64,000 nt of DNA from a virus. The position numbers and the translations under genes were made by a program. The stretch lies in the IMG/VR virus record IMGVR_UViG_3300028107_000175, positions 87,578 through 151,577 of that record. The stretch is one strand, 5' to 3'. The notes beneath the pieces are model-generated. The model was not told where the DNA came from, made no database searches, and saw only the letters and a program-made list of their open reading frames with translations. Of this stretch, positions 1 through 64,000 are shown one piece after another. Every line of letters begins with the position of its first letter. The first letter of the stretch is position 1.

Positions 1-618
1 AAGAAGAACCGTCCGGTCATCGTGGTCAAGACCAACGTGCCCGGCGACAAGCAGTTCGGCCAGATCCAGGCCGAATGGCCCGATGCCATGAGCTTCGAGA
101 TGTTCCTCGAAGAACTCGAGAACGCCGACAAGATCGAAGCGACCAAGCGTACGGCCGGCAAGATCTCCGACTTCCCCTTCCAGCAGGGTGGTCGTTCCAA
201 GGAACTGAAGCTGGCAGCCACGGCCTTCGTCGGCCGCGAACAGGACGGTACGGTGTACATCGCCGTGGTCTCCTGGGACCAGTCGCGCCCGGTCGTCAAG
301 ATCCCGGTGCGCCCCAGCCAGTACATGAACTGGATCGGTCCGGACGGCCAGCCGCTGTCGGCTGAAGCGGCCAGCCTGCGCTTCGCCCGTGCCTACGCGC
401 GCACCGTGCGTGGCATCATGCACCAGGTCCTGATCAACGAGTACGAGCCGCCGGCTCCGCGTCCGCAGAACGGCGGCGGTGGTGGCGGTTACGGTGGTGG
501 CGGTGGTGGCGGTGGCTACCAGAACCAGAACCGTGGCGGCGGCCAGCAGCAGTCGGGCGGTGGTGGCGGTGGTGGTAACAGCGACGCCGGCCTCGGCGGC
601 GACGAATGGCCGATGTAA
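1..618 (+). CDS. chmC: ChmC-like nucleus-associated RNA-binding protein (phiKZ gp67 position), 5'-truncated by the window edge
   Basis: Frame is open from base 1 (KKNRPVIVVKTN...). Globular part is followed by a G/Q/N-rich tail ending DEWPM. Lies directly upstream of the gp68-like/PicA-like/gp70-like/RNAP block, the syntenic position of ChmC. Confidence 0.7.
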   Translation, partial: KKNRPVIVVKTNVPGDKQFGQIQAEWPDAMSFEMFLEELENADKIEATKRTAGKISDFPFQQGGRSKELKLAATAFVGREQDGTVYIAVVSWDQSRPVVKIPVRPSQYMNWIGPDGQPLSAEAASLRFARAYARTVRGIMHQVLINEYEPPAPRPQNGGGGGGYGGGGGGGGYQNQNRGGGQQQSGGGGGGGNSDAGLGGDEWPM

Positions 619-635
619 TTCGGCTGGCATAAAAG

Positions 636-662
636 CCGGGCTCCGTAATGGAGCCCGGTTTC
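636..662 (+). terminator. Intrinsic terminator hairpin after chmC
   Basis: Stem CCGGGCTCC-gtaat-GGAGCCCGG followed by TTTCCTATTT. Confidence 0.75.
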
Positions 663-689
663 CTATTTAACTCTGGGGAGAGTCCAACT

Positions 690-956
690 GTGTTCTTTCT
701 TGCATGCCTTGGCTTTGCAACTGCTGTCAATGCGTTAACCTACCTATACCTGCGTCTGAATCGTTATCGATTCAGGCGGGGTGAGAACCTGTGTGTGGTA
801 ATCACTACCATGCTGATTTGGATACCAATGCTGATGGGGGCGAACGCCGGCTCTAAGAGCGTCATGGCGATGGCGCTATGGGTATTGGTGACTGTGGGCA
901 ATCTGGTGCTTTACCTCAAATACATGCACCGCAATCATCAGACTGCCGTGAGTTGA
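690..956 (+). CDS. Small membrane protein (about 88 aa, about 3 TM helices)
   Basis: GGGGAG RBS then in-frame GTG at 690; three hydrophobic segments. The ORF-track ATG at 648 lies inside the terminator hairpin. Confidence 0.55.
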   Translation: MFFLACLGFATAVNALTYLYLRLNRYRFRRGENLCVVITTMLIWIPMLMGANAGSKSVMAMALWVLVTVGNLVLYLKYMHRNHQTAVS

Positions 957-968
957 TCCAAAAATAAC

Positions 969-994
969 TCAGTCACTTATTATCCCTTAGTGAG
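969..994 (+). promoter_or_regulatory. Putative phage early (virion RNAP) promoter
   Basis: TCAG-TCACTTATTATCCCTT-AGTGAG aligns without gaps to the copy at 6141-6166 and to the family at 23655/39642/39846; resembles the phiKZ TATATTAC early core. Confidence 0.65.
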
Positions 995-1023
995 CCCAGC
1001 GCTTACGAGTAATTGGAGTCCCC

Positions 1024-2616
1024 ATGAAGATTGAGATTTTGACCGAAAACGGGGCATCGCCACGTGTAGTTACCGTATCCCATCAAAAGCGTAATGCGGA
1101 TGGCTCGGTGGATACGGTGTCCCTGGAATTCAACATCAGCACGTACACCAAAACCTCGGATCGCTCCGAGTCGGTGGACACGACCAAGATGTTCAACGAG
1201 ATCAATTCCTACTTGGCCACCCGGCCGCAGCAGGAACTCGATGCCATCATGAGCGTGTATGAACGTGCGCACGAAGTGTTCCAGCATCAGTACGAGCTGA
1301 GCGCTTTGGAAAAGACGCTGCAGAAGTTGACCCAGGAACTGGACAGTTACCTGGACCTCAAAGCGATCCGCGACTGGGTCGTGTTCCATTCCAAGATCGG
1401 TATTCCGGCCTCGGTCCATGAGACCTACGCCGACAACGACATGCAGGACTACGTGGATCGCACGTACGTCCGCAAGGACTATCTGGACTTGGTCGCCATG
1501 ACCATTGCTCTGCGTCCGATGGTGCCGATCTGGGGCGAGTACATCGCCATGAATGAAACGGTGACCGGCAGTAACATGAAGGAGAACGTGGCCTTCATGC
1601 TGCTGTACTACACCAAGCTGGTGGTCAGTGAACCGATGGAGCGCCTGCGCCGTTACGTGGCAGCCACCATTGCCAACTCCAAGGAGAACACCGTCAATGC
1701 GGCGGCGATTCTGACCACCCTGGGTTCGACCAGCACGCCGGACTGGGTGACCTCGCTGGCCGTGGTGCGTCGACTGGCCATTGGTGAGATCACCATCACC
1801 GATGACAACTCCTCCATCGTGACCAACATCTTCCAGTACATCGGAAACACCCTGCGCTCGCTGGACCGCAAGTTCGGTAAGCAGTTCGGTGGTAAGGTCA
1901 CGGACAAGTCCGATGTGACGCCCGGTCGCGGTGGGTCGGATGAACAATCCGTCTCGGCACCGGAACGTTACAAGGTCAAGCAGGTCGTGGCCGATGGCGA
2001 CATCGTCGCATTGTCGGTCTACACCGAAGACGTGCATGGCATGGTGGCACGTATTGACGATACGGTTCCCAAGGAACTGATCGACCAGTGCCTGAAGTGC
2101 GTGTCTGTCTTGGAGCATGAAGCCATCCGCCGACATCAGGTTACGCTGGTGCAGTGGGTGCTGAAGAATGCCCTGCCTGCCCACAGCGGCGATTCTCTGG
2201 ACAAGCCGGCCATCATGCGTGCGATGGCAGCTACCCAGGCTTTGCTGTGGCACTGGCAGTTCTTCGACCTGGCGGCGTTGACCACCGCAACCCCGCTGCC
2301 GATCACCGGCGGTTACGGTTTCGGCAGCAATGACAACAAGGGTCGGTTCCCCAAGGAAATCGTGGAACGCTTCACCGAGATGTACCCGCATCAGCGCAAC
2401 GGACAGGGCAAACAAGCCAGCTCGTGGCGCATGAACAATGCCGGTGCAGTGGCCATCGATACCTTCCAAGAGTTGATCGCTCCGCATGACTGGCGACTCC
2501 ACTGCCCGCAGGAACTCATGGTGCGCACCAACCGCATCGAGAACCAACGCAGGATGGTGGTGCCTGGCGATGTCCATAGCCAGTTGGCCCGCATGCTCAT
2601 TCGCATCCATCAATAA
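1024..2616 (+). CDS. Non-virion RNA polymerase specificity subunit (phiKZ gp68-like)
   Basis: 530 aa with GGAG RBS; size and position between chmC and picA match gp68 homologues. Confidence 0.75.
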   Translation: MKIEILTENGASPRVVTVSHQKRNADGSVDTVSLEFNISTYTKTSDRSESVDTTKMFNEINSYLATRPQQELDAIMSVYERAHEVFQHQYELSALEKTLQKLTQELDSYLDLKAIRDWVVFHSKIGIPASVHETYADNDMQDYVDRTYVRKDYLDLVAMTIALRPMVPIWGEYIAMNETVTGSNMKENVAFMLLYYTKLVVSEPMERLRRYVAATIANSKENTVNAAAILTTLGSTSTPDWVTSLAVVRRLAIGEITITDDNSSIVTNIFQYIGNTLRSLDRKFGKQFGGKVTDKSDVTPGRGGSDEQSVSAPERYKVKQVVADGDIVALSVYTEDVHGMVARIDDTVPKELIDQCLKCVSVLEHEAIRRHQVTLVQWVLKNALPAHSGDSLDKPAIMRAMAATQALLWHWQFFDLAALTTATPLPITGGYGFGSNDNKGRFPKEIVERFTEMYPHQRNGQGKQASSWRMNNAGAVAIDTFQELIAPHDWRLHCPQELMVRTNRIENQRRMVVPGDVHSQLARMLIRIHQ

Positions 2617-2638
2617 CTAACCATAGCGAATCTCTCCA

Positions 2639-4138
2639 ATGATTGTTGAACAGCTTCTCCTCATCCGCAGCGGAACCTACGATGACGTCCATGTCCGTCC
2701 TTACGTCATGGATACCAGCAACGGGAATCTGATTCCCCAGTTGCAGGAACAGACCCATTGGGGCAAGAAAACCGAAGCATCCAACCTGGCCGGTATCGCT
2801 GGCCAGATGCTGGCACCTTCGGCAGCTCCCATCGGTGTGGTCGCCATTGCAGCGGGCTGGGGTCAGGCACGCTGTCGCTTCCTGTTGCGTCTGCGCCATG
2901 ACACCATGGGCGGCGATAGTCAGATCCAGTACCTGACCGGTTACACCGATTACGACGGCATCAACGAGTTCAGCGGTTCCGTCGACGGCAAGATGCGCCT
3001 GTTCGTCAACAACACCATCACCACCCGCGTGTTCAACAAGATGGGCGCCGGCGGTACGTTGATTCCGCAGCTGCGGGTCAAGGAAGCGGCCCAGGTGTTG
3101 CAGGGCTCGGTGGTGACGGACTTCCGCAAGATGGACAATGCCATGCACACGGTTCGGCCGGAGGACATCTTCGCCCAGATCGGTGCACAGCACGAGGACA
3201 CCTCCTTGGGTCCGGTCAACGACATGCGTTCGGCATTCCACACCTCGCCGCTGCGTCTGTCGCGCCGTATCAATGGTTCGGCCTCGGACTACATGTCCAC
3301 GATCCTGTCCACCTACCGTACGTCCCTGCGTTCGCAGGACAATGCGGTGCAGGACTGGGCCGGTCTGGCCAACCAGATGAGCGGTGTAGTGCGTGAAGCC
3401 ACTCCGATGTCCGATCCGTTCCTGGGCGAGATGATTCGCATGGGAACCTCGCTGTCGGAAGGCAGTTCGTTCACGTACAACGAGCTGGGCCAGTTCGCCA
3501 AGTTCCTGCACGAGAACACCAAGATCGTCGGCATGGATGTCCAGGAACGCAACCAGCTGCCGACGCGTTCGCTGGGCGATCAGGCACATGTGGGCAACCC
3601 GTGGGCCAGTCAGCATTGGGAACCGCAGATTGCTACCATCGCCATGCATGCCATCGCGGCGAACATGGCGGATCTGATGCTGACCTCGGTGACCTTCCAG
3701 TTGACCAACCGCGTCATCGGCGGACAGCCGCGGATGGACATCACTGGTGCAATGGGCTTCGTTCACGGCATCCCCCTGACGGACTTCCTCACCACGCTGC
3801 AGCAGCGTACGCTGGCCAGCGTCTATCGTGACCTGACCCGCAACGGCATGGTGGACGTGGAAGTGGGCGGCACCATCAACCTGATGGGCAACTCGCACCT
3901 GATCGTGAAGTATCAGGAACGTCCGCCGGTGGTGTTTGACACCCCGACCTTCGCCGATGCGATCAATGCACCGGTGGTGGCCTACAGTCAGCAGAACGTC
4001 AACAACCTGGCCATGGAATTCGACACGCTCGCCAACGCGCTGTCGATGGATCTGAGTGTTGAGGCATACCAACCCGAGCCGCAAATCGCAATGGGCCCCA
4101 TCGGCGGCGGTGGCGGTTACAGCGGTCCGGCAATCTGA
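2639..4138 (+). CDS. picA: Phage-nucleus protein import factor PicA/Imp1 (phiKZ gp69-like)
   Basis: 499 aa, immediately downstream of the gp68-like gene in the core block. Call rests on synteny and size, not alignment. Confidence 0.7.
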   Translation: MIVEQLLLIRSGTYDDVHVRPYVMDTSNGNLIPQLQEQTHWGKKTEASNLAGIAGQMLAPSAAPIGVVAIAAGWGQARCRFLLRLRHDTMGGDSQIQYLTGYTDYDGINEFSGSVDGKMRLFVNNTITTRVFNKMGAGGTLIPQLRVKEAAQVLQGSVVTDFRKMDNAMHTVRPEDIFAQIGAQHEDTSLGPVNDMRSAFHTSPLRLSRRINGSASDYMSTILSTYRTSLRSQDNAVQDWAGLANQMSGVVREATPMSDPFLGEMIRMGTSLSEGSSFTYNELGQFAKFLHENTKIVGMDVQERNQLPTRSLGDQAHVGNPWASQHWEPQIATIAMHAIAANMADLMLTSVTFQLTNRVIGGQPRMDITGAMGFVHGIPLTDFLTTLQQRTLASVYRDLTRNGMVDVEVGGTINLMGNSHLIVKYQERPPVVFDTPTFADAINAPVVAYSQQNVNNLAMEFDTLANALSMDLSVEAYQPEPQIAMGPIGGGGGYSGPAI

Positions 4139-4159
4139 TCCACAACGAGGAAACCAATC

Positions 4160-5725
4160 GTGATTATCGAAAATCTCTACCGACCGGTGCTGAAGTCGGT
4201 CAATGCCATCGCCGATGAAACCGGCCTGCTGAGCTGGCAGGAATCGGATCAGCCCGGTCGTCCGCTGGTCATCGACGATCGTCGCATGGCGCTGCCGATC
4301 GATGCGCAGATGGGTCGTCCGAACCCGGCGGTCATCCTGTTCCATCCGCTCAGCGAAGGCACTCACCGTGGCGAGTCCAAGGTGCTGCAGAAGCTGATGG
4401 GTCTGATCCGCCTGCGCGTGTGCGGTTCGCTCATCAAGCTGATGGAGTACATGACCCAGCTGTGCGCCGACCACGACACCAACCGCAAGCTCTCGCCGGA
4501 AGCCAGCCTGATGCTGGCGTGCCTGCCGGACGCTGACGCGCGGACCGTGGAAGACATGGGCAAGATCATCGACATCTGCCTGACCAACCCGGACAAGCTG
4601 CTGAAGATCTACCTCAAGCGCGGTGGCGAATACCACGGCAAGCGCATGAGCCGCGTCGGCGTGGTCAGCTTCCCGTTGTGGAACGAGTTCGAGAACGATG
4701 AGCGTTCGGTGTTCGGCGTGTCGTTGCGCAAGAAGGACTACATCGGCTTCAAGAAGCTGCTGGAGTTCATCCTGCCCAAGATCGACGAAAACGAAGGCTA
4801 CAACTCCGGCTCGATGTCCATGACCGCGCCGTACCTGGACGCGCTGTTGCAGTCCTACCTGAAGGTGGCTCGCGACATCAACCAGGCGGCCAAGGCCATC
4901 CTGAAGCAGCTGGCCCATCCGGACGAAGTGCTGATCGACATCGACTGGGAAGAAGACGCGCGCGATCTGGCGATCTACCGCGACGACCTGCCCTCGATGG
5001 AAGACAACATGGGCGCCGATGTGCGTGGCAGCGCCGAAGGAACTGCCGCGGCAGTGCAGGCCGTGACGGCCGGTGCCAGTGCCATGTTCCCGAAGAAGCT
5101 GGGTTCGGCTGCTGACAGCCTGCTGGCCGATCATGCCCCGACCAAGACGGTGGCAGCGCCGGAGCACCACGGGCACAAGGACGAACGTCCGCTGCAGGCG
5201 CACAACCCCGAACCGGTGGCTGAAACCGGTGTGCGTTCGGTGACTGAAGTGATGGCCCGTCGTCGTGCTGAAGAAGAAGCGCGTCAGCGTGCGCTGTCCG
5301 GCTACCCGCCGGCAGGTCACGTGGTTCCGACCCATCATGGCCATGTGGCACACCACGGTCACGTGGCGCACCACCAGCCGGTTCCGGCCGCGCCGGGTGA
5401 GTACGCAGGGTATCACCGTGGCGTGCCGGTGCAGCCGATGCATGCTGGCTATGGCTACAACGCTGGTTACGGTACCGCTCCGGGCCCGGGCTATCCGGCG
5501 CCGGGTTACCAGACTGCAGTGGTTGATCCCAATGCGGTCGGTGCAGCCAACGCCTACGGCGGCCACGTGGTTGCGGCACCGGCGTACAACCCGTACGGGC
5601 AGCCGGGTCAGCCGGTGAACCCCTACGCGGCCTACAGCGGCGGTGTGGTTCCGGTGCAGGGTGGCTATCCGGCCTACCCGTCTCCGGGCATGGGTTACGG
5701 CGGCGGCTACCCCAGCGCGGTGTAA
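4160..5725 (+). CDS. Conserved chimallivirus core protein (gp70-like) with a P/G/Y/A/H-rich low-complexity C-terminus
   Basis: 521 aa; GAGG RBS; core-block position; about 130-aa YPG/AY-rich tail. Confidence 0.65.
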   Translation: MIIENLYRPVLKSVNAIADETGLLSWQESDQPGRPLVIDDRRMALPIDAQMGRPNPAVILFHPLSEGTHRGESKVLQKLMGLIRLRVCGSLIKLMEYMTQLCADHDTNRKLSPEASLMLACLPDADARTVEDMGKIIDICLTNPDKLLKIYLKRGGEYHGKRMSRVGVVSFPLWNEFENDERSVFGVSLRKKDYIGFKKLLEFILPKIDENEGYNSGSMSMTAPYLDALLQSYLKVARDINQAAKAILKQLAHPDEVLIDIDWEEDARDLAIYRDDLPSMEDNMGADVRGSAEGTAAAVQAVTAGASAMFPKKLGSAADSLLADHAPTKTVAAPEHHGHKDERPLQAHNPEPVAETGVRSVTEVMARRRAEEEARQRALSGYPPAGHVVPTHHGHVAHHGHVAHHQPVPAAPGEYAGYHRGVPVQPMHAGYGYNAGYGTAPGPGYPAPGYQTAVVDPNAVGAANAYGGHVVAAPAYNPYGQPGQPVNPYAAYSGGVVPVQGGYPAYPSPGMGYGGGYPSAV

Positions 5726-5737
5726 GCGGCATAAAGG

Positions 5738-5761
5738 CGAGGGCCCCCAGCGGGGCCCTCG
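5738..5761. terminator. Hairpin between convergent genes (probable bidirectional terminator)
   Basis: CGAGGGCCCC-cagc-GGGGCCCTCG, with GGCATAAA on the left and TTCTT on the right. Confidence 0.7.
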
Positions 5762-5768
5762 TTCTTGA

Positions 5769-6110
5769 CTACTTGATTTTTTGCATCGTTGTGCGGTGGA
5801 TGTTGGTCAGCATCTCCACCATGTTGAAGTTCGGAATCACCAGCTGCATTTTCTCCAGTCGGTAATCCTCCGGGCTATTGAACCCGTTCATTCGCATGAT
5901 GATCCAGTGGTACTGAGGTGCAAACTTCTCCTCTACCAACAGACCCATCAGATCACCTTCGTACCGCAAGGCGTTGTAAGGGGCGATGTTGCGAACCGTG
6001 TTGTCCGGCCGCGCCAGCAGGATGGGCAGATGACATTCGATCATCGTCCGCCACGATTCGCTGTAATAGATCGAATCCCCCTCATCGGGAATTCGTTTGG
6101 CCAAGGTCAT
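5769..6110 (-). CDS. Small protein with T4 gp53/LysM-like motif (baseplate-wedge-like)
   Basis: Start re-picked at MTLAKRIP; YHWIIMRMNGFNSP resembles the gp53-type (L/Y)W(V/I)I..N..dP motif. Confidence 0.45.
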   Translation of the reverse strand: MTLAKRIPDEGDSIYYSESWRTMIECHLPILLARPDNTVRNIAPYNALRYEGDLMGLLVEEKFAPQYHWIIMRMNGFNSPEDYRLEKMQLVIPNFNMVEMLTNIHRTTMQKIK

Positions 6111-6140
6111 GGTCACGAGCAGCCTCGCAGTAAACTTGTT

Positions 6141-6166
6141 TGAAACACATACTATCAATTAGTGAG
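6141..6166 (+). promoter_or_regulatory. Putative phage early promoter for the nvRNAP beta/beta' operon
   Basis: TGAA-ACACATACTATCAATT-AGTGAG, same spacing as the 969-994 copy. Confidence 0.65.
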
Positions 6167-6210
6167 CCTACATCCGCTCACTTTGTTTGAATAGCACAGC
6201 CGGGAATTAC

Positions 6211-8280
6211 ATGAACACTAACAACCAACTTCGTCCCGAAGTGTTGGCAATGGCGGCACTGCAACCTTTCCCTGGGAAGGTAGCCAACTCCCGTATGCAG
6301 ATGATGGGGTCCCACGTCAGTCAGGCGCTGGTGATCAAGGGGGCGACGACCCGCCGGATTCTGACGGGCGTCGAGCGTGAGTTCGGCCGCTTCACGTTCA
6401 GCGTGAAGATGCCGGTCAATGCAGAGATTCTGCGCGTCATCCCGAAGTACCGCCCTAGTGTGGGCCGCAATGCAATCCGTGAGAACCCCTTGGATGTGGT
6501 GGTTTACATGGACATGGAAACTGGTGAGTTGGGCGTGCTGCAAATCCCATCTTTCAGTGCACGTCACCAGCACTTCGGCTTCCGTTACAAGGACCGTGCG
6601 ATCCGCCGGATGTTGCACGAGCCGGGCATTGCCATCGAAGCAGGTACGATCATTGCCGACTCGCCCAACGTGGATGAGCTGGGCAACTATCGTATCGGCA
6701 TTGAAACCAATGTCCTGTTCGCCTCGATGCCGGGCATCATTGAAGACGGCGTCATCGTCTCTGATGAATACGTCGAACGACTGACGGCCACGGGCTTTGA
6801 AACCCGCACCGCCAGCTTCGGCGCCAAGATGTTCCCGCTCAACCTGTACGGTGATGAGACCGAGTACAAGCCGTTCCCGGACATCGGGTCGGTCGTGCGC
6901 GATGACGGTCTGCTCTTTGCCATGCGTCACTACGATCCGCTGATGGCGGCTATCGACATGACGCCTGAAGCACTGCGACAGGTGAACTACAGTTTCGATC
7001 AGCGCGTCTATGCTGAACCCGGTGCCAAGGTGGTGGACGTCAACGTCCGTTACGGTGCGCGTCCGGGTAAGTCCACCATTCCGGTGGCCATGGAAGCCCA
7101 GGCCAAGCGTTACTACGAGCTGACCCTGAACTTCTACGAAGCGCTGATGGCGGAGTACACCAAGCAGCGCAAGCTGACGGGTAAAGATCCGCGCATCACT
7201 CCCGAGTTCCATCGCCTGTTGGTGGAGGGCCTGATCTATCGCCCCGATCCGAATCGTTCGCGCGCTACGCTGATCTACAAGCTGCAGCCGCTGGACGAAT
7301 GGCGTGTGGATGTCACCTTCGAGTATCCGGTCAAGCCGGTAGTCGGGTCCAAGCTGACCGGCTTCTCTGGCGATAAGGGCGTGATCTGTCAGATCCGTCC
7401 CAAGGCGGACATGCCGGTGGACCAGGAAGGTAACGTGGCCGATGCAGTGATGGACGGTGACTCGACGATCAAGCGCATGAACACCTCGCGCATGTACGAA
7501 CAGTACCTGAACATCACCAGTCGCACGGTGACCAACTACATCCGCAACATGGCGCCCAAGACCGAGGCGCAGTACAAGGCGGCGTGGGATTACGTGCTGG
7601 GCTACTACGAGATCGTCAGCCCGCGCTTTGCAGTGATCCTGCGCACCGAGTACGACCTGGGCCCGCGCTTCCACATCGACGCCATCATCAGGGACGGGAT
7701 CTACCTGTGGTATCCGACGGACAATCCGGTGTACGCACCGGACATGATCCGTCAACTGCAGGCCAAGTACCCGGTCCTGCATGCACCGGTGACCTACCGC
7801 GGCATGTCGGGCAAGATGCGTACCACCAAGAAGCCGATGTTCATCGGCAGCATCTACGTGATGCTGTTGGAGAAAACGGGTGTGGACTGCTCGGGTGTGG
7901 CCTCGGCCAAGCTCAACCACTTCGGCCTGACTGCCAAACTGACCAACGCAGACAAGTATTCCTCCCCGCGTCGTCCGCAGCCGGTTCGCGGCGTGGGTGA
8001 ATCGGAAGGTCGTCTGCTGGTGGCAACGATCGGTTCGGACATGACCGCTGAGATTCTGGAAATGTCCTGCTCCCCGCAGACCCACAAGAACGTGGTGCGC
8101 AACATCCTGCGTGCGGAGAAGCCGACCGACATCGATGCGGTGGTCGATCGTACTGTGGCCCCGCGTGGCCATAACCGCAGTCTCATCTACATCAAGCACT
8201 CGCTGCAGTGCATGGGTGTGGAGTTCCACGTTACCCCGGCAGACGATGCCGAACCTGTCATCTACCCGGAGAAGTCGTAA
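6211..8280 (+). CDS. Non-virion RNAP beta subunit, C-terminal part (phiKZ gp71-73-like), uninterrupted
   Basis: beta motifs: NSRMQMMGSHVSQ, IIEDGVIVS, VGSKLTGFSGDKGVI (beta region H), IKRMNTSRMYEQ, PVRGVGESE (region I). Confidence 0.9.
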   Translation: MNTNNQLRPEVLAMAALQPFPGKVANSRMQMMGSHVSQALVIKGATTRRILTGVEREFGRFTFSVKMPVNAEILRVIPKYRPSVGRNAIRENPLDVVVYMDMETGELGVLQIPSFSARHQHFGFRYKDRAIRRMLHEPGIAIEAGTIIADSPNVDELGNYRIGIETNVLFASMPGIIEDGVIVSDEYVERLTATGFETRTASFGAKMFPLNLYGDETEYKPFPDIGSVVRDDGLLFAMRHYDPLMAAIDMTPEALRQVNYSFDQRVYAEPGAKVVDVNVRYGARPGKSTIPVAMEAQAKRYYELTLNFYEALMAEYTKQRKLTGKDPRITPEFHRLLVEGLIYRPDPNRSRATLIYKLQPLDEWRVDVTFEYPVKPVVGSKLTGFSGDKGVICQIRPKADMPVDQEGNVADAVMDGDSTIKRMNTSRMYEQYLNITSRTVTNYIRNMAPKTEAQYKAAWDYVLGYYEIVSPRFAVILRTEYDLGPRFHIDAIIRDGIYLWYPTDNPVYAPDMIRQLQAKYPVLHAPVTYRGMSGKMRTTKKPMFIGSIYVMLLEKTGVDCSGVASAKLNHFGLTAKLTNADKYSSPRRPQPVRGVGESEGRLLVATIGSDMTAEILEMSCSPQTHKNVVRNILRAEKPTDIDAVVDRTVAPRGHNRSLIYIKHSLQCMGVEFHVTPADDAEPVIYPEKS

Positions 8281-10229
8281 TGCTGAGGTTGCATGCCCGT
8301 GAACTTGCGGCCATGACTGACGAACAGCGCTGGGCACTGGATGTAGGTCAGCCTCCACAGGCACCGATGGAAGTGATGTTTGACGATGGGGTGTTGCTCA
8401 CCACCATCCGCAAGAGCATCTACTCCTCGTACATGTGGGACTCCTACATCCACTACCCCAATGGTCCTGCGCTGCAACGTCATCACATTGGTAACGCACG
8501 CTTGGGAATGGATACCCACCTGGAGCTGATGAATCGGGTGCTCTGGGATACCTTCGACGCCTATCGCGGCGTGTTGGATCTGGAACTGATGTGCCGGCAG
8601 ATCTATCAGGCCATCAACCGTTTGTACAACGTGCTGACGTACAACTTGGAGGAGTACATCACCTCCATTTCGATCCTGGACTTCATCGGCGTCTCTGAAC
8701 ATCCCAAGATCAAGGAGATCGTCGCCAACACCGAACCCACCAGCTTCTCGGTGGAGAACTACTGCTATCCCAAGGCCAAGGACGTCATTCTCAATGACTC
8801 CAGCCTGAACGATAATGCCGTAGCCATCGTGGCCCGCAATGGCCTGGTGTCGATGGGTCAGGTGTTGCAGACCTGTGTGGTCCGTGGTGCGGTGGCGGAC
8901 ATCGATGAGCGGATCTTCCGCCATCCGATCATGTCCAACTTCACCTCTGGTCTGGATCAGTTCCACGACTCGCTCACCGAGTCGCGCTCGGCGGCCAAGG
9001 CGCTCAGCTTCACCCAAGAGCCGCTGCAGGAAGTGGAGTATTTCAACCGCAAGATGCAGCTGATGGCAGGCGTGGTGATGCGTTTGCATCGCGGCGACTG
9101 TGGCAGCAAGCATTACATCCGTTGGCACGTGCACTCCGGCGATCTGGCCAAGCTGGCCGGTCACTACTACGAGGGCGAAGATGGCACGCTGCACGTCATC
9201 AGTACCTCGGACAAGCACCTGATCGGCAAGACCATCATGAAGCGCTCCACGCTTCTGTGCGTCCATCCGGACCCGCAGGGTGTCTGTGCTGCGTGTATGG
9301 GTCAGTTGAGCCTCAGCGTGCCGCTGGGGGACAATCCGGGCCACTTCTCCGCTACGGCGATGGGTGAGCAGGCTGCGCAGCGCGTGCTGTCCACCAAGCA
9401 TCTGGATGGTAACTCTTCGGCCACCGGTAAGGAGCTGACCAGCTACGAGCAGAAGTTCCTCCGTACCGAGGAGGACACCAACATCCTGAAGGTCTCTCGA
9501 GATCTGATGGGCAAAAAGGTACTGCTCACGCTCAACGGTAAGGAAGCCGAACAGCTCTCGGACGTGACGTATGTGGAACGGGTCACCGATCTGCAGACCG
9601 GTCAGATCACCTCGCTCACCGAGGTGCTGTTCACCACGCTCCATGACAACGGTAACAACGAGCGTTCCAACATCACGGTGAATGTGGGCTCCCGTCACCC
9701 CAGCCTGACCCACGAGGCATTGGCCTACGTCAAGGAAAAGAGCTGGTCGCTGGATGCCAACGGTAACGTGGTGATCGACCTGACGGACTGGAACAACGAC
9801 CATCCGTTGTTCGAGCTGCCGTTGCGACATGTCAACATGCTGGATTCTATGAAGAGTATCGAGCGCTTTATGCGCGCCTCGGCTTCTTCGAGCGACTCCG
9901 GCAGCGGTCCGACGTTGCGTGATTACAACACGATGGAAGAAGCACTGCGGGCGTTCTACGAGCTGGTCACCTCGATGCTGTCGGTCAACATGGCACATCT
10001 GGAGATCCTGCTCAAGTCGCTCACGATCCGCAGTGAGGAACATCGTGACTACCGCCTGCCGCGTGTGGGCAATGCGTTCGTGGTGGGTGCGTTCGATACC
10101 ATCATCGAGAATCGTAGCCTCTCGGCTGCGATGGCCTACGAGAAGCATCGTCAGGTGCTCACCTCCACGACCACGCTGCTCAACAAGCACCGGCCGGATC
10201 ATCCGTTGGACGCCCTGATGGTGGGCTAA
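8280..10229 (+). CDS. Non-virion RNAP beta' subunit, C-terminal part (phiKZ gp74-like)
   Basis: TAATG overlap with the upstream gene; bridge-helix-like YFNRKMQL, GDCGS, Zn-binding C..(VCAACMG), GEQAAQRVLSTKH (beta' region G). Confidence 0.9.
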   Translation: MLRLHARELAAMTDEQRWALDVGQPPQAPMEVMFDDGVLLTTIRKSIYSSYMWDSYIHYPNGPALQRHHIGNARLGMDTHLELMNRVLWDTFDAYRGVLDLELMCRQIYQAINRLYNVLTYNLEEYITSISILDFIGVSEHPKIKEIVANTEPTSFSVENYCYPKAKDVILNDSSLNDNAVAIVARNGLVSMGQVLQTCVVRGAVADIDERIFRHPIMSNFTSGLDQFHDSLTESRSAAKALSFTQEPLQEVEYFNRKMQLMAGVVMRLHRGDCGSKHYIRWHVHSGDLAKLAGHYYEGEDGTLHVISTSDKHLIGKTIMKRSTLLCVHPDPQGVCAACMGQLSLSVPLGDNPGHFSATAMGEQAAQRVLSTKHLDGNSSATGKELTSYEQKFLRTEEDTNILKVSRDLMGKKVLLTLNGKEAEQLSDVTYVERVTDLQTGQITSLTEVLFTTLHDNGNNERSNITVNVGSRHPSLTHEALAYVKEKSWSLDANGNVVIDLTDWNNDHPLFELPLRHVNMLDSMKSIERFMRASASSSDSGSGPTLRDYNTMEEALRAFYELVTSMLSVNMAHLEILLKSLTIRSEEHRDYRLPRVGNAFVVGAFDTIIENRSLSAAMAYEKHRQVLTSTTTLLNKHRPDHPLDALMVG

Positions 10230-10243
10230 AACGGATGGCATGG

Positions 10244-10269
10244 TACTGGGGCTCCGCAAGGGGCCCCAG
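10244..10269 (+). terminator. Hairpin/terminator after the RNAP operon
   Basis: CTGGGGCTCC-gcaa-GGGGCCCCAG with downstream T-rich tract. Confidence 0.6.
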
Positions 10270-10305
10270 CACTTGCGCTTTTCGTTTTAGCCATGGGAGA
10301 TTAAG

Positions 10306-11853
10306 ATGACGGACATGTCCCGTCCCAATGCCCGTTTTGATCTGTACTCCCACTTCATCAAGATTACTGATTTTAGCCCGATGGTTAAGATCGCCTTGCA
10401 GGAGTATAGCTACCGCCTCACCCAGTGGGGTACGGAGCGACGAGGTCAGGTCAACGTTCGTGTCGAGAAGTGCGTCTACCGGGCCATGACCCAAGACGAA
10501 ACTGAAATGCGTCTGCACATCAATCAGCTGGAAGATGTGCTACGTCATCTGGAGTCGTACGGTATCTTGCGTCAATCCATTGCGATGGTGCGGCATGAGA
10601 TGTACGAGCCAGTGAAGGCTACCTTCAAATTCAAATCGCCCAAGGAACCCCGTGACCATCAGCCGATGATCATTGGATACCTGACTGCGCCTCCCGTGGA
10701 GGGTTACGCACCTTCCAAGGTGGTGACGCTGCAGACAGGTAAGGGTAAGGGCTTTGTCACGTTCAAGTCCTTGGTGGAAATCGGTCAACGCACACTGCTG
10801 ACCGTCAAGGGCATGTACGCGGTTAAATGGGAAGAGGAATACGATGAGATGTACGAGCGAGAGGACGGCGACGTCCTGATCGTGGATGGCAGTGACAAGC
10901 TCCGTAAGCTCATTCAGTGGGCGCGCGAGGGAAGTGTCAAGGCCAAGTTCATCATCATCACCCTCGGCACCATGCGCATGTTCATGCAGACCTACGAGGT
11001 CTACAACGGCAACATGGATGTCTACGGCTGTACGCCAGAAGAGCTGTGGGAGATGTTGGGGATCGGTGTGCACCTCACTGACGAGGCGCACATGGAGCAC
11101 CACTGCATCTACCGCATCGACCTCTTCAGTCACGTCCCGCTGTCGATCTTCCTGTCGGCAACGCTGGAATCTGACGACCAGTTCATGAACCAGATGTACG
11201 AGACCCAGTGGCCCAAACCCACCCGGTCTCCGAAGGTGCCACACCACAAGTACATCAAGGTGTACAACATCTGGTACTCGGTCGACAACATGAAGGGCAT
11301 TCGCTACAAGAACTTCATGAAACAGTACAACCACCCGCTGTATGAGCAGTCGATCATGAAGCGACCGCAAATGCTGGACAACTACTATGAGATGAATAAG
11401 AGCATCATGAACACGCTCTACTTCAACGATCGGAAAGTTGGCCAGAAGGCGCTGGTGTTCTGCGCAACCAAGGAAATGTGTACTGATTTCCGTGATCGCT
11501 TCCAAAGCGATTATCCCGACCTGAAGATCGGTCGGTACATCGACGTAGATCCCAAGACCGTACTCGCTGAGTCGGACATGGTCATCACCACGCTCAAGTC
11601 TGCCGGTACGGCCATTGACGTTCCCAACCTCACCCGAGTGTTGTGCACGCACAATGTGTCCTCCAAGCAGGCCAACGAGCAGGCGGTGGGTCGATTGCGC
11701 GAGATCAAGAACTGGCCGGATGAAACCCCGATCTTCACCTTCATCTCCGCACGCAACGTTGACACGCACTGCAAGTACGCTGCGGAAAAGGCCGGTAAGT
11801 TGGACGGTAAGGTTCTGAGTTATCAGGACTTCCAGTCCCGCTACCGCATCTAG
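10306..11853 (+). CDS. Superfamily 2 helicase (phiKZ gp75-like)
   Basis: Motif I LQTGKGKG, motif II LTDEAH, motif III LSAT, motif V SAGTAIDVPNL, motif VI QAVGRLR. Confidence 0.9.
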   Translation: MTDMSRPNARFDLYSHFIKITDFSPMVKIALQEYSYRLTQWGTERRGQVNVRVEKCVYRAMTQDETEMRLHINQLEDVLRHLESYGILRQSIAMVRHEMYEPVKATFKFKSPKEPRDHQPMIIGYLTAPPVEGYAPSKVVTLQTGKGKGFVTFKSLVEIGQRTLLTVKGMYAVKWEEEYDEMYEREDGDVLIVDGSDKLRKLIQWAREGSVKAKFIIITLGTMRMFMQTYEVYNGNMDVYGCTPEELWEMLGIGVHLTDEAHMEHHCIYRIDLFSHVPLSIFLSATLESDDQFMNQMYETQWPKPTRSPKVPHHKYIKVYNIWYSVDNMKGIRYKNFMKQYNHPLYEQSIMKRPQMLDNYYEMNKSIMNTLYFNDRKVGQKALVFCATKEMCTDFRDRFQSDYPDLKIGRYIDVDPKTVLAESDMVITTLKSAGTAIDVPNLTRVLCTHNVSSKQANEQAVGRLREIKNWPDETPIFTFISARNVDTHCKYAAEKAGKLDGKVLSYQDFQSRYRI

Positions 11854-11890
11854 TGATACGGGGAGGGTCACCTCCCCTTGAGAGAATCCC

Positions 11891-12481
11891 ATGGACCAGA
11901 ATCCCGATAACGGCATGCCCCTGGAAAAGGCCGAGTTCACCAACTCGATCAAATACCCCACCTTCGTCGAAGCGCTTCATGACTTCCGGGTGAGTCCGGA
12001 TCGACTGCGCAGCTACCTGGCCCATCGCATCAGCGAACCCCAGTCGGTGACCGAGCAGATCGCTTACGATCCGATCTTCGAAGGTGAGATGCTGCAGTGC
12101 CTGGTCCCGGTCAACCGTCGCGAGTTCTACTGCGAACTGGTGACAGCGTATCTGGTCATGGCGCTGAGCCCGCGCAACTACACCGCTCTGCTCCGGCTCG
12201 ACGGTGTGACGATGTACTGCGCTGTGCTGGACTACGTGTACGAGCAGCAGTATGTGGAGTTGCGTGAAACCCCACAGTCCCTGCAGGTCAACACGCTGTT
12301 CAAGATCCTGTACCGCATGGCGCAGGTGATCGAAGGCACCGACACCAAGCACGACGTTGAAGTTCGCTTCAATGACCTGCTCAACGAGGTGGAGTTGCCG
12401 CTGAACCAGTTCAAGATGTTGCTGGAAGAGTTCGACCGCGTGCAGTGCATCAAGGCGCCGCCGGAGTTGCTCAAGAGCTGA
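11891..12481 (+). CDS. Hypothetical protein (196 aa)
   Basis: GAG RBS, phage-like codon usage. Confidence 0.7.
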   Translation: MDQNPDNGMPLEKAEFTNSIKYPTFVEALHDFRVSPDRLRSYLAHRISEPQSVTEQIAYDPIFEGEMLQCLVPVNRREFYCELVTAYLVMALSPRNYTALLRLDGVTMYCAVLDYVYEQQYVELRETPQSLQVNTLFKILYRMAQVIEGTDTKHDVEVRFNDLLNEVELPLNQFKMLLEEFDRVQCIKAPPELLKS

Positions 12482-12486
12482 CATAG

Positions 12487-12523
12487 ACCCCTCCACCCCG
12501 CAAAGGGTGGAGGGGCTTATGCC
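12487..12523. terminator. Bidirectional terminator hairpin (repeat family with 17524 and 63686)
   Basis: CCCCTCCACCC-cgcaaa-GGGTGGAGGGG, flanked by ACATAG and TTATGCC, between convergent genes. Confidence 0.75.
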
Positions 12524-12534
12524 GTTCTTTTTTC

Positions 12535-14406
12535 TTATGCCTCTTCTTCCTCATCCTCGTCTTCGTCTTCATCCTCCTCATCGTAAGCGTCCTGTTCAGC
12601 CATGGCCACGAAATCATCGGCCTGCTGACGCAGATACTCACTCTGATAGTTGACGACGTCATCCGGGTCTTCACCAGCCAGGTGAGCACGGAAGTCGGCG
12701 AGCATGCGTTCCATCGACGGGGCGTTGTACATTGCCACGCAGATCTCCACCGCATTGACGTTACCGCCGGAGAGGTTGATGCCCACAGCACGTTGGATCG
12801 CTTCGGGCTTACCCACGATCTTGCACACTTCCTTGGCCGTGGTTGCCTTCTCGATGTTCATCGAGACCTGTTCGTTGGGGTAAGTACCCTCCACGTCCAG
12901 ATCGGCCACGTGGGCCCGCATGAGCGTTGCCAGATCCGGCCATTCCTTGATCGCCTTGACGCCGGTGTCAGCGACCAGGTGAGACGGCAGGGTGACAATC
13001 CAGTGACGCAGACTGACCGTGTGCTGATCGTTGTCGTCTTGCATCTTGTCCGAGGTCGAGGCGATGACCCAGCCCTTCTCCAGACATTCAAAATGCAAGT
13101 CGTCACAGGTACGGCGCGGCTGACTGCCGAAGTTTCGATATTCCGATGGTCCGGACATCGAGGAGATCATGCGCTTCAGGTCGGTGGTCTGCTCATCCAG
13201 CAACTCCAACGCGATACAGTCGAAGATGTTGTAGACGCAGTATTCGGCCTTGAAGGTCGTGCGCATGTAATCATGCCAGTCCTTCCCCTTGACGTGGTCG
13301 GCCTGACTGAACTTCAGCTTACGCATCCCCAGCTCTTTGTTGAGGATGAAGTCCAGCGAATACTTCGGTTCCTTACCCTTGGCGATACGCAGCTTCAGGT
13401 AAGTACACATCGAGTCGATGATGTAGAACGAGGCCGGGCAGTCGGCGGTATGCCATAACTCGGCCGGGCTCAACGCCATCTGTTTACCCGAGGCAGTGAT
13501 CTTCTTCGGGTTGCCTTCGATGTAGTTGAAGAACCGGTACTTCTGCGGTACCGCCGGATCGGAGTAGACCTGCGCCAAATCGTAGCCGCCATCGGTCAGA
13601 ACCTGATTGATCTTCTTGATGTCGAAGTTCATGTTCCACACGTTCAGGAAGTCCGGCTTCCATTCGTGGGCTTTCTGGATCAGGTTGTAACACAGGTCCG
13701 CTTCGGTCTTGGCGTATTCGATGACGATCTTCAAATTGCGCTGGGCAATCAGGTTGGCCGTCTTGGTCTCGCCGGTCTTTTTGTCGATGTACTCAAAGTC
13801 ACCCAGGTAGCGTTCGCAGGCCTGCATGATCTCCTTGGTGGGATCAGGATGACCTTCGAAGTAGCTTTCCATGACCACCAGATGCACGTTCTCCTTCATC
13901 GTGAGGGAGCCCATGATCATCTTCTTGTCTTTGTCCTTCTCCTCGGTGGTGGTTTCAATATCGAGGGAGCACACCGAGTTATCGGTTTGGTACGTGGGGT
14001 AGCGGCGCTGCCACTCGTGCTTGAACAACACCGGAGTGGTGACGTCACAGCCATAGACGTACGGGTCACGGCAAGCCATACGCAGCGAGCCATTCTTCGG
14101 GGCTCGGCCCATGGAACGGGCGATGTTGCGTACGAGGTTGATCTGAGTGGAGGTCTGCCGGCGCAGCTTGGCGCTCTTCTCGGCAAACTTCTTGTCCTTG
14201 TGGTTTCGGTGGGCTTCTTGGGTCACCCAGTACGGGCGTTTGAAGTTCTCCACCACCAACATGTGCGGCACCCGAGACCCGTCAGCACGGGTCAGGTACT
14301 CTTTGATGACGATCGCGTCGTCATATGACCCGTCGTTAGCTGTCGTGTAAATGCCGTGCTTCATCTCACGACCGACGATCGGGTTAGAGTCTACAGTTTG
14401 GTTCAT
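12535..14406 (-). CDS. Split family-B DNA polymerase, 3'-5' exonuclease/N-terminal half (phiKZ gp82-like)
   Basis: ExoI DIET, ExoII WNMNFD, ExoIII YNIFD, PolB motif-A-like DLDVEGTYP near the C-terminus; acidic tail. Start re-picked at MNQTVDS. Confidence 0.85.
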   Translation of the reverse strand: MNQTVDSNPIVGREMKHGIYTTANDGSYDDAIVIKEYLTRADGSRVPHMLVVENFKRPYWVTQEAHRNHKDKKFAEKSAKLRRQTSTQINLVRNIARSMGRAPKNGSLRMACRDPYVYGCDVTTPVLFKHEWQRRYPTYQTDNSVCSLDIETTTEEKDKDKKMIMGSLTMKENVHLVVMESYFEGHPDPTKEIMQACERYLGDFEYIDKKTGETKTANLIAQRNLKIVIEYAKTEADLCYNLIQKAHEWKPDFLNVWNMNFDIKKINQVLTDGGYDLAQVYSDPAVPQKYRFFNYIEGNPKKITASGKQMALSPAELWHTADCPASFYIIDSMCTYLKLRIAKGKEPKYSLDFILNKELGMRKLKFSQADHVKGKDWHDYMRTTFKAEYCVYNIFDCIALELLDEQTTDLKRMISSMSGPSEYRNFGSQPRRTCDDLHFECLEKGWVIASTSDKMQDDNDQHTVSLRHWIVTLPSHLVADTGVKAIKEWPDLATLMRAHVADLDVEGTYPNEQVSMNIEKATTAKEVCKIVGKPEAIQRAVGINLSGGNVNAVEICVAMYNAPSMERMLADFRAHLAGEDPDDVVNYQSEYLRQQADDFVAMAEQDAYDEEDEDEDEDEEEEA

Positions 14407-14481
14407 TTCGGTCTTCAAGGTGCCAGTCCACAATATTGATATGAGACATATATTTTCAACCACCTATGAGCAGGTGATCCC

Positions 14482-15765
14482 ATGAGCACTCTGAAGCAGA
14501 ACTTCGCCGCCGCCTTCGAGGCGATCGGTTATCAAAAGTCGACGCTGCTGTACAAGGAGTTGGTCTCCGCACTGACGGAAACCATCGCCGACAACAACGG
14601 CAATCCCAAGGAATTCACTGAGCTGAACCTGGGCAAGATCATCCAGCACCACACCGGCCTGAACATCCGCGTCAAGTCCGGGCGGTTCGTCAATGCCTAC
14701 GTCTACCCGCCGGTCATCGACATCAACAGCCCGCTGATCGCACACTGGCGCGGCTACGGTGAGGAAGCCCTGAAGGAAGTGCGCATCTCGCCGAAGAAGA
14801 TCGTGCAGATGGGCAGCAAGGGCACCATCGACCTGGAAAACGCCAAGGTCACCGGCGTGTTCGCCCAGATCCCGATCGACATGGTCGTCGGTACCGGCCT
14901 GTGGGTCACCTGCAAAATGAACGCCGAGGAAGTGGCCGCAGTGATCCTCCACGAAGTGGGTCACGCCTTCACCTTCCTGGAAACCATCATCCTGACCGTC
15001 TCGCGCAACATGGCCATCGCCTCGGCCGTGCAGGCTCTGGGTCCGAGCGACGCCATGGAGCATCGCCTGGAGATCATCTACGAAGCGTCCAAGCGCGGCG
15101 CATTCACCGTGGAAGATCCCAAGGCCCTGGCCGATCCCAAGGTGTCCAAGAAGGCCTTCGAAGCCATCCTGGTCAAGTCGGCCCTGACTGCCCAGCTGCA
15201 TTCGGCCAGCGATTCGGAAGTGTACGACCTGCGCTCCAGTGAGTTCATGGCCGATCAGTTCGCTACCCGTCAAGGCGCCGGCTCGGCTCTGGTGACTGGT
15301 CTGGACAAGCTGATGACCGGCATGCCCGGCTACAAGCGTGGTCTGTTCGCCCACCTGCTGGTGCAGGCGTTCTACACCGCCATGCTGATCGTCATGTCCA
15401 TCGGTGCACCGGTGGCAGTGGGTCTGCTGCTGGGCCTGATGTTGCTCTGCCCGGGTCTGGATCGTGAAATCTACGATCGCCCGATCGAGCGCGCCACGCG
15501 CATCAAGCGTGACATCATCCAGTCGATGAAGGACCCCAACCTGGAGTCGGACGTTCGCAAGTCCATGCTCAAGGATCTGGAAGTGATCGATGCGATGATC
15601 GCTGACCACAAGGATCGTTCGAGCCTGTTCGATGTGGTCTGGACCTCGCTCACCAGCGGCCGTCGCCACCAGCGGCGTCAGCTGGAAATCCAGCAGCAGC
15701 TGGAGAAGCTGATCAACACCGACCTGTTCGCGCATGCGCAGCAGCTCAAGCACCTGTCCTCGTAA
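14482..15765 (+). CDS. Putative virion protein with zincin (M48-like) metalloprotease motif
   Basis: VILHEVGH (HExxH) and downstream SEFMADQFA; hydrophobic segment near the C-terminus; TATG at 14464 upstream. Confidence 0.65.
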   Translation: MSTLKQNFAAAFEAIGYQKSTLLYKELVSALTETIADNNGNPKEFTELNLGKIIQHHTGLNIRVKSGRFVNAYVYPPVIDINSPLIAHWRGYGEEALKEVRISPKKIVQMGSKGTIDLENAKVTGVFAQIPIDMVVGTGLWVTCKMNAEEVAAVILHEVGHAFTFLETIILTVSRNMAIASAVQALGPSDAMEHRLEIIYEASKRGAFTVEDPKALADPKVSKKAFEAILVKSALTAQLHSASDSEVYDLRSSEFMADQFATRQGAGSALVTGLDKLMTGMPGYKRGLFAHLLVQAFYTAMLIVMSIGAPVAVGLLLGLMLLCPGLDREIYDRPIERATRIKRDIIQSMKDPNLESDVRKSMLKDLEVIDAMIADHKDRSSLFDVVWTSLTSGRRHQRRQLEIQQQLEKLINTDLFAHAQQLKHLSS

Positions 15766-15781
15766 CCCAAGGTACCTACCC

Positions 15782-16231
15782 ATGAAACTCAATGTTCCCA
15801 CCATTTCCAAGTCGTTCGAGTCGCTGGGCGTACCGCTGGAAGAGCGCGCGTCGGTGACTGCCGTGAGCCTGGCTCGCGCCATCGCTTACATGCTGCAGAT
15901 CCCGCCGACTGTCTACGAAGACATCGACAGCCACTTCGACAACTTCCATCTGGCCGACGTCGAGCGCACCCTGGCGCTGATGAACGAGACCGTGGTCTTC
16001 GACATCGACGCTGCTGCCAGCCTGGTCAAGGAAATCTGGCTGTTCCGCTACCGCCTGGCCCACGATCCGAACACCGAGGCCATGCGCGCCCTGGTCGACT
16101 CGCTGTGCAAGACCGCACCCAACCTCCCGCCGCAGGCGCAGGAGTACATCGCCACGGCCAACCAGAACGGCGCCCTGGATCAGATCGCCTCGGTCGTGCA
16201 GGGCGGCATCACTGCTGTTGAAGGGGAGTAA
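15782..16231 (+). CDS. Hypothetical (probable virion) protein, 149 aa
   Basis: AAGG RBS and ATG at 15782; lies in the structural operon. Confidence 0.65.
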   Translation: MKLNVPTISKSFESLGVPLEERASVTAVSLARAIAYMLQIPPTVYEDIDSHFDNFHLADVERTLALMNETVVFDIDAAASLVKEIWLFRYRLAHDPNTEAMRALVDSLCKTAPNLPPQAQEYIATANQNGALDQIASVVQGGITAVEGE

Positions 16232-16233
16232 TC

Positions 16234-17514
16234 ATGAGCGACTTCGATTCCGCACCCGTGCTGGAGACGGAATTCGATGGTGGCGAGGAACAGGCCGCGC
16301 TGGATGGTCATCAGGATGCGTTGTCGCGTCTGGATGGCCACCTGCGTGAACTGGAAGGCACTGGCGCGGTTTCCCGCGCCAATGTCAGCGCCATGGTCGA
16401 AGACGGTGTGGCTCTCCCCACCACCGCTCCGCTGAACTCCTTCACTGCCGATCCGTCCCAGACTAACCTGCACATCGCGCAGGAAGGCCTGATCGGCGCC
16501 ATCGTCGGCAAGATCAAGGATCTGGCCAAGGCCATCATCGCGCTGTTGAAGAAGGCATTCGACTGGGTGATCGGCCTGATTCGCAAGGTACGCTCGCATC
16601 AGGCGGAAATGGATCGTAAGGTCCAGAACGCACGTGAGACCGCCAAGGCCAATACCGAGATGTCCGAACTGCACATGGACGCCATGCAGGTCAAGCCGTC
16701 GGCTGTGGGTCGTATCAAGACCTTCAACGACAAGATCGAAGCGCTGGAAAAGCAGTGGCAGTCGCGCTTCAACGATCTGCACGCCGACTACGTGACGGGC
16801 TGTGAAGTCAGCAGCGTGGTCCGCTCGATCCTGCTGTACGTCCCGGAAGTGGCCGGCATCTACGAGATGCGCATGAGCCAGTATCTGGAGATCGCCAAGA
16901 AGGCTGCCGTGGGTGACTCCACCGCCGTGGGTGCCTTTGCTGCACTGGCTGCTCCGGAAAGCTTCCCGCGCCTGAACGCGCTGGTGGCCAAGCTGAACAT
17001 CGACAAGTTCAACCCGGTCGGTGTCACGCTCACGGCTGCGGCCAACATGACCCGTGCTCATCTGGAGTTCCTGCGTAACTCGCACACCTACGATGCGCCG
17101 AGTCTGGAAACGGTGGTCAATGCCCTGCAGGACAGCAATGCACAGCTGGGCGTGTCCACCTTCCTCAGTGAGGCGGTGCTGGTCAAGGCGCAGGAGCAGG
17201 TGCGGTCGACCCTGAGTAAGGTCGAAGCGCATTACAGCGCCATGCGTGAAGCCCGTGATGTGAGCGACCCGATCAGTCGCGCCGAGTACGCTGCGATCCG
17301 TGTCCTGCAGGATGAGGGCAATGCGATCAACAAGCTGATCGAATGCGGCATGATCATCGATCAGGGTCAGTCGGAAGTGGCCAACATGGCCTTTGACTAC
17401 GCGGCGATGCAGTACAGCATCCACACCGAACGTGCCAACGGCATCGAGGACGTGGAAACGCGCAAGCGGGCCAAGGACATCCATACCAACCTGAACCGCA
17501 ACGTCAAGCGGTAA
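16234..17514 (+). CDS. Internal head protein paralog (inner-body/ejection protein family)
   Basis: Acidic propeptide followed by IAQE|GLIGAIVGKIK amphipathic helix, shared with the 31-38 kb paralogs. Confidence 0.65.
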   Translation: MSDFDSAPVLETEFDGGEEQAALDGHQDALSRLDGHLRELEGTGAVSRANVSAMVEDGVALPTTAPLNSFTADPSQTNLHIAQEGLIGAIVGKIKDLAKAIIALLKKAFDWVIGLIRKVRSHQAEMDRKVQNARETAKANTEMSELHMDAMQVKPSAVGRIKTFNDKIEALEKQWQSRFNDLHADYVTGCEVSSVVRSILLYVPEVAGIYEMRMSQYLEIAKKAAVGDSTAVGAFAALAAPESFPRLNALVAKLNIDKFNPVGVTLTAAANMTRAHLEFLRNSHTYDAPSLETVVNALQDSNAQLGVSTFLSEAVLVKAQEQVRSTLSKVEAHYSAMREARDVSDPISRAEYAAIRVLQDEGNAINKLIECGMIIDQGQSEVANMAFDYAAMQYSIHTERANGIEDVETRKRAKDIHTNLNRNVKR

Positions 17515-17523
17515 CGGCACAAG

Positions 17524-17560
17524 ACCCCTCCCACCTTTGCGGGTGGGAGGGGCTTATGTC
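17524..17560. terminator. Bidirectional terminator hairpin
   Basis: CCCCTCCCACC-tttgcg-GGTGGGAGGGG then CTTATG; inverted relative of the 12487 hairpin; convergent genes. Confidence 0.75.
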
Positions 17561-17566
17561 GCTGAG

Positions 17567-18049
17567 TTACAGCATCTGGTAGTACGCGTTGACCTTCTCG
17601 GTGATCGCTTCGTTTTCCAGCGATGCCATGATCGAGCGGATGTCCACCTGCTTGTAAGCCATGGCGCGCGTGGCCGGATCGGCGGTGCGGGTGATCAGGC
17701 CCAGGATACGCTCGAAGGAACGCTGGTTGGCGCCGGTGATGCGCATGTCACCGAAGAAGCGATACAGCATGCGTTCGTCGAACGCGTCGCGACGGTGCTT
17801 GTGGAAGGTGGCCAGCACTTCCGACCACTGCAGCGAGAACTGCTGGGCATCGGCGTTGAGCACCTGACGCAGGCAGTTCCACAGAGCGGTCTGATAGCCA
17901 CCGCCATCGCGCGGGTCGATCGGACGGGCACCGGACATGTTGGTGACGTAGCTGTCCAGACGCTCCACCACCGCTTCCAGGTTGATACGCTGGGTGGACG
18001 GCAGCGAAGCCAGCTGCTGGGGAGTAACGGAATACGGTTGACGGGACAT
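17567..18049 (-). CDS. Conserved hypothetical protein (160 aa)
   Basis: Co-oriented with and downstream of the vRNAP fragment; good RBS. Confidence 0.7.
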   Translation of the reverse strand: MSRQPYSVTPQQLASLPSTQRINLEAVVERLDSYVTNMSGARPIDPRDGGGYQTALWNCLRQVLNADAQQFSLQWSEVLATFHKHRRDAFDERMLYRFFGDMRITGANQRSFERILGLITRTADPATRAMAYKQVDIRSIMASLENEAITEKVNAYYQML

Positions 18050-18058
18050 GGTGTTCTC

Positions 18059-19342
18059 TTAGGTCAGGCTTGCATGGAAATCGAGGTTGACGATACGCAG
18101 GACCGTACCGTGCATGCGCTTCATGAACAGCAGCATGAACAGCGAGCCCACGCCGGCCATGTGGGCCGACACAGCATTGGGAGTTTCAGCCAGGCGAGCG
18201 CCAGAGCAGGTAGCGCAGAAGTTCGCGCCCTTGGAATGGCAGTAGGTCGTGTAGCGCATCGTAACGCGCTTGTTGATGTAACCGGCGATGTTGTCATCGG
18301 TCAGTTCCACCAGACCCTTGGAGGTGATCAGATTGTTGCCGATGAATCGACGGGCGATGTCATCTTCCAACACCAGACTCAGGCCCACCTTGCTTCCGCA
18401 ATCCTTCTCGATGATCGAGGTATTCTGGAAGATGCGGTGATTGAACTTGGTCACCTCACCACCCAGAGCGGTCTGGAAGCCACGGCTGTAAGAACCATCG
18501 CGCGAGGCGTTGTTCATGGCCGGCAGTTCTTCCGCCGTCCAACCGTCCTGCAACGAGCCAGTGAGGAACTCACTGGTACCGAAGCCGTCGGCCGCACCTT
18601 GGATGAGGAACTGCTTCTTGCGCGTAACGTCGTAGGATTTCGACTTGATGTAAAAATTCTCACCTTTGTCGCCGCGCATCCATTCTCGGTCGACCTTCTT
18701 CAGCTCACCTTCGATGGTGGCCTGGATCACCGGATCGTGCAACTGACCCTTGTACTTCTCCAGCAGCTCCGCACGAATCTGCGGGATGCGCGGGTCGGTG
18801 GTCATGGTCTTGGCCGTGGCTGACACCACCACGACTGGAGAGAAGCCCACCAGCGACAGCGCTGCTTCGTTGAACTTCAGCACCTGATCGGTGTAGACCT
18901 TCTTCGGGTTGCGCGGCGTATCGGGCTTGTCATCCACCCACACGGCATGGACCATCTTCTCCAGCTTACCGGCTTGGATCTCACCGACCTGATACGGGAA
19001 CAGATCACCGAAGGGATGGCACAGCAAGATCTGGTTCAGGAACATGTTGCCGTAGGTGGTACGCACCGCTTCGCGGACGTTGACCAGATTCCCCGGGTAG
19101 GCCGTGACAGCTTCGCGTACCGCATACAGCGGTTGCTTGGGATCGGCTCCCTCGATACGGTGGATTTCGCCAGTGGCCCCGTCAATGAAGCTGTAGCCGT
19201 TGACCGGATCGCGCATCAGCGCCAGCGGGTGTTCGGGCGTGACATCAGAGGGCATGGTCAGGCAGAACGCCTCCAACCACCAACGCTTGTAGCGGTAGCA
19301 GCCAGCGGCCATTGCCTTGATGAAGTATTCGCGCTTGTCCAC
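18059..19342 (-). CDS. Virion RNA polymerase beta' subunit fragment (phiKZ gp80-like)
   Basis: SYSRGFQTALGG bridge-helix-like segment, IIEKDCGS, Zn-binding YCHSKGANFCATCSG; GTG start. Confidence 0.8.
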   Translation of the reverse strand: MDKREYFIKAMAAGCYRYKRWWLEAFCLTMPSDVTPEHPLALMRDPVNGYSFIDGATGEIHRIEGADPKQPLYAVREAVTAYPGNLVNVREAVRTTYGNMFLNQILLCHPFGDLFPYQVGEIQAGKLEKMVHAVWVDDKPDTPRNPKKVYTDQVLKFNEAALSLVGFSPVVVVSATAKTMTTDPRIPQIRAELLEKYKGQLHDPVIQATIEGELKKVDREWMRGDKGENFYIKSKSYDVTRKKQFLIQGAADGFGTSEFLTGSLQDGWTAEELPAMNNASRDGSYSRGFQTALGGEVTKFNHRIFQNTSIIEKDCGSKVGLSLVLEDDIARRFIGNNLITSKGLVELTDDNIAGYINKRVTMRYTTYCHSKGANFCATCSGARLAETPNAVSAHMAGVGSLFMLLFMKRMHGTVLRIVNLDFHASLT

Positions 19343-19345
19343 GCT

Positions 19346-20198
19346 TTAATCCCCAAGGTTCGTTGCGCGCAGGGCAGCCAGCGCAGCATTGCGGAAGGTT
19401 ACCGATTGGTTGATCTCGGTAAAGGTATGCGAGGCGAACTGGTCGATCACCGTTTCCATTTCGGCACGCGGCATGGTCGCAGCCAACAACAGCGTCACCA
19501 GACACACTGCCGCATCATCAGGCTTCTGCTCGGCCACCTGATGCAGGTGATCGAGCTGACCGATCAACGTCAGGTGCAGCGGCATGCCCAGACGCATGCC
19601 TTCATCCATGCGTTCCTTCAGGTAAGCCGCACCCACCGCATTGTTGGCAGTGAACGATTCCAGACGGTGACGGGCAGCAGCCACATCAGCCGGCGACGGT
19701 TCCAGATCGGAGGTGTTGGGCACCTTCACCGAGCTGGCATTGTCTTCGATGCGCTTGAGCAGGTCCGGGGAGACTTCACGAATGTACTGCAGGTAATCGT
19801 CGGAGTGATAACGTCCGCCCAGCACCAACAGTTCGGCAAAGATCTCTTCGTGACTCTCATCAGTCTGACAGAGAGTCAATATCGCTTCGGGGTTGTCGTA
19901 GTTGTCCAGCAACAGCAAACCCTTGAGCATGTCCACTGCGATGGGCAGGGTGATCTCACCGCTGAACAACACACCGTACTCGTTGAGCACGCGCACATAC
20001 AGCGGCAACAGGATGCCTTGCATGATGTTGGTCAGCGGATCGCCCTCCACTGAACCGGCCACGACAAGTTCATCGTCGATCGGTTCGACATGGCGCTCCT
20101 CACCCACCCACAACAGCGTCCTGCAGGCATCGAGGCACAGGTCTTTCTGCTCTGGCGTTGCAACCAGATCCAGATAAGCGTCCAGTTCGTCGAACATG
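19346..20198 (-). CDS. Conserved hypothetical (probable virion) protein
   Basis: GGAG RBS before MFDELDAYL; same operon as the vRNAP fragment. Confidence 0.7.
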
Positions 20199-20236
20199 GT
20201 TGACTCCTTGCAATATGTCAAAAAAATACAGAAGTT

Positions 20237-20252
20237 CTTCTCATATGAGAAG
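20237..20252. promoter_or_regulatory. Perfect 16-bp palindrome containing TATG on both strands, between divergent genes
   Basis: CTTCTCATATGAGAAG. Confidence 0.5.
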
Positions 20253-20292
20253 CTTTGCTTCTTCCGAAATCACTTTCCAAGCAGGTAACAAC

Positions 20293-20757
20293 ATGTCCAA
20301 GGGTAAGCGTCAGCAACCCATCCCGCAGCCCCGGCATCAGCCTCTGAAGAACCGCGCCTGGGATGAACTCAACGAACTCTCCGATGAGACCACCCGTCTG
20401 CTGCACTCCACCATCGGTGGTGCGCGCGATGTGATCGTCAGCGCCATGGCCAATCCGGAGATCGATCCGGTGGAACGCAATGCGCTGGTCAACCTCATCG
20501 GCTCGGATTCCAAGAAGATCACCGATCGTCTCACCGCGCTGCGCACCCTGCACGTCAATCGCACCGGCGATGCCGTCGACAGCGACGCGCTGGTGGAAAC
20601 GCTGAACCTGGGCGGCCAGTACGGCGAACTCATGTCCGACATCAACCTCACGGTGCTGGCCAACACGGCGCGCCTGACGGAGATGCAGCTTCCGCCGGAA
20701 GCCCCCGAAACCGAGCCGTCCGCACCGGCTCCCGACCCCAGCAACACCGAGGCATAA
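20293..20757 (+). CDS. Hypothetical protein (154 aa)
   Basis: CAGG RBS and ATG at 20293; helical protein with Pro-rich ends. Confidence 0.7.
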   Translation: MSKGKRQQPIPQPRHQPLKNRAWDELNELSDETTRLLHSTIGGARDVIVSAMANPEIDPVERNALVNLIGSDSKKITDRLTALRTLHVNRTGDAVDSDALVETLNLGGQYGELMSDINLTVLANTARLTEMQLPPEAPETEPSAPAPDPSNTEA

Positions 20758-20763
20758 AGCGCC

Positions 20764-22368
20764 ATGTCCATCGAAGAAGAAACCACCACGACGCCGTTCC
20801 CGCAGGAACCGACTGCGGCTGCTCCGGCAGCGGCGCCCGCTGCGGATGGTGACGCACAGCCGGCCAGCGACGCTGCGCCGACCAAGACCCTGAAGGAACC
20901 CGAAGGTGATCCGCCGGTGATTCCGTATGTCGTGCAGGAAAACGTGCGCGTCATCCACGACCCGTTCGACATGAAGCCCCCCAAGCCCGGCACGTTCGCC
21001 GTCTACGAGCGTCTGTCCATCCTGGGCGTGCAGGCCAGTGAAGCGGCCAAGCTCTCCGAGCACTACCCGGAAGTGGAGCTGGGCGAATCCGACGCCGAGC
21101 AGACCTGGACCGAAACCAGCGTCGAAGGCGCCAAGCACTCGCTGCAGTTCGGTACCTACGAACAGGCGATGGCCCGTGCCAACTCGCTGTGGACCAACAG
21201 CGTCGAGGCCGAGAAGGAACGCCTGCACATCTCCCGTCCCACGTTCGAAAAGAACGACGGCATGAAGCTGTCCGGCCAGCAGGCCGTCATGCGCATGCAG
21301 TCGCTGACCGGCATGGGTACCCATGCGCGCATCCCGCTGTGGCACACCGGCATCTGGGTCACCATGCGTGCCCCCACCGAAGCTGCGCTGCTGGAACTGG
21401 AACGTCGCCTGGGCCATGAGAAGATCCGCTTCGGTCGCGAGACCGGCGGCCTGATGTTCTCCAACACCATGGTCTACCTGATGAACTCGCTGGTGGACTT
21501 CGCGCTGGAGCACATCATCGAAGCGACGGTGGCGCACGTGGCCATCGAAGACCTCAAGGAGATCATCCTCCTGCCGGACGCCCATTCGCTGATCCACGGC
21601 ATCCTGTGCACGATGTACCCCAACGGCTATCCGTACCGCCAGCCGTGCGTCATCAACCCGTTCAAGTGCACCCACGTCATCGAAGCGAACATCTCGATCC
21701 CGCGCCTGGCCTTCACCGACCAGCTGCGCCTGACCGAATGGCAGGCTCGCCAGATGACCCGCAAGTTCTCCAAGTTCACCGCCGATGAACTGAAGAAGTA
21801 CCAGGAACAGCACACCTATCTGGCCGAGCGCGAAGTCAAGCTGACCGATCAGGTCTCCATGACCCTGTGCACGCCGACCATCGAGAAGTACCGCCAGGTC
21901 GGCACCAGCTGGATCGACTCGCTGGTCTCGCGCGTCACCCGTTCCTTCGGTGCCAACATCGAAGAAGGTCACCGAGCGCAGCTCATCAGTGAGCAGGGTC
22001 GCATCACCTCGCTGTGCCAGTACGCGCACATGGTCCAGAAGATCACTCTGGTCGATCGGGACGCCGAGCGCAAGATCATCACCAACGTCATCGAGGACAC
22101 CCCGTCCATCGTCGACTCGCTGTCCGCCCTGACCGCTTCGGCGGAGATCTTCCAGGCGTACTACGACGGCATGAACAAGTTCATCGAAGCGTCGGTGCTG
22201 ACCATCATGGCAGTACCCAAGACGCCGTGCCCGGTCTGCAGTAAGGATCATGTCAATGACGAGAAGTACAAGGCTCAGCCCTCGCTGATTCCCCTTGACA
22301 TCGTCAACATTTTTTTTACCCTCCGAGCCCGTCGGATTACCAAGACCTTGCATCTGGGCAACACGTAA
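20764..22368 (+). CDS. Conserved chimallivirus protein (possible baseplate-hub assembly protein) with C-terminal CxxC
   Basis: 534 aa; IPLWHTGIWVT motif typical of this core family; CPVC near the C-terminus. Confidence 0.55.
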   Translation: MSIEEETTTTPFPQEPTAAAPAAAPAADGDAQPASDAAPTKTLKEPEGDPPVIPYVVQENVRVIHDPFDMKPPKPGTFAVYERLSILGVQASEAAKLSEHYPEVELGESDAEQTWTETSVEGAKHSLQFGTYEQAMARANSLWTNSVEAEKERLHISRPTFEKNDGMKLSGQQAVMRMQSLTGMGTHARIPLWHTGIWVTMRAPTEAALLELERRLGHEKIRFGRETGGLMFSNTMVYLMNSLVDFALEHIIEATVAHVAIEDLKEIILLPDAHSLIHGILCTMYPNGYPYRQPCVINPFKCTHVIEANISIPRLAFTDQLRLTEWQARQMTRKFSKFTADELKKYQEQHTYLAEREVKLTDQVSMTLCTPTIEKYRQVGTSWIDSLVSRVTRSFGANIEEGHRAQLISEQGRITSLCQYAHMVQKITLVDRDAERKIITNVIEDTPSIVDSLSALTASAEIFQAYYDGMNKFIEASVLTIMAVPKTPCPVCSKDHVNDEKYKAQPSLIPLDIVNIFFTLRARRITKTLHLGNT

Positions 22369-22379
22369 GCATCCGGCCT

Positions 22380-22862
22380 GTGGCCGACCCGGACGTCGAT
22401 CCTCACGATCCGGGCGGTCACGTGCTGCAAGGCCGGTTCGGGTTGAATCAGATTGGTCACCCCGGACCGGCAGAGCGGCTGTTGCAGGAAGTTGGCGACG
22501 GTAAGATCAAGAACGGTTATGAGCTGCAGATGCTGCTCATGATCAACTACGATCTCAACTACGGCATCTTCAACCACGATGACGACAACCTCAACGACCT
22601 GCAACCTCTCGCTCTGGTGCAAATGCATGAGAAAGAGAAGGTCGAGCCGCACACGATGCTCTATCGCATGATGATGCGCTTTGGCAAATACAAGGTCTCC
22701 CAACACACCGGGATGTCTTGGCCGGAGTTCGTCCAGCAACCGCGCGATGTGTGCGAGCACTGGTTCAACGTGTGTAAGGAACTGGAAACTAAGCAGGGTC
22801 CGTCTGCCGCCACTGATAAGGCGGTGCGTGACCTGACCGCCCAATTGGATGGAAAAGGATAA
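22380..22862 (+). CDS. Conserved chimallivirus protein (partner of the upstream gene)
   Basis: 160 aa; GMSWPEFV motif. Confidence 0.55.
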   Translation: MADPDVDPHDPGGHVLQGRFGLNQIGHPGPAERLLQEVGDGKIKNGYELQMLLMINYDLNYGIFNHDDDNLNDLQPLALVQMHEKEKVEPHTMLYRMMMRFGKYKVSQHTGMSWPEFVQQPRDVCEHWFNVCKELETKQGPSAATDKAVRDLTAQLDGKG

Positions 22863-22864
22863 CT

Positions 22865-23317
22865 ATGATTTCGTTTGAAGGTCAAGGGAATTTGTTCCAA
22901 AGCAAGCGTCAGACGCTGCTGTGCACTACCAACGTGGCAGGGGCCATGGGTGCTGGCATCGCTAAGGAATTCCGCGACCGTTATCCGGAGTTGTACGAGT
23001 TCTATCTGGAACGGTTTCCTCGGGAGTATTATCCGGACCCGGCGTTGGGCAACCAGCTCTACGTGTTCCCGATCAACGATGAACAGCAATGTTTGCTTTT
23101 TCCCACGAAGATCAACTGGCGTAATCCCTCGCCGTGGAAGTTGATGTGGGATAACCTGGCTCAGCTCGCAGCGCGTTACGAAGAGCTGAGGATTACCTCC
23201 CTGGCTATGCCCCCGATTGGGTGTGGCAACGGTGGCTGGAAGTACGAACAGGTTATTCGTGCGATCCACCATCATCTGGGACCGATACCGATCGAGGTTG
23301 ACGTTCTGGTGCGTTAA
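22865..23317 (+). CDS. Macrodomain (DarG-like ADP-ribosylhydrolase / Appr-1-p processing)
   Basis: GNLFQ, NVAGAMGAGIAKEF, FPTKINW, LAMPPIGCGNGG. Confidence 0.9.
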   Translation: MISFEGQGNLFQSKRQTLLCTTNVAGAMGAGIAKEFRDRYPELYEFYLERFPREYYPDPALGNQLYVFPINDEQQCLLFPTKINWRNPSPWKLMWDNLAQLAARYEELRITSLAMPPIGCGNGGWKYEQVIRAIHHHLGPIPIEVDVLVR

Positions 23318-23347
23318 CTCCCCGCCCCTTCGGGGGCGGGTTCTTTC
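23318..23347 (+). terminator. Terminator hairpin
   Basis: CCCGCCCC-ttcg-GGGGCGGG followed by TTCTTT. Confidence 0.7.
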
Positions 23348-23357
23348 TGAGGTCCAC

Positions 23358-23633
23358 ATGAAGATCGAGATTCATCCGGTGAACTTGGCGCTGTTCAAGG
23401 CCGAGGATGCGTTGGAGCACATCGAGGCTACCGGTCGCACTGTTCATGGGGCCATCCAGCGTTCCATGGATCAGCTAGGGAAAAACGGCACGACCAAACA
23501 TCGTCCGGATGTGATGCAGCTCAACAGCCAGTGGCGGCAGTTGCGTCGACGTATTCCGGACCTGAAAGTCAAGGTTGTCCTGGCGATGCTGGACGCTGAA
23601 AAGATCAAAGACCCAACCCCCTTCCAGCTGTAA
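23358..23633 (+). CDS. Hypothetical protein (91 aa)
   Basis: GAGG RBS and ATG at 23358. Confidence 0.6.
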   Translation: MKIEIHPVNLALFKAEDALEHIEATGRTVHGAIQRSMDQLGKNGTTKHRPDVMQLNSQWRQLRRRIPDLKVKVVLAMLDAEKIKDPTPFQL

Positions 23634-23654
23634 TGGCTGGAAGGGTTTTATGCC

Positions 23655-23691
23655 GATTGAACCGAATTTCAGATCTATAACACTTCCATGT
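23655..23691 (+). promoter_or_regulatory. Putative phage early promoter (37-bp family)
   Basis: GATTGAACCGAATTTCAGATCTATAACACTTCCATGT; ungapped alignment with 39642 and 39846. Confidence 0.75.
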
Positions 23692-23724
23692 CAACCCACC
23701 CTCTATCAACAAAGGAACACTGCC

Positions 23725-23997
23725 ATGGGTATCTACGCCTCCTCCCACGAACTGGTCGATGCTGAACTGAAGGAATACTTCAACCAGCTCGATGTTGAAA
23801 AAGCCAACGCCGTGCTGGAAGTCTACCACCGCACGATCGTGCGCCAGACCAAGAATGAAGAACAGCTGAGCAAGAAGCCGTGGACGGCTGAGCGCGCTGT
23901 TGCCCTGGAGGAAATCCGCAAGGAGAACCTGCAGACCCGTCAGGAAGCTGACTACGTCTCCAACCACTATCGCAACCTGCTCAAGCAGCAGGGCTAA
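23725..23997 (+). CDS. Small early helical protein (90 aa)
   Basis: AAGGA RBS, ATG at 23725, directly downstream of the promoter. Confidence 0.75.
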   Translation: MGIYASSHELVDAELKEYFNQLDVEKANAVLEVYHRTIVRQTKNEEQLSKKPWTAERAVALEEIRKENLQTRQEADYVSNHYRNLLKQQG

Positions 23998-24005
23998 GGA
24001 AACCC

Positions 24006-24299
24006 ATGAACGCCATCGTCCTGTTCTTCGTCCGCCTGCTCTGCCGCACCCACAACGCGGTCCACAACCAGCCGGCCCTTCAGACCCTGCGTCGTCAGCT
24101 GAACGACATCGAAGCACGGCTGCAACATCAGCTGGGTCTGCGTTACGGTGTCTACAGCATCGCCGATTCGGCTACTCGCAATCGGCGTCTGGATGAGATC
24201 GCCGATACCATCCGCACCCTGCGCGAGAACCGTGAAGTGCTGCGTCGCCAGCTCGGTGACGCCTGCCACGACATCAAGGCCTCCTGCTGCGCAGCCTGA
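24006..24299 (+). CDS. Small early coiled-coil protein (97 aa)
   Basis: AAGGA RBS; heptad pattern. Confidence 0.75.
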   Translation: MNAIVLFFVRLLCRTHNAVHNQPALQTLRRQLNDIEARLQHQLGLRYGVYSIADSATRNRRLDEIADTIRTLRENREVLRRQLGDACHDIKASCCAA

Positions 24300-24308
24300 C
24301 GGCATACA

Positions 24309-24353
24309 GACCAGCACCCTCACGGGTGCTGGTCTGCTGCTTTCTTTTTTTTT
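24309..24353. terminator. Terminator between convergent genes
   Basis: AGACCAGCACCC-tcac-GGGTGCTGGTCT with a long T tract; GGCATAC upstream. Confidence 0.75.
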
Positions 24354-24357
24354 CCGT

Positions 24358-27267
24358 TTAGTCGGTATGCTGGTAGTAGGTGAAATTGATGTCGTCCTTG
24401 GCACCAATCGTACCGTCGGCCAATGCCACAGCCACACGACGCACCTGCAGTCGCGCCGAGTCATCCAGCAAGGTAACCGTCGGCTGTGCCGAGCTACCCA
24501 TGCCGCCCAGACCGTCAACCGTGACGGAGATGATGTCCGTACCGGCCGCCGCAGTGAGCTGCGAGATGATAGCGTTGAGCGTGACGGTGGACTGACTGAG
24601 CACCGATGCCACGGTACGACCAGCCAGATCTTCCAGCGTCTGACGCAACGCCGCATCGCGATAAGCCGCTGCGGTGAGGTAGAAGGCGATGTTGAACGTC
24701 TGCCCTGCCTTGATCGACGTCTGCTGACCTTCGCGAACGATAGCCTGCACCTGACCCAACGTGGACTTGGGATAGAAGAACAGGGAAGTCTCTTCCAGCA
24801 AGTAGCGGGTGAGGTACTCGATGTCTTCCTTCAGCCAGCTCACGATGGTACGCGGTACTTCGTCGCGATATGCCAACGTGGTTTCGTCCGTAGCAAACCA
24901 GTACACACCGTCCATGAAGAACATGTCCATCTGACGCTTCAGCGTACGGGTGGAGCGAACGATGGGCTGCTGGGTGACCGGGTCGGCCTTGACCGTTCCC
25001 TTGAGGAACTTGATCATGACGTTACCGTCGTCGTCACGCTTGACATCACCCTTGGCGTACAGCACCGTGGGGACCAGCTTGCCCTGTGCGTCGGTGGTGA
25101 AAATGATCGCACCGGTCGCATCGCGCTTGAGCACGGTCTCTTCCCAGACTTCCGGCACGTCCACTTCCCAACGCTCGTAGTCTTCCGAAGAAGCCACGGT
25201 ACGCGAAGAAGCCCACATGCCTTCCATCGAGTCGCCCAGCTTGACGCGCAGGGTTTCACGGGTAATGCCGATCGCATCGGCCGGTACCAGCGAACGACCC
25301 ACGGCCGTATCGATGTTCGATGCCTGCAGTTCATCACCGACCAGACCGGCCGCCAGATACACCAGATCGAAATCGGTGATCAGCGGAGTGGGATGCGGCC
25401 GCGCTTCGTCGGCGTACATCTGGAAACTGGTCAAGTTGATGTTGTGCTCAGAATCGATGTCGTAATCGGTCGTGATGCGGAACAGGTACGTGCGCTCATC
25501 GGCGAAGGTGCCGAGCAACTCACCGTTCATGTACGCGCGATCGCGCTGACCGTCCGGGACGTAGGACAGCTGCACGAAGACATCCTCATCGTCCAGCGCC
25601 TTCCAGTTGTCCGAGGAGGACAGCACCACCGTCAGCTCATAGCCGGTCGGTACGCGTTCGATGGAGTACATCGCCGCGGTGACCTGCATGGCCGTGGTCT
25701 CGTTCTCCTCCACAAACGACTTGGAGGTGATTTCCACATTCTCCAAGTAGTAGGGGCGATGCTCGAAACGGTTGTTGGTACGGTCCAGCACGTAATGGAA
25801 CGGGCTGTACAGGTACTGGGAGGTGTTGATGCGACGGGCCTGTACGTCGATGGGCAGTGCCTTGATGGATGCTGCCACCGACTCGTGCACGATCTCCACC
25901 AGACCCGAGGACATTTCATACAGCGTGTCGGGCAAGATGGTGATGCGATCGCCGTTGTCACGCACGGTGGAATGTGCCGTCAGCAGCGACATCGAGGTGG
26001 TCAGCATCTGAATGCTGCAACCGGCGGCCGTGGCCGAGGTACCGTCGGTGGGCGGGGGCAGAGCACGCGTCGCCTTGAACTGGCGATTGGTGACATTGTC
26101 CACGTTGAGCACCGCACCGTAGCCCAGACGGCTCAGGCGATTGGACAGCTGCACGTTGGTGATCGGAATCACCTGATTGCCCAGGCTGTTGTCGATCACT
26201 CGGTTGCGCAGTTCCTCGAAGGTCAGCTGATAGGCACCGCCCACCACCTTGGAGGTGGCCATGAAACTGCGGTACTGCATCGAGCCCATCGGCTGCCAAT
26301 ACTTGGTCGGGTCAATCCCGTCCAGATCGGCGTACACCGCAGTGAAGTCAGCCGGGGTGAATTCACCCAGATCCATTTCCACCGGTCCCTTGGTGGTGTA
26401 GATGTCCAGACGGAACTCGCCGCTGACCAGACCACTGGAGGTGTAGATATAGGGCACGCGCATCTGCAGCTGGTTATCCACCAGCTTGAACAGCGCTGTC
26501 GGGGTGAGCGGATCGAAGACCTGATCCGAATGGGTGGTCACCATTTCCTTCCAGCGGTTCTGCGCATCCTTGTAATAGGCGCGCGCATGGAAGAAGCCGT
26601 CGGTGTAGGTCTGCTGCATGGTGAACTCAGCAGAGTTGTTCGCCGTACCCACGCGGGTATTGATCTCGAACTGCAACATCGGAATGTGCACGGCAACGAC
26701 TTCAACACCTTGGGCATTGAAGGTTTCCCACGCCACCTGATTGGTGTCCAGCACCTGCACGGGCGAAGGATAGGTGTTGTCGTAGACGATCTGGATGCGA
26801 CCATGGGAAAGTACCCGGATGTCGATGGGGTACTGCATGGTGAAGGTCAGGCCGTTGACCTTGACGTTGGTATGGCGCGGAATGGTGATCTTGCGCACAC
26901 CCGACACGTCGGTCTGCACGGCCATCGCCTTCAGCTCTTCCATACCGAACAGGAAGGTCAGCGTGGCTTTGGCCGGCGAAGCGAAGCGATCGATGTAGTC
27001 CTTATCGGACATGTGGCGATACAGGTCATCGGAAGTCTGTGCCAACGTGGGGTACAGTTTGCGCACCGTGCCGTCCATGGACTGCATGCAGGCTGCACCC
27101 ATGATGGCCATGGCTTCAAAAGCCTGCACAGCCGGGTTGGTGGCATTACCGATGTCCAGTTTGCCATCGTAAGCATCTTCGACTGCCCGCAGTGCCAAGC
27201 GCATGATGGAATGCGGATTGGTACGAACGGCATCGAGTTGGGCAAGCCAGTCAGTTGAGGTGACCAT
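24358..27267 (-). CDS. Large virion structural protein, baseplate-wedge-like (phiKZ gp87-like)
   Basis: 969 aa, beta-rich; IDRFASPA and VVGGAYQLTFEELRNR resemble gp6/baseplate-J-type motifs; synteny. Confidence 0.65.
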   Translation of the reverse strand: MVTSTDWLAQLDAVRTNPHSIMRLALRAVEDAYDGKLDIGNATNPAVQAFEAMAIMGAACMQSMDGTVRKLYPTLAQTSDDLYRHMSDKDYIDRFASPAKATLTFLFGMEELKAMAVQTDVSGVRKITIPRHTNVKVNGLTFTMQYPIDIRVLSHGRIQIVYDNTYPSPVQVLDTNQVAWETFNAQGVEVVAVHIPMLQFEINTRVGTANNSAEFTMQQTYTDGFFHARAYYKDAQNRWKEMVTTHSDQVFDPLTPTALFKLVDNQLQMRVPYIYTSSGLVSGEFRLDIYTTKGPVEMDLGEFTPADFTAVYADLDGIDPTKYWQPMGSMQYRSFMATSKVVGGAYQLTFEELRNRVIDNSLGNQVIPITNVQLSNRLSRLGYGAVLNVDNVTNRQFKATRALPPPTDGTSATAAGCSIQMLTTSMSLLTAHSTVRDNGDRITILPDTLYEMSSGLVEIVHESVAASIKALPIDVQARRINTSQYLYSPFHYVLDRTNNRFEHRPYYLENVEITSKSFVEENETTAMQVTAAMYSIERVPTGYELTVVLSSSDNWKALDDEDVFVQLSYVPDGQRDRAYMNGELLGTFADERTYLFRITTDYDIDSEHNINLTSFQMYADEARPHPTPLITDFDLVYLAAGLVGDELQASNIDTAVGRSLVPADAIGITRETLRVKLGDSMEGMWASSRTVASSEDYERWEVDVPEVWEETVLKRDATGAIIFTTDAQGKLVPTVLYAKGDVKRDDDGNVMIKFLKGTVKADPVTQQPIVRSTRTLKRQMDMFFMDGVYWFATDETTLAYRDEVPRTIVSWLKEDIEYLTRYLLEETSLFFYPKSTLGQVQAIVREGQQTSIKAGQTFNIAFYLTAAAYRDAALRQTLEDLAGRTVASVLSQSTVTLNAIISQLTAAAGTDIISVTVDGLGGMGSSAQPTVTLLDDSARLQVRRVAVALADGTIGAKDDINFTYYQHTD

Positions 27268-27288
27268 GGGCGTCGTTTCTCTCTATGG

Positions 27289-28380
27289 TTAATTGTCACC
27301 GAACATGAAGATCGAGTCCGCTGCCGGCACCCACCACTGCAGTTCGAACGTGTAAGGATCGACGCGGGGGTAGCCGTAGTAGTTCATCGAACTCAATTGG
27401 TCATAGCGGAGCAAGCGCATCACGCGCTCACGCCGACCATCTACCATGTCCGGATTGAAGTGGGCCACGATCTGATTGAACTCGTAGAAGAGGATCGGAT
27501 CTTGGTACTCTGCACCAACGCAGTGCAGCGACGTTGCGATCTGCTCCTGATTGTCCTTGTGGTAGTAGGAGTCAGAGGAGAAGTTGAACGCGTTACCCAG
27601 AGCCGGGCTCAGGGGGAACATGATCGTCGCCGCCACCTTGGTGACGAAACGGCGCGAAGGGTCCAACAGGAAACGATAGACACGACTTTGATAGTCGATC
27701 TCCTGTTCGATGATGGCCTCCGGATAGGGGACCATCACACCGGCCTTGACATTCAGACCGTACTGCACCCACGCCTGCAGCAGTGATGTTATAGGGTCGC
27801 CGGCGATATTTCGCCACGAGGCCGACAGATCGAAGGTGCCGCGCATACGGCGCGGGCCGTCAATCATCGACCATTGCTCGCGCTGCACACCCGGTGTCGA
27901 ATCGAAGTATTCAGCCACGGGATCTGGCCAACCACTCAGGTTCAACAGGAAGTTGCTCAGCACCGGGATGAAGGCACAGCGATTGTCAAACAGCGCCGAG
28001 TCATAGCCGCTGGAATCATCCTCGCTACTGTGCTCCTTGGCAGTGTAATCGCCTCGTGCCCCCTTGGGGTCCAGCGCTGCGCGAATCATTCGCTGGTAGC
28101 TGAAACGATCCCTACTAACAAGCATCGTCATCGTGCGGTCCTGCGACACGTTATCGTATGCAAGATTCAAGCGCGGGCGCGTGAAAAACGTCAGGCCGCC
28201 AACGTCAGAGTTCACCGGTACGGCGATACCGGAGCCTCGATGATTGAAGCCCATGAGCGTATTGGTGAGGGCCTGAGTCAAGGCACCATTACCAGTCGAC
28301 CGGACGGCCAAGTCGATGTTGGTCTTGATCATGCGCTCGTCTGGCGTCAACGCCATGAGCTGTTTAAATTTCGTATCCAT
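27289..28380 (-). CDS. Virion structural protein, tail-tube/baseplate-like (phiKZ gp88-like)
   Basis: 363 aa; GLTFFTRPRLNL motif; synteny. Confidence 0.6.
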   Translation of the reverse strand: MDTKFKQLMALTPDERMIKTNIDLAVRSTGNGALTQALTNTLMGFNHRGSGIAVPVNSDVGGLTFFTRPRLNLAYDNVSQDRTMTMLVSRDRFSYQRMIRAALDPKGARGDYTAKEHSSEDDSSGYDSALFDNRCAFIPVLSNFLLNLSGWPDPVAEYFDSTPGVQREQWSMIDGPRRMRGTFDLSASWRNIAGDPITSLLQAWVQYGLNVKAGVMVPYPEAIIEQEIDYQSRVYRFLLDPSRRFVTKVAATIMFPLSPALGNAFNFSSDSYYHKDNQEQIATSLHCVGAEYQDPILFYEFNQIVAHFNPDMVDGRRERVMRLLRYDQLSSMNYYGYPRVDPYTFELQWWVPAADSIFMFGDN

Positions 28381-28403
28381 TTTTCTACCTTGAGGATTTA
28401 CCC

Positions 28404-29645
28404 ATGGGACCGCTCAACACCTCGACGGGTTTCATCCCGTCGCTGATGTCGCTCATGTCGTCGTCTCTGCTGAAGAACCTGTCGTCGTCGAACAAGAAGA
28501 TGGTCGGTGATCGTCTTCAGGAAAACAACGGCCGCCTCTTCCCCGTCGACAATCTGGCCAAGCTCACCCAGAGCACGCGCGTTGAACCGATCGCCATGGT
28601 CGACCAGCGCCTGGCTGGTCTGGAAGCGACCACACAGAGCCTGCTGGCCCTGTCGGCGCTGTTCACGGCATATTACCTGCAGGCTGTCGCGCTGCTGGTG
28701 AATGTCGGTCGCGTCAACACGATGCGTCTGCTCGATTCGATCAACCCGAATCGTGACGTCACCTCCGCGGCCGGTACTTACCTGGCCAACCAGATCATGT
28801 CTTCCGAGTCCTACCGGTACGGCCTGCCGTACGCGGACACTGCTGTGCCGTCCTTCGAGGACGCCACGGACCTGAACGCTCGCCTGAACAAGCTGGAAGA
28901 GCGCGCCGGTCGGCAGGAGAAGGACCCGTCCAAGGGCACCGGTATGAAGATCGACGCCGGCATGCAGAAGGACATCATCAATGAAACGGCCAGCCTGTCG
29001 GTGGGCCGTCTGGTGAACGTCACCATCCGCAGCGCCACCAAGGACGGCAAGGACGAAGAAGCGACGATTCCGATCATGATTCGCCTGATGGTGAACCTGA
29101 TGGCTCCGTCCATTCTGACTCATATCCTTGGGGACAACAGCAGCAACACGTCGGCCAAGGAAATGTTCCACACCTGGCGTGCCAAGGGCGGCGGCTTTGC
29201 CAACTTCTGGCGTGACATCATCTTCGCGCAGGATCTGATCGACGAACACCGCAAGACCCTGATGAAGGACGGTAGTGGCGTTTACGAAGACATCCTGTCG
29301 CGCAACCGCGGCAACAAGTACACCAGCGCGCTGACCCAGGTGCCTTCGCTGAACAACGCCGCCAACCTGGTGGTGATCTCGGCGCAGACCGCGCGTGATC
29401 TGGAAACGAAGATCGGCGGCAAGCTGGACGATTACGCTGTTCGTCAGCGGGTGTTCAAGAGCAGCTACCTGCTGTTCCTGGTCGTGGTCGATACCGAGTG
29501 GGATCGCGTGACCTTCTACACCCGCGACATCAAGACCCCGAACCGGCTGTCGGTCAAGGAACTGAAGGTCTCCAACAAGGGCACTGGCCCGGACGTGGAG
29601 CAGATCCTGAAGGCGTACCAGCTGGGCAACGCCCCGACCATCTAA
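28404..29645 (+). CDS. Head (inner-body) protein (phiKZ gp89-like)
   Basis: 413 aa; first gene of the head-protein operon; PSFE candidate cleavage site. Confidence 0.6.
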   Translation: MGPLNTSTGFIPSLMSLMSSSLLKNLSSSNKKMVGDRLQENNGRLFPVDNLAKLTQSTRVEPIAMVDQRLAGLEATTQSLLALSALFTAYYLQAVALLVNVGRVNTMRLLDSINPNRDVTSAAGTYLANQIMSSESYRYGLPYADTAVPSFEDATDLNARLNKLEERAGRQEKDPSKGTGMKIDAGMQKDIINETASLSVGRLVNVTIRSATKDGKDEEATIPIMIRLMVNLMAPSILTHILGDNSSNTSAKEMFHTWRAKGGGFANFWRDIIFAQDLIDEHRKTLMKDGSGVYEDILSRNRGNKYTSALTQVPSLNNAANLVVISAQTARDLETKIGGKLDDYAVRQRVFKSSYLLFLVVVDTEWDRVTFYTRDIKTPNRLSVKELKVSNKGTGPDVEQILKAYQLGNAPTI

Positions 29646-29660
29646 CCGGAGAAACTCCCC

Positions 29661-30554
29661 ATGGAACTCAAGGATTTCCTCGAGACGATCACGCCGAACT
29701 TCGAACGTTCGCGCATGATCGAAGACATCGAGATGCAGCTCGAGATCATCGACACCTCGGTGCTGCCGACGCTGAAGACGCTGGAGCGGGTCATGTCCGG
29801 TCAGGCGTTCAAGTCCAAGGCTGCTGAAGATCTGCACGGCATCATCGGTGCCAAGGTCACCGTGCTGCGTTCGCGCAGCCTGACCCAGCAGCTGACGGCC
29901 ATCGCCAACACCCTGTCGGACAACCTGGAATACATGGAAAAGCAGGCGCCGGTGATGTTCGCCAAGGACGTCACCCGTGAAACGATCACCTATCGTAAGG
30001 GTGCGTTCCTGCAGCTGCTGGCCCTGAGTCGCTTCGCCGGCGACTACATGGTCCGCGTGCTCAACTACGTGCTGGAATCGGAAATCGCCGTTCGCACCAA
30101 GGGTGATGCCACCGCACGTTACGCCAAGCCGGAACTGGAAGCGCTGGCTCAGCAGCTGGTGCCGTTCGCCGAAACCGTGGCCACGCTGTACGTGCCCCGT
30201 CAGGAGTTCGTGCACAAGCTGGACAGCATCCCGGAAATCACCTTCGACCCGGCCCGCATGGGCGTGGTCAGCCAGACCGTCGGCGCCGGCAAGCTGTCGC
30301 CGTTCCGCACCAACGTGCTGGCCACTCGCTTCAACCCGATCTACAAGGCGCGCATGATGATCGCCGAGTGGCAGGTGAAGAAGTACAAGGCCAAGAAGGA
30401 AGAGCAGCGTGCGCTGGAACTGCGCTGTCTGGCCCTGAAGGAAGCCATCGAAGGCAAGCAGGACCCGGCTCTGCAGCAGCAGCTGGATTACACCTCGGGC
30501 CGTCTGCAGTCCCTCAACTACGAGCTGCAGCGGCTCGAAGAACGCTACTCCTAA
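29661..30554 (+). CDS. Head protein (phiKZ gp90-like)
   Basis: 297 aa with a C-terminal coiled coil; synteny. Confidence 0.6.
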   Translation: MELKDFLETITPNFERSRMIEDIEMQLEIIDTSVLPTLKTLERVMSGQAFKSKAAEDLHGIIGAKVTVLRSRSLTQQLTAIANTLSDNLEYMEKQAPVMFAKDVTRETITYRKGAFLQLLALSRFAGDYMVRVLNYVLESEIAVRTKGDATARYAKPELEALAQQLVPFAETVATLYVPRQEFVHKLDSIPEITFDPARMGVVSQTVGAGKLSPFRTNVLATRFNPIYKARMMIAEWQVKKYKAKKEEQRALELRCLALKEAIEGKQDPALQQQLDYTSGRLQSLNYELQRLEERYS

Positions 30555-30573
30555 GTAGCGCCGGAGAAGCCAG

Positions 30574-31083
30574 ATGACCCAGATCACCGTGTACCCGCGT
30601 CTGTACACGTCGCGCTCTGCCGGAGCGGACCAGCTGGTCCACTCCAGTGGCGACGATAGTGTTCAGACATTGTATGAGCTGCACCAAGCGATTGCGACGA
30701 ATACCACCTCGTGGAATTTCCGTCGCATGGTCCTGGAGTGCGCCATCCGTTTGTTCGGCGATTTCGCCACCTGGTTGGAAGACCAGCGTCGTAATCCCTA
30801 CATCACTGGCTATGCTGAGCAGTTCCTCAACGACACCATCGATTACATCCACGGCGGTAGCCGCACGATGTCGGTAGTGACGTGGTCGGATCTGATCAGC
30901 TCTGCCGGTTCGGTGGGGAAAGTTGCCAACATCGCGTCGTTGAATCCGGCCCAGACGCTTCTGGGTCGTGGTGAAACCACCGCGCATGTCTTGCAGCAGT
31001 GGTGTGCACGTCAGGGCGGTGTCGAAGACCTGCTTCAAACGCTGCAGCTTCTCTTTGGTCGTGGCCGACGTACGGCGGCCTAA
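30574..31083 (+). CDS. Conserved hypothetical virion-operon protein (169 aa)
   Basis: GGAG RBS; synteny. Confidence 0.6.
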   Translation: MTQITVYPRLYTSRSAGADQLVHSSGDDSVQTLYELHQAIATNTTSWNFRRMVLECAIRLFGDFATWLEDQRRNPYITGYAEQFLNDTIDYIHGGSRTMSVVTWSDLISSAGSVGKVANIASLNPAQTLLGRGETTAHVLQQWCARQGGVEDLLQTLQLLFGRGRRTAA

Positions 31084-31130
31084 GCCTTTTCCAACGCAAC
31101 ATCCCTTTTAGCTAGAAGGAAATCTTCACC

Positions 31131-32489
31131 ATGTCCACCCGTAATCGCATCCTGGCCGCTCTGTCCAACGAGAGCCTGCAGGAAGATCCGAACGCCGCTG
31201 CTGCCGCCGCTGGCGGTGAAACCACCGCCGTTGAAGCCCCCATCGAAGCGCCGGCCGAAGTCGAGCAGCCGCTGATGGAAGTGGCCGAAGCCGAAGGCGA
31301 AGCCGACCAGGCTCTGGCCGCCGCTGACGAAGCCACCGAAGTGGTCGAAGCGCTGGAAAGCCTGCAGGACCTGCTGGAAGGTCACCAGGAAGACGGCCTG
31401 AACCCGCAGGCTGCCGAGATCGCCCAGTTCGCCGTCGAACAGCTGTACAAGCGCGTCGGCCTGAGCAATGGCCACGGCCTGCCGTCGCTGGAATCCTTCA
31501 GCGGCCACAGCAACCGCGTGCGCGCCACGCAGCTGTCGCAGGAAGCCATCGGCCAGAAGATCAAGGAATTCTGGGCGGCCATCGTCCAGATGCTGATCAA
31601 GGCCAAGGAAGCCGTGTTCAACTTCATCAAGAAGATCTTCGACGCGCACTACCGCGTGTCCGAGCGCGCCAAGTCGCTGGCCGGCAAGGTCGACGGTCTG
31701 ACCGGCACCCCGAAGGACGGCGAAATCGATCTGGGCAGCCTCGCCCAGAAGGTCGCCATCGGTGACAAGGTCGCCACCCCGCTGCACAGCGCGATCACCG
31801 CCGTGCAGGACGTGCTGAAGGACGTGCTGTCCTTCGGTGAAGCCGAAACCAAGAGCCTGACCGAAAGCTACGAAGCCGTCAAGGCGGCAGTCGAAGGCGG
31901 CAGCGCCGGCGATTCCAAGGTGTACGGTGGCTTCGAACTGGCGGCCTCCAAGGCCTTCAAGAATGCCGTCAACGGCCGTGAAGGCGTGAAGGCAACCGAC
32001 GTCCTGCCGGGCAACGTCAAGTTCTTCCTGGGCACCGAGAAGTCCAAGCTGGGCAACCTGCTGGTCAACTACGCGGTGAGCGGCAAGATCAAGGACAGCG
32101 CCAAGGCCGGCAACACCAAGATCAAGGTGCTGTCGAAGGAAGAAATCAAGCAGGCCATCTCGGCCATCGAACTGCTGCTGCAGCAGGCCAAGGCCGTCTC
32201 CGACGCCGCTTCGAAGGAAGTGGAACGTTCGAAGAAGACCTTCGCCAGCATCAAGGTCGGCGACGAAGCCAAGATCAAGGACCAGGTCGTCCTGCGTTCG
32301 CTGATGCGCGCCTTCCAGAAGCAGGAAGCCGAGCAGGGCAAGGCCGCTGGCCGCGTTGCCTCCTACGCCGTGGAACTGAGCAACGACGTGCTGAACGTCC
32401 TGCAGAAGTGCATGGTGGCCTACGACCGCGGCAACGCGGACGCCGGCGCCAAGCAGATCGGCCAGGACAAGAAGGAAGACAAGAAGTAA
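31131..32489 (+). CDS. Internal head protein paralog (gp93/95/97-like family)
   Basis: Ala/Glu-rich propeptide, LPSLESF and LSQE|AIGQKIKEFW motifs. Confidence 0.7.
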   Translation: MSTRNRILAALSNESLQEDPNAAAAAAGGETTAVEAPIEAPAEVEQPLMEVAEAEGEADQALAAADEATEVVEALESLQDLLEGHQEDGLNPQAAEIAQFAVEQLYKRVGLSNGHGLPSLESFSGHSNRVRATQLSQEAIGQKIKEFWAAIVQMLIKAKEAVFNFIKKIFDAHYRVSERAKSLAGKVDGLTGTPKDGEIDLGSLAQKVAIGDKVATPLHSAITAVQDVLKDVLSFGEAETKSLTESYEAVKAAVEGGSAGDSKVYGGFELAASKAFKNAVNGREGVKATDVLPGNVKFFLGTEKSKLGNLLVNYAVSGKIKDSAKAGNTKIKVLSKEEIKQAISAIELLLQQAKAVSDAASKEVERSKKTFASIKVGDEAKIKDQVVLRSLMRAFQKQEAEQGKAAGRVASYAVELSNDVLNVLQKCMVAYDRGNADAGAKQIGQDKKEDKK

Positions 32490-32542
32490 TTCTTGTCGCG
32501 CCTGGGCCTGAGGTCCTCTCCTAGGAGAGGCCTCTAGCATAC

Positions 32543-32578
32543 TCCCTCCCCGGTTTCGGCCGGGGAGGGTTTTATGCT
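32543..32578 (+). terminator. Hairpin flanked by GCATA and TTATGC
   Basis: CCCTCCCCGG-tttcgg-CCGGGGAGGG then TTTTATGC. Confidence 0.7.
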
Positions 32579-32640
32579 GCCATCTTATGACTCGCCAGTC
32601 TCGCGCTGCGATGTATCAACCACATTACAGGACAGTTCCC

Positions 32641-34035
32641 ATGTCGAATCTCAAAGCACATTTCGGTCTGGCGGTCGAATCCGCTGCCGAAGCAGCCGCC
32701 GCTGTTTCCGAAGTGGCCACCATGCCGGTGACCTCCGCTGAACTGGTGACCCCCGAAGACGGTCCCATTGCCGAAGCCAATGCTGAAGTGGCTGCTGAAG
32801 TCGAGGCCGCTGGCGGTCTGGAAGAAGCCACCGTTGCACTGGAACAGCTGCATGCCATCCTCTCCGAAGCGCTGGATGACGGCGGTATGTCCCGCCAGAC
32901 CGCGCGCGTGACGCAGGTCGCCGTGGACATGGCGCATCGCCGCATGGGCCTGAGCCCGCGTGCCCTGACCTTCGAGAACGACATGCCGCCCATGGCCCGC
33001 ACGCGCCTGACCATGGAAAGCATCAGCGAATCCATGAAGGCCGCATGGGATGGCTTCATCGCCTTCTGCCTGCGCATCTGGGCCGCAATCAAGAACGTCT
33101 ACCTGAACCTGACCAGCAAGGCACGTCGTCTGCGCCAGCAGGCTACCAAGCTGAGCGAACTGGCCAAGGCCATCGCACCGGGTACCAAGGCCACCGCTCG
33201 CGAAGTCGAGCTGGGTGAACTGGCCAAGTGGATGTACTTCAACGACACCAAGGCCGCCGGTCCGGTGGATTGGCTGGAGACCACCAACGCTTCGGTGCGC
33301 GATGGCGTGGACAACGTCCTGAAGACCGCAACCGATGCCGTGGACGGCCTGGTCAAGACCCTGGGTTCGATCGATGCCAGCGACCGCGGCAGTCTGAGCT
33401 TCACCGTCAAGATGCTCGGCGCTCAGCCGGCCGGCTACATGACGGCCGTGGGCTCGCCGCAGGGTGAAGGCGTCACCGCCCGTCAGCAGTACATCGCAGG
33501 CGTCATGCCCGGCGGTCTGAACCTGGTCGCCAACCTGCCGGCTCCCAACGCGTTCACTGCCTACGAAAGCGCGCCGGAAGATCAGCGCGTACAGGCCGTG
33601 GGTCGTGACCACTACGTCCTGCAGCCTTCGGAAAAGCAACCGACCGTGGAAAAGGTCTACGTGCTGGAAACGGTCAAGCTGGAAGAGCTGGCTTCTTACA
33701 TCGCCGTGATGTGCGGTGACTACGAAAGCTACATGGGCAAGATCGCCGATTTCGAAAAGCATCTGTCCCAGAAGCTGAACACCCTGCGCAGTGCCATGGG
33801 CAAGATCCAGAACACCGTCAACGTCGGCCACGGCGAAGCGGGTAAGTGGAATCGTGTCCTGGCCGCCACCCAGCGTGTGCAGTCCTCGCGCTTTGCTCAG
33901 CTCACCACGATGGGCGAGTACAACCTGCGTGCCGGTAGTGCCTACCTGCATGTGGTCAGCAAGATGCTGGGTCTGTACGCCACGGCAACGCCGGCTGCTG
34001 CTCCGGCAGCTGCGCCGGCTCCGGCCGCAGCCTGA
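32641..34035 (+). CDS. Internal head protein paralog
   Basis: GLAVES, LTFE and LTME|SISESMKAAW sites; Ala/Pro C-terminal tail; start re-picked at MSNLKAH. Confidence 0.7.
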   Translation: MSNLKAHFGLAVESAAEAAAAVSEVATMPVTSAELVTPEDGPIAEANAEVAAEVEAAGGLEEATVALEQLHAILSEALDDGGMSRQTARVTQVAVDMAHRRMGLSPRALTFENDMPPMARTRLTMESISESMKAAWDGFIAFCLRIWAAIKNVYLNLTSKARRLRQQATKLSELAKAIAPGTKATAREVELGELAKWMYFNDTKAAGPVDWLETTNASVRDGVDNVLKTATDAVDGLVKTLGSIDASDRGSLSFTVKMLGAQPAGYMTAVGSPQGEGVTARQQYIAGVMPGGLNLVANLPAPNAFTAYESAPEDQRVQAVGRDHYVLQPSEKQPTVEKVYVLETVKLEELASYIAVMCGDYESYMGKIADFEKHLSQKLNTLRSAMGKIQNTVNVGHGEAGKWNRVLAATQRVQSSRFAQLTTMGEYNLRAGSAYLHVVSKMLGLYATATPAAAPAAAPAPAAA

Positions 34036-34044
34036 TGTAGGCAT

Positions 34045-34080
34045 AGCCCCACTCCCTAACCGGGGAGTGGGGTTTTATGC
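34045..34080 (+). terminator. Hairpin flanked by GGCATA and TTATGC
   Basis: CCCCACTCCC-ctaaccg-GGGAGTGGGG then TTTTATGC. Confidence 0.7.
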
Positions 34081-34147
34081 TGATCGTATGGCTTTTACTG
34101 CTCCATCCTCTAGGGCGTCGGCCCCTTATTTGCCATTGAGGTAAATC

Positions 34148-35425
34148 ATGAACCGTAACAACTTCCAAAAGGCTCTCCGGGGTGAAGTCTCCGTTGAGAG
34201 TCGATCCTTGGAGACGCTGGACGCCCTGGCGACCGTGGACATGTCCCACGATGTCGGTCTGGACCTGCAGTCTCTGGATCAGCAGATGCAGAAACTGGAC
34301 GCGTTGATCCACCTGCAGTCTGTGGCAGCTCTCGTGCCGAAGCATTCGATGGAATCGCTGGCCTATGTTGAAGCGGCTTTGTCCGCTGTGGGTGAAGCTG
34401 CGGCACTGCCGTCGCTGGAGTCCTATAAGGACACCACGCTGGCCACCGAAGGTCTGGGCGATCGCATTCGTCAACTGATTGCCAACATCCGCGCTTTCCT
34501 TGCACGCATCGTCGTCAAGATCAAGGCGTTCTTCGGCGCACTGGGTGAAGATGCCAGTCAGCTGCAGTTCCGACTGGAACTGGCCCGTGACCTGCACAAG
34601 GAACTCTCCGGCCGCTTCCCCAAGAAGTCGCAGGTGCAGCTGGGTCAGACGGCACTGATGCTGGCCATGCGTGAGGGTATCCCCAATGATGCCCGCCTGA
34701 TCATGACCTATGGTCGCAACATCGAGACCCAGCTCAAGTCGCTGCGTACGAACTACATCCCCAGTGTCAAGACGGTCGGTTCGGGATTGGCTGACCTGTT
34801 GAAGCATCCGGCCATTGGTGCCGATCAGGGCGATGGCTGGCTGGACAAGATGACGCAGGTCTGTGCACCGATGTCCTTCGATCGTCTGAAGCAAGTGATC
34901 GGTCCGCTTTCGCGCATGGTCGACAGTCGCTTCACCGTCAACTCCGCTTACATGGGTCCGCCGATCCTGGGCGGTCGTGCGCTGGTGTTGCTGGACGGTC
35001 GCGTGGACCATTCTGGCAGCGATCCGATTTCCCGCGCCATGGCGGCACGTCACACCAAGTTCGTCTTCGTACGTCCGTACCAGGCCAAGCAGGTTGACAC
35101 CAGCATGGCCGTCATGCCCACCATCCCACACACCCTGATCGGTGGCGTGCTGGATTTGGCACAAGACCTGTTGACGGAAGTGGGCCACTCCCAGGGGGAA
35201 GGTCTGCGTTCCAGTCTGGTGGAAATGGATCGTCAGCTTGATGCGTTGGCCAAGCAGGTTCCCGATGCAGTGGGTAACGTCAATGCGATCCAAGTGGGAC
35301 TGGGCTTTGGTACCAGTTTCTCCCAGTGGTGCACTGCGCCGTATCTGGAGATGATCTCCCACACGCTCTCGGTCGTCAACGCCCTGATCATTGCTTCCAA
35401 CAAGCACATGGCTGCTTACCGCTGA
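34148..35425 (+). CDS. Internal head protein paralog
   Basis: LPSLESY and LATE|GLGDRIRQLI motifs. Confidence 0.7.
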   Translation: MNRNNFQKALRGEVSVESRSLETLDALATVDMSHDVGLDLQSLDQQMQKLDALIHLQSVAALVPKHSMESLAYVEAALSAVGEAAALPSLESYKDTTLATEGLGDRIRQLIANIRAFLARIVVKIKAFFGALGEDASQLQFRLELARDLHKELSGRFPKKSQVQLGQTALMLAMREGIPNDARLIMTYGRNIETQLKSLRTNYIPSVKTVGSGLADLLKHPAIGADQGDGWLDKMTQVCAPMSFDRLKQVIGPLSRMVDSRFTVNSAYMGPPILGGRALVLLDGRVDHSGSDPISRAMAARHTKFVFVRPYQAKQVDTSMAVMPTIPHTLIGGVLDLAQDLLTEVGHSQGEGLRSSLVEMDRQLDALAKQVPDAVGNVNAIQVGLGFGTSFSQWCTAPYLEMISHTLSVVNALIIASNKHMAAYR

Positions 35426-35492
35426 TTTTTGATCGGCACTCCATCATCTATGGTGATTTAGCACCATGGCTTTTTTCCAAGGAACTGACAAC

Positions 35493-37427
35493 ATGTCCCA
35501 GTACACTCGCAATCGCCTTCGACAGGCCATGGAGTCGTTGCAGGAAGGCGGCCAGCCCGACCTGACTGTCGTCGACGTCCCGGTCACGCCGGAGATCCCG
35601 GCCGTGCAGGCACCGGCCTCCGAAGTGGTCAATCTGATCCAATCCACCGCGCAGGCTCAGGCCGATCGCGAATACGTGGAAGAAGCACGTTCCATCGTCG
35701 ATGGCGTGCGTGACTTCACCGAAGCTGCTGAAGTGGTCAATGCCCGTGGCGGCATTACCCAGGAAGCCTATGGCTGGATGGCCATGGGTCTGAACCGTCT
35801 GGCCACCGCCATCGGTGCCAAGATCCCGCAGAACCTGAACATCGGTCTGGAGGCGTTCAATGACGGCGGCCGTGTCCAGCTCGACATGCAGGAACTCAAC
35901 GGCCTGCTGGCCACCGTGAGCGAAGGCACGCAGCGTCTGGAGGCCCGTTCGGCTGAAGCGGTGTGTCGCATGCTCGACGCCCTCGCCGAGGCACTGCCGG
36001 CCGCACAGGAGCGTCTGTGCCATGTCGCAGAGATCGCCAAGTCTCGCGAGCACGAGCCGGAAGGCAACGTCGTGTTCGGTGACGGTCTGAACGTCGCCCT
36101 GAGCGTGGACGGTCAGGTTCCCGATGAACTGGTGAACTACCTGCAGCGCTATGCACTGCTGGGTCAGGCGATCATCACCAACTACTCCACCCAGGCCTTC
36201 GATGCGGCCATGGCCGTGGCCACGCTGCCGGACACGATGGACTTCGCCAGTCCCGAAGCGTTCTGGGCCTCGGTGGCTGTCAAGGTCGATGCCGTGGAAG
36301 ATCCGCGCAACGCCCTGACCGAAGATCAGCTGGTGGCTTCGCTGCCCAACGGCGGTCGTCTGTTCGGTGACCGTAAGGACGCCGAGATCCCCGAAGGCGG
36401 CAACCCGGTGCTGAAGAAGCTGATCGAATTCAGCGAATCGCGCGCCGTGGAAGAGCAGGCCAACGATGCCAACGTGCAGCGCGTGGAAGAAGGTCAGCCC
36501 GGCTATGGTCGTAAGGCCCTGCCGCTGAACGACATCCGCGTGATCTCCCGCTCGCTGTGCGAGCTGCTGGAGAAGGTCGACGTCAATGCACTGGCTCAGC
36601 GCAGCAAGGCTGTGCGCGGTGACGTGATCAGTGCGGTCTCCACCGCCAAGTCGCGCTTTGCCGAAACCAACCAGGACATGAAGATGTTCCTGTCCGACCA
36701 GTTCGGCGTGGTGGTCAAGTACATCGACACCGCCTACCTGCTCAGCGATTGGCCGATCCTGAACTACCTGTCCAACCTGGTGTTCACCACCAACGCGTTC
36801 GTGCTCTACGCCGAGCGTTCGCTGGCGCTGCCGGAAGGTGGCGTGCCCGATGAACAGCCCGAAGCGCAGGCTCCGCCGGCTGCCGATCCGACTGCCGCAC
36901 CTCCGGCACCGGAAGGTGATCCGAATGCGGCGGCTGCTCCGGCTGCTGACGCTACCGATCCCAATGCGGCCCCGCCGGCCGCAGGTACGGATGATGCTGG
37001 CGCCGCCGTTGGCGGTGATCCCACTGCTGCGGTGGACCCCAACGCGCCGCCGGCCGATGGTGAGCAGGGTACCCAGCCTGCCGATCCGGCCAACCCGGAT
37101 GCTCCGGCCACCCAGGACGGGACGACCGATCCGGCGCTGAAGAGCAACGATCCGGCGCAGGACCCGAACGTTGATCCGGACGTGGCTGCTGCGGCTCAGG
37201 GTGAGATCACCCCGGCTGCTGCCGACGCTGGCGTGGGTCAGCCCAAGGATGCCGCTGGCGCGGATGTTCCGGGCGCTGATGCAGCTGCCGCTGCTGCTGA
37301 CGATACCGGCGCTCCGCCGGCTGATGGCACCACTCCTCCGCCCGACGGGACCAACCCGCCGGCCACTCCGGGGGAAGAGGAAGAAGACGAAGACGATGAT
37401 GAGGACGACCAGCAGGCCACGGCCTGA
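35493..37427 (+). CDS. Internal head/virion protein with a ~195-aa Pro/Ala/Asp-rich tail
   Basis: AAGGA RBS at MSQYTRN; QAMES and IGLE|AF sites; PAADP/DPNA repeats ending EEEEDEDDDEDD. Confidence 0.7.
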   Translation: MSQYTRNRLRQAMESLQEGGQPDLTVVDVPVTPEIPAVQAPASEVVNLIQSTAQAQADREYVEEARSIVDGVRDFTEAAEVVNARGGITQEAYGWMAMGLNRLATAIGAKIPQNLNIGLEAFNDGGRVQLDMQELNGLLATVSEGTQRLEARSAEAVCRMLDALAEALPAAQERLCHVAEIAKSREHEPEGNVVFGDGLNVALSVDGQVPDELVNYLQRYALLGQAIITNYSTQAFDAAMAVATLPDTMDFASPEAFWASVAVKVDAVEDPRNALTEDQLVASLPNGGRLFGDRKDAEIPEGGNPVLKKLIEFSESRAVEEQANDANVQRVEEGQPGYGRKALPLNDIRVISRSLCELLEKVDVNALAQRSKAVRGDVISAVSTAKSRFAETNQDMKMFLSDQFGVVVKYIDTAYLLSDWPILNYLSNLVFTTNAFVLYAERSLALPEGGVPDEQPEAQAPPAADPTAAPPAPEGDPNAAAAPAADATDPNAAPPAAGTDDAGAAVGGDPTAAVDPNAPPADGEQGTQPADPANPDAPATQDGTTDPALKSNDPAQDPNVDPDVAAAAQGEITPAAADAGVGQPKDAAGADVPGADAAAAAADDTGAPPADGTTPPPDGTNPPATPGEEEEDEDDDEDDQQATA

Positions 37428-37478
37428 CGGTTGAGGGGCTTCGCAAGGAGCCCCTTTCCTCTCTACAAGGAGAACATC

Positions 37479-38789
37479 ATGAGCTTCGATAATCTTCCCT
37501 CTGCACAGGACGCCGTCCATTCGGCGGTCACCTTCGGTTCCATCACCGACATGGCCCGTCAGAATGCAGCCGCTGCTGACATCGCTGACCACACCGAACT
37601 GCTGGATGAAGTGCATGAACGCATTGAGTTCAGCAACAATCAGGGCGGCATGTCCCAGGAAGCGTTGGCCTTTGCCATGCTTACGGTGCAGCACACCACC
37701 ACCAGTCTGGGTATCAACAGCAACCTGCTGCGCTTCCCGGCACAGGAAAGCTTCGTCGACGGCCTGGCTGTCGTTGATACCCGTACGCTGGAACTGGCCA
37801 CGGAAGGTCTGGGTGCGTCGGTGGGTGACATCGCCCGTCGTCAGTACAGTTCCCTGCTGCGCTCCTGGCGTTTCTTGGGTACCCAGTTGACCTTCCAGCG
37901 TCGTTCGCTGAAGCAGCTTCTGGAGAGTGCCAAGACTGTCAAGGGCAAGCAGGACGTCACCCCGATTGAGGTGGACTTCGATCGACTGCATCAGGACGGT
38001 AAGGTTCCGGCCAGTCCGGTCACCTTCCTGACCGGCTACTACCAGAGCTTCGGTCAACTGCAGAAGAAGTGGTTCTCTGTGGCCGGCCCGTGTTGGAATG
38101 AGAATTTCCAGCTGGTCGGTAAGCTCAAGCGCGATACCGGTAAGAACTTCGAGCAGTCCCTCGGCCAGATCGCCGATGGCTTTGCCGATTGCCGTAAACG
38201 TGCTGGGCTGAACCCGGACATGCAGGTACCGGGCGGCTACCGCTTCTTCATTGACCGCAAGCTGGGTTACACCGGCGACATCGCCGCGGCCAAGAAGCTC
38301 GACGCGCTGGCCAACAAGGGCTACCCGCGCCGCATGGGTGACATGCGTCGTATCGGTGAAGTCGGTAAGGTCAAGGTCAAACCGCTGACCAAGGAAGAAG
38401 TGCAGAAGCTGTGCAAGACCGCGTTGGACGCCATGTCCCCGATGTCTGAAGTGGACGCCTTCCTCGAGTCGCTGCAGTCGCAGGCCACCTCGATCTTCAG
38501 CGGCCCGTTGTGGCTGGTGCCGTTCCTCAAGCCGATCGTCATGGGCTTCACCGTGGGTCACGCCGGCGTCAAGACGCTGGTCCATGGCATGACGCGCGGT
38601 CGGGCCACCATGGGTTGGGGTAAGGACATTCGTAAGACGTATCGTTCTGAGCTGCGTGCTCTGCGCGATGCGCTGCGTACGTCCAACCACCTGATCTGGC
38701 ACGTGCCGTTTGACACGATGTCGGTGACCATGGGCATCAATCGCGGCATGATGACGTACTGCCGTGAGTCGCTGAAAACGTACAAGTAA
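37479..38789 (+). CDS. Internal head protein paralog
   Basis: AGGAG RBS; FPAQESF and LATE|GLGASVG motifs. Confidence 0.65.
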   Translation: MSFDNLPSAQDAVHSAVTFGSITDMARQNAAAADIADHTELLDEVHERIEFSNNQGGMSQEALAFAMLTVQHTTTSLGINSNLLRFPAQESFVDGLAVVDTRTLELATEGLGASVGDIARRQYSSLLRSWRFLGTQLTFQRRSLKQLLESAKTVKGKQDVTPIEVDFDRLHQDGKVPASPVTFLTGYYQSFGQLQKKWFSVAGPCWNENFQLVGKLKRDTGKNFEQSLGQIADGFADCRKRAGLNPDMQVPGGYRFFIDRKLGYTGDIAAAKKLDALANKGYPRRMGDMRRIGEVGKVKVKPLTKEEVQKLCKTALDAMSPMSEVDAFLESLQSQATSIFSGPLWLVPFLKPIVMGFTVGHAGVKTLVHGMTRGRATMGWGKDIRKTYRSELRALRDALRTSNHLIWHVPFDTMSVTMGINRGMMTYCRESLKTYK

Positions 38790-38800
38790 GAAAGCACATA

Positions 38801-38835
38801 GCCCCTCCCGCGATTAGGCGGGAGGGGTTTATGTT
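38801..38835 (+). terminator. Hairpin flanked by CATA and TTATG, ending the head-protein operon
   Basis: CCCCTCCCGC-gattag-GCGGGAGGGG then TTTATG. Confidence 0.75.
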
Positions 38836-38920
38836 CATCTACCCTTAACGTAATACATGAAAATTTAACGACGCTGACAATGGTTTGAATAGAGCCATAC
38901 CGTTTCAGGGGGACACCAAA

Positions 38921-39073
38921 ATGACCATGTGGTCGCTACGGAGGTTTTTCCAAACACGCTCGTTCACTGTGTGGCATCAAGATAGTCCAGGCATGAAGGT
39001 CCGCGTTCGGCGGAACTGGATTCAACGCCTGTTCTATCCACGGTCGTTTAGCGTCGTTGGAGAACGATACTAA
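38921..39073 (+). CDS. Small basic hypothetical protein (50 aa)
   Basis: GGGGGA RBS, ATG at 38921; Arg/Trp-rich. Confidence 0.45.
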   Translation: MTMWSLRRFFQTRSFTVWHQDSPGMKVRVRRNWIQRLFYPRSFSVVGERY

Positions 39074-39181
39074 TTGGGGCATGCCGACGGGCATGTCACG
39101 GGGGAGAGTCAGAGATGACTCAGAACAAGAACAGAGGGCTCGTCTAGGGGTAACAACAAAAGCATTACGGAGTAACAAGCC

Positions 39182-39586
39182 ATGCGCCAGATCTATCCGT
39201 CCACCATGAATCCGAGCCTCAACGCGCTGAACATGACCGCAGTCGATCTGCCGGGCATGGGCGAAGCGCAGCGTCGCTACGTGATCGGCGGTTTCCAGAC
39301 CGCCTTCAATCCCGCCAATCGCGGCCAGCAATTCCCGGCCATGTTCACCGAGCTGCCCATCTTCTTCCACGATGGCCCGGTGTTCGCCGATGCTCCGCTC
39401 AACGGCGTCACGCCCGAGAGCCTGCTGGCTGTCGTCGCTGACCATCTCCAGAGCAAGCTGCGCACCCCCGCCGGCTGCATCGAGATGCACATGGCTGTGG
39501 AGAACATCATGCTGGCCATCAGCAATCTGTCGCGCCGTAGCGAGGTGCGTTACGCATCCGCCGACGCTTACCAGCAAGCCGTTTGA
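39182..39586 (+). CDS. tad1: Divergent Tad1-like anti-defence sponge protein
   Basis: PGMGEAQRRYVI ~ Tad1 GPGGAxHxYxI; IFFHDGP ~ IxFQxGP; NGVTPESLLAVVADHL ~ xGVxxxDLLxIVxDRL; P..C.E...A...I..A...L.RR...R ~ PF.(C/S)RENA.A...EEAL.W..RR...R. Confidence 0.65.
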   Translation: MRQIYPSTMNPSLNALNMTAVDLPGMGEAQRRYVIGGFQTAFNPANRGQQFPAMFTELPIFFHDGPVFADAPLNGVTPESLLAVVADHLQSKLRTPAGCIEMHMAVENIMLAISNLSRRSEVRYASADAYQQAV

Positions 39587-39634
39587 CATATCCCCTATCC
39601 GGCTCCCGCAAGGGCCGGATAGGGGTGCTATGTC
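39585..39634 (+). terminator. Long hairpin with GACATA/TATGTC arms
   Basis: GACATA-t-CCCCTATCCGGC...GCCGGATAGGGG-tgc-TATGTC. Confidence 0.65.
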
Positions 39635-39641
39635 GTATGTC

Positions 39642-39678
39642 GATTGAACCGAATTTGAGCCACATATCAACCCCGTGT
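39642..39678 (+). promoter_or_regulatory. Putative phage early promoter (37-bp family)
   Basis: GATTGAACCGAATTTGAGCCACATATCAACCCCGTGT. Confidence 0.75.
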
Positions 39679-39699
39679 AATTCCACCATGGATCACGTC

Positions 39700-39837
39700 A
39701 TGAAGAATGCAATTGAATGGGGCCCGGGCAGCAAAGTGCTGTTCGGTATCGAGATGACTGTCTGCGCAGCCGGTTCGTACTACATGACCTACGGTCTGGT
39801 TCGTGCCCTGATTTGGCTAGGGCAACAGAAGCAGTGA
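39700..39837 (+). CDS. Small membrane peptide (45 aa)
   Basis: GGA RBS, MKNAIEW..., one hydrophobic helix; directly downstream of the promoter. Confidence 0.55.
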   Translation: MKNAIEWGPGSKVLFGIEMTVCAAGSYYMTYGLVRALIWLGQQKQ

Positions 39838-39845
39838 AAAAGATC

Positions 39846-39882
39846 GATTGAAAGAAATCTCAGATCTATAACACTCCCCTGT
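39846..39882 (+). promoter_or_regulatory. Putative phage early promoter (37-bp family)
   Basis: GATTGAAAGAAATCTCAGATCTATAACACTCCCCTGT. Confidence 0.75.
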
Positions 39883-39931
39883 AATGCTACATGAATTTCC
39901 TATCCCGCTATCTTAACTGGACTAAATCGCC

Positions 39932-40822
39932 ATGACCGCTACCAAGAAGACCCACGTTTCCGTGATCGCCATCAACGATGCCATTGGCAAGCTGACCGGT
40001 CGCAATAAGCTGCGCGTGCTGGAGTTCCAGAACTACTGGAATAATGGTACCGGGTACTTCGACGGTCTGGTGAACACCAGCGCAGAAGTAGTCGGTGTCG
40101 AAGAAGGCGAGCTGACGGTGTCCATGGATACCGCTGGTCGCTTCGTCTTCATCGGTGTGCTCGAAGGCAATATCTGCTGCGCCTTCCAGCGCTACCAGGT
40201 TGAGCCGGGCAAGCAGAACACCACCATCATCCTGCAGCTGCAGAATGAGGATGACAACGTTGCCGGCAAGGCTCTGGGTGACACCCATGGCCCGATGTAC
40301 TTCGAGCAGCTGCTGCAGTTCATCCGCCTGTTCAAGAACGGCAACCCGATTGCCGACTCCATCAATTCCCGTGCTGGCATCACTGTCAGCGAAACCGAAA
40401 TTGCAAAGGCCTCCAGCGCGGCCGTTGCTCTGACCACCAGCGCTGAACCCACCCTCTCTGAAGCTAACCAGGAAAACCTCGCCATGTCGAACAACAACCA
40501 GAACACCGCCGCTGCCGCTACCGATGCCGTCGCCAACGCTGCTGCCAGCGCCACCCAGACCGTGAAGGAAGCTGCGGTCGATGCGACCGGCGCCGCTGCC
40601 GGCGCTGTGGCCGATGCCGCCGATGCGGTGTCCGCCACTGCCCAGCAGGTCGAAGCCAAGACCATGGGCGAGAAGGCCAAGATGTCGGTGGAGCGTGCTC
40701 GCGATGTGATCGCCAACGCCACCGGCAACATCAAGCGTCGCGACGTCGCCTTCTTCGGCGGCGGCGTGGCTGCCGGCGTGCTGGGCGTGCTGGCCTTCCG
40801 CGCCCTGACCAGCCGCGAGTAA
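39932..40822 (+). CDS. Early protein: jumbo-phage N-terminal domain (WNNGTGYFDG) fused in frame to an Ala-rich tail-anchored domain
   Basis: 296-aa ORF; internal AGGA RBS and ATG at 40484; C-terminal TM helix. Confidence 0.7.
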   Translation: MTATKKTHVSVIAINDAIGKLTGRNKLRVLEFQNYWNNGTGYFDGLVNTSAEVVGVEEGELTVSMDTAGRFVFIGVLEGNICCAFQRYQVEPGKQNTTIILQLQNEDDNVAGKALGDTHGPMYFEQLLQFIRLFKNGNPIADSINSRAGITVSETEIAKASSAAVALTTSAEPTLSEANQENLAMSNNNQNTAAAATDAVANAAASATQTVKEAAVDATGAAAGAVADAADAVSATAQQVEAKTMGEKAKMSVERARDVIANATGNIKRRDVAFFGGGVAAGVLGVLAFRALTSRE

Positions 40823-40896
40823 TCGCGACGGTTCTACCTGCGGCCCTACGGGGCCGCAGTTGCAACACCATCCCTCAACTACCCAAAGTGAATGAC

Positions 40897-41115
40897 ATGC
40901 CGAAGAACAACGAAACCCTGACCCCGGGCCAGCAGCTCGATGCCATGCTGAACGATCTGGCCAATGGCGCCGGAATGGAACTGGAACCGGTGAAGCGCAA
41001 CTCCCCCACCATGGAAGTCGTCAAGACCGGTGCCTGCGTGATCGGCACGGTGGGCATCGCCCTGGGCGTGACCTACCTGATGGGTAAGGCCGCCGAAGCC
41101 ATCCTGGCCGAGTAA
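40897..41115 (+). CDS. Small protein with a C-terminal TM helix
   Basis: VIGTVGIALGVTYLMG helix; follows the hairpin at 40840-40860. Confidence 0.6.
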   Translation: MPKNNETLTPGQQLDAMLNDLANGAGMELEPVKRNSPTMEVVKTGACVIGTVGIALGVTYLMGKAAEAILAE

Positions 41116-41180
41116 TACCGCACCGTCTCAGCTACATCCGCAACACCACCCCATACCTCTATCGAACAAGGACTATCGCA

Positions 41181-41339
41181 ATGAACATGCAGAAGCTCAA
41201 CACCGGCCTGGGCCTGAACCTGTCCCCGCGCAGCCAAGCCATCGTCAAGGGTGCTGTCCAAGGCGCCGCCATCGGCGTGGCGGTCAATGCTGTCATGTTG
41301 GCCGCTGTCGTGGCCGTGACGCTGGCGACCCGCAAGTAA
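41181..41339 (+). CDS. Small membrane peptide (52 aa, not in the ORF track)
   Basis: AAGGA RBS; MNMQKLNTGL...AVMLAAVVAVTLATRK*. Confidence 0.65.
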   Translation: MNMQKLNTGLGLNLSPRSQAIVKGAVQGAAIGVAVNAVMLAAVVAVTLATRK

Positions 41340-41347
41340 TTCAGCAG

Positions 41348-41400
41348 TCGCTGGACTCCCCATCGGGAGTCCAGCTGACGCGGATCTTTTTTTTTCTTCA
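41348..41400 (+). terminator. Terminator ending the early island
   Basis: GCTGGACTCCC-catc-GGGAGTCCAGC, with a T tract shortly downstream. Confidence 0.65.
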
Positions 41401-41438
41401 TCGCGCAAGGACGATCTTATGACGACTTTTGGACCTTG

Positions 41439-43124
41439 ATGAGGAGTGCGACTGTGCCTCGTAATTTTCAAGCCACTCCCAACAGTAACGAGACGATTAC
41501 GCGCCCCATCTCCTTGGAGGTGGCAACGCAGATCAAACGTTTGCTGGAACTGCCTGACAACACCGTGGTGACTTTCCCCGGCGGCATGGAGACTGTGGCA
41601 CAAACCGGTTCTACCATTGATGCCAAGCAGGGTGGGGATCTTTCCACCTTCTCTCACGACAACCAGTTCCGCATGGATGTGGTTGAACGTTTCAACGATG
41701 ACGATGTGTTGTCTACGACGGTTCACTACCAGGACGATGCGCAGCCGTATTTCCTGGACAAGGCCATCGGTGTTGAACTGCGGCCGGTTTACAGCCAGAC
41801 GCAGATCGACTTCAACATCTCCATCCGTACCAAAGACAAGGACATGGCCGCCCGGTTCCGGGATACGATCCTGGCCCGGTCTGCACAGCAGCGTACGGTG
41901 AACCTGCACGAACTGCATTACTCCTACGCCGTACCGCTCAAGCACTTGCAGTTGCTGGAGCAGATCCACACGATGCGCGAGGCCACTGCCGGTTACGGTG
42001 AGGACTTCTCCACGTGGGTAGCCAGTAACATCACTGGCCGTGCAACCAACCTGACCAACCTGATCGGTACCGCGCAAACGCTGGTGATCCAAGAACATCA
42101 GATCGAATGCACTGGCTGGTTCGACTGGGAAGCTGCACCGGACAACGTAGAGAAGGACGGTGAAGCCGGCGCCTATTCGTGGACGCTGACCTATAAGCTG
42201 AACTACGCCAAGGTTATCGGTACCGCTGCACGTTGGCCGATCATGGTCCACAACGCGATCATGCCCCATCCGTGGATCTCCACTCCGGTAGCCAACGGCA
42301 CGATGATCGATCCTGATCGCCGTACCCGTCGCGGTGGTAAGATCACCGAAGCGTTCAAGCACTTCACCCACCTGTACACGGACTGGTGCGCCAAGCGCAT
42401 CATTGACGGTGTGCAGATTCCGGTGTTCGATGAATGGGAACCGCGCAATGTCTATCCGGACACCAGTTCGGTGGTGACTATTCTCATGTCGGCCGATCTC
42501 ACCGCACCGCGTTCGGTGCTGGATCTGGGCGAAGGGGATCTGGGCGAATACCTGATCGATCCGGACGTGCTGGAGTTCATGCGAGGCGAGTATCGCTGGC
42601 TGAACAGTTACAATGAATCGATCATCCACATCGGTCTGTATGAAGGTTCGGATCTGCTCGATGACGGTAGCTTGATGATCAACGATCAGCTCAACATCAC
42701 CGCCCGTGAGCCACTGGACCCGCGCAAGGTGTACCACCTGCGTATCGCTCTGGTTAACGATCTGACGGCGTTGTCCAAGCCGGCGATGGAGCGCTTCCGC
42801 CGCGGCGGCAAGGGCGCTCAGAAGCTGCTGATGACGCTACAGTGGAAGCTGTTGCAGATCGCCACCCTGCCGGATCTGTTGGCGGGTAAATACCTGTCCG
42901 TCGCTCTGATCCAAGACATTGCCAAGAAGATCAACGCCAAGAAGGGCATCCATTACACGGGTGTCGAGTATCGCATGCTGACGGTGGGGTATTTCACCAT
43001 CACAGCCCAGAGGAACGATCATGCCAATCGCACCAACCCCCCAAGCTCCCAAGCCCCAGAAGCCGACGGCACCGACGGTAGTCAGTACCCAGTACCGGGG
43101 TGCGACGGTGGATACCCGATTTGA
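41439..43124 (+). CDS. Virion structural protein (conserved chimallivirus)
   Basis: About 560 aa, beta-rich; TATG upstream at 41418; heads an operon of structural-type genes. Confidence 0.6.
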   Translation: MRSATVPRNFQATPNSNETITRPISLEVATQIKRLLELPDNTVVTFPGGMETVAQTGSTIDAKQGGDLSTFSHDNQFRMDVVERFNDDDVLSTTVHYQDDAQPYFLDKAIGVELRPVYSQTQIDFNISIRTKDKDMAARFRDTILARSAQQRTVNLHELHYSYAVPLKHLQLLEQIHTMREATAGYGEDFSTWVASNITGRATNLTNLIGTAQTLVIQEHQIECTGWFDWEAAPDNVEKDGEAGAYSWTLTYKLNYAKVIGTAARWPIMVHNAIMPHPWISTPVANGTMIDPDRRTRRGGKITEAFKHFTHLYTDWCAKRIIDGVQIPVFDEWEPRNVYPDTSSVVTILMSADLTAPRSVLDLGEGDLGEYLIDPDVLEFMRGEYRWLNSYNESIIHIGLYEGSDLLDDGSLMINDQLNITAREPLDPRKVYHLRIALVNDLTALSKPAMERFRRGGKGAQKLLMTLQWKLLQIATLPDLLAGKYLSVALIQDIAKKINAKKGIHYTGVEYRMLTVGYFTITAQRNDHANRTNPPSSQAPEADGTDGSQYPVPGCDGGYPI

Positions 43125-44424
43125 TCCGATTGGTTCGCTCCTGCAGTACACCGAGGGTAAACCTTGGGCTGTGGAGTATTACCAGCGGGTCATGGGTAGC
43201 TCTGAAGAAGTCATGGCGCAGGCCACCAACGTGGCAGCGCCTTTCCAGCAATACCGCCGCATCCGCAACATGATCGTGCGCGTCACCGAGGCACTGAGTG
43301 ATTCGCAGGATACCACCACCAAGCAGATGAAGACTGAGGGCGCAGGTATCACCTTCCCCTCCTTCATCCCCAACGTGGGCGACATGTTCTTGGCCCCGCT
43401 GCTCGATGGTCGCGAGGGTGTGTTCGTCATCACTGAAAGTGAGAAGAAGACCCATCTGAAGGAAGCGCAGTACCAAGTGCGCTGGGAGATGAAGGGCTTC
43501 TCCGACACCTTCGGCACCACGCTGGCCGATCTGGCAGAGAAGGTCATCGAGTCGTTCACCTACGTGGCCGATTATCTGACCTTTGGCCGCAATCCGTTGC
43601 TGCTGGATCAGAAGTACGCCGAGCTGATGGACATCCGCACGTTGCGCGATGAGTTGGTGGATTACTTCTTCACCGAAGCGTTCAGCAACGAACATCAGAC
43701 GCTGATGGTGCCCAATCAGGAGTTCACCACCTACGATCCGTTCTTGACGAAGTTCGTCTTGGATCTGATCGGCTCGGACGAACATCCCTACGTGGGCCGT
43801 ATCCGTAAACCGTCGGTGGATCAGCAGCTGGTCGGTCGTCATCCCACGATCTGGGATTCGATTCGCGCCGTCAACCATCGCACCATTCGCAACAACGTCC
43901 ACCGGGTTCGTTTGCTCGACTCGGGCTGGTTCCGTAGTCAACCGCTGTATGCGGGCATCTACTGGACGGGCATCAAGCGCGTGGTGTTCCCGTTCCATGC
44001 ACGCACCGACGTCGATGCGCCGTACTACCCCATCTGCGATCTGCCGCCTCTGGTCGGTCAGGTACTGATGGCTGCCGGGAAGAGCCGCTGGAACACGCTG
44101 GAACGTCTGGCGGGTACGCCTGCTGACGGCCTCACGCTCCCGCAGCTGCAGGAGTCACCGGAACCGCCGGTGGGGACGGATCTGCCCGACTACGTGCGCG
44201 TGACCGTTGATGACTTCTACGTCTTCAGCGAGAGCTTCTACACCCAACTCCGCCCAGCGTCCAAGCTCGAATCGATTCTGCTGCAGTACATCAAGCAGCA
44301 GCCGATCGACACCGCTGTCCTGTCCAAGCTTGCCAGTGCGGCGCCCCAGTGGCCCAACGTGGAACGGTTCTATTACCTGCCCGTGTTGCTGCTGCTGATC
44401 ACTGCCGCCATCCGTGGGAACTGA
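43021..44424 (+). CDS. Virion structural protein (conserved chimallivirus)
   Basis: 467 aa; IPNVGDMFLA motif; GAGGA RBS; overlaps the end of the upstream gene. Confidence 0.6.
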   Translation: MPIAPTPQAPKPQKPTAPTVVSTQYRGATVDTRFDPIGSLLQYTEGKPWAVEYYQRVMGSSEEVMAQATNVAAPFQQYRRIRNMIVRVTEALSDSQDTTTKQMKTEGAGITFPSFIPNVGDMFLAPLLDGREGVFVITESEKKTHLKEAQYQVRWEMKGFSDTFGTTLADLAEKVIESFTYVADYLTFGRNPLLLDQKYAELMDIRTLRDELVDYFFTEAFSNEHQTLMVPNQEFTTYDPFLTKFVLDLIGSDEHPYVGRIRKPSVDQQLVGRHPTIWDSIRAVNHRTIRNNVHRVRLLDSGWFRSQPLYAGIYWTGIKRVVFPFHARTDVDAPYYPICDLPPLVGQVLMAAGKSRWNTLERLAGTPADGLTLPQLQESPEPPVGTDLPDYVRVTVDDFYVFSESFYTQLRPASKLESILLQYIKQQPIDTAVLSKLASAAPQWPNVERFYYLPVLLLLITAAIRGN

Positions 44425-44426
44425 TC

Positions 44427-45053
44427 ATGGCTTTCTCCGAAGTTGCGAAAAATCTTGTACCGTGGTCGGCTGACCCGGCTAAGCAATCGCCGGCGTTTAA
44501 GTTGTTCCACTACCAGTACGCCTGTCGCGTTCCGGGCATCCATCTGCTGTCGGTGGAAGAGTTCCAGACCTTCGGGTATGTCACCACCGGTGACGCAGCT
44601 TCGGACCACGCACTGATCCATGAGCTGCGAGACGTGCTCCTGACGCCAGCCCGTATGGCTACGTTGCTGGCCGATGGAGCGCCGGTCCACCTGAGCGGTT
44701 ATCAGGACGCTGCCACGATCTACGATCTCATCTACCATCACCTGCAAGACTGGAAGCATGAGATCGACAACAACATCATGCGCCGGCAAGCACCGGTTGA
44801 TGACCTGCGGTTGTTTGACAACCTGGCCCGTGAGCTGTTCAGTTATGCTCACCACCATGTGAACTACAACCCGGCCACCAGCAAGTTCTTTGCTGCTACG
44901 CAGTCCATCGCGGCCAGCCGTGGTATGTCGGCGCTCAATGACATCATCGGTCGTGCACAAGGTCTGGGACCGCGCCCTGAGGCGCAGCACCTGACGTATG
45001 TGGACAACATGACGCGTACACTGAGTCAGCGTCAACGCGACTTCCGTAACTGA
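44427..45053 (+). CDS. Conserved hypothetical protein
   Basis: Start re-picked at MAFSEVAK; operonic. Confidence 0.6.
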   Translation: MAFSEVAKNLVPWSADPAKQSPAFKLFHYQYACRVPGIHLLSVEEFQTFGYVTTGDAASDHALIHELRDVLLTPARMATLLADGAPVHLSGYQDAATIYDLIYHHLQDWKHEIDNNIMRRQAPVDDLRLFDNLARELFSYAHHHVNYNPATSKFFAATQSIAASRGMSALNDIIGRAQGLGPRPEAQHLTYVDNMTRTLSQRQRDFRN

Positions 45054-45061
45054 GGTGATGC

Positions 45062-46408
45062 ATGGCCCTGGAAAACTCTTCGTTGATGGCCGAGGTCCAA
45101 ACGATCCAAGCCACCCAAGGCAAGCCGGTCAACCGCAAGTTGACCGCAGAGATCTTGGCCAACAACATCAAGTTCCCGGTCATGAAAGTGGTCGGGATGG
45201 TGGTCCATCGTGACTACGTGAACAACTACGCCGATGAGACCTTCTTGGAAGTAATCATGGGCGCTGGCCAGTTCGCCAATCGCGTGTATCCCTACAAGTC
45301 CAATTTGGTACTGACGCTGTATAGCCGTAACGTAGATCCGGTGACCAAGGACAACCTGCGTGCTGCGGCTATTCGCGTGGAGCAGTACCGCGCCGTGCTG
45401 GTGGACTCCCAAGCGGAGACCATGGAGAAGAAGGATGACACCGCCGCCAGTACCGAGGCGATGGATCTGACTGATCTCAAGCGCGTGCGTTTCCAGCTCA
45501 TCGACATGGGCGTGGAACAGATCCGTTCGATGACGGTGGGTACCATTCCACAGAACTGCGCGCCCGGGGATATTCTCAAGACCCTGCTGACGCACATGAT
45601 CAAAGACGCTAAGGTCGATGACCGACAGTCCGTGACTGGCGTTGAGATGTGGCCGCCTACCAACACCGAAGTGGTCAAGCAGGTGCCGATCAAACATCGG
45701 CTGCCGTTGACTGATCTGGGTGATCTGATGCAAAACGCGGTGGGCTTGTACAGCACCGGGTTTGGTAACTACATCCAGAAAGGTCTGTGGTATGTCTATC
45801 CGCTGTGTGACTGGGAACGTTTCGACAACGATCTCAAATCCCTCACGCTGATCGGTGTACCTAAGAAGAAGTTCAACGGCACTGAGCGGACCTTCCGCCA
45901 GACCGCCAATCAAACCATCGCATTGGTGTCCGGTGAGATCAGCACAGCTGACATGACCGAACGCCGACGCATGGCCGAGGGTAATGGTGTGCGTTTCACC
46001 GACCCGTCCCGTGCGCTGAAAGCCTATACGGTCACCGAAGGCAATAAAGCCACGGTTATGCGTGATGAACTCAACAGCGAATTCACCACGCACGAATCGC
46101 CCACTGGTTTCAATCGTACCCCTTCGGCTGGGAAGCCGTTCACCGCCAACAAAATGGTGCAGCTCTCGCAGCTTACCGCCCGAGAGGGTACATTGATGGC
46201 AGTGGCTTGGGATTACTCGGACATCGATGCCATCACCCCCGGCATGCCTGTCAAGTTCATGTACGAGTCGGAAGGCTCGATCGTGGAAGTGCAAGGTATC
46301 GTCTGGGAGGCAATCCACACGTTCAAGGCGATCCAGCCCGGTATCACTGAGGGACCGCATCAATGCACCACGATGCTGTTGCTCAATGTCAATGTGATCC
46401 TCACCTAA
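45062..46408 (+). CDS. Baseplate hub-like virion protein
   Basis: 448 aa; LYSTGFGNYIQKGLWYVYP; C-terminal W..S..D.ITPGMPV hub-type pattern. Confidence 0.55.
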   Translation: MALENSSLMAEVQTIQATQGKPVNRKLTAEILANNIKFPVMKVVGMVVHRDYVNNYADETFLEVIMGAGQFANRVYPYKSNLVLTLYSRNVDPVTKDNLRAAAIRVEQYRAVLVDSQAETMEKKDDTAASTEAMDLTDLKRVRFQLIDMGVEQIRSMTVGTIPQNCAPGDILKTLLTHMIKDAKVDDRQSVTGVEMWPPTNTEVVKQVPIKHRLPLTDLGDLMQNAVGLYSTGFGNYIQKGLWYVYPLCDWERFDNDLKSLTLIGVPKKKFNGTERTFRQTANQTIALVSGEISTADMTERRRMAEGNGVRFTDPSRALKAYTVTEGNKATVMRDELNSEFTTHESPTGFNRTPSAGKPFTANKMVQLSQLTAREGTLMAVAWDYSDIDAITPGMPVKFMYESEGSIVEVQGIVWEAIHTFKAIQPGITEGPHQCTTMLLLNVNVILT

Positions 46409-46429
46409 GATCGGTAGAAGGAGACCCCT

Positions 46430-46960
46430 GTGAGTGCACCCACTGCAAAACAGGCGGTGTTGAACACGCTCAATGTTGCTAACCAAGTCGAGGTACCGCT
46501 GACCTTCTCCGATGTGGAGTTTGGCATTCCTCTACCTGACGGTGGCACGCGTGGCAATACTGCCATCCTCGTTACCCCACTGCCCAACGGTCGTTTGGCC
46601 GGTCCGGCATGGACCTACTACTACGGTCGACTCCAGATGGAAACCTATCTGGAACTGCCCGAACCGCTGAAACTGGATGGGCAAACCACCATCGCTGACC
46701 TGCTCCCGCTCATCAATGCAGCCAAGGGGCTGAATCTGGTGATCGCCGATCTGGCCAATCCCGATGAGGCGCTGCCCGTGCTGGATGTCGACGTGGCTGA
46801 AGTCACCCTGCGGGCGGCTGCAGGTTCTTACGGTTGGCTGGGTCAAGTCAAGATCCAGATCGAACTGTCGGTACTTCCGCTGTCGATGGTCATGGCCAAT
46901 ACGGTTCTGTCCGGATTGACCTACGAGTTCAAGGAAGAAGAAGAGGCGGAACCTGCGTAA
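46430..46960 (+). CDS. Jumbo-phage tail/virion-associated beta protein
   Basis: 176 aa; YYYGRLQM and SYGWLGQV motifs typical of a paralogous phiKZ-like family. Confidence 0.5.
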   Translation: MSAPTAKQAVLNTLNVANQVEVPLTFSDVEFGIPLPDGGTRGNTAILVTPLPNGRLAGPAWTYYYGRLQMETYLELPEPLKLDGQTTIADLLPLINAAKGLNLVIADLANPDEALPVLDVDVAEVTLRAAAGSYGWLGQVKIQIELSVLPLSMVMANTVLSGLTYEFKEEEEAEPA

Positions 46961-46961
46961 C

Positions 46962-47008
46962 GGCATAAAACCCAGGGGCGCAATGCCCCTGGGTTTGCTT
47001 TATGCCCC
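46962..47008. terminator. Bidirectional terminator
   Basis: GGCATAAA-ACCCAGGGGC-gcaat-GCCCCTGGGT-ttgc-TTTATGCC, convergent genes. Confidence 0.8.
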
Positions 47009-47443
47009 GTTGAGGAGCAGCCACGGACGATCATCGCCCGGTTGGGGATTCCACGGACTGGCACACACGAAGGTGTACTTGGGCAGACCGTTGTACTGCA
47101 TCAGCTGATGCTGGCGGTTGTCCAAGATAAACGAGTCACTTCCGTCGAGGTTGCTGATCTCGCACACGCAATGACCTTCGCCGGTTTCCACGATGCAGGC
47201 AATCAGACGCGCCCGCAGACTGGGACGCTTGCGGGTTTCCAGCATGGCCGCACGTGCGAACTCTTCGCAGTCGCCGTGGAAAGACATGCCGCGCAGCATG
47301 GTGTTGAGTTCCACATCACCTTCCCAGCATTCCACCAGGCCGTGTTGCTGCTTGTCAGTGATGTACTTGAACTTCTCCATCAGCTTGCGATGGAGCTGGC
47401 GGATGAAGTCGTAATCGACGATGGGCATCTGAGACATCAGCAC
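47000..47443 (-). CDS. Transglutaminase-like cysteine protease (BTLCP/LapG-like)
   Basis: Catalytic triad motifs GDCEEFA, GHCV, ILDN. Confidence 0.8.
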   Translation of the reverse strand: MLMSQMPIVDYDFIRQLHRKLMEKFKYITDKQQHGLVECWEGDVELNTMLRGMSFHGDCEEFARAAMLETRKRPSLRARLIACIVETGEGHCVCEISNLDGSDSFILDNRQHQLMQYNGLPKYTFVCASPWNPQPGDDRPWLLLNGA

Positions 47444-47679
47444 GAACCTCCCCGCTCACGCAGGTCTTGGCAGCCGGGCAACGGCTGGATGTATTGGCCC
47501 TTATCCGGGATTGCCGGCTGGGGCGCGGGGCGCGAATGCGAGCAAGCCGTCATGGCCAGAGCAAACGCAACGACGTAAAACAAACGCTTCATAGCACTCT
47601 CCCGGATGGTCATAGAATAATTCCTAACCGAACACTGTCATGGTTTGGCTATTTTCACATTCAGATCACAGGTATCCAC

Positions 47680-48429
47680 ATGAGCACTCCGCTGAAGTAC
47701 GGCATGATCGTCACCCTCGAAGGTATGGACGGTTGTGGTAAGACTACCCAAGCCCGCGAGCTGGTGAAGAACCTGCAGGGCATGGGCTTGGAAGTCGTCC
47801 ACGTCAAGGAGCCGGGCGGTTCGGTGGATGCTGACAAGATCCGCAAGCTGTTGCTGGAAGACATCTCCGATGACGTCCATCCCGGCGTGGAAGCCATGTT
47901 GTTCATGGCCGCCAAGATCGACCTCTATCAGCGCGTGGTTAAGCCGGCACTGGAACGTAAGGCGGTTATCGTTTCCGAACGTGGCTGGCAGTCCATGTTT
48001 GCCTATCAGGGTGGTGCATTCAGCATGAACGGTGAGTTGGCATTGCATGACCTGCGTAACATCTCGCCCTACATCGGCGGACCGCCCCGCAGTGAAGTGC
48101 CCTCGCTGCAGATCCTGCTGCGCCAGAGTCTGGAGAAGACCCGTGAGCGCCTGACACAGCGCGCTGAAAAGCTGGACCACTTCGAAGCCAAGCCCGACGC
48201 GTTCTATGTCGGTGTCCATGAACGCTTCGAAGAGAACTTCCGGCCCAATGAGCATGTGATCGTCCATCCGTTCGGTGAGCGTTTCGATGTAGTCAACGTG
48301 GAAACGGGATCGGTGGAAGAAATCGCCGCATCGGTTCTGGACGTGGTGAAGCAGCACATTGAACGCATTGGCAACACGTCGGTGTTCCTCACCACCCGCA
48401 TGTATCCCGATACGAGGCTCAAGGTCTAA
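47680..48429 (+). CDS. tmk: Thymidylate kinase
   Basis: IVTLEGMDGCGKTTQ P-loop, KEPGG, EAMLFMAA, VIVSERGWQS (DR motif as ER). Confidence 0.9.
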   Translation: MSTPLKYGMIVTLEGMDGCGKTTQARELVKNLQGMGLEVVHVKEPGGSVDADKIRKLLLEDISDDVHPGVEAMLFMAAKIDLYQRVVKPALERKAVIVSERGWQSMFAYQGGAFSMNGELALHDLRNISPYIGGPPRSEVPSLQILLRQSLEKTRERLTQRAEKLDHFEAKPDAFYVGVHERFEENFRPNEHVIVHPFGERFDVVNVETGSVEEIAASVLDVVKQHIERIGNTSVFLTTRMYPDTRLKV

Positions 48430-48431
48430 TC

Positions 48432-48944
48432 GTGGTTGATCCCTACAAAAAACTCAAGGCTATCGAAGAAGTCACCTGGCCTCGCCGTGATCTGATCACT
48501 CGACATCTCAATGAGTTGGGCGATCTGCTCCCGGAGCTGCGCTCGGTCGTGACTGACCATCAGACCGGCCAGCCGTTGGATGGGGCGCAGACGGCGTGGC
48601 TGGCAGCCGCATTGCGCTCCATCGTTCGCGTGCTGGAGTTGGACGACCGTCGCCTGTCTGTGGAGAAGGCACTGTCCATTTTCGCTGAGCATGAGCTGAT
48701 GAGTTACTATCAGCCCGATGAGATTGACGCTGCCGTGGCTTACTGGAAAAGTGAGCAGCTGATGAGTCGTCAAACTCAAGCATCCTTTGTTGACGGGTCA
48801 CGCGTGTTCGCATTGACCTCCCCGATCCAGCAGACTACTTTCGACTACGTCCAGATCCAACCCAGTGATCTGCTGCCCAATCGGAACCGACCGCTACCGC
48901 GCATGCATGAACTGCGCGGTGGTAAACCTCCCAACCGACTTTGA
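48432..48944 (+). CDS. Hypothetical protein (170 aa)
   Basis: GTG start, operonic with tmk. Confidence 0.6.
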   Translation: MVDPYKKLKAIEEVTWPRRDLITRHLNELGDLLPELRSVVTDHQTGQPLDGAQTAWLAAALRSIVRVLELDDRRLSVEKALSIFAEHELMSYYQPDEIDAAVAYWKSEQLMSRQTQASFVDGSRVFALTSPIQQTTFDYVQIQPSDLLPNRNRPLPRMHELRGGKPPNRL

Positions 48945-48951
48945 GATTCAC

Positions 48952-49965
48952 ATGGAAGAGATCGATACACAGACCGTAGAGGTCCCGAAGCCCACTGAAC
49001 GAGTGGGCATCTACCACGCCGATTGTTTCGATGGCGTTGCTGCCGCATGGGTGCTGCTCCAGCAGTATCCTGACATTCGTTTGATCGCAGCTGATTATCG
49101 CGATCCGGTACCGACTGATCTGGTCGGTGCCGACGTGTACATCGTGGACTTCTCCTACACTCGCCAGCAGCTGTTGGAGCTGACGATAGACTGTGCATCG
49201 GTCACGCTGATCGACCATCATCCGCGGGCATTGGAATTCCGCGATTGGGTCCACAACCTGAGTTCGGAAGATCGAGAGGTTTGCTCGGACTACGGCTATG
49301 ACTTGTCTCGATTGATGATCTTCGTTGACAAGAATCGCAGTGGTGCGCAGCTGACGTGGGATTACTTCCATCCCCACACCGGCTCGCGTGAGGTCTGCCG
49401 ACATCAGATCCAGATCGAGCGTGTCGATTGCGATTGTTTCCCGAAGGGGGAACCGCGACCGTTCTGGCTCGATGCGGTGGGTCAGCGCGATCTGTGGATC
49501 TTCAACAGCGATGTCATCAAGCCGTTGTGCTATGCACTCGGAACGTTGCCACTCGATCCCCGCATCTGGCAGCGTGAATTCAACCGATACGAAAACGCCG
49601 GTGAGTTGCATCAGCATCAGATGGTCATCGGCCGTGCGATCGAATCCAAGGTACAGCAGGACGTGGAGCGCATCCTGTCCCAGACCAAACGTTCGATCGT
49701 ACTGACCGACGGTACGGACTACTACGACGTACCGCTGTTGAACGTACCGCGCTTCCTGGCCAGTGAGGCGCTCGACGCCATCGCTGAAGGACATCCGTTT
49801 GTAGCCGGCTATTACGACGACGGCGAGTGCCGTGTGTTCAGCCTGCGCTCGAACAAGCAATCCGGTATCGACACCCGCCCCATCTCTCGCTTCTACGGCG
49901 GCGATGGTCATGACCACGCATCCGGTTTCCGGATTGCCCGTAGCGAATCTCTGGCACAGCACTGA
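48952..49965 (+). CDS. DHH/DHHA1 family phosphoesterase
   Basis: YHADCFDG, YIVDFS, LIDHH, SGA, RDLW, FSLRS and GDGHDHASGF motifs. Confidence 0.9.
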   Translation: MEEIDTQTVEVPKPTERVGIYHADCFDGVAAAWVLLQQYPDIRLIAADYRDPVPTDLVGADVYIVDFSYTRQQLLELTIDCASVTLIDHHPRALEFRDWVHNLSSEDREVCSDYGYDLSRLMIFVDKNRSGAQLTWDYFHPHTGSREVCRHQIQIERVDCDCFPKGEPRPFWLDAVGQRDLWIFNSDVIKPLCYALGTLPLDPRIWQREFNRYENAGELHQHQMVIGRAIESKVQQDVERILSQTKRSIVLTDGTDYYDVPLLNVPRFLASEALDAIAEGHPFVAGYYDDGECRVFSLRSNKQSGIDTRPISRFYGGDGHDHASGFRIARSESLAQH

Positions 49966-49966
49966 C

Positions 49967-50476
49967 ATGAGCGAACAGAAACTCAACCGTACCGATCGCG
50001 GTTTTGCGATCTTCACCGTGGTGTTGTTTGCCGCGATGGAATGGGCCATCTACCGCGTACTCGGCCTCAACGCTGCTCTGGCCGTGATGGGTGCTTCCTT
50101 CGTCCTGATGACCTTCCGGATGTTCCGGTTGGCTTTCCAAGTGGCGTGGCTGCGCGACGACTACGTCAAGCAGAAAGATGAGCTGCTCGCACTGCGCCGG
50201 CAGTTCGTGGACTTCCGGCAGGGTAACCAGGAACTGATGTTCGTGGTACTGGCTGAGAAGTACCCGTACGCTTTCCGTGGTCCGGACATGATCGTCCGCT
50301 TCCCCAGCGGTGATAAAATCGCCATCCCGGCGACGGACTTCCTGCGCTTCAAGTGCATCAACCCCGACATGGGGGTGGGCGGTCTGGATGTGGTCACCGG
50401 CGCGGAGATGTTCGATGTTCTCCAGCGTAACGTGGGCCATCAGTATGAAGACCGATCCGAACCGGTCAATCGCTGA
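49967..50476 (+). CDS. Membrane protein with two N-terminal TM helices and a coiled coil
   Basis: FAIFTVVLFAAMEWAI and LAVMGASFVLM segments. Confidence 0.65.
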   Translation: MSEQKLNRTDRGFAIFTVVLFAAMEWAIYRVLGLNAALAVMGASFVLMTFRMFRLAFQVAWLRDDYVKQKDELLALRRQFVDFRQGNQELMFVVLAEKYPYAFRGPDMIVRFPSGDKIAIPATDFLRFKCINPDMGVGGLDVVTGAEMFDVLQRNVGHQYEDRSEPVNR

Positions 50477-50484
50477 GGGTAGCT

Positions 50485-50685
50485 GTGGATAACATTCAGC
50501 GCACCTGCTGTTTTGTCGCCATTGCATTGTTTGCTGCCATCCAGTGGGACTGGCTGTGGAGCCACTTCCCGCCCAAGTACCATCTGGCCGCGCAACTGAT
50601 ACAAGGCGTCTTGCTGTTGTTCATCGTGATCCTCACCGGGGTCATGATCTGGCTCGATGAGAACCGTCGTCGACGTTCTGAGTGA
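50485..50685 (+). CDS. Small 2-TM protein, holin candidate
   Basis: 66 aa, two TM helices, basic C-terminus (ENRRRRSE), directly upstream of the endolysin. Confidence 0.5.
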   Translation: MDNIQRTCCFVAIALFAAIQWDWLWSHFPPKYHLAAQLIQGVLLLFIVILTGVMIWLDENRRRRSE

Positions 50686-50693
50686 TAAGGCAT

Positions 50694-50730
50694 GCCCTCC
50701 AGTCCCTTGCGGACTGGAGGGTTTTATGCC
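50694..50730 (+). terminator. Hairpin followed by TTATGC, upstream of the endolysin
   Basis: CCCTCCAGTCC-cttgc-GGACTGGAGGG then TTTTATGCC. Confidence 0.65.
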
Positions 50731-50760
50731 CGATGGTATGGTTTACAGGAGGACGAAACC

Positions 50761-51648
50761 ATGTCAACTCTCAACGTTATCGCATTGGGCGATAAGAACG
50801 CTTCGGTCAAGGTGCTGCAGACGGCACTGAAGATCAATGCCGACGGTGACTTCGGTCCGGCCACTGACCGTGCTGTGCGCGCTTTCCAGACCAGTAAGGG
50901 CCTGACCGCGGACGGTGTGGTCGGTGCCAAGACCTGGGCCGCACTGGGCGTCACCAATACTGCACCACCGCAGTGCCCGGCACCCAACAGCTTCACTGGA
51001 AAGGTGTCGCTGGTCCTGACGGATCAGGATTACATCGAAGAGGCTCGCCGACTGGACAAGGCGGGCAAGCCGATGCCGCCGCTGGTTCTGCGGACCTTCT
51101 CGGAAGTGGAGTCCAGCGGTAAGGGCTTCCTCGATGATGGTCGCTGCAAGATCATGTTCGAGCGCCACAAGTTCTACAAGTACATCCGTGACAAGAATCT
51201 GCGTGACCTGCTGGCGTCCAAAGAATGGGACATTTGCAAGAACGAAATGCGTGTCAACTCGCGGACCAAGAAGCCGTACCATACTGCCAAGGACATGTAC
51301 CTGGGCGGTGCGGCCGAATGGAAGCTGTTCGAACGAGCACTGGCCTACGATCCGTGGGCGGCCATGATGTCGGTGTCCTACGGCGCCGGTCAGGTCATGG
51401 GCTTCAACTACGCCGTGGCTGGTTTCAAGACCGTCGAGGACTTCTACCAGGCGATGTGCTACGGCGGTGCGCGCGGCCATCTGACCGCCATGGTCGGGTT
51501 CATCTTGGGTAATCCCACGATCCACAATGCACTGTTCGTCAAGGACTGGAAGACGGCGGCGCTGGGCTACAACGGCGAGGAGGGCGTACGGCTGTACAAG
51601 TACGACACCCAGCTGGCCGATGCATGGAAGCGTCTGGGCGGTAAGTAA
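50761..51648 (+). CDS. Modular endolysin: peptidoglycan-binding domain plus N-acetylmuramidase (DUF3380)
   Basis: DGDFGPAT..AV..FQ...GL.ADGVVG.KTW; EVESSGKGF, IMFERHKF, SYGAGQVMGFN. Confidence 0.9.
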   Translation: MSTLNVIALGDKNASVKVLQTALKINADGDFGPATDRAVRAFQTSKGLTADGVVGAKTWAALGVTNTAPPQCPAPNSFTGKVSLVLTDQDYIEEARRLDKAGKPMPPLVLRTFSEVESSGKGFLDDGRCKIMFERHKFYKYIRDKNLRDLLASKEWDICKNEMRVNSRTKKPYHTAKDMYLGGAAEWKLFERALAYDPWAAMMSVSYGAGQVMGFNYAVAGFKTVEDFYQAMCYGGARGHLTAMVGFILGNPTIHNALFVKDWKTAALGYNGEEGVRLYKYDTQLADAWKRLGGK

Positions 51649-51742
51649 GACATACAGCCCCGCCTACGGGCGGGGTTTTATGCCGACACTGTAAAAATGT
51701 GGTGGTTGGCCTAATGGAGTATACGCACACAGGAAGTATGAC

Positions 51743-52369
51743 ATGGCACGTTGGTATGGCGGGGTGGGTTCACGTGAGACCCCCATCGATGTATGGAACC
51801 TGATGTACAATCTCGGCCTGTACATGGCGTACTCCGGCTGGGGGTTGTCTTCTGGTGGTGCGACCAAAAAGCCTGATGCTCCGCCGGACACCGATAGTGC
51901 CGATGACGCCTTCCTCAAGGGAGCGATGGCCTGTCCGGAGATGAATCCGGTCAACATGTTGCGCATCTACCTGATCAACGCACATTGGGAGCACTACAAA
52001 CCCGATCCGTCGCGTGGCTTCTACAACTCTCGTGAGTTCACCGAGACGTGGGATCTGGCCATGGACATTGCACGTCAGTGTCGTGGCTCGTGGGAAGGGT
52101 TGCGTGAGAATGGCATTGCGCTCCATACTCGCAATGCTTTCCAGATGCTCGGTCACGATCTGGTAACTCCGGTGCAGCAATGCATCGGCTGGGCACCAAG
52201 CATCGGTAAGGGTAACAAGGTCAAGGGCGGTACCAACACCGCCTTTGCATTGTGTCATGCCCGCGGCATTCCGGTGATGAACCTGTACGAAGACGAACAG
52301 CGCCAGCGCGCTGAATCCTTTGTCAAACGCGCTGAAGAGCGCTACGGAGAATTGCTATGCATCGGGTAA
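51743..52369 (+). CDS. SLOG/DprA-like protein
   Basis: YGGVGSRETP, LSSGGA, ADDAF, HTRNAFQMLG, KGGTNTA motifs. Confidence 0.75.
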   Translation: MARWYGGVGSRETPIDVWNLMYNLGLYMAYSGWGLSSGGATKKPDAPPDTDSADDAFLKGAMACPEMNPVNMLRIYLINAHWEHYKPDPSRGFYNSREFTETWDLAMDIARQCRGSWEGLRENGIALHTRNAFQMLGHDLVTPVQQCIGWAPSIGKGNKVKGGTNTAFALCHARGIPVMNLYEDEQRQRAESFVKRAEERYGELLCIG

Positions 52370-52692
52370 TTGAAGGTACCGTCGTACCGCGGCGTGGCTC
52401 GCCGGGGAAAGTGTGGTCGTTCATCAAGGGGCTCACGCAACTTTGGGTAATGACCATGCTGCTTTTGATCATGTGGATCATTCTCGGCATCGCAGTCATC
52501 GCCGCCATTGTGTCCGGCATCATTAGTGTCCTCGCATTGCTCTCGTTGGTCACCGACGGAACGTGGCCTGATGGAATGGGAGTGAGCCTGGTCATCTTCC
52601 CAGTTGCGGTGCTGGTGGGTATCGTCATCTTCGGTCTGCTGATGTGGCGCATCCCGTCGCTGGGTAACTGGGTACTGCGTGTGTGGAAGTGA
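52357..52692 (+). CDS. Multi-pass membrane protein
   Basis: Two to three long hydrophobic segments. Confidence 0.6.
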   Translation: MHRVIEGTVVPRRGSPGKVWSFIKGLTQLWVMTMLLLIMWIILGIAVIAAIVSGIISVLALLSLVTDGTWPDGMGVSLVIFPVAVLVGIVIFGLLMWRIPSLGNWVLRVWK

Positions 52693-52698
52693 GGCTCT

Positions 52699-53088
52699 AT
52701 GCAAACCTTTCAGATCGTAGGGATCGCGGTCGGATTGACTGGCGGTCTTTTCTTTGCAGTTGCGATGGCACTGGCCCTCGGCGGAGTGGGTCGTAGTTAC
52801 ATCCGTCTGCGAATGAATGAAGCGCTCGAAGTAGATCGCCAGCAACTCTACTGGGCTCAAGTTGCTCTTTGGAAGCAGCTGAATTGGTGGCGCTATCCGC
52901 CATCGGAAGGTTGGCATATCGGTTACAACGTCGATCGTCTCCCAATGGCTTACCATCAGCATGTCGAGCGCTATGGTTGTCTGAGTCGCGTCTGCGATGT
53001 GGAGATTCAGCAGGATATTCGACAATGGACTTACATAGGCGGACTTCGTGTTCGTCTACCCAATGGATCTGTGCATCGTTTAACTTAA
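52699..53088 (+). CDS. Hypothetical protein with an N-terminal TM helix
   Basis: GAGG RBS; 129 aa. Confidence 0.55.
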   Translation: MQTFQIVGIAVGLTGGLFFAVAMALALGGVGRSYIRLRMNEALEVDRQQLYWAQVALWKQLNWWRYPPSEGWHIGYNVDRLPMAYHQHVERYGCLSRVCDVEIQQDIRQWTYIGGLRVRLPNGSVHRLT

Positions 53089-53098
53089 AGGAAGTGTC

Positions 53099-53719
53099 GT
53101 GAGTAGCTATACCGAATTGGATTTGCAGAGGCTGGTGCAGGACACCGACTTCAACCCCTCGGCCAACTCTCCGCTGTATCACAACTACACCCATCTCAAT
53201 GCGGTGTATCAGTTGGCTCAGGTACTGTCCACTGGCCTGCGCGTGCTGAGTGGGGTCAAAAATGATCTCTACTGCGCGGCGCTTCTCCATGACGTGGACC
53301 ACAGTCTCGACCCTGACCTACCTGATGAAGAGAACGTGGCTCGCGCCATGCGCAAGGCTGAGGAGGCCGATCGTCTGCTGCCGGGTCTGTTCAACCTCCG
53401 TCGTGTCCAGTCGTTGATTCTGGCCACTGAGTTTCCGGACCCGACTGCCAAGCTGGACATCCTCGACAGCGGTGAACGTGCGTTGGCCGAAATCCTCATT
53501 GACGCTGACATTCTCTCGGCACTGACGCCGATGTCGTTGAACAACATCGTCAACGGCCTGCGTCGCGAGAAGCGCTTCACCGGCACACCGGCTGAGTGGG
53601 TCGAGAAGAACAACGCCTTCCTGGCCAGTTACAAGGCACGCACGCAAGCGGGCCGTGAGTATCACGCCATGAATGTTGAACGGACCATGCGGGCCTGTAG
53701 GGAAGCTGTCAACGCTTGA
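53099..53719 (+). CDS. HD-domain phosphohydrolase, class-I PDE-like
   Basis: YHNYTH, AALLHDVDH, LILATE, LIDADI. Confidence 0.85.
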   Translation: MSSYTELDLQRLVQDTDFNPSANSPLYHNYTHLNAVYQLAQVLSTGLRVLSGVKNDLYCAALLHDVDHSLDPDLPDEENVARAMRKAEEADRLLPGLFNLRRVQSLILATEFPDPTAKLDILDSGERALAEILIDADILSALTPMSLNNIVNGLRREKRFTGTPAEWVEKNNAFLASYKARTQAGREYHAMNVERTMRACREAVNA

Positions 53720-53748
53720 TGTTATGACTTCCAAGCGTTGAGGTTGAC

Positions 53749-54327
53749 ATGGCTGTTACCCCTCCTGCAAGTATGAGTAAGATTCGTGGCGAGTACGGTG
53801 GTGCCGGGCGAATGAGCGGATACAAACGCGGAGGAGGCACGGTTCCTGACCATGCTAATACCGCATCGATTTCCCCATCTGCACCACGGATGTCGCAATT
53901 CAACAACACCAGCGCCACGCCGCCGACACCAACGGTGGGTGTGAACCTTCAGAACGGGTTCTCCAGCGACAATCGCCCTCAGGGGTCAGCGGCCCGATCG
54001 TGGGCCGGCTGGAGCTTCAACGTCAATGGGTTGGCCTACCAGTCCAGTTCGATGTTCGGTGATCGGTCGGTTTACACGTGGCTGACTGCTGGCAATGCCA
54101 ATGACATCCAGTTCTATGCCACTGTCGATTTCCAAGACGGAGCAAGTGTCGTAGGTGCTGTCAATCAGTGGGTCGGTCCCAACCAAGCGTTCTGGAACAT
54201 CAGCACTACCAACGTGGTCAAGGCCGTTTCGGCGTCCCTGACCATTCAGGCTCGGGTAGCCTCCACTGGACAGGTGTTGGGTTCGTGTCAGATTTCGCTG
54301 AACGCCTCTGAAGGCGCACCGATCTGA
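53749..54327 (+). CDS. Putative tail-fibre adhesin/receptor-binding accessory protein
   Basis: N-terminal SMSKIRGEYGG...MSGYKRGG..VP...ISPS..RMSQF, typical of phage adhesin N-domains; beta-rich C-domain; TATG at 53723 upstream. Confidence 0.5.
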   Translation: MAVTPPASMSKIRGEYGGAGRMSGYKRGGGTVPDHANTASISPSAPRMSQFNNTSATPPTPTVGVNLQNGFSSDNRPQGSAARSWAGWSFNVNGLAYQSSSMFGDRSVYTWLTAGNANDIQFYATVDFQDGASVVGAVNQWVGPNQAFWNISTTNVVKAVSASLTIQARVASTGQVLGSCQISLNASEGAPI

Positions 54328-54464
54328 TCGGGTAAAAATGAAACAAGCAGGCATATGGCGTGAGGGCATTTCGCCCTCACGCCAATGTCTTTTATGTCAG
54401 GGACCATACCGTGGGCCTACGCGCATTGCTATTGATCGATCCATTCACCAGAGGCACACCTGCC

Positions 54465-54827
54465 GTGACTGAACAAGAATCCTTCGAGCAGGGTTGGAAG
54501 ACGCTGCACGACAAACTCACGCTACACTGCTACTACCGTAACAGCGCGCTGTGGGCGAAGTTCTACGGACTGCTGCTGGCGGCAGCGAGTCTGGGCAGCT
54601 TCGTGGGCTTTGCCCTCTACGGCATCCTCGCCCAGAACTTCAATCGCACCATGGTCGCCGTTGCCGTTGTCGCGGTTCTGGTCATCTTCTTCCTCTGGTC
54701 ACGTCTGGCCGGTTACGTGGATCGCATGGAAGATGTGGAACGGATGTTGGGCGTCAAGCAAGAAATTCGAAAAGTCTTCCGCGGCGCCGTGATCACCGGT
54801 GGCCGCCAGCCTTACTGCCGACCCTGA
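54465..54827 (+). CDS. 2-TM membrane protein
   Basis: GAGG RBS and GTG start; two hydrophobic helices. Confidence 0.6.
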   Translation: MTEQESFEQGWKTLHDKLTLHCYYRNSALWAKFYGLLLAAASLGSFVGFALYGILAQNFNRTMVAVAVVAVLVIFFLWSRLAGYVDRMEDVERMLGVKQEIRKVFRGAVITGGRQPYCRP

Positions 54828-54838
54828 GAGGAACCGAA

Positions 54839-55486
54839 ATGCCCAGAAGAAGAAAGTATCGTCAGCGCTACGATTACAGCGTTGACGTCGTCGTCGGTGA
54901 GCGCACCGTGTACCGCAACGGCAGACATACCGCCGTCCCCGACTTTGCACGGATGACGTGCTACACACCCAGCCAAGCAGTGGCCCTGTACGACAAGAAC
55001 CCCGAGCTACACCGAATCCACATGAAGCCTCGCTTCGGGGGAATTGAACGATCCATCAATCCGACGGTGGATCGACGCAACATGTTGAACCTCAACTTCC
55101 ACGAACTGGTGCAGCGCATCTACTGCCAAGCGCCTTGGACGGAAGCTGACCCCGAGAGTGCCGGCGAGCACGCCATCGAAAACGCGCTGTTGCTCAACAT
55201 CCCTTCCCGTCTGCTGCTGTCGATCGTGCGACCGTCATGGCTGCTGCGACAGAAGCGCGAACTCAGTCACGAATTGAACGCGACCCATCGTCGCTGGCTG
55301 ACGGAAAAGCACGCGGCGAAAGAGAACCGAATCGAACTCAGCCTGGTGAGTTGTAAGCTCACCACGACTGAAAGTGAAAATGTCATGTTACGGCAAACGG
55401 TGTCTCAACTCCAGATGGAGCTGGGGGCTAAGGATCATCGCATTGCCGAAATGGAAGCACTCCTCTACCCTCCAACCGGTAACTGA
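54839..55486 (+). CDS. Hypothetical protein with a C-terminal coiled coil
   Basis: GAGGA RBS before MPRRRKY. Confidence 0.6.
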   Translation: MPRRRKYRQRYDYSVDVVVGERTVYRNGRHTAVPDFARMTCYTPSQAVALYDKNPELHRIHMKPRFGGIERSINPTVDRRNMLNLNFHELVQRIYCQAPWTEADPESAGEHAIENALLLNIPSRLLLSIVRPSWLLRQKRELSHELNATHRRWLTEKHAAKENRIELSLVSCKLTTTESENVMLRQTVSQLQMELGAKDHRIAEMEALLYPPTGN

Positions 55487-55491
55487 TCACC

Positions 55492-56736
55492 ATGCGCAAT
55501 TATCTCGACCTGCTCAGCTATGCCTACCACTCCGGTTCGCGTCAGATCAACGAACGTACCGGCGAGGTGACTGTCAAGGTCATCGCTCCGCAGCTGCGTT
55601 ACAACCTGGCCGAAGCCTTCCCGTTGGTCACCACCTCCAAGAAGCACCTGCGCTCGATCATCGAAGAGCTGCTGTGGTTCCGTGACGGTCGCACCAACAA
55701 CCAGTGGTTGGCTGATCGCAACGTCAGCATCTGGAACGAGTGGGCCCTGACCGAGCCGGTCATTCGCAAGCGCGCCATGGCCAACATCGATCGTGCCCGC
55801 CTCTACGCTGAGCGTGAGGGCAAGTCGCTCAAGGAAGTCACGGACCATCTGACTGAGCTGGACTTCCAAGTCCGCAAGGATGGGAAGCTGCCGTCGTCCC
55901 AGCAGGGCGGCACTCCCAACGGCGGTGAGCTGTTCCTCAACAATGAGGAGGTGCCGGCCTACCACGAAGACATCGTCTATGACGTCGGCGAACTGGGTCC
56001 GATCTACGGGCGCATGTGGCGCTACTGGCCCAATCCGGACGGCACCGTCACCGATCAGCTGACGCAGGTACTCAACGACCTGCGCGATCGCCCGTTCTCC
56101 CGTCGCCACATCGTCATGGCGTGGAATCCGTCCTTCCTGCCCGATGAACGCATCAGCGCGCAGGAGAACGTCAAGGCTGGCCGTCAGGCATTGGCGCCGT
56201 GCCACATGGGCTATCAGTTCATCGTCGAACAACTCGAGCGGGAGCAGCGCGTCCAGCTGTACATCGCGAAGAAGTACCCGGGCGGTCTGTGCGAGGCCCA
56301 GTCCTCGGCCGATCATCTGCTCGAGTTGGTACGCCTCAATGGTGAGCAGGTCGAAGAAGGTCGCAACTTCATGATCGATGAGATGCTGCGCCATAACGGC
56401 ATCCCCGACAAGCGCCTGAACTGCGTGGTCATGCAGCGCTCGGCCGACATCCCGCTGGGCGTGCCGTACAACATCGCCAGCTATGCGATCCTCACCATGA
56501 TGATCGCCAAGCAGCTGGACTTCGCCCTGGGTGAGCTGGTCATGAACTTCCATGATGCGCACATCTACCAGAAGCAGATGGAAGGCGTGGCTGAACAGCT
56601 CCAGCGTGAGCCCAAGCCGCTGCCGCAGCTTCTGCTCAACCCGGATGTGAAGAACATCTTCGACTACGAGTTCGAGGACTTCAAGCTGGTCGGTTACGAC
56701 GCTCACCCCACCATCAAGTACGAGATCACCGTCTGA
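55492..56736 (+). CDS. thyA: Thymidylate synthase with two large insertions
   Basis: FPLVTTSK, EELLWF, SIWNEWA, LGPIYG..WR, ALAPCH, QRSADIPLGVPYNIASY, DAHIY. Confidence 0.95.
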   Translation: MRNYLDLLSYAYHSGSRQINERTGEVTVKVIAPQLRYNLAEAFPLVTTSKKHLRSIIEELLWFRDGRTNNQWLADRNVSIWNEWALTEPVIRKRAMANIDRARLYAEREGKSLKEVTDHLTELDFQVRKDGKLPSSQQGGTPNGGELFLNNEEVPAYHEDIVYDVGELGPIYGRMWRYWPNPDGTVTDQLTQVLNDLRDRPFSRRHIVMAWNPSFLPDERISAQENVKAGRQALAPCHMGYQFIVEQLEREQRVQLYIAKKYPGGLCEAQSSADHLLELVRLNGEQVEEGRNFMIDEMLRHNGIPDKRLNCVVMQRSADIPLGVPYNIASYAILTMMIAKQLDFALGELVMNFHDAHIYQKQMEGVAEQLQREPKPLPQLLLNPDVKNIFDYEFEDFKLVGYDAHPTIKYEITV

Positions 56737-57206
56737 TGAAGATTCTGAATCGGAAGTTCGGCACCGACATCGTACCGCGTGATCCGCGACTGAAACAGTT
56801 CGCCGGCAGGTTCTTGCGAGGAGCTAAATCGCTGGTCAGCTATCCTTTCGAGCCGGCACGCAGTTATCAGGTATTGGGCGAGTTCCCCCAATACTGCTTT
56901 GTGGAGAGCGCTCAGGTCAGCGTCATCTACGTGGAGCGCAAGCTGCGTTGGTACCACCATCTGCTCAATCATCTCGGCGCGCGCTATAATGAGGTCCAAG
57001 AGATTCATCTGGACCCCATGACTGGCAACTTGCGTCGATACGGTGATGGCGGTACCACTGACATGATGGGCGATATTTCGCTGTACTTGCAGAAATATCG
57101 TCTGTACGTCAAGATCACCGAGATCGGCGTCTTGGAGGTGGCTAGCAGTGACCTCAGGACGCTGGGCATCGAACTCAAGGGTGAAGTTCGCTACCCTGAC
57201 CGGTAA
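56736..57206 (+). CDS. Hypothetical protein (156 aa)
   Basis: TGATG coupling with thyA. Confidence 0.65.
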   Translation: MKILNRKFGTDIVPRDPRLKQFAGRFLRGAKSLVSYPFEPARSYQVLGEFPQYCFVESAQVSVIYVERKLRWYHHLLNHLGARYNEVQEIHLDPMTGNLRRYGDGGTTDMMGDISLYLQKYRLYVKITEIGVLEVASSDLRTLGIELKGEVRYPDR

Positions 57207-57217
57207 TCCGTCAACCC

Positions 57218-57247
57218 GCCCCTCCCCTTCGGGGGAGGGGTTTTATG
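57218..57247 (+). terminator. Terminator hairpin followed by TTATG
   Basis: CCCTCCCC-ttcg-GGGGAGGG then TTTTATG. Confidence 0.75.
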
Positions 57248-57257
57248 GAGGTGTGAT

Positions 57258-57401
57258 ATGTCATCTGCAGCAGCTGAATCCATTGCGCTCACCGTGGGTA
57301 TCATCATCGGTGGGTTGATTCTGATCGGCATCATGCTGGCCACGATGAAAGGAGATGATGCTCGCCGAGAGAAACGGTACGGCGGGGGAATTATCGAATG
57401 A
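57258..57401 (+). CDS. Small membrane peptide (47 aa, not in the ORF track)
   Basis: GGAGG RBS; MSSAAAESIALTVGIIIGGLILIGIMLAT... Confidence 0.6.
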   Translation: MSSAAAESIALTVGIIIGGLILIGIMLATMKGDDARREKRYGGGIIE

Positions 57402-57676
57402 GCGCTATCTTCATTGTCCTTACAGTCACCGTCGGTGTACTGATACTCGGCGCCTGGCTGTCTGGTCATTGGGAGAAGTTCTGGCACGAGCGCATGGTGG
57501 AAGATTTGATGCGGCTGGACCAAAGCGGCGTTCCGCTATCATGGGAGGTGTTCCTCCGACTTCCGCGCCGACATCGCCAGTTCCTCATCATCTCCAAAAC
57601 CCCCTCGTTCCTGCGTGAAGAGTTGAACCGTAACACCGGGAATCGGACTGGATGTGAAGTCGTTGTAAAAATGTAG
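57398..57676 (+). CDS. Small protein with an N-terminal TM helix
   Basis: ATGA overlap with the upstream peptide. Confidence 0.55.
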   Translation: MSAIFIVLTVTVGVLILGAWLSGHWEKFWHERMVEDLMRLDQSGVPLSWEVFLRLPRRHRQFLIISKTPSFLREELNRNTGNRTGCEVVVKM

Positions 57677-57732
57677 GAGCTGTGTTAATTGATTGATCGC
57701 ACAGCCCCGCCATTCTTCTTGAGGTTCGCTTC

Positions 57733-57981
57733 ATGTCTGCCCAGCAAGCCATTACCAGTCTCGTTGATACCGTCAAGCAGCAGCATGCTGACAACTCCGG
57801 CGTCCAAGCCAATGTGATCAACATCGCTGATTTCCAGGACCCGTCCACCCACAGCGCGACGCGCAATCTGTCGCAGCTGCGCAGTGCGCTGACCCGCGCC
57901 GGTATGGCCGTCGGTCTGTTCTCCACCAAGACCACTGGCGATGGCCAGTACGAGCTGCGCACCGCGCCGATGGGTGCGTGA
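57733..57981 (+). CDS. Hypothetical protein (82 aa)
   Basis: GAGG RBS, phage-like codon usage. Confidence 0.7.
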   Translation: MSAQQAITSLVDTVKQQHADNSGVQANVINIADFQDPSTHSATRNLSQLRSALTRAGMAVGLFSTKTTGDGQYELRTAPMGA

Positions 57982-58184
57982 TGGCTAAGCGACGCGGCAC
58001 CATGCTCTGGCGTCTGGGCGATCTGATCGCCAGCGCCCGTGAACTGACCATGAGCCCTGCTCACGGTTCCCCGTACGTACCCTGTCGCCCGCTGGGTCAT
58101 GCCAGCTTGAAATATCGACTGCGCGCTGCCTGGATGGTTTTCACCGGGCGCGCTGACGTAGTCATCTGGCCTCACGGCCAGTAA
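57978..58184 (+). CDS. Conserved small phage protein
   Basis: YVPCRP...RLRAAWMVFTGRADVV.W pattern seen in many phage hypothetical proteins. Confidence 0.65.
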   Translation: MMAKRRGTMLWRLGDLIASARELTMSPAHGSPYVPCRPLGHASLKYRLRAAWMVFTGRADVVIWPHGQ

Positions 58185-58187
58185 GAA

Positions 58188-58455
58188 CTTGCTCCTCCTG
58201 TAGCGTTGGGAACCAAGCTCTCCTAAGCCGGGGGTCCCGAGAAACTCACTGCCGTATGCATGCGCCCAAGGGTGCGGAAGGTCCGTGGTAGGTGTACCTG
58301 CCGCAACGACGTCTGCGTACGTTTCCTACCATGCGGTGAGTGAAGTCTATAGGCCGGGGCAAGGCGTAACCGAGTGTAGCTGCGGGTGCAGACTCGGTGG
58401 TCGTGACTTTAATTGCATAGCCTCACAGTCACGGGCTAAACGTTTAACCCGATCG
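58188..58455 (+). ncRNA. Candidate structured non-coding RNA (about 270 nt), no known family recognised
   Basis: At least seven helices: 58188-58203/58347-58363, 58206-58240, 58244-51/58334-41, 58262-75, 58284-92/58325-33, 58369-75/58392-98, 58402-08/58427-33. Several G-U pairs. Followed by a terminator. Confidence 0.55.
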
Positions 58456-58487
58456 AGCCCGGCCTGTAAAAGGGCCGGGCTTTTATT
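58456..58487 (+). terminator. Intrinsic terminator
   Basis: AGCCCGGCC...GGCCGGGCT followed by TTTATTT. Confidence 0.8.
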
Positions 58488-58508
58488 TCCTCATTCAGGA
58501 GTCCAGCC

Positions 58509-58706
58509 ATGCCCAGCGGTAATCACAAGAAATACGAAGACGGAACCAACAAGCTCATGGCTGAGCACAACATTCCCTTCCACGGCGCCAACGATGTCAT
58601 GTACCTGCGTAAGCAGGGTCTGCCGGAAGGCTCGCCGCAGGAACAGCAACTGATCCAAGAGTACCAGCAGGGTCATAAGCCCGACGTCACCAAGTTCACC
58701 AAGTAG
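58509..58706 (+). CDS. Hypothetical protein (65 aa)
   Basis: AGGAG RBS. Confidence 0.7.
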   Translation: MPSGNHKKYEDGTNKLMAEHNIPFHGANDVMYLRKQGLPEGSPQEQQLIQEYQQGHKPDVTKFTK

Positions 58707-58721
58707 TTCGAGGAGTTTTAA

Positions 58722-59201
58722 ATGCTGGTCGACGGTCCTCAACCCAACCGTGTCGAAATCGAAATTGCCCGACGTGAACGCATCGTGGCGGCAGCATATG
58801 CCTACGAGATCATGAGTGAGTCATTCATGACCGATGCGCAGTATGATGCCCAATCCAAATTGATCAATCCGGCGATCGACACCGGCGATGAAGTTTCCGA
58901 TCGGTTCTTCCGTGAGAAGTTCGCCGAGCACACCGGGTCGTGGATTTACGAATATCCGGACCTGCACAAGGTCCGGCATCTGTACTTCACCAAGTACGCG
59001 TCGCCTTACTACCAGAAGCGCTACGCGATGGCTCTGGACATCGGGGAGAAAATGCATCGTGCATACCAAGACCTCGCGAATCGTCACAACCTTGAAAAGT
59101 CTGTGGCGCTTGATCGTTTCGATCCGACCTCACCCCATGGCCAGTTGATGGCCAGTACGCTGATGGTCTTGGACGAAGAGAACTACCTCCGGTTGCGGTA
59201 A
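58722..59201 (+). CDS. Stand-alone NAD-dependent DNA ligase domain-Ia-like protein
   Basis: AAYAYEIMSESFMTDAQYD resembles LigA Ia YxY(H/Y)..d.p.i.DaeYD; no KxDG adenylation motif. Confidence 0.6.
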   Translation: MLVDGPQPNRVEIEIARRERIVAAAYAYEIMSESFMTDAQYDAQSKLINPAIDTGDEVSDRFFREKFAEHTGSWIYEYPDLHKVRHLYFTKYASPYYQKRYAMALDIGEKMHRAYQDLANRHNLEKSVALDRFDPTSPHGQLMASTLMVLDEENYLRLR

Positions 59202-59244
59202 GTCTGGAATCCTATGAGGGATCGTCCCTCATAGGAGACCTTTT

Positions 59245-59475
59245 ATGATCGCACTGCTCTTGGCCCTGCTCGTGGGTCTGATGTTCCTCCCGGCCCTGAT
59301 CGGCCTGTTCCTGATCTGGCATGTGGTCCGTCCTCAGAAGGCGCCGGCCGATACGTCCAACCGGATCAACAAGATCCGCCTCATCTGGTTTGTCCTCACT
59401 CGCGAGAACCTGTTCACCGGGGTCTTCGGGTGGCTCAAGCACGATGAACTGGACAATGTGACCCCCTACCAGTAA
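59245..59475 (+). CDS. Small membrane protein (76 aa)
   Basis: AGGAG RBS; N-terminal TM helix. Confidence 0.7.
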   Translation: MIALLLALLVGLMFLPALIGLFLIWHVVRPQKAPADTSNRINKIRLIWFVLTRENLFTGVFGWLKHDELDNVTPYQ

Positions 59476-59585
59476 TTCTCAACAGACCTCCTAATGGTGT
59501 GACGTACGCCATGGTATCAGACCCGGCAGAAGCCTTTGGCAGCCGTATCCGTCTGAGTGGGTGCGTCACCATTAGGAGTGTCACC

Positions 59586-60302
59586 ATGTCTGAAGTAAAC
59601 ATGCAGTCGGCGATCGAGGAAATTCAGAAGAACGTCGACCGGCAACGCTACCGTCCCAAGCAGCTCATCTTCATCGTTCGTAAAGGGCCTAAGAATCGGG
59701 CATTGAGCGAACGTCAGCAGATTCTGTTTGAGCGATTGAAACACCTGATCGAACTGGACCTGATGTCCACCGAGCTGATCGCCACCGAAGGTCGTCGTAC
59801 TGCGATGGATCGTAACTTCTTCCAGGATACGATCGACGGCTATTCGCAGGAGTTCAAGTTCTCCGAGCGGACCGATAAGCTGATCTACAACCAGTTCCGT
59901 GAGATGCGGGCGACTGACGTCTTGCAGTTGGCTGATGTGGAAATCCTCATCATCGAGCCGGGTCAAGACTACCTCACTGCAGCTGACGCGTGGCTGTTCC
60001 AGGATCTGTCACTGTTGCGCATTCGCAACGCCCACGCGCCGCAGCGCGACTACACCAAGGTAGTGGAACGTGATCCGGAAGGTAATGATCATGAGAACTT
60101 CACCACGACCATCGCGCTGTACGGTAGGCTCTGGCATCCGTTCGAACTGATGGAGTCGGCCAACTTCGAGCTGAGTCGGATGCAGTTGGTGAGTCTCAAC
60201 CCCAACGAGCATCCAGCTTTCCTCGGCGCCCACAGCGTGGCGGTAGAGAGTCCGGCTGATCCGACCAGTACGGCTCACTGCGACGCGGCAGCGCGTCTCT
60301 GA
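59586..60302 (+). CDS. Hypothetical protein (238 aa)
   Basis: AGGAG RBS before MSEVNMQ. Confidence 0.7.
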   Translation: MSEVNMQSAIEEIQKNVDRQRYRPKQLIFIVRKGPKNRALSERQQILFERLKHLIELDLMSTELIATEGRRTAMDRNFFQDTIDGYSQEFKFSERTDKLIYNQFREMRATDVLQLADVEILIIEPGQDYLTAADAWLFQDLSLLRIRNAHAPQRDYTKVVERDPEGNDHENFTTTIALYGRLWHPFELMESANFELSRMQLVSLNPNEHPAFLGAHSVAVESPADPTSTAHCDAAARL

Positions 60303-60360
60303 AATAAGCGTTAGTGCAGCACCCTTCGGGGTGCTGCATCTATGCTGTTCCCATGAGTTT

Positions 60361-60383
60361 TGAAACCTATAATACCCCGTGAA
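60361..60383 (+). promoter_or_regulatory. Putative early promoter variant
   Basis: TTTTGAA-ACCTATAATACCCCG-TG matches the A(T/C)CTATAA(C/T)AC core, with spacing one base shorter; follows a hairpin at 60315-60338. Confidence 0.5.
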
Positions 60384-60417
60384 GTTCCTCACCCCAACCA
60401 CTACCCTGGATCTTGTA

Positions 60418-60633
60418 ATGGCTAACGAAGGTTTGCAGTGCTCTCCGCTCCACCGTCCGATGTACACCGGCATTCCTGATGCCTGTGTGGCGATGACCCA
60501 CTTCCAGCATGCGACCCGCAATGGCTTCATGCCCAAGCCCGGTCCGGCTGCCAAGCCGATTCGCATCCACGGCGAGAAGTACGGACCGCAGGCCCATGTG
60601 CCGCTGGAACCGTCGTTCAACCTGGTGAACTGA
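60418..60633 (+). CDS. Hypothetical protein (about 71 aa)
   Basis: ATG at 60418 downstream of the putative promoter. Confidence 0.5.
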   Translation: MANEGLQCSPLHRPMYTGIPDACVAMTHFQHATRNGFMPKPGPAAKPIRIHGEKYGPQAHVPLEPSFNLVN

Positions 60634-60634
60634 C

Positions 60635-60841
60635 ATGCGGCCCAGTTCAGTACGCACTCTGCTGTACCCACTGACAACGGCCATGCTGTCGGCGACTATC
60701 GGCCCCACCGCGACGGCCGTCAGTCTCCCCACCGCCCCCATCGAGATCAACGCCGATGAATCGGCCAAGGTCACGGGGAACCGTCAACAACGGCGCGCTC
60801 AGCGCGCCATCGAACAGCGTGAACGTAAGCGGAGAAAGTAG
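60635..60841 (+). CDS. Hypothetical protein with a basic C-terminus
   Basis: 68 aa, operonic. Confidence 0.45.
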   Translation: MRPSSVRTLLYPLTTAMLSATIGPTATAVSLPTAPIEINADESAKVTGNRQQRRAQRAIEQRERKRRK

Positions 60842-61047
60842 TGAGTCGGCATGACCCTGATTACGATGGCGATGGTATCCCCAACCGTCACATCGTCGGT
60901 AAACCCAGCGGCGGCATTCCCTTTGGAGTAGTCCTGCTGTTCTTCGCCATTCTTGGCGCCATTCTGGTGAGTTGCAATCATGAACGAACCCAAACCTGCC
61001 CGCCCTCCGGAAGTCGAAGCACCGTCACTGATAGTGGTGCGCGGTGA
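60841..61047 (+). CDS. Small membrane/lipoprotein candidate with DxDxDG motif
   Basis: DYDGDG, a hydrophobic helix, then LVSC lipobox-like site. Confidence 0.45.
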   Translation: MSRHDPDYDGDGIPNRHIVGKPSGGIPFGVVLLFFAILGAILVSCNHERTQTCPPSGSRSTVTDSGAR

Positions 61048-61126
61048 GCCGGATCTAGGGCGCCCCTTCTCCCTCCTGCTCGTGGCCGTGGTCATCGCAG
61101 CAGTGATACTGGGGTCTCTGCGCTGA
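60980..61126 (+). CDS. Small C-terminally anchored peptide (48 aa, not in the ORF track)
   Basis: MNEPKPARPP...FSLLLVAVVIAAVILGSLR*; overlaps the previous ORF. Confidence 0.45.
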   Translation: MNEPKPARPPEVEAPSLIVVRGEPDLGRPFSLLLVAVVIAAVILGSLR

Positions 61127-61135
61127 GGACACTGA

Positions 61136-61402
61136 ATGCTGATTAGCTGGCACCCGTTAGGCTCTGACACAGGAGTCTGGAAAGAAGTCAATGGAGATGG
61201 CATCTTCATCCCACCTACGCGATCGGAGAACTTCCGGGCGAAGTTTCAAGGTGAAGAGATTTTGGTGATTACCCAGTCGCAGCTTATGGTTCGACCCCTA
61301 CCCCGGCGGACGGGGTGGATGCGAGTACCGCGTTACTTCCGAGCCGACACGCTCGAGGTGATGGCGATGCCCGACCAGTTCGAACCTGTCATCGAAGTAT
61401 AA
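61136..61402 (+). CDS. Hypothetical protein (88 aa)
   Basis: GAGGA RBS. Confidence 0.6.
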   Translation: MLISWHPLGSDTGVWKEVNGDGIFIPPTRSENFRAKFQGEEILVITQSQLMVRPLPRRTGWMRVPRYFRADTLEVMAMPDQFEPVIEV

Positions 61403-61455
61403 ACCCTAGGCCCTCTGAAAGGAGGGCCTTATGTCCCACAAGGAACGTAACCGCC

Positions 61456-61914
61456 ATGATTTCGCTGCCCGGTCTCATAGCGAACATAGTCGCAGCCCTG
61501 ACGGGCGTCTTGATATACCTGCTGTACGTCAACCCACAGTTTCGCGACGGGGACGCCCTCAATCGGTTTGCTCGACATCCACCACAGAACCGTGATGAGT
61601 GGTCCACGTTGCACGATGCGTTCTATCGTGGTCTGTATGGACACAGTCGCACCCTCTTCAGTTTCAACCTCCATGGTTGGTACTTCGCAGTGAAGATGTG
61701 GGTGGCCATTCACCTCGTTTTCCTGTACGCCATTACCGCATGTCTGTACTTCCCCGTCCTCCACTGGACCGTGGCCGCGCTGCTGGGTTCTTCTGGAACT
61801 GTGGGATTGGCATCGTACTGGTACCGTTACCGCGCAGTCACCAACTACCCTGGTCCTGTACACGATCCACATGCACCCAGCACTCGACGCAACATTCCAC
61901 CGAGTGCGCACTAA
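61456..61914 (+). CDS. Membrane protein (about 3 TM)
   Basis: AAGGA RBS before MISLPGL. Confidence 0.65.
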   Translation: MISLPGLIANIVAALTGVLIYLLYVNPQFRDGDALNRFARHPPQNRDEWSTLHDAFYRGLYGHSRTLFSFNLHGWYFAVKMWVAIHLVFLYAITACLYFPVLHWTVAALLGSSGTVGLASYWYRYRAVTNYPGPVHDPHAPSTRRNIPPSAH

Positions 61915-61993
61915 ATAAGTTGCCAGGGATTCTGGCGACTTTATCACTGAGGGTAACACCTCTCGTTTCAAACGACAGCACAAGGAGAAATCT

Positions 61994-62440
61994 ATGTCGA
62001 GTATCAATGAATCAATCGTAGTACGTTTCAACTCCCTCATCATCACCGCCGAAGAAGCAGATGAGGTAGCAGCACGACTGCAGCAGATGTTGCGCGTCAC
62101 CGGTTCCGGTGGCATCGCATTCGCTGAAGCTAGCGGTATTTCGCTCCAGGGCGCGTGGGAAATCTCGTACAGTGGTACGGTCCGCTACCCGCAGCTCGGG
62201 AACTCGGGCAACTTCCACACCATCGAATTGGAAGCACGCGCCGGTACCGTGGAGGACCACACTGCGGATGTCATCCGCACCATCGTGGCCATGCGTGATG
62301 AATGCCTGCGTAACGCCTACCGCGATGCCCTGCGCAGCGTCTCCAATGACATCGCTCGCCTGAACGTGGACGAAGTCAACGCCGGCGACATGATGGACCA
62401 TCTGAAGGCTATCCTCGAAGCGTTCCCCAACACCAACTGA
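61994..62440 (+). CDS. Hypothetical protein (148 aa)
   Basis: AAGGAG RBS. Confidence 0.75.
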   Translation: MSSINESIVVRFNSLIITAEEADEVAARLQQMLRVTGSGGIAFAEASGISLQGAWEISYSGTVRYPQLGNSGNFHTIELEARAGTVEDHTADVIRTIVAMRDECLRNAYRDALRSVSNDIARLNVDEVNAGDMMDHLKAILEAFPNTN

Positions 62441-62521
62441 CGGTAAACTGTTAGTCGTGAAATGGAGACTCCCTACGGGGAGTCTTCCCACTCTTGCCCT
62501 TACTAGACCTCTATCACCTCA

Positions 62522-62677
62522 ATGCTTACTCTGAATAACGTCAAAGCTGGTTCCTTCATGCACAACTTCCTCCTGAGCCGTGGCGCTAAAGCCCCGCAGC
62601 CGGTGGAGTCATTCGCCATTCCTTCTTCTGAGTTCAAGCCCTCGACGGGGCCTGAATTCGAATTCGACGATTTGTGA
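62522..62677 (+). CDS. Small peptide with an acidic/aromatic C-terminus (51 aa, not in the ORF track)
   Basis: MLTLNNVKAG...PEFEFDDL*; fills the gap after the hairpin and putative promoter. Confidence 0.4.
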   Translation: MLTLNNVKAGSFMHNFLLSRGAKAPQPVESFAIPSSEFKPSTGPEFEFDDL

Positions 62678-62684
62678 GACTGCC

Positions 62685-63314
62685 ATGACCCGCAAGTATA
62701 GCTCGCTCGAATTGTCCGCACCCAAAGCAGAGCATGACATCTACGTCATTGCTGTGTGTCAGCTGGTGCAAGTGTTACTCTCAGGCTTTGGTCGCTTCAA
62801 AAGCTTCCGTAGGTTTGCACGCCCCGACTACGATCTGTGGATGGGGTTTGTCCAGAATCATGTTCGCGCCAATCCCGACTCGGGACTGATGGCCATGATC
62901 AAACCGGACGGTTTGTGGATGACCACCACCAGTGATGGGACGATCACCGGAACGATCAAACACTGTGAGCAAGACCTCCCGCAGGGTCGGCAGCCATACC
63001 CGGTCTCAACGGTCGTCAACATCGTCTCACTGCTCCGCCGCATGTTTGAGCGACGTGGGGTCAAGTGTTATCACGCCCCGCGTGCTGATCGTTTGAGGGG
63101 CCCTCTGGGGGTGGATCAGATCTTCACTGAACTGCCCGTGTTCGATGTCGATGAATGTGTGGGCGCCGTCCTTGCAGACGGTAGCCGCACGATTGTCATC
63201 GCCGTCTACGAAGGTGAGGTTCACCTCTACGACGAAGCCGAACCCGAGCGCGGGCACGTGTTCAAGTTCGCCACCTACAACCCGGCCCTTGCGGGCTCTC
63301 TGCCGGAACTCTGA
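62685..63314 (+). CDS. Hypothetical protein (209 aa)
   Basis: Start re-picked at MTRKYSS. Confidence 0.65.
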   Translation: MTRKYSSLELSAPKAEHDIYVIAVCQLVQVLLSGFGRFKSFRRFARPDYDLWMGFVQNHVRANPDSGLMAMIKPDGLWMTTTSDGTITGTIKHCEQDLPQGRQPYPVSTVVNIVSLLRRMFERRGVKCYHAPRADRLRGPLGVDQIFTELPVFDVDECVGAVLADGSRTIVIAVYEGEVHLYDEAEPERGHVFKFATYNPALAGSLPEL

Positions 63315-63315
63315 C

Positions 63316-63678
63316 ATGCTCTACTATTACCTGTGGTGTGCATTGTACGTGTGTTGCGCAGCCTACGCAGCCTTCGGACTGATCGTGGTATATGAAGATG
63401 TGGTCATGGATCGCATGGCCTTCTACAAGCGGTCGCGGTGGCGTGACTACTACCGACATCCGTTCCGGTCCATGTTCAAGAACCTGACGATACCGGCTGT
63501 TCTCATCATCGTGGCGACCTTCAGTCTGGCCATGGGTGAAACCTACCGGGCCGATCCGATGCTGACATGGTACGAGCGAATCGGAGGTTCACTGATCTGG
63601 GCTTGGTTCTGGGCCCGTCTGTTGCAGAGTGCCTACATGTACTTCGGTACGGCACATGCGCGTCGCCATGCGACATAG
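63316..63678 (+). CDS. Membrane protein (3 TM)
   Basis: MLYYYLW...; hydrophobic segments. Confidence 0.6.
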   Translation: MLYYYLWCALYVCCAAYAAFGLIVVYEDVVMDRMAFYKRSRWRDYYRHPFRSMFKNLTIPAVLIIVATFSLAMGETYRADPMLTWYERIGGSLIWAWFWARLLQSAYMYFGTAHARRHAT

Positions 63679-63685
63679 CGACATA

Positions 63686-63737
63686 ACTCCCTCCACCCCG
63701 CAAAGGGTGGAGGGAGAGGCTATGCCTTTTTTCTTGG
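63686..63737. terminator. Bidirectional terminator (repeat family with 12487)
   Basis: CTCCCTCCACCC-cgcaaa-GGGTGGAGGGAG, flanked by ACATAA and CTATGCC plus a T tract. Confidence 0.8.
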
Positions 63738-63738
63738 C

Positions 63739-64000
63739 TTAGGCAGCCGGCGCGGCGGCCGGAGCAGCAGCCGGCGCGGCGGCCGAAGTAGCGGCAGCCA
63801 CTTCTTCACGAGCCTTCAGCATGGCGCTCAGGAACGCGTACATGTTGCGCAGGCCGATCACTTCCAGCTGACCCAGCGTGTGCAGCAGACGGCCGGAGAG
63901 GTTTTCCAGGGCAGCAGCCACATGCAGGTAGCTCGGATCGGTGATGTTGGCGACCTTCTGCTCGGCATGGGCCATGCCGGTCTGCACCTTGTTCGTCTCG
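63739..64000 (-). CDS. C-terminal end of a probable internal head protein paralog (5'-truncated by the window edge)
   Basis: Frame is open to the window end; final helix plus AAAPAAAPAA tail resembles the end of 32641-34035. Confidence 0.5.
   Translation of the reverse strand, partial: ETNKVQTGMAHAEQKVANITDPSYLHVAAALENLSGRLLHTLGQLEVIGLRNMYAFLSAMLKAREEVAAATSAAAPAAAPAAAPAA

Follow-up and report, generated by a model that had tools for sequence, protein, structure and literature searches.

A Tad1-like gene in a chimallin-encoding jumbo phage

The window analyzed here is a 64 000-nt stretch of a 190-kb IMG/VR contig that is ~71% complete. At positions 39182-39586 (+), it carries a gene (P0001) that encodes a Tad1-like protein of 134 aa and ends in TGA. 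The sequence reads as a GGAG ribosome-binding site at 39169..39172 (+), 9 nt 5' of the ATG, and GGAGTAAC at this site is kept in the related loci L006 and L007. The GC3 of the gene, 0.81, is similar to that of the neighboring genes. A longer N-terminus was considered and rejected: no start codon lies between the preceding in-frame stop and 39182, and the 390 nt upstream do not resemble the upstream Tad1-like paralogues seen in relatives.

A first-pass annotation of this DNA had assigned the product to the Tad1 family from a series of scaffold motifs, and all of these are present in the 134-aa protein in the order given there: G25.G27.A29...Y33-V-I and I60.F62..G65-P66 in the N-terminal part, N74-G-V....L81-L..V85.D87.L89 in the middle, and P96..C99.E101...A105...I109..A112...L116.R118-R119...R123 in the C-terminal part. 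The substitutions that it had pointed out (F62-H63, D87-H88-L89, K92-L93, I100-E101-M102 and M110-L111-A112) are real when the protein is set against a profile alignment with CbTad1 and the consensus of 98 relatives, which reads FQNGP, DRL, FQ and (x)EN at these places and has a VEG tail. The GVEGT tail that it had reported as missing is indeed absent, the protein ending in ...SADAYQQAV.

The same contig encodes a chimallin homologue (G000:C1:79141-80496, ~7 kb upstream of the window), with 26% identity to phiKZ gp054 (E 6e-29), and homologues of phiKZ gp55, gp68, gp71, gp73 and gp74, the non-virion RNA polymerase subunits, at ~1177-2607 and 6241-10226 of the window. Judged by this gene content, the source is a chimallivirus-like jumbo phage; the chimallin homologue bears out the nucleus-forming phage proposed in the first pass. 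Such phages are shielded from nucleases yet still exposed to signalling-based abortive infection.

Upstream of the Tad1-like gene lie internal-head-protein paralogues (PHROG matches for 31131-35425), and the L006 gene orthologous to the window's upstream gene carries the phiKZ_IP domain (PF12699). The genes downstream include those for a conserved protein of 562 aa and for a head-tail joining protein (PF24214/PF24215). Related members of the clade described below are found directly after the phiKZ_IP array or its last member, of 460-918 aa, in eight out of eight sampled contexts (L006, L011, L013, L014/L015, L020/L021, L022, L023 and Xanthomonas phage RTH11). The gene thus occupies a conserved slot between the array and the ~550-aa and head-tail-joining genes, with a set of small genes between it and the ~550-aa gene that varies among relatives. 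In L013, the upstream gene was matched by BLASTP to the window's 653-aa protein (35466-37427, +). The latter has a long Pro/Ala/Asp-rich low-complexity C-terminal tail with an acidic run at its end, is homologous to the RTH11 723-aa and L013 488-aa proteins that close the internal-head-protein array, and has no Pfam or PHROG match. On the other side, the products of 39932-40822, 40888-41115 and 41181-41339 (all +) end in Gly/Ala-rich hydrophobic helices, and homologues of the first of these, of 296 aa, occupy the matching position in L009, L013 and L014.

Several relatives carry a second, still more divergent Tad1-like paralogue immediately upstream (L011, L013, L014/L015, L021, L022 and RTH11). 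The divergent paralogues of these tandem pairs are at 7455-7877 in L011, 7402-7836 in L014, 2844-3290 in L013, 7542-7916 in L003 (RTH11), 593-1015 and 1206-1637 in L022, and 7630-8037 in L021. The second copy of L020 is truncated to profile positions 1-68, while the near-identical L021 keeps a full copy. Only one copy is present in the window and in L006, L007, L009 and L023. This distribution indicates a dynamic locus, with tandem paralogues in relatives and one copy in decay in L020; the window lineage has lost the upstream paralogue.

Signals flanking the gene

The Tad1-like gene appears to form a small unit of its own. Directly after the upstream 452-aa gene, a GC-rich hairpin at 38796..38834 (+; -30.7 kcal/mol, z -6.95) keeps its stem through compensatory changes in L007 and L009; being terminator-like, it would close the internal-head-protein operon. 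Overlapping its end is an AT-rich stretch (38825..38893, +), one of 31 segments with GC <= 33% in the 190-kb record and partly conserved in L006 and L007, which may be the promoter region of the Tad1-like unit. It contains no sigma-70-type match. A second strong terminator-like hairpin follows directly after the Tad1-like stop codon (39592..39625, +; -36 kcal/mol, z -6.3). A scan for consensus sigma-70 promoters and intrinsic terminators gave nothing relevant; the hairpins were revealed by folding.

Within the 390-nt gap upstream of the gene, the block at 38921..39073 (+) is more conserved than the flanking coding DNA, with 73-83% invariant columns in the window, L006 and L007, while dS in the neighboring coding sequences is ~0.6. 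It is a candidate for a small ORF with a basic product of 50 aa, for a structured leader, or for both: codon position 3 accounts for 20 of 33 substitutions, L006 has an in-frame TAA, and a multi-stem RNA fold is also predicted. The block occurs once in the record and has no Rfam, Pfam or tRNA/tmRNA match. Between it and the Tad1-like gene is a short hairpin (39077..39097, +; -16.1 kcal/mol, z -3.2), in which two stem pairs are changed on both sides in L006.

A motif of ~35 nt, CGATTGAA-nn-GAA-n-T-nn-AG ... TATAAC/TATCAAC, lies upstream of small genes at 23656, 39643 and 39847 (all +) and is a candidate phage promoter class. This CGATTGAAnnGAA...TATAAC motif has only three copies in the 190 kb, two of them just downstream of the Tad1-like terminator, and it presumably represents the 'early promoters' of the first-pass annotation. 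The 'early island' in which that annotation placed the gene is unsupported: the gene directly follows internal-head-protein paralogues, a position kept in all eight relatives, the motif copies at 39643 and 39847 lie beyond its terminator, and hairpins flank it. Two further AT-rich intergenic pairs in the record may also be promoter classes, namely CACTTAT[TC]ATCCCTT.GT (window 949-993 and C1:78526-78569) and TCATCGTAAACAnTTACAAACCTACA (C1:163693-163735 and C1:184183-184230).

Membership of the Tad1 family

Most searches that start from the single sequence or from existing family models do not place this protein. It has no match in Pfam at E <= 10, a PADLOC scan returned nothing, and its PHROGs matches are confined to families of unknown function. 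A megablast of the region against GenBank phages gave no match, a single-protein related-locus search of IMG/VR recovered no relatives, and a word-based protein search found only three close orthologues. Single-sequence phmmer against PDB sequences reached phiKZ gp184 (8Y6V chain I) with an E-value of 1.5e-5 and CmTad1 with 0.07, the latter match spanning the helical hairpin. The wider family was reached only by an exhaustive profile search, which collected 499 clusters at E <= 1e-3. With a profile of 98 relatives, the E-values are 3e-28 for phiKZ gp184, 3e-23 for CbTad1 and 2.6e-19 for CmTad1, a sequence likeness that is far above chance.

An AlphaFold2 (AF2) model built with an alignment of family relatives is confident (pLDDT 91.2). 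It has an N-terminal three-stranded beta-sheet (strands 17-20, 32-36 and 57-62) and a two-helix hairpin (helices 78-93 and 100-133), and is without a C-terminal lid. As the first pass had anticipated in proposing a Foldseek search, the predicted fold is Tad1-like: the best 20 matches consist entirely of chains from CbTad1 or CmTad1 (probability 1.0, TM 0.66-0.77), and the next match has E > 0.6. VIA-align against 7uav_A gave Z 10.6 with an rmsd of 4.0 A over 116 residues, and alignments with Z < 8 span the helical hairpin only. In this confident model, the full-length fold matches only Tad1 structures.

Tad1 is an interlocked homodimer sealed by a four-helix bundle, with two pockets, each set between the beta-sheet of one chain and the alpha1-alpha2 region of its partner. 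Prediction of a two-copy complex of the Tad1-like protein scored 0.79, the best of three controls scoring 0.00; among proteins of solved structure, 20 of 30 one-chain pairs and 1 of 23 single chains attained this mark. Contact agreement among runs is at least 94% and partner pLDDT at least 79. The contacts, at residues 81/82/85 and 105/108/109/112, form an alpha1/alpha1 and alpha2/alpha2 bundle as in CbTad1. The protein is thus predicted to be an interlocked homodimer, a result that may reflect likeness, as Tad1 dimers are among the solved structures. Because of the profile match, the fold and the predicted dimer, membership of the Tad1 homology family is secure.

Tad1 (Thoeris anti-defence 1) proteins act as sponges for the alarm molecules of bacterial immunity. 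CbTad1, from a Clostridium botulinum prophage (PDB 7UAV, 7UAW, 8SMD and 8KBE-H), shares with the Tad1-like protein the antiparallel beta-sheet with a two-helix hairpin and, by prediction, the interlocked dimer. The fold of CmTad1 (PDB 8KBB-D) is also alike (VIA-align Z 9.2-9.6), but CmTad1 is a hexamer that binds cA3/cAAG via R88 and T95 (bioRxiv 10.1101/2023.11.15.567273), where the protein studied here has I100 and E107. Closest in sequence among solved structures is phiKZ gp184, which also comes from a chimallin-encoding jumbo phage and is the published phiKZ Tad1 (bioRxiv 10.1101/2025.11.23.690004; PMC13282480). The protein associates with the capsid, is not essential and reportedly passes into the next cell (PMC11297242; bioRxiv 10.1101/2025.11.23.690004; PMC13282480). 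Unlike the Tad1-like protein, gp184 is 230 aa long with a ~100-aa N-terminal capsid-anchoring part, occupies another place in the genome, groups with the canonical clade in the tree and keeps Q, the N92 equivalent, both arginines and a GTEGT lid, in contrast to the remodelled pocket without a lid found here.

Membership of the Acb2 (anti-CBASS 2) family was rejected. Acb2 / T4 Vs.4 (PDB 7UQ2; PF24729) is likewise a small phage protein that forms homo-oligomers, as is predicted for the Tad1-like protein, and the two share the helical hairpin only (Z 6.7 over 58 residues); Acb2 has no beta-sheet domain. The Pfam model PF24729 (Acb2_Tad1_hairpin) has no match in the Tad1-like protein or anywhere else in the 190-kb record. 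The record also contains no match to Tad2 and no second Tad1 domain, and so no other detectable sponge, which we count in favor of a sponge function for this gene.

A rebuilt ligand pocket without a lid

Eleven contacts to gcADPR were listed for CbTad1 by Leavitt et al. (bioRxiv 10.1101/2022.05.03.490397). The adenine is sandwiched by F82 and R109, with N92 contacting its Hoogsteen edge; three arginines, R57, R109 and R113, bind the diphosphate; the ribose is buttressed by F87, and H29, G55, R78 and N122 bind the ribose-ribose linkage; and a lid of residues 116-122 gives a backbone contact at G120 (bioRxiv 10.1101/2022.05.03.490397). The double mutants F82A/N92A and R109A/R113A are severely reduced in binding of both gcADPR and cGAMP, and in the hexamer cyclic trinucleotides are bound through R90 and T97 (bioRxiv 10.1101/2023.11.15.567273).

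Mapping these positions through the gap-free alpha1-alpha2 alignment gives R31, G65, V67, H88, K92, A97, I100, M102, E107, R119 and R123 as the pocket equivalents in the Tad1-like protein. H29, R57, R78, F82, F87 and N92 of CbTad1 correspond to R31, V67, H88, K92, A97 and M102, and the only CbTad1 contacts that survive are the backbone glycine G65 (G55 in CbTad1) and the diphosphate arginines R119 and R123 (R109 and R113). In functional terms, the base-recognition pair F82/N92 is replaced by K92/M102 with R119 kept; the linkage ligands H29 and R78 and the buttress F87 are now R31, H88 and A97, with no counterpart to N122; of the diphosphate ligands, V67 stands for R57, a residue that is not conserved in the family either. 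The lid (GVEGT/VLGT in CbTad1) is absent. At the cyclic-trinucleotide positions R90/T97, the protein has I100 and E107, and at the hexamer contacts it has S114, N115 and R118 instead of M, W and K (M102, W103 and K106 of CmTad1), a weak criterion since these positions vary in the canonical clade too. The residue changes that the first-pass annotation had read from the letters alone hold in the CbTad1 profile alignment, and the pocket states show that ligand contacts are changed. Considered as a gcADPR sponge, the protein, going by these residues, fails on base recognition, linkage ligands and lid.

The divergent clade and selection on the gene

When 154 domain sequences are placed in a tree, the Tad1-like protein falls in a well-separated clade of 25 cluster representatives, which a branch of SH-aLRT 95 parts from the other 129 rows. 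The 25-row divergent side holds the query, P0002-P0011, further representatives and Xanthomonas phage RTH11; the 129-row canonical side includes OLIVR5, Burkholderia phage FLC9 gp131 and phiKZ gp184. Most canonical rows show the pocket pattern H-Q-G-R-F-Q-[FY]-x-N-x-R-R with a GVEGT-type tail, and have F at the F82 position (83%) and N at the N92 position (91%). A lid-like motif was found in 102 of 126 canonical rows versus 3 of 24 divergent rows. Our literature search found no paper describing a lid-less divergent Tad1 clade.

Conservation at nine pocket positions separates the two sides. In the canonical clade it is 0.80 against a background of 0.53 (P ~0.001), whereas in the divergent clade it is 0.41 against 0.47 and in the query's five-member subgroup 0.73 against 0.75, that is, with no conservation above background. 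Positions 97, 100 and 102 differ even between near orthologues. Within the subgroup, R119 is present in five of five members, R123 in three of five and G65 in five of five. Residues common to both clades (Y33, G37, F38, N43, F62, N74-G75, T77, L81-L82, D87, L89, A105, A112 and L116) belong to the fold and dimer core; the divergent clade has gained few conserved positions of its own (M1, R2, R32, T40 and V76), and no shared new pocket signature is visible there. Pocket positions at background fit a ligand that changes lineage by lineage and a loss of binding equally well, and they are the main argument against a conserved new ligand in the divergent clade.

The gene itself is under purifying selection. 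Against its two nearest orthologues, at 84% and 77% identity, dN/dS is 0.15 and 0.23, and between those two it is 0.13, with dS of 0.6-0.8 across the comparisons. Because dN/dS stays at 0.13-0.23, decay is ruled out, and the 'degenerate' protein that the first pass had offered as an alternative does not stand up.

Possible functions of the Tad1-like protein

Since its pocket has been rebuilt and the closing lid is gone, the Tad1-like protein probably binds a different signal or has taken another job. Canonical function and decay are both unlikely. The reading we place ahead of the others, though we stop a little short of calling it probable, is a functional Tad1 homologue that acts as a sponge-like homodimer with changed specificity, because the diphosphate arginines are kept, selection is purifying, no other sponge is detectable, the duplicated locus is dynamic and sponges are known to be plastic (PMC12393519). 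Sponge homologues change their ligand through pocket changes (PMC12393519), and several TIR signals have no known Tad1 sponge, such as the canonical cADPR of Thoeris types VII and VIII (bioRxiv 10.64898/2025.12.03.692087). On this account, the protein's divergent lid-less clade would hold a fixed place behind the internal-head-protein array in chimallin-encoding jumbo phages of an RTH11-like lineage, and the gene would be transcribed as its own small hairpin-bounded unit, possibly together with the upstream 50-aa ORF. The fold and interlocked homodimer would be kept, as they are in silico, and with them the G65 backbone position and R119/R123; the adenine-stacking Phe, the Hoogsteen Asn, the linkage ligands and the lid have been replaced or lost. 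With K92, M102, R31, H88 and A97 and no lid, the pocket is predicted to be more open and more basic, with a different or looser base specificity. The protein would then sequester a phosphate-bearing, nucleotide-derived alarm molecule in the host cytoplasm, and 1''-2'/1''-3' gcADPR would not be bound in the canonical way. Besides the background-level conservation of the pocket, two points count against a sponge. Loss of the lid leads one to expect lower affinity for a small ligand, and a gene that keeps strictly to one place among structural genes across deep divergence looks more like a core or virion gene than an accessory one for counter-defence.

Those same points would be expected if the scaffold had been re-used, with the Tad1 fold and dimer kept, small-molecule binding lost and the protein serving as a head-associated or ejected, or a protein-binding, factor co-inherited with the internal head proteins. 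This is the main rival, which we consider possible but less likely than not. The background-level conservation of the pocket, the absence of the lid from nearly the whole divergent clade, the placement of the gene, throughout the eight contexts, right behind the phiKZ_IP array or the final member of that array and the capsid association of phiKZ's own Tad1, gp184 (PMC11297242), all point this way. Yet the protein lacks an N-terminal extension like the capsid-anchoring part of gp184, the gene is a hairpin-bounded unit of its own and not embedded in the head operon, and two phosphate-binding arginines persist in the query's subgroup. Also, 65 of 84 sponge homologues tested, with 20 Tad1 homologues in that study, were active against at least one of seven systems (PMC12393519), suggesting that divergent homologues usually stay sponges.

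Ordinary Tad1 function, in which gcADPR and/or CBASS cyclic dinucleotides would be sequestered via the retained arginines and substitute contacts, is improbable. R119, R123 and G65 are indeed retained, the functional phiKZ gp184 itself departs at three contacts, with K, L and Y for H29, R78 and F82, and even the canonical clade does not conserve R90 and T97, which bind cyclic trinucleotides. Set against this, 7 of the 11 CbTad1 contacts are changed together (H29, R57, R78, F82, F87 and N92, plus the lid's G120/N122), both base-recognition residues are among them, the F82A/N92A change in CbTad1 severely cuts binding of gcADPR and cGAMP (bioRxiv 10.1101/2023.11.15.567273), and the Pfam Acb2_Tad1_hairpin model does not detect the protein. 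Least credible of all is a decaying remnant without function, which we regard as very improbable. Many family-conserved residues have been lost, a sister copy can decay in relatives (L020) and the window lineage has lost its upstream paralogue; but the low dN/dS, an ORF that is intact in all orthologues, the conserved ribosome-binding site and N-terminus, the confident fold prediction and the conserved fold-core residues argue for a maintained protein.

Implications for signal discovery

Tad1 and Tad2 have served as signal-discovery tools, gcADPR and His-ADPR having been identified inside sponges (PMC12393519), and a 2026 review names Tad1 as the sole anti-defence protein yet described from jumbo phages (PMC13282480). 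A Tad1 clade that is maintained with a rebuilt pocket would offer a ready-made bait for signals that have no known sponge. We can extend the changed-specificity reading into a speculative proposal, unlikely when its parts are taken jointly, in which the lid-less clade consists of sponges for signals that no known Tad1 captures. Candidates would be canonical cADPR, N7-cADPR, His-ADPR-like conjugates, pyrimidine cyclic nucleotides or an undiscovered signal; the tandem paralogues of relatives might cover two signals or form heterodimers; and adjacency to the internal head proteins might mean that the sponge is delivered together with the ejected contents of the head and is in place before the phage nucleus forms. 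If ligand binding has instead been lost, the clade documents the recruitment of a counter-defence fold into a giant-phage head-gene module. Both outcomes are directly testable in Xanthomonas phage RTH11, a relative in culture that has the tandem pair. RTH11 has the divergent pair only, and phiKZ and FLC9 have one canonical, N-terminally extended Tad1 each.
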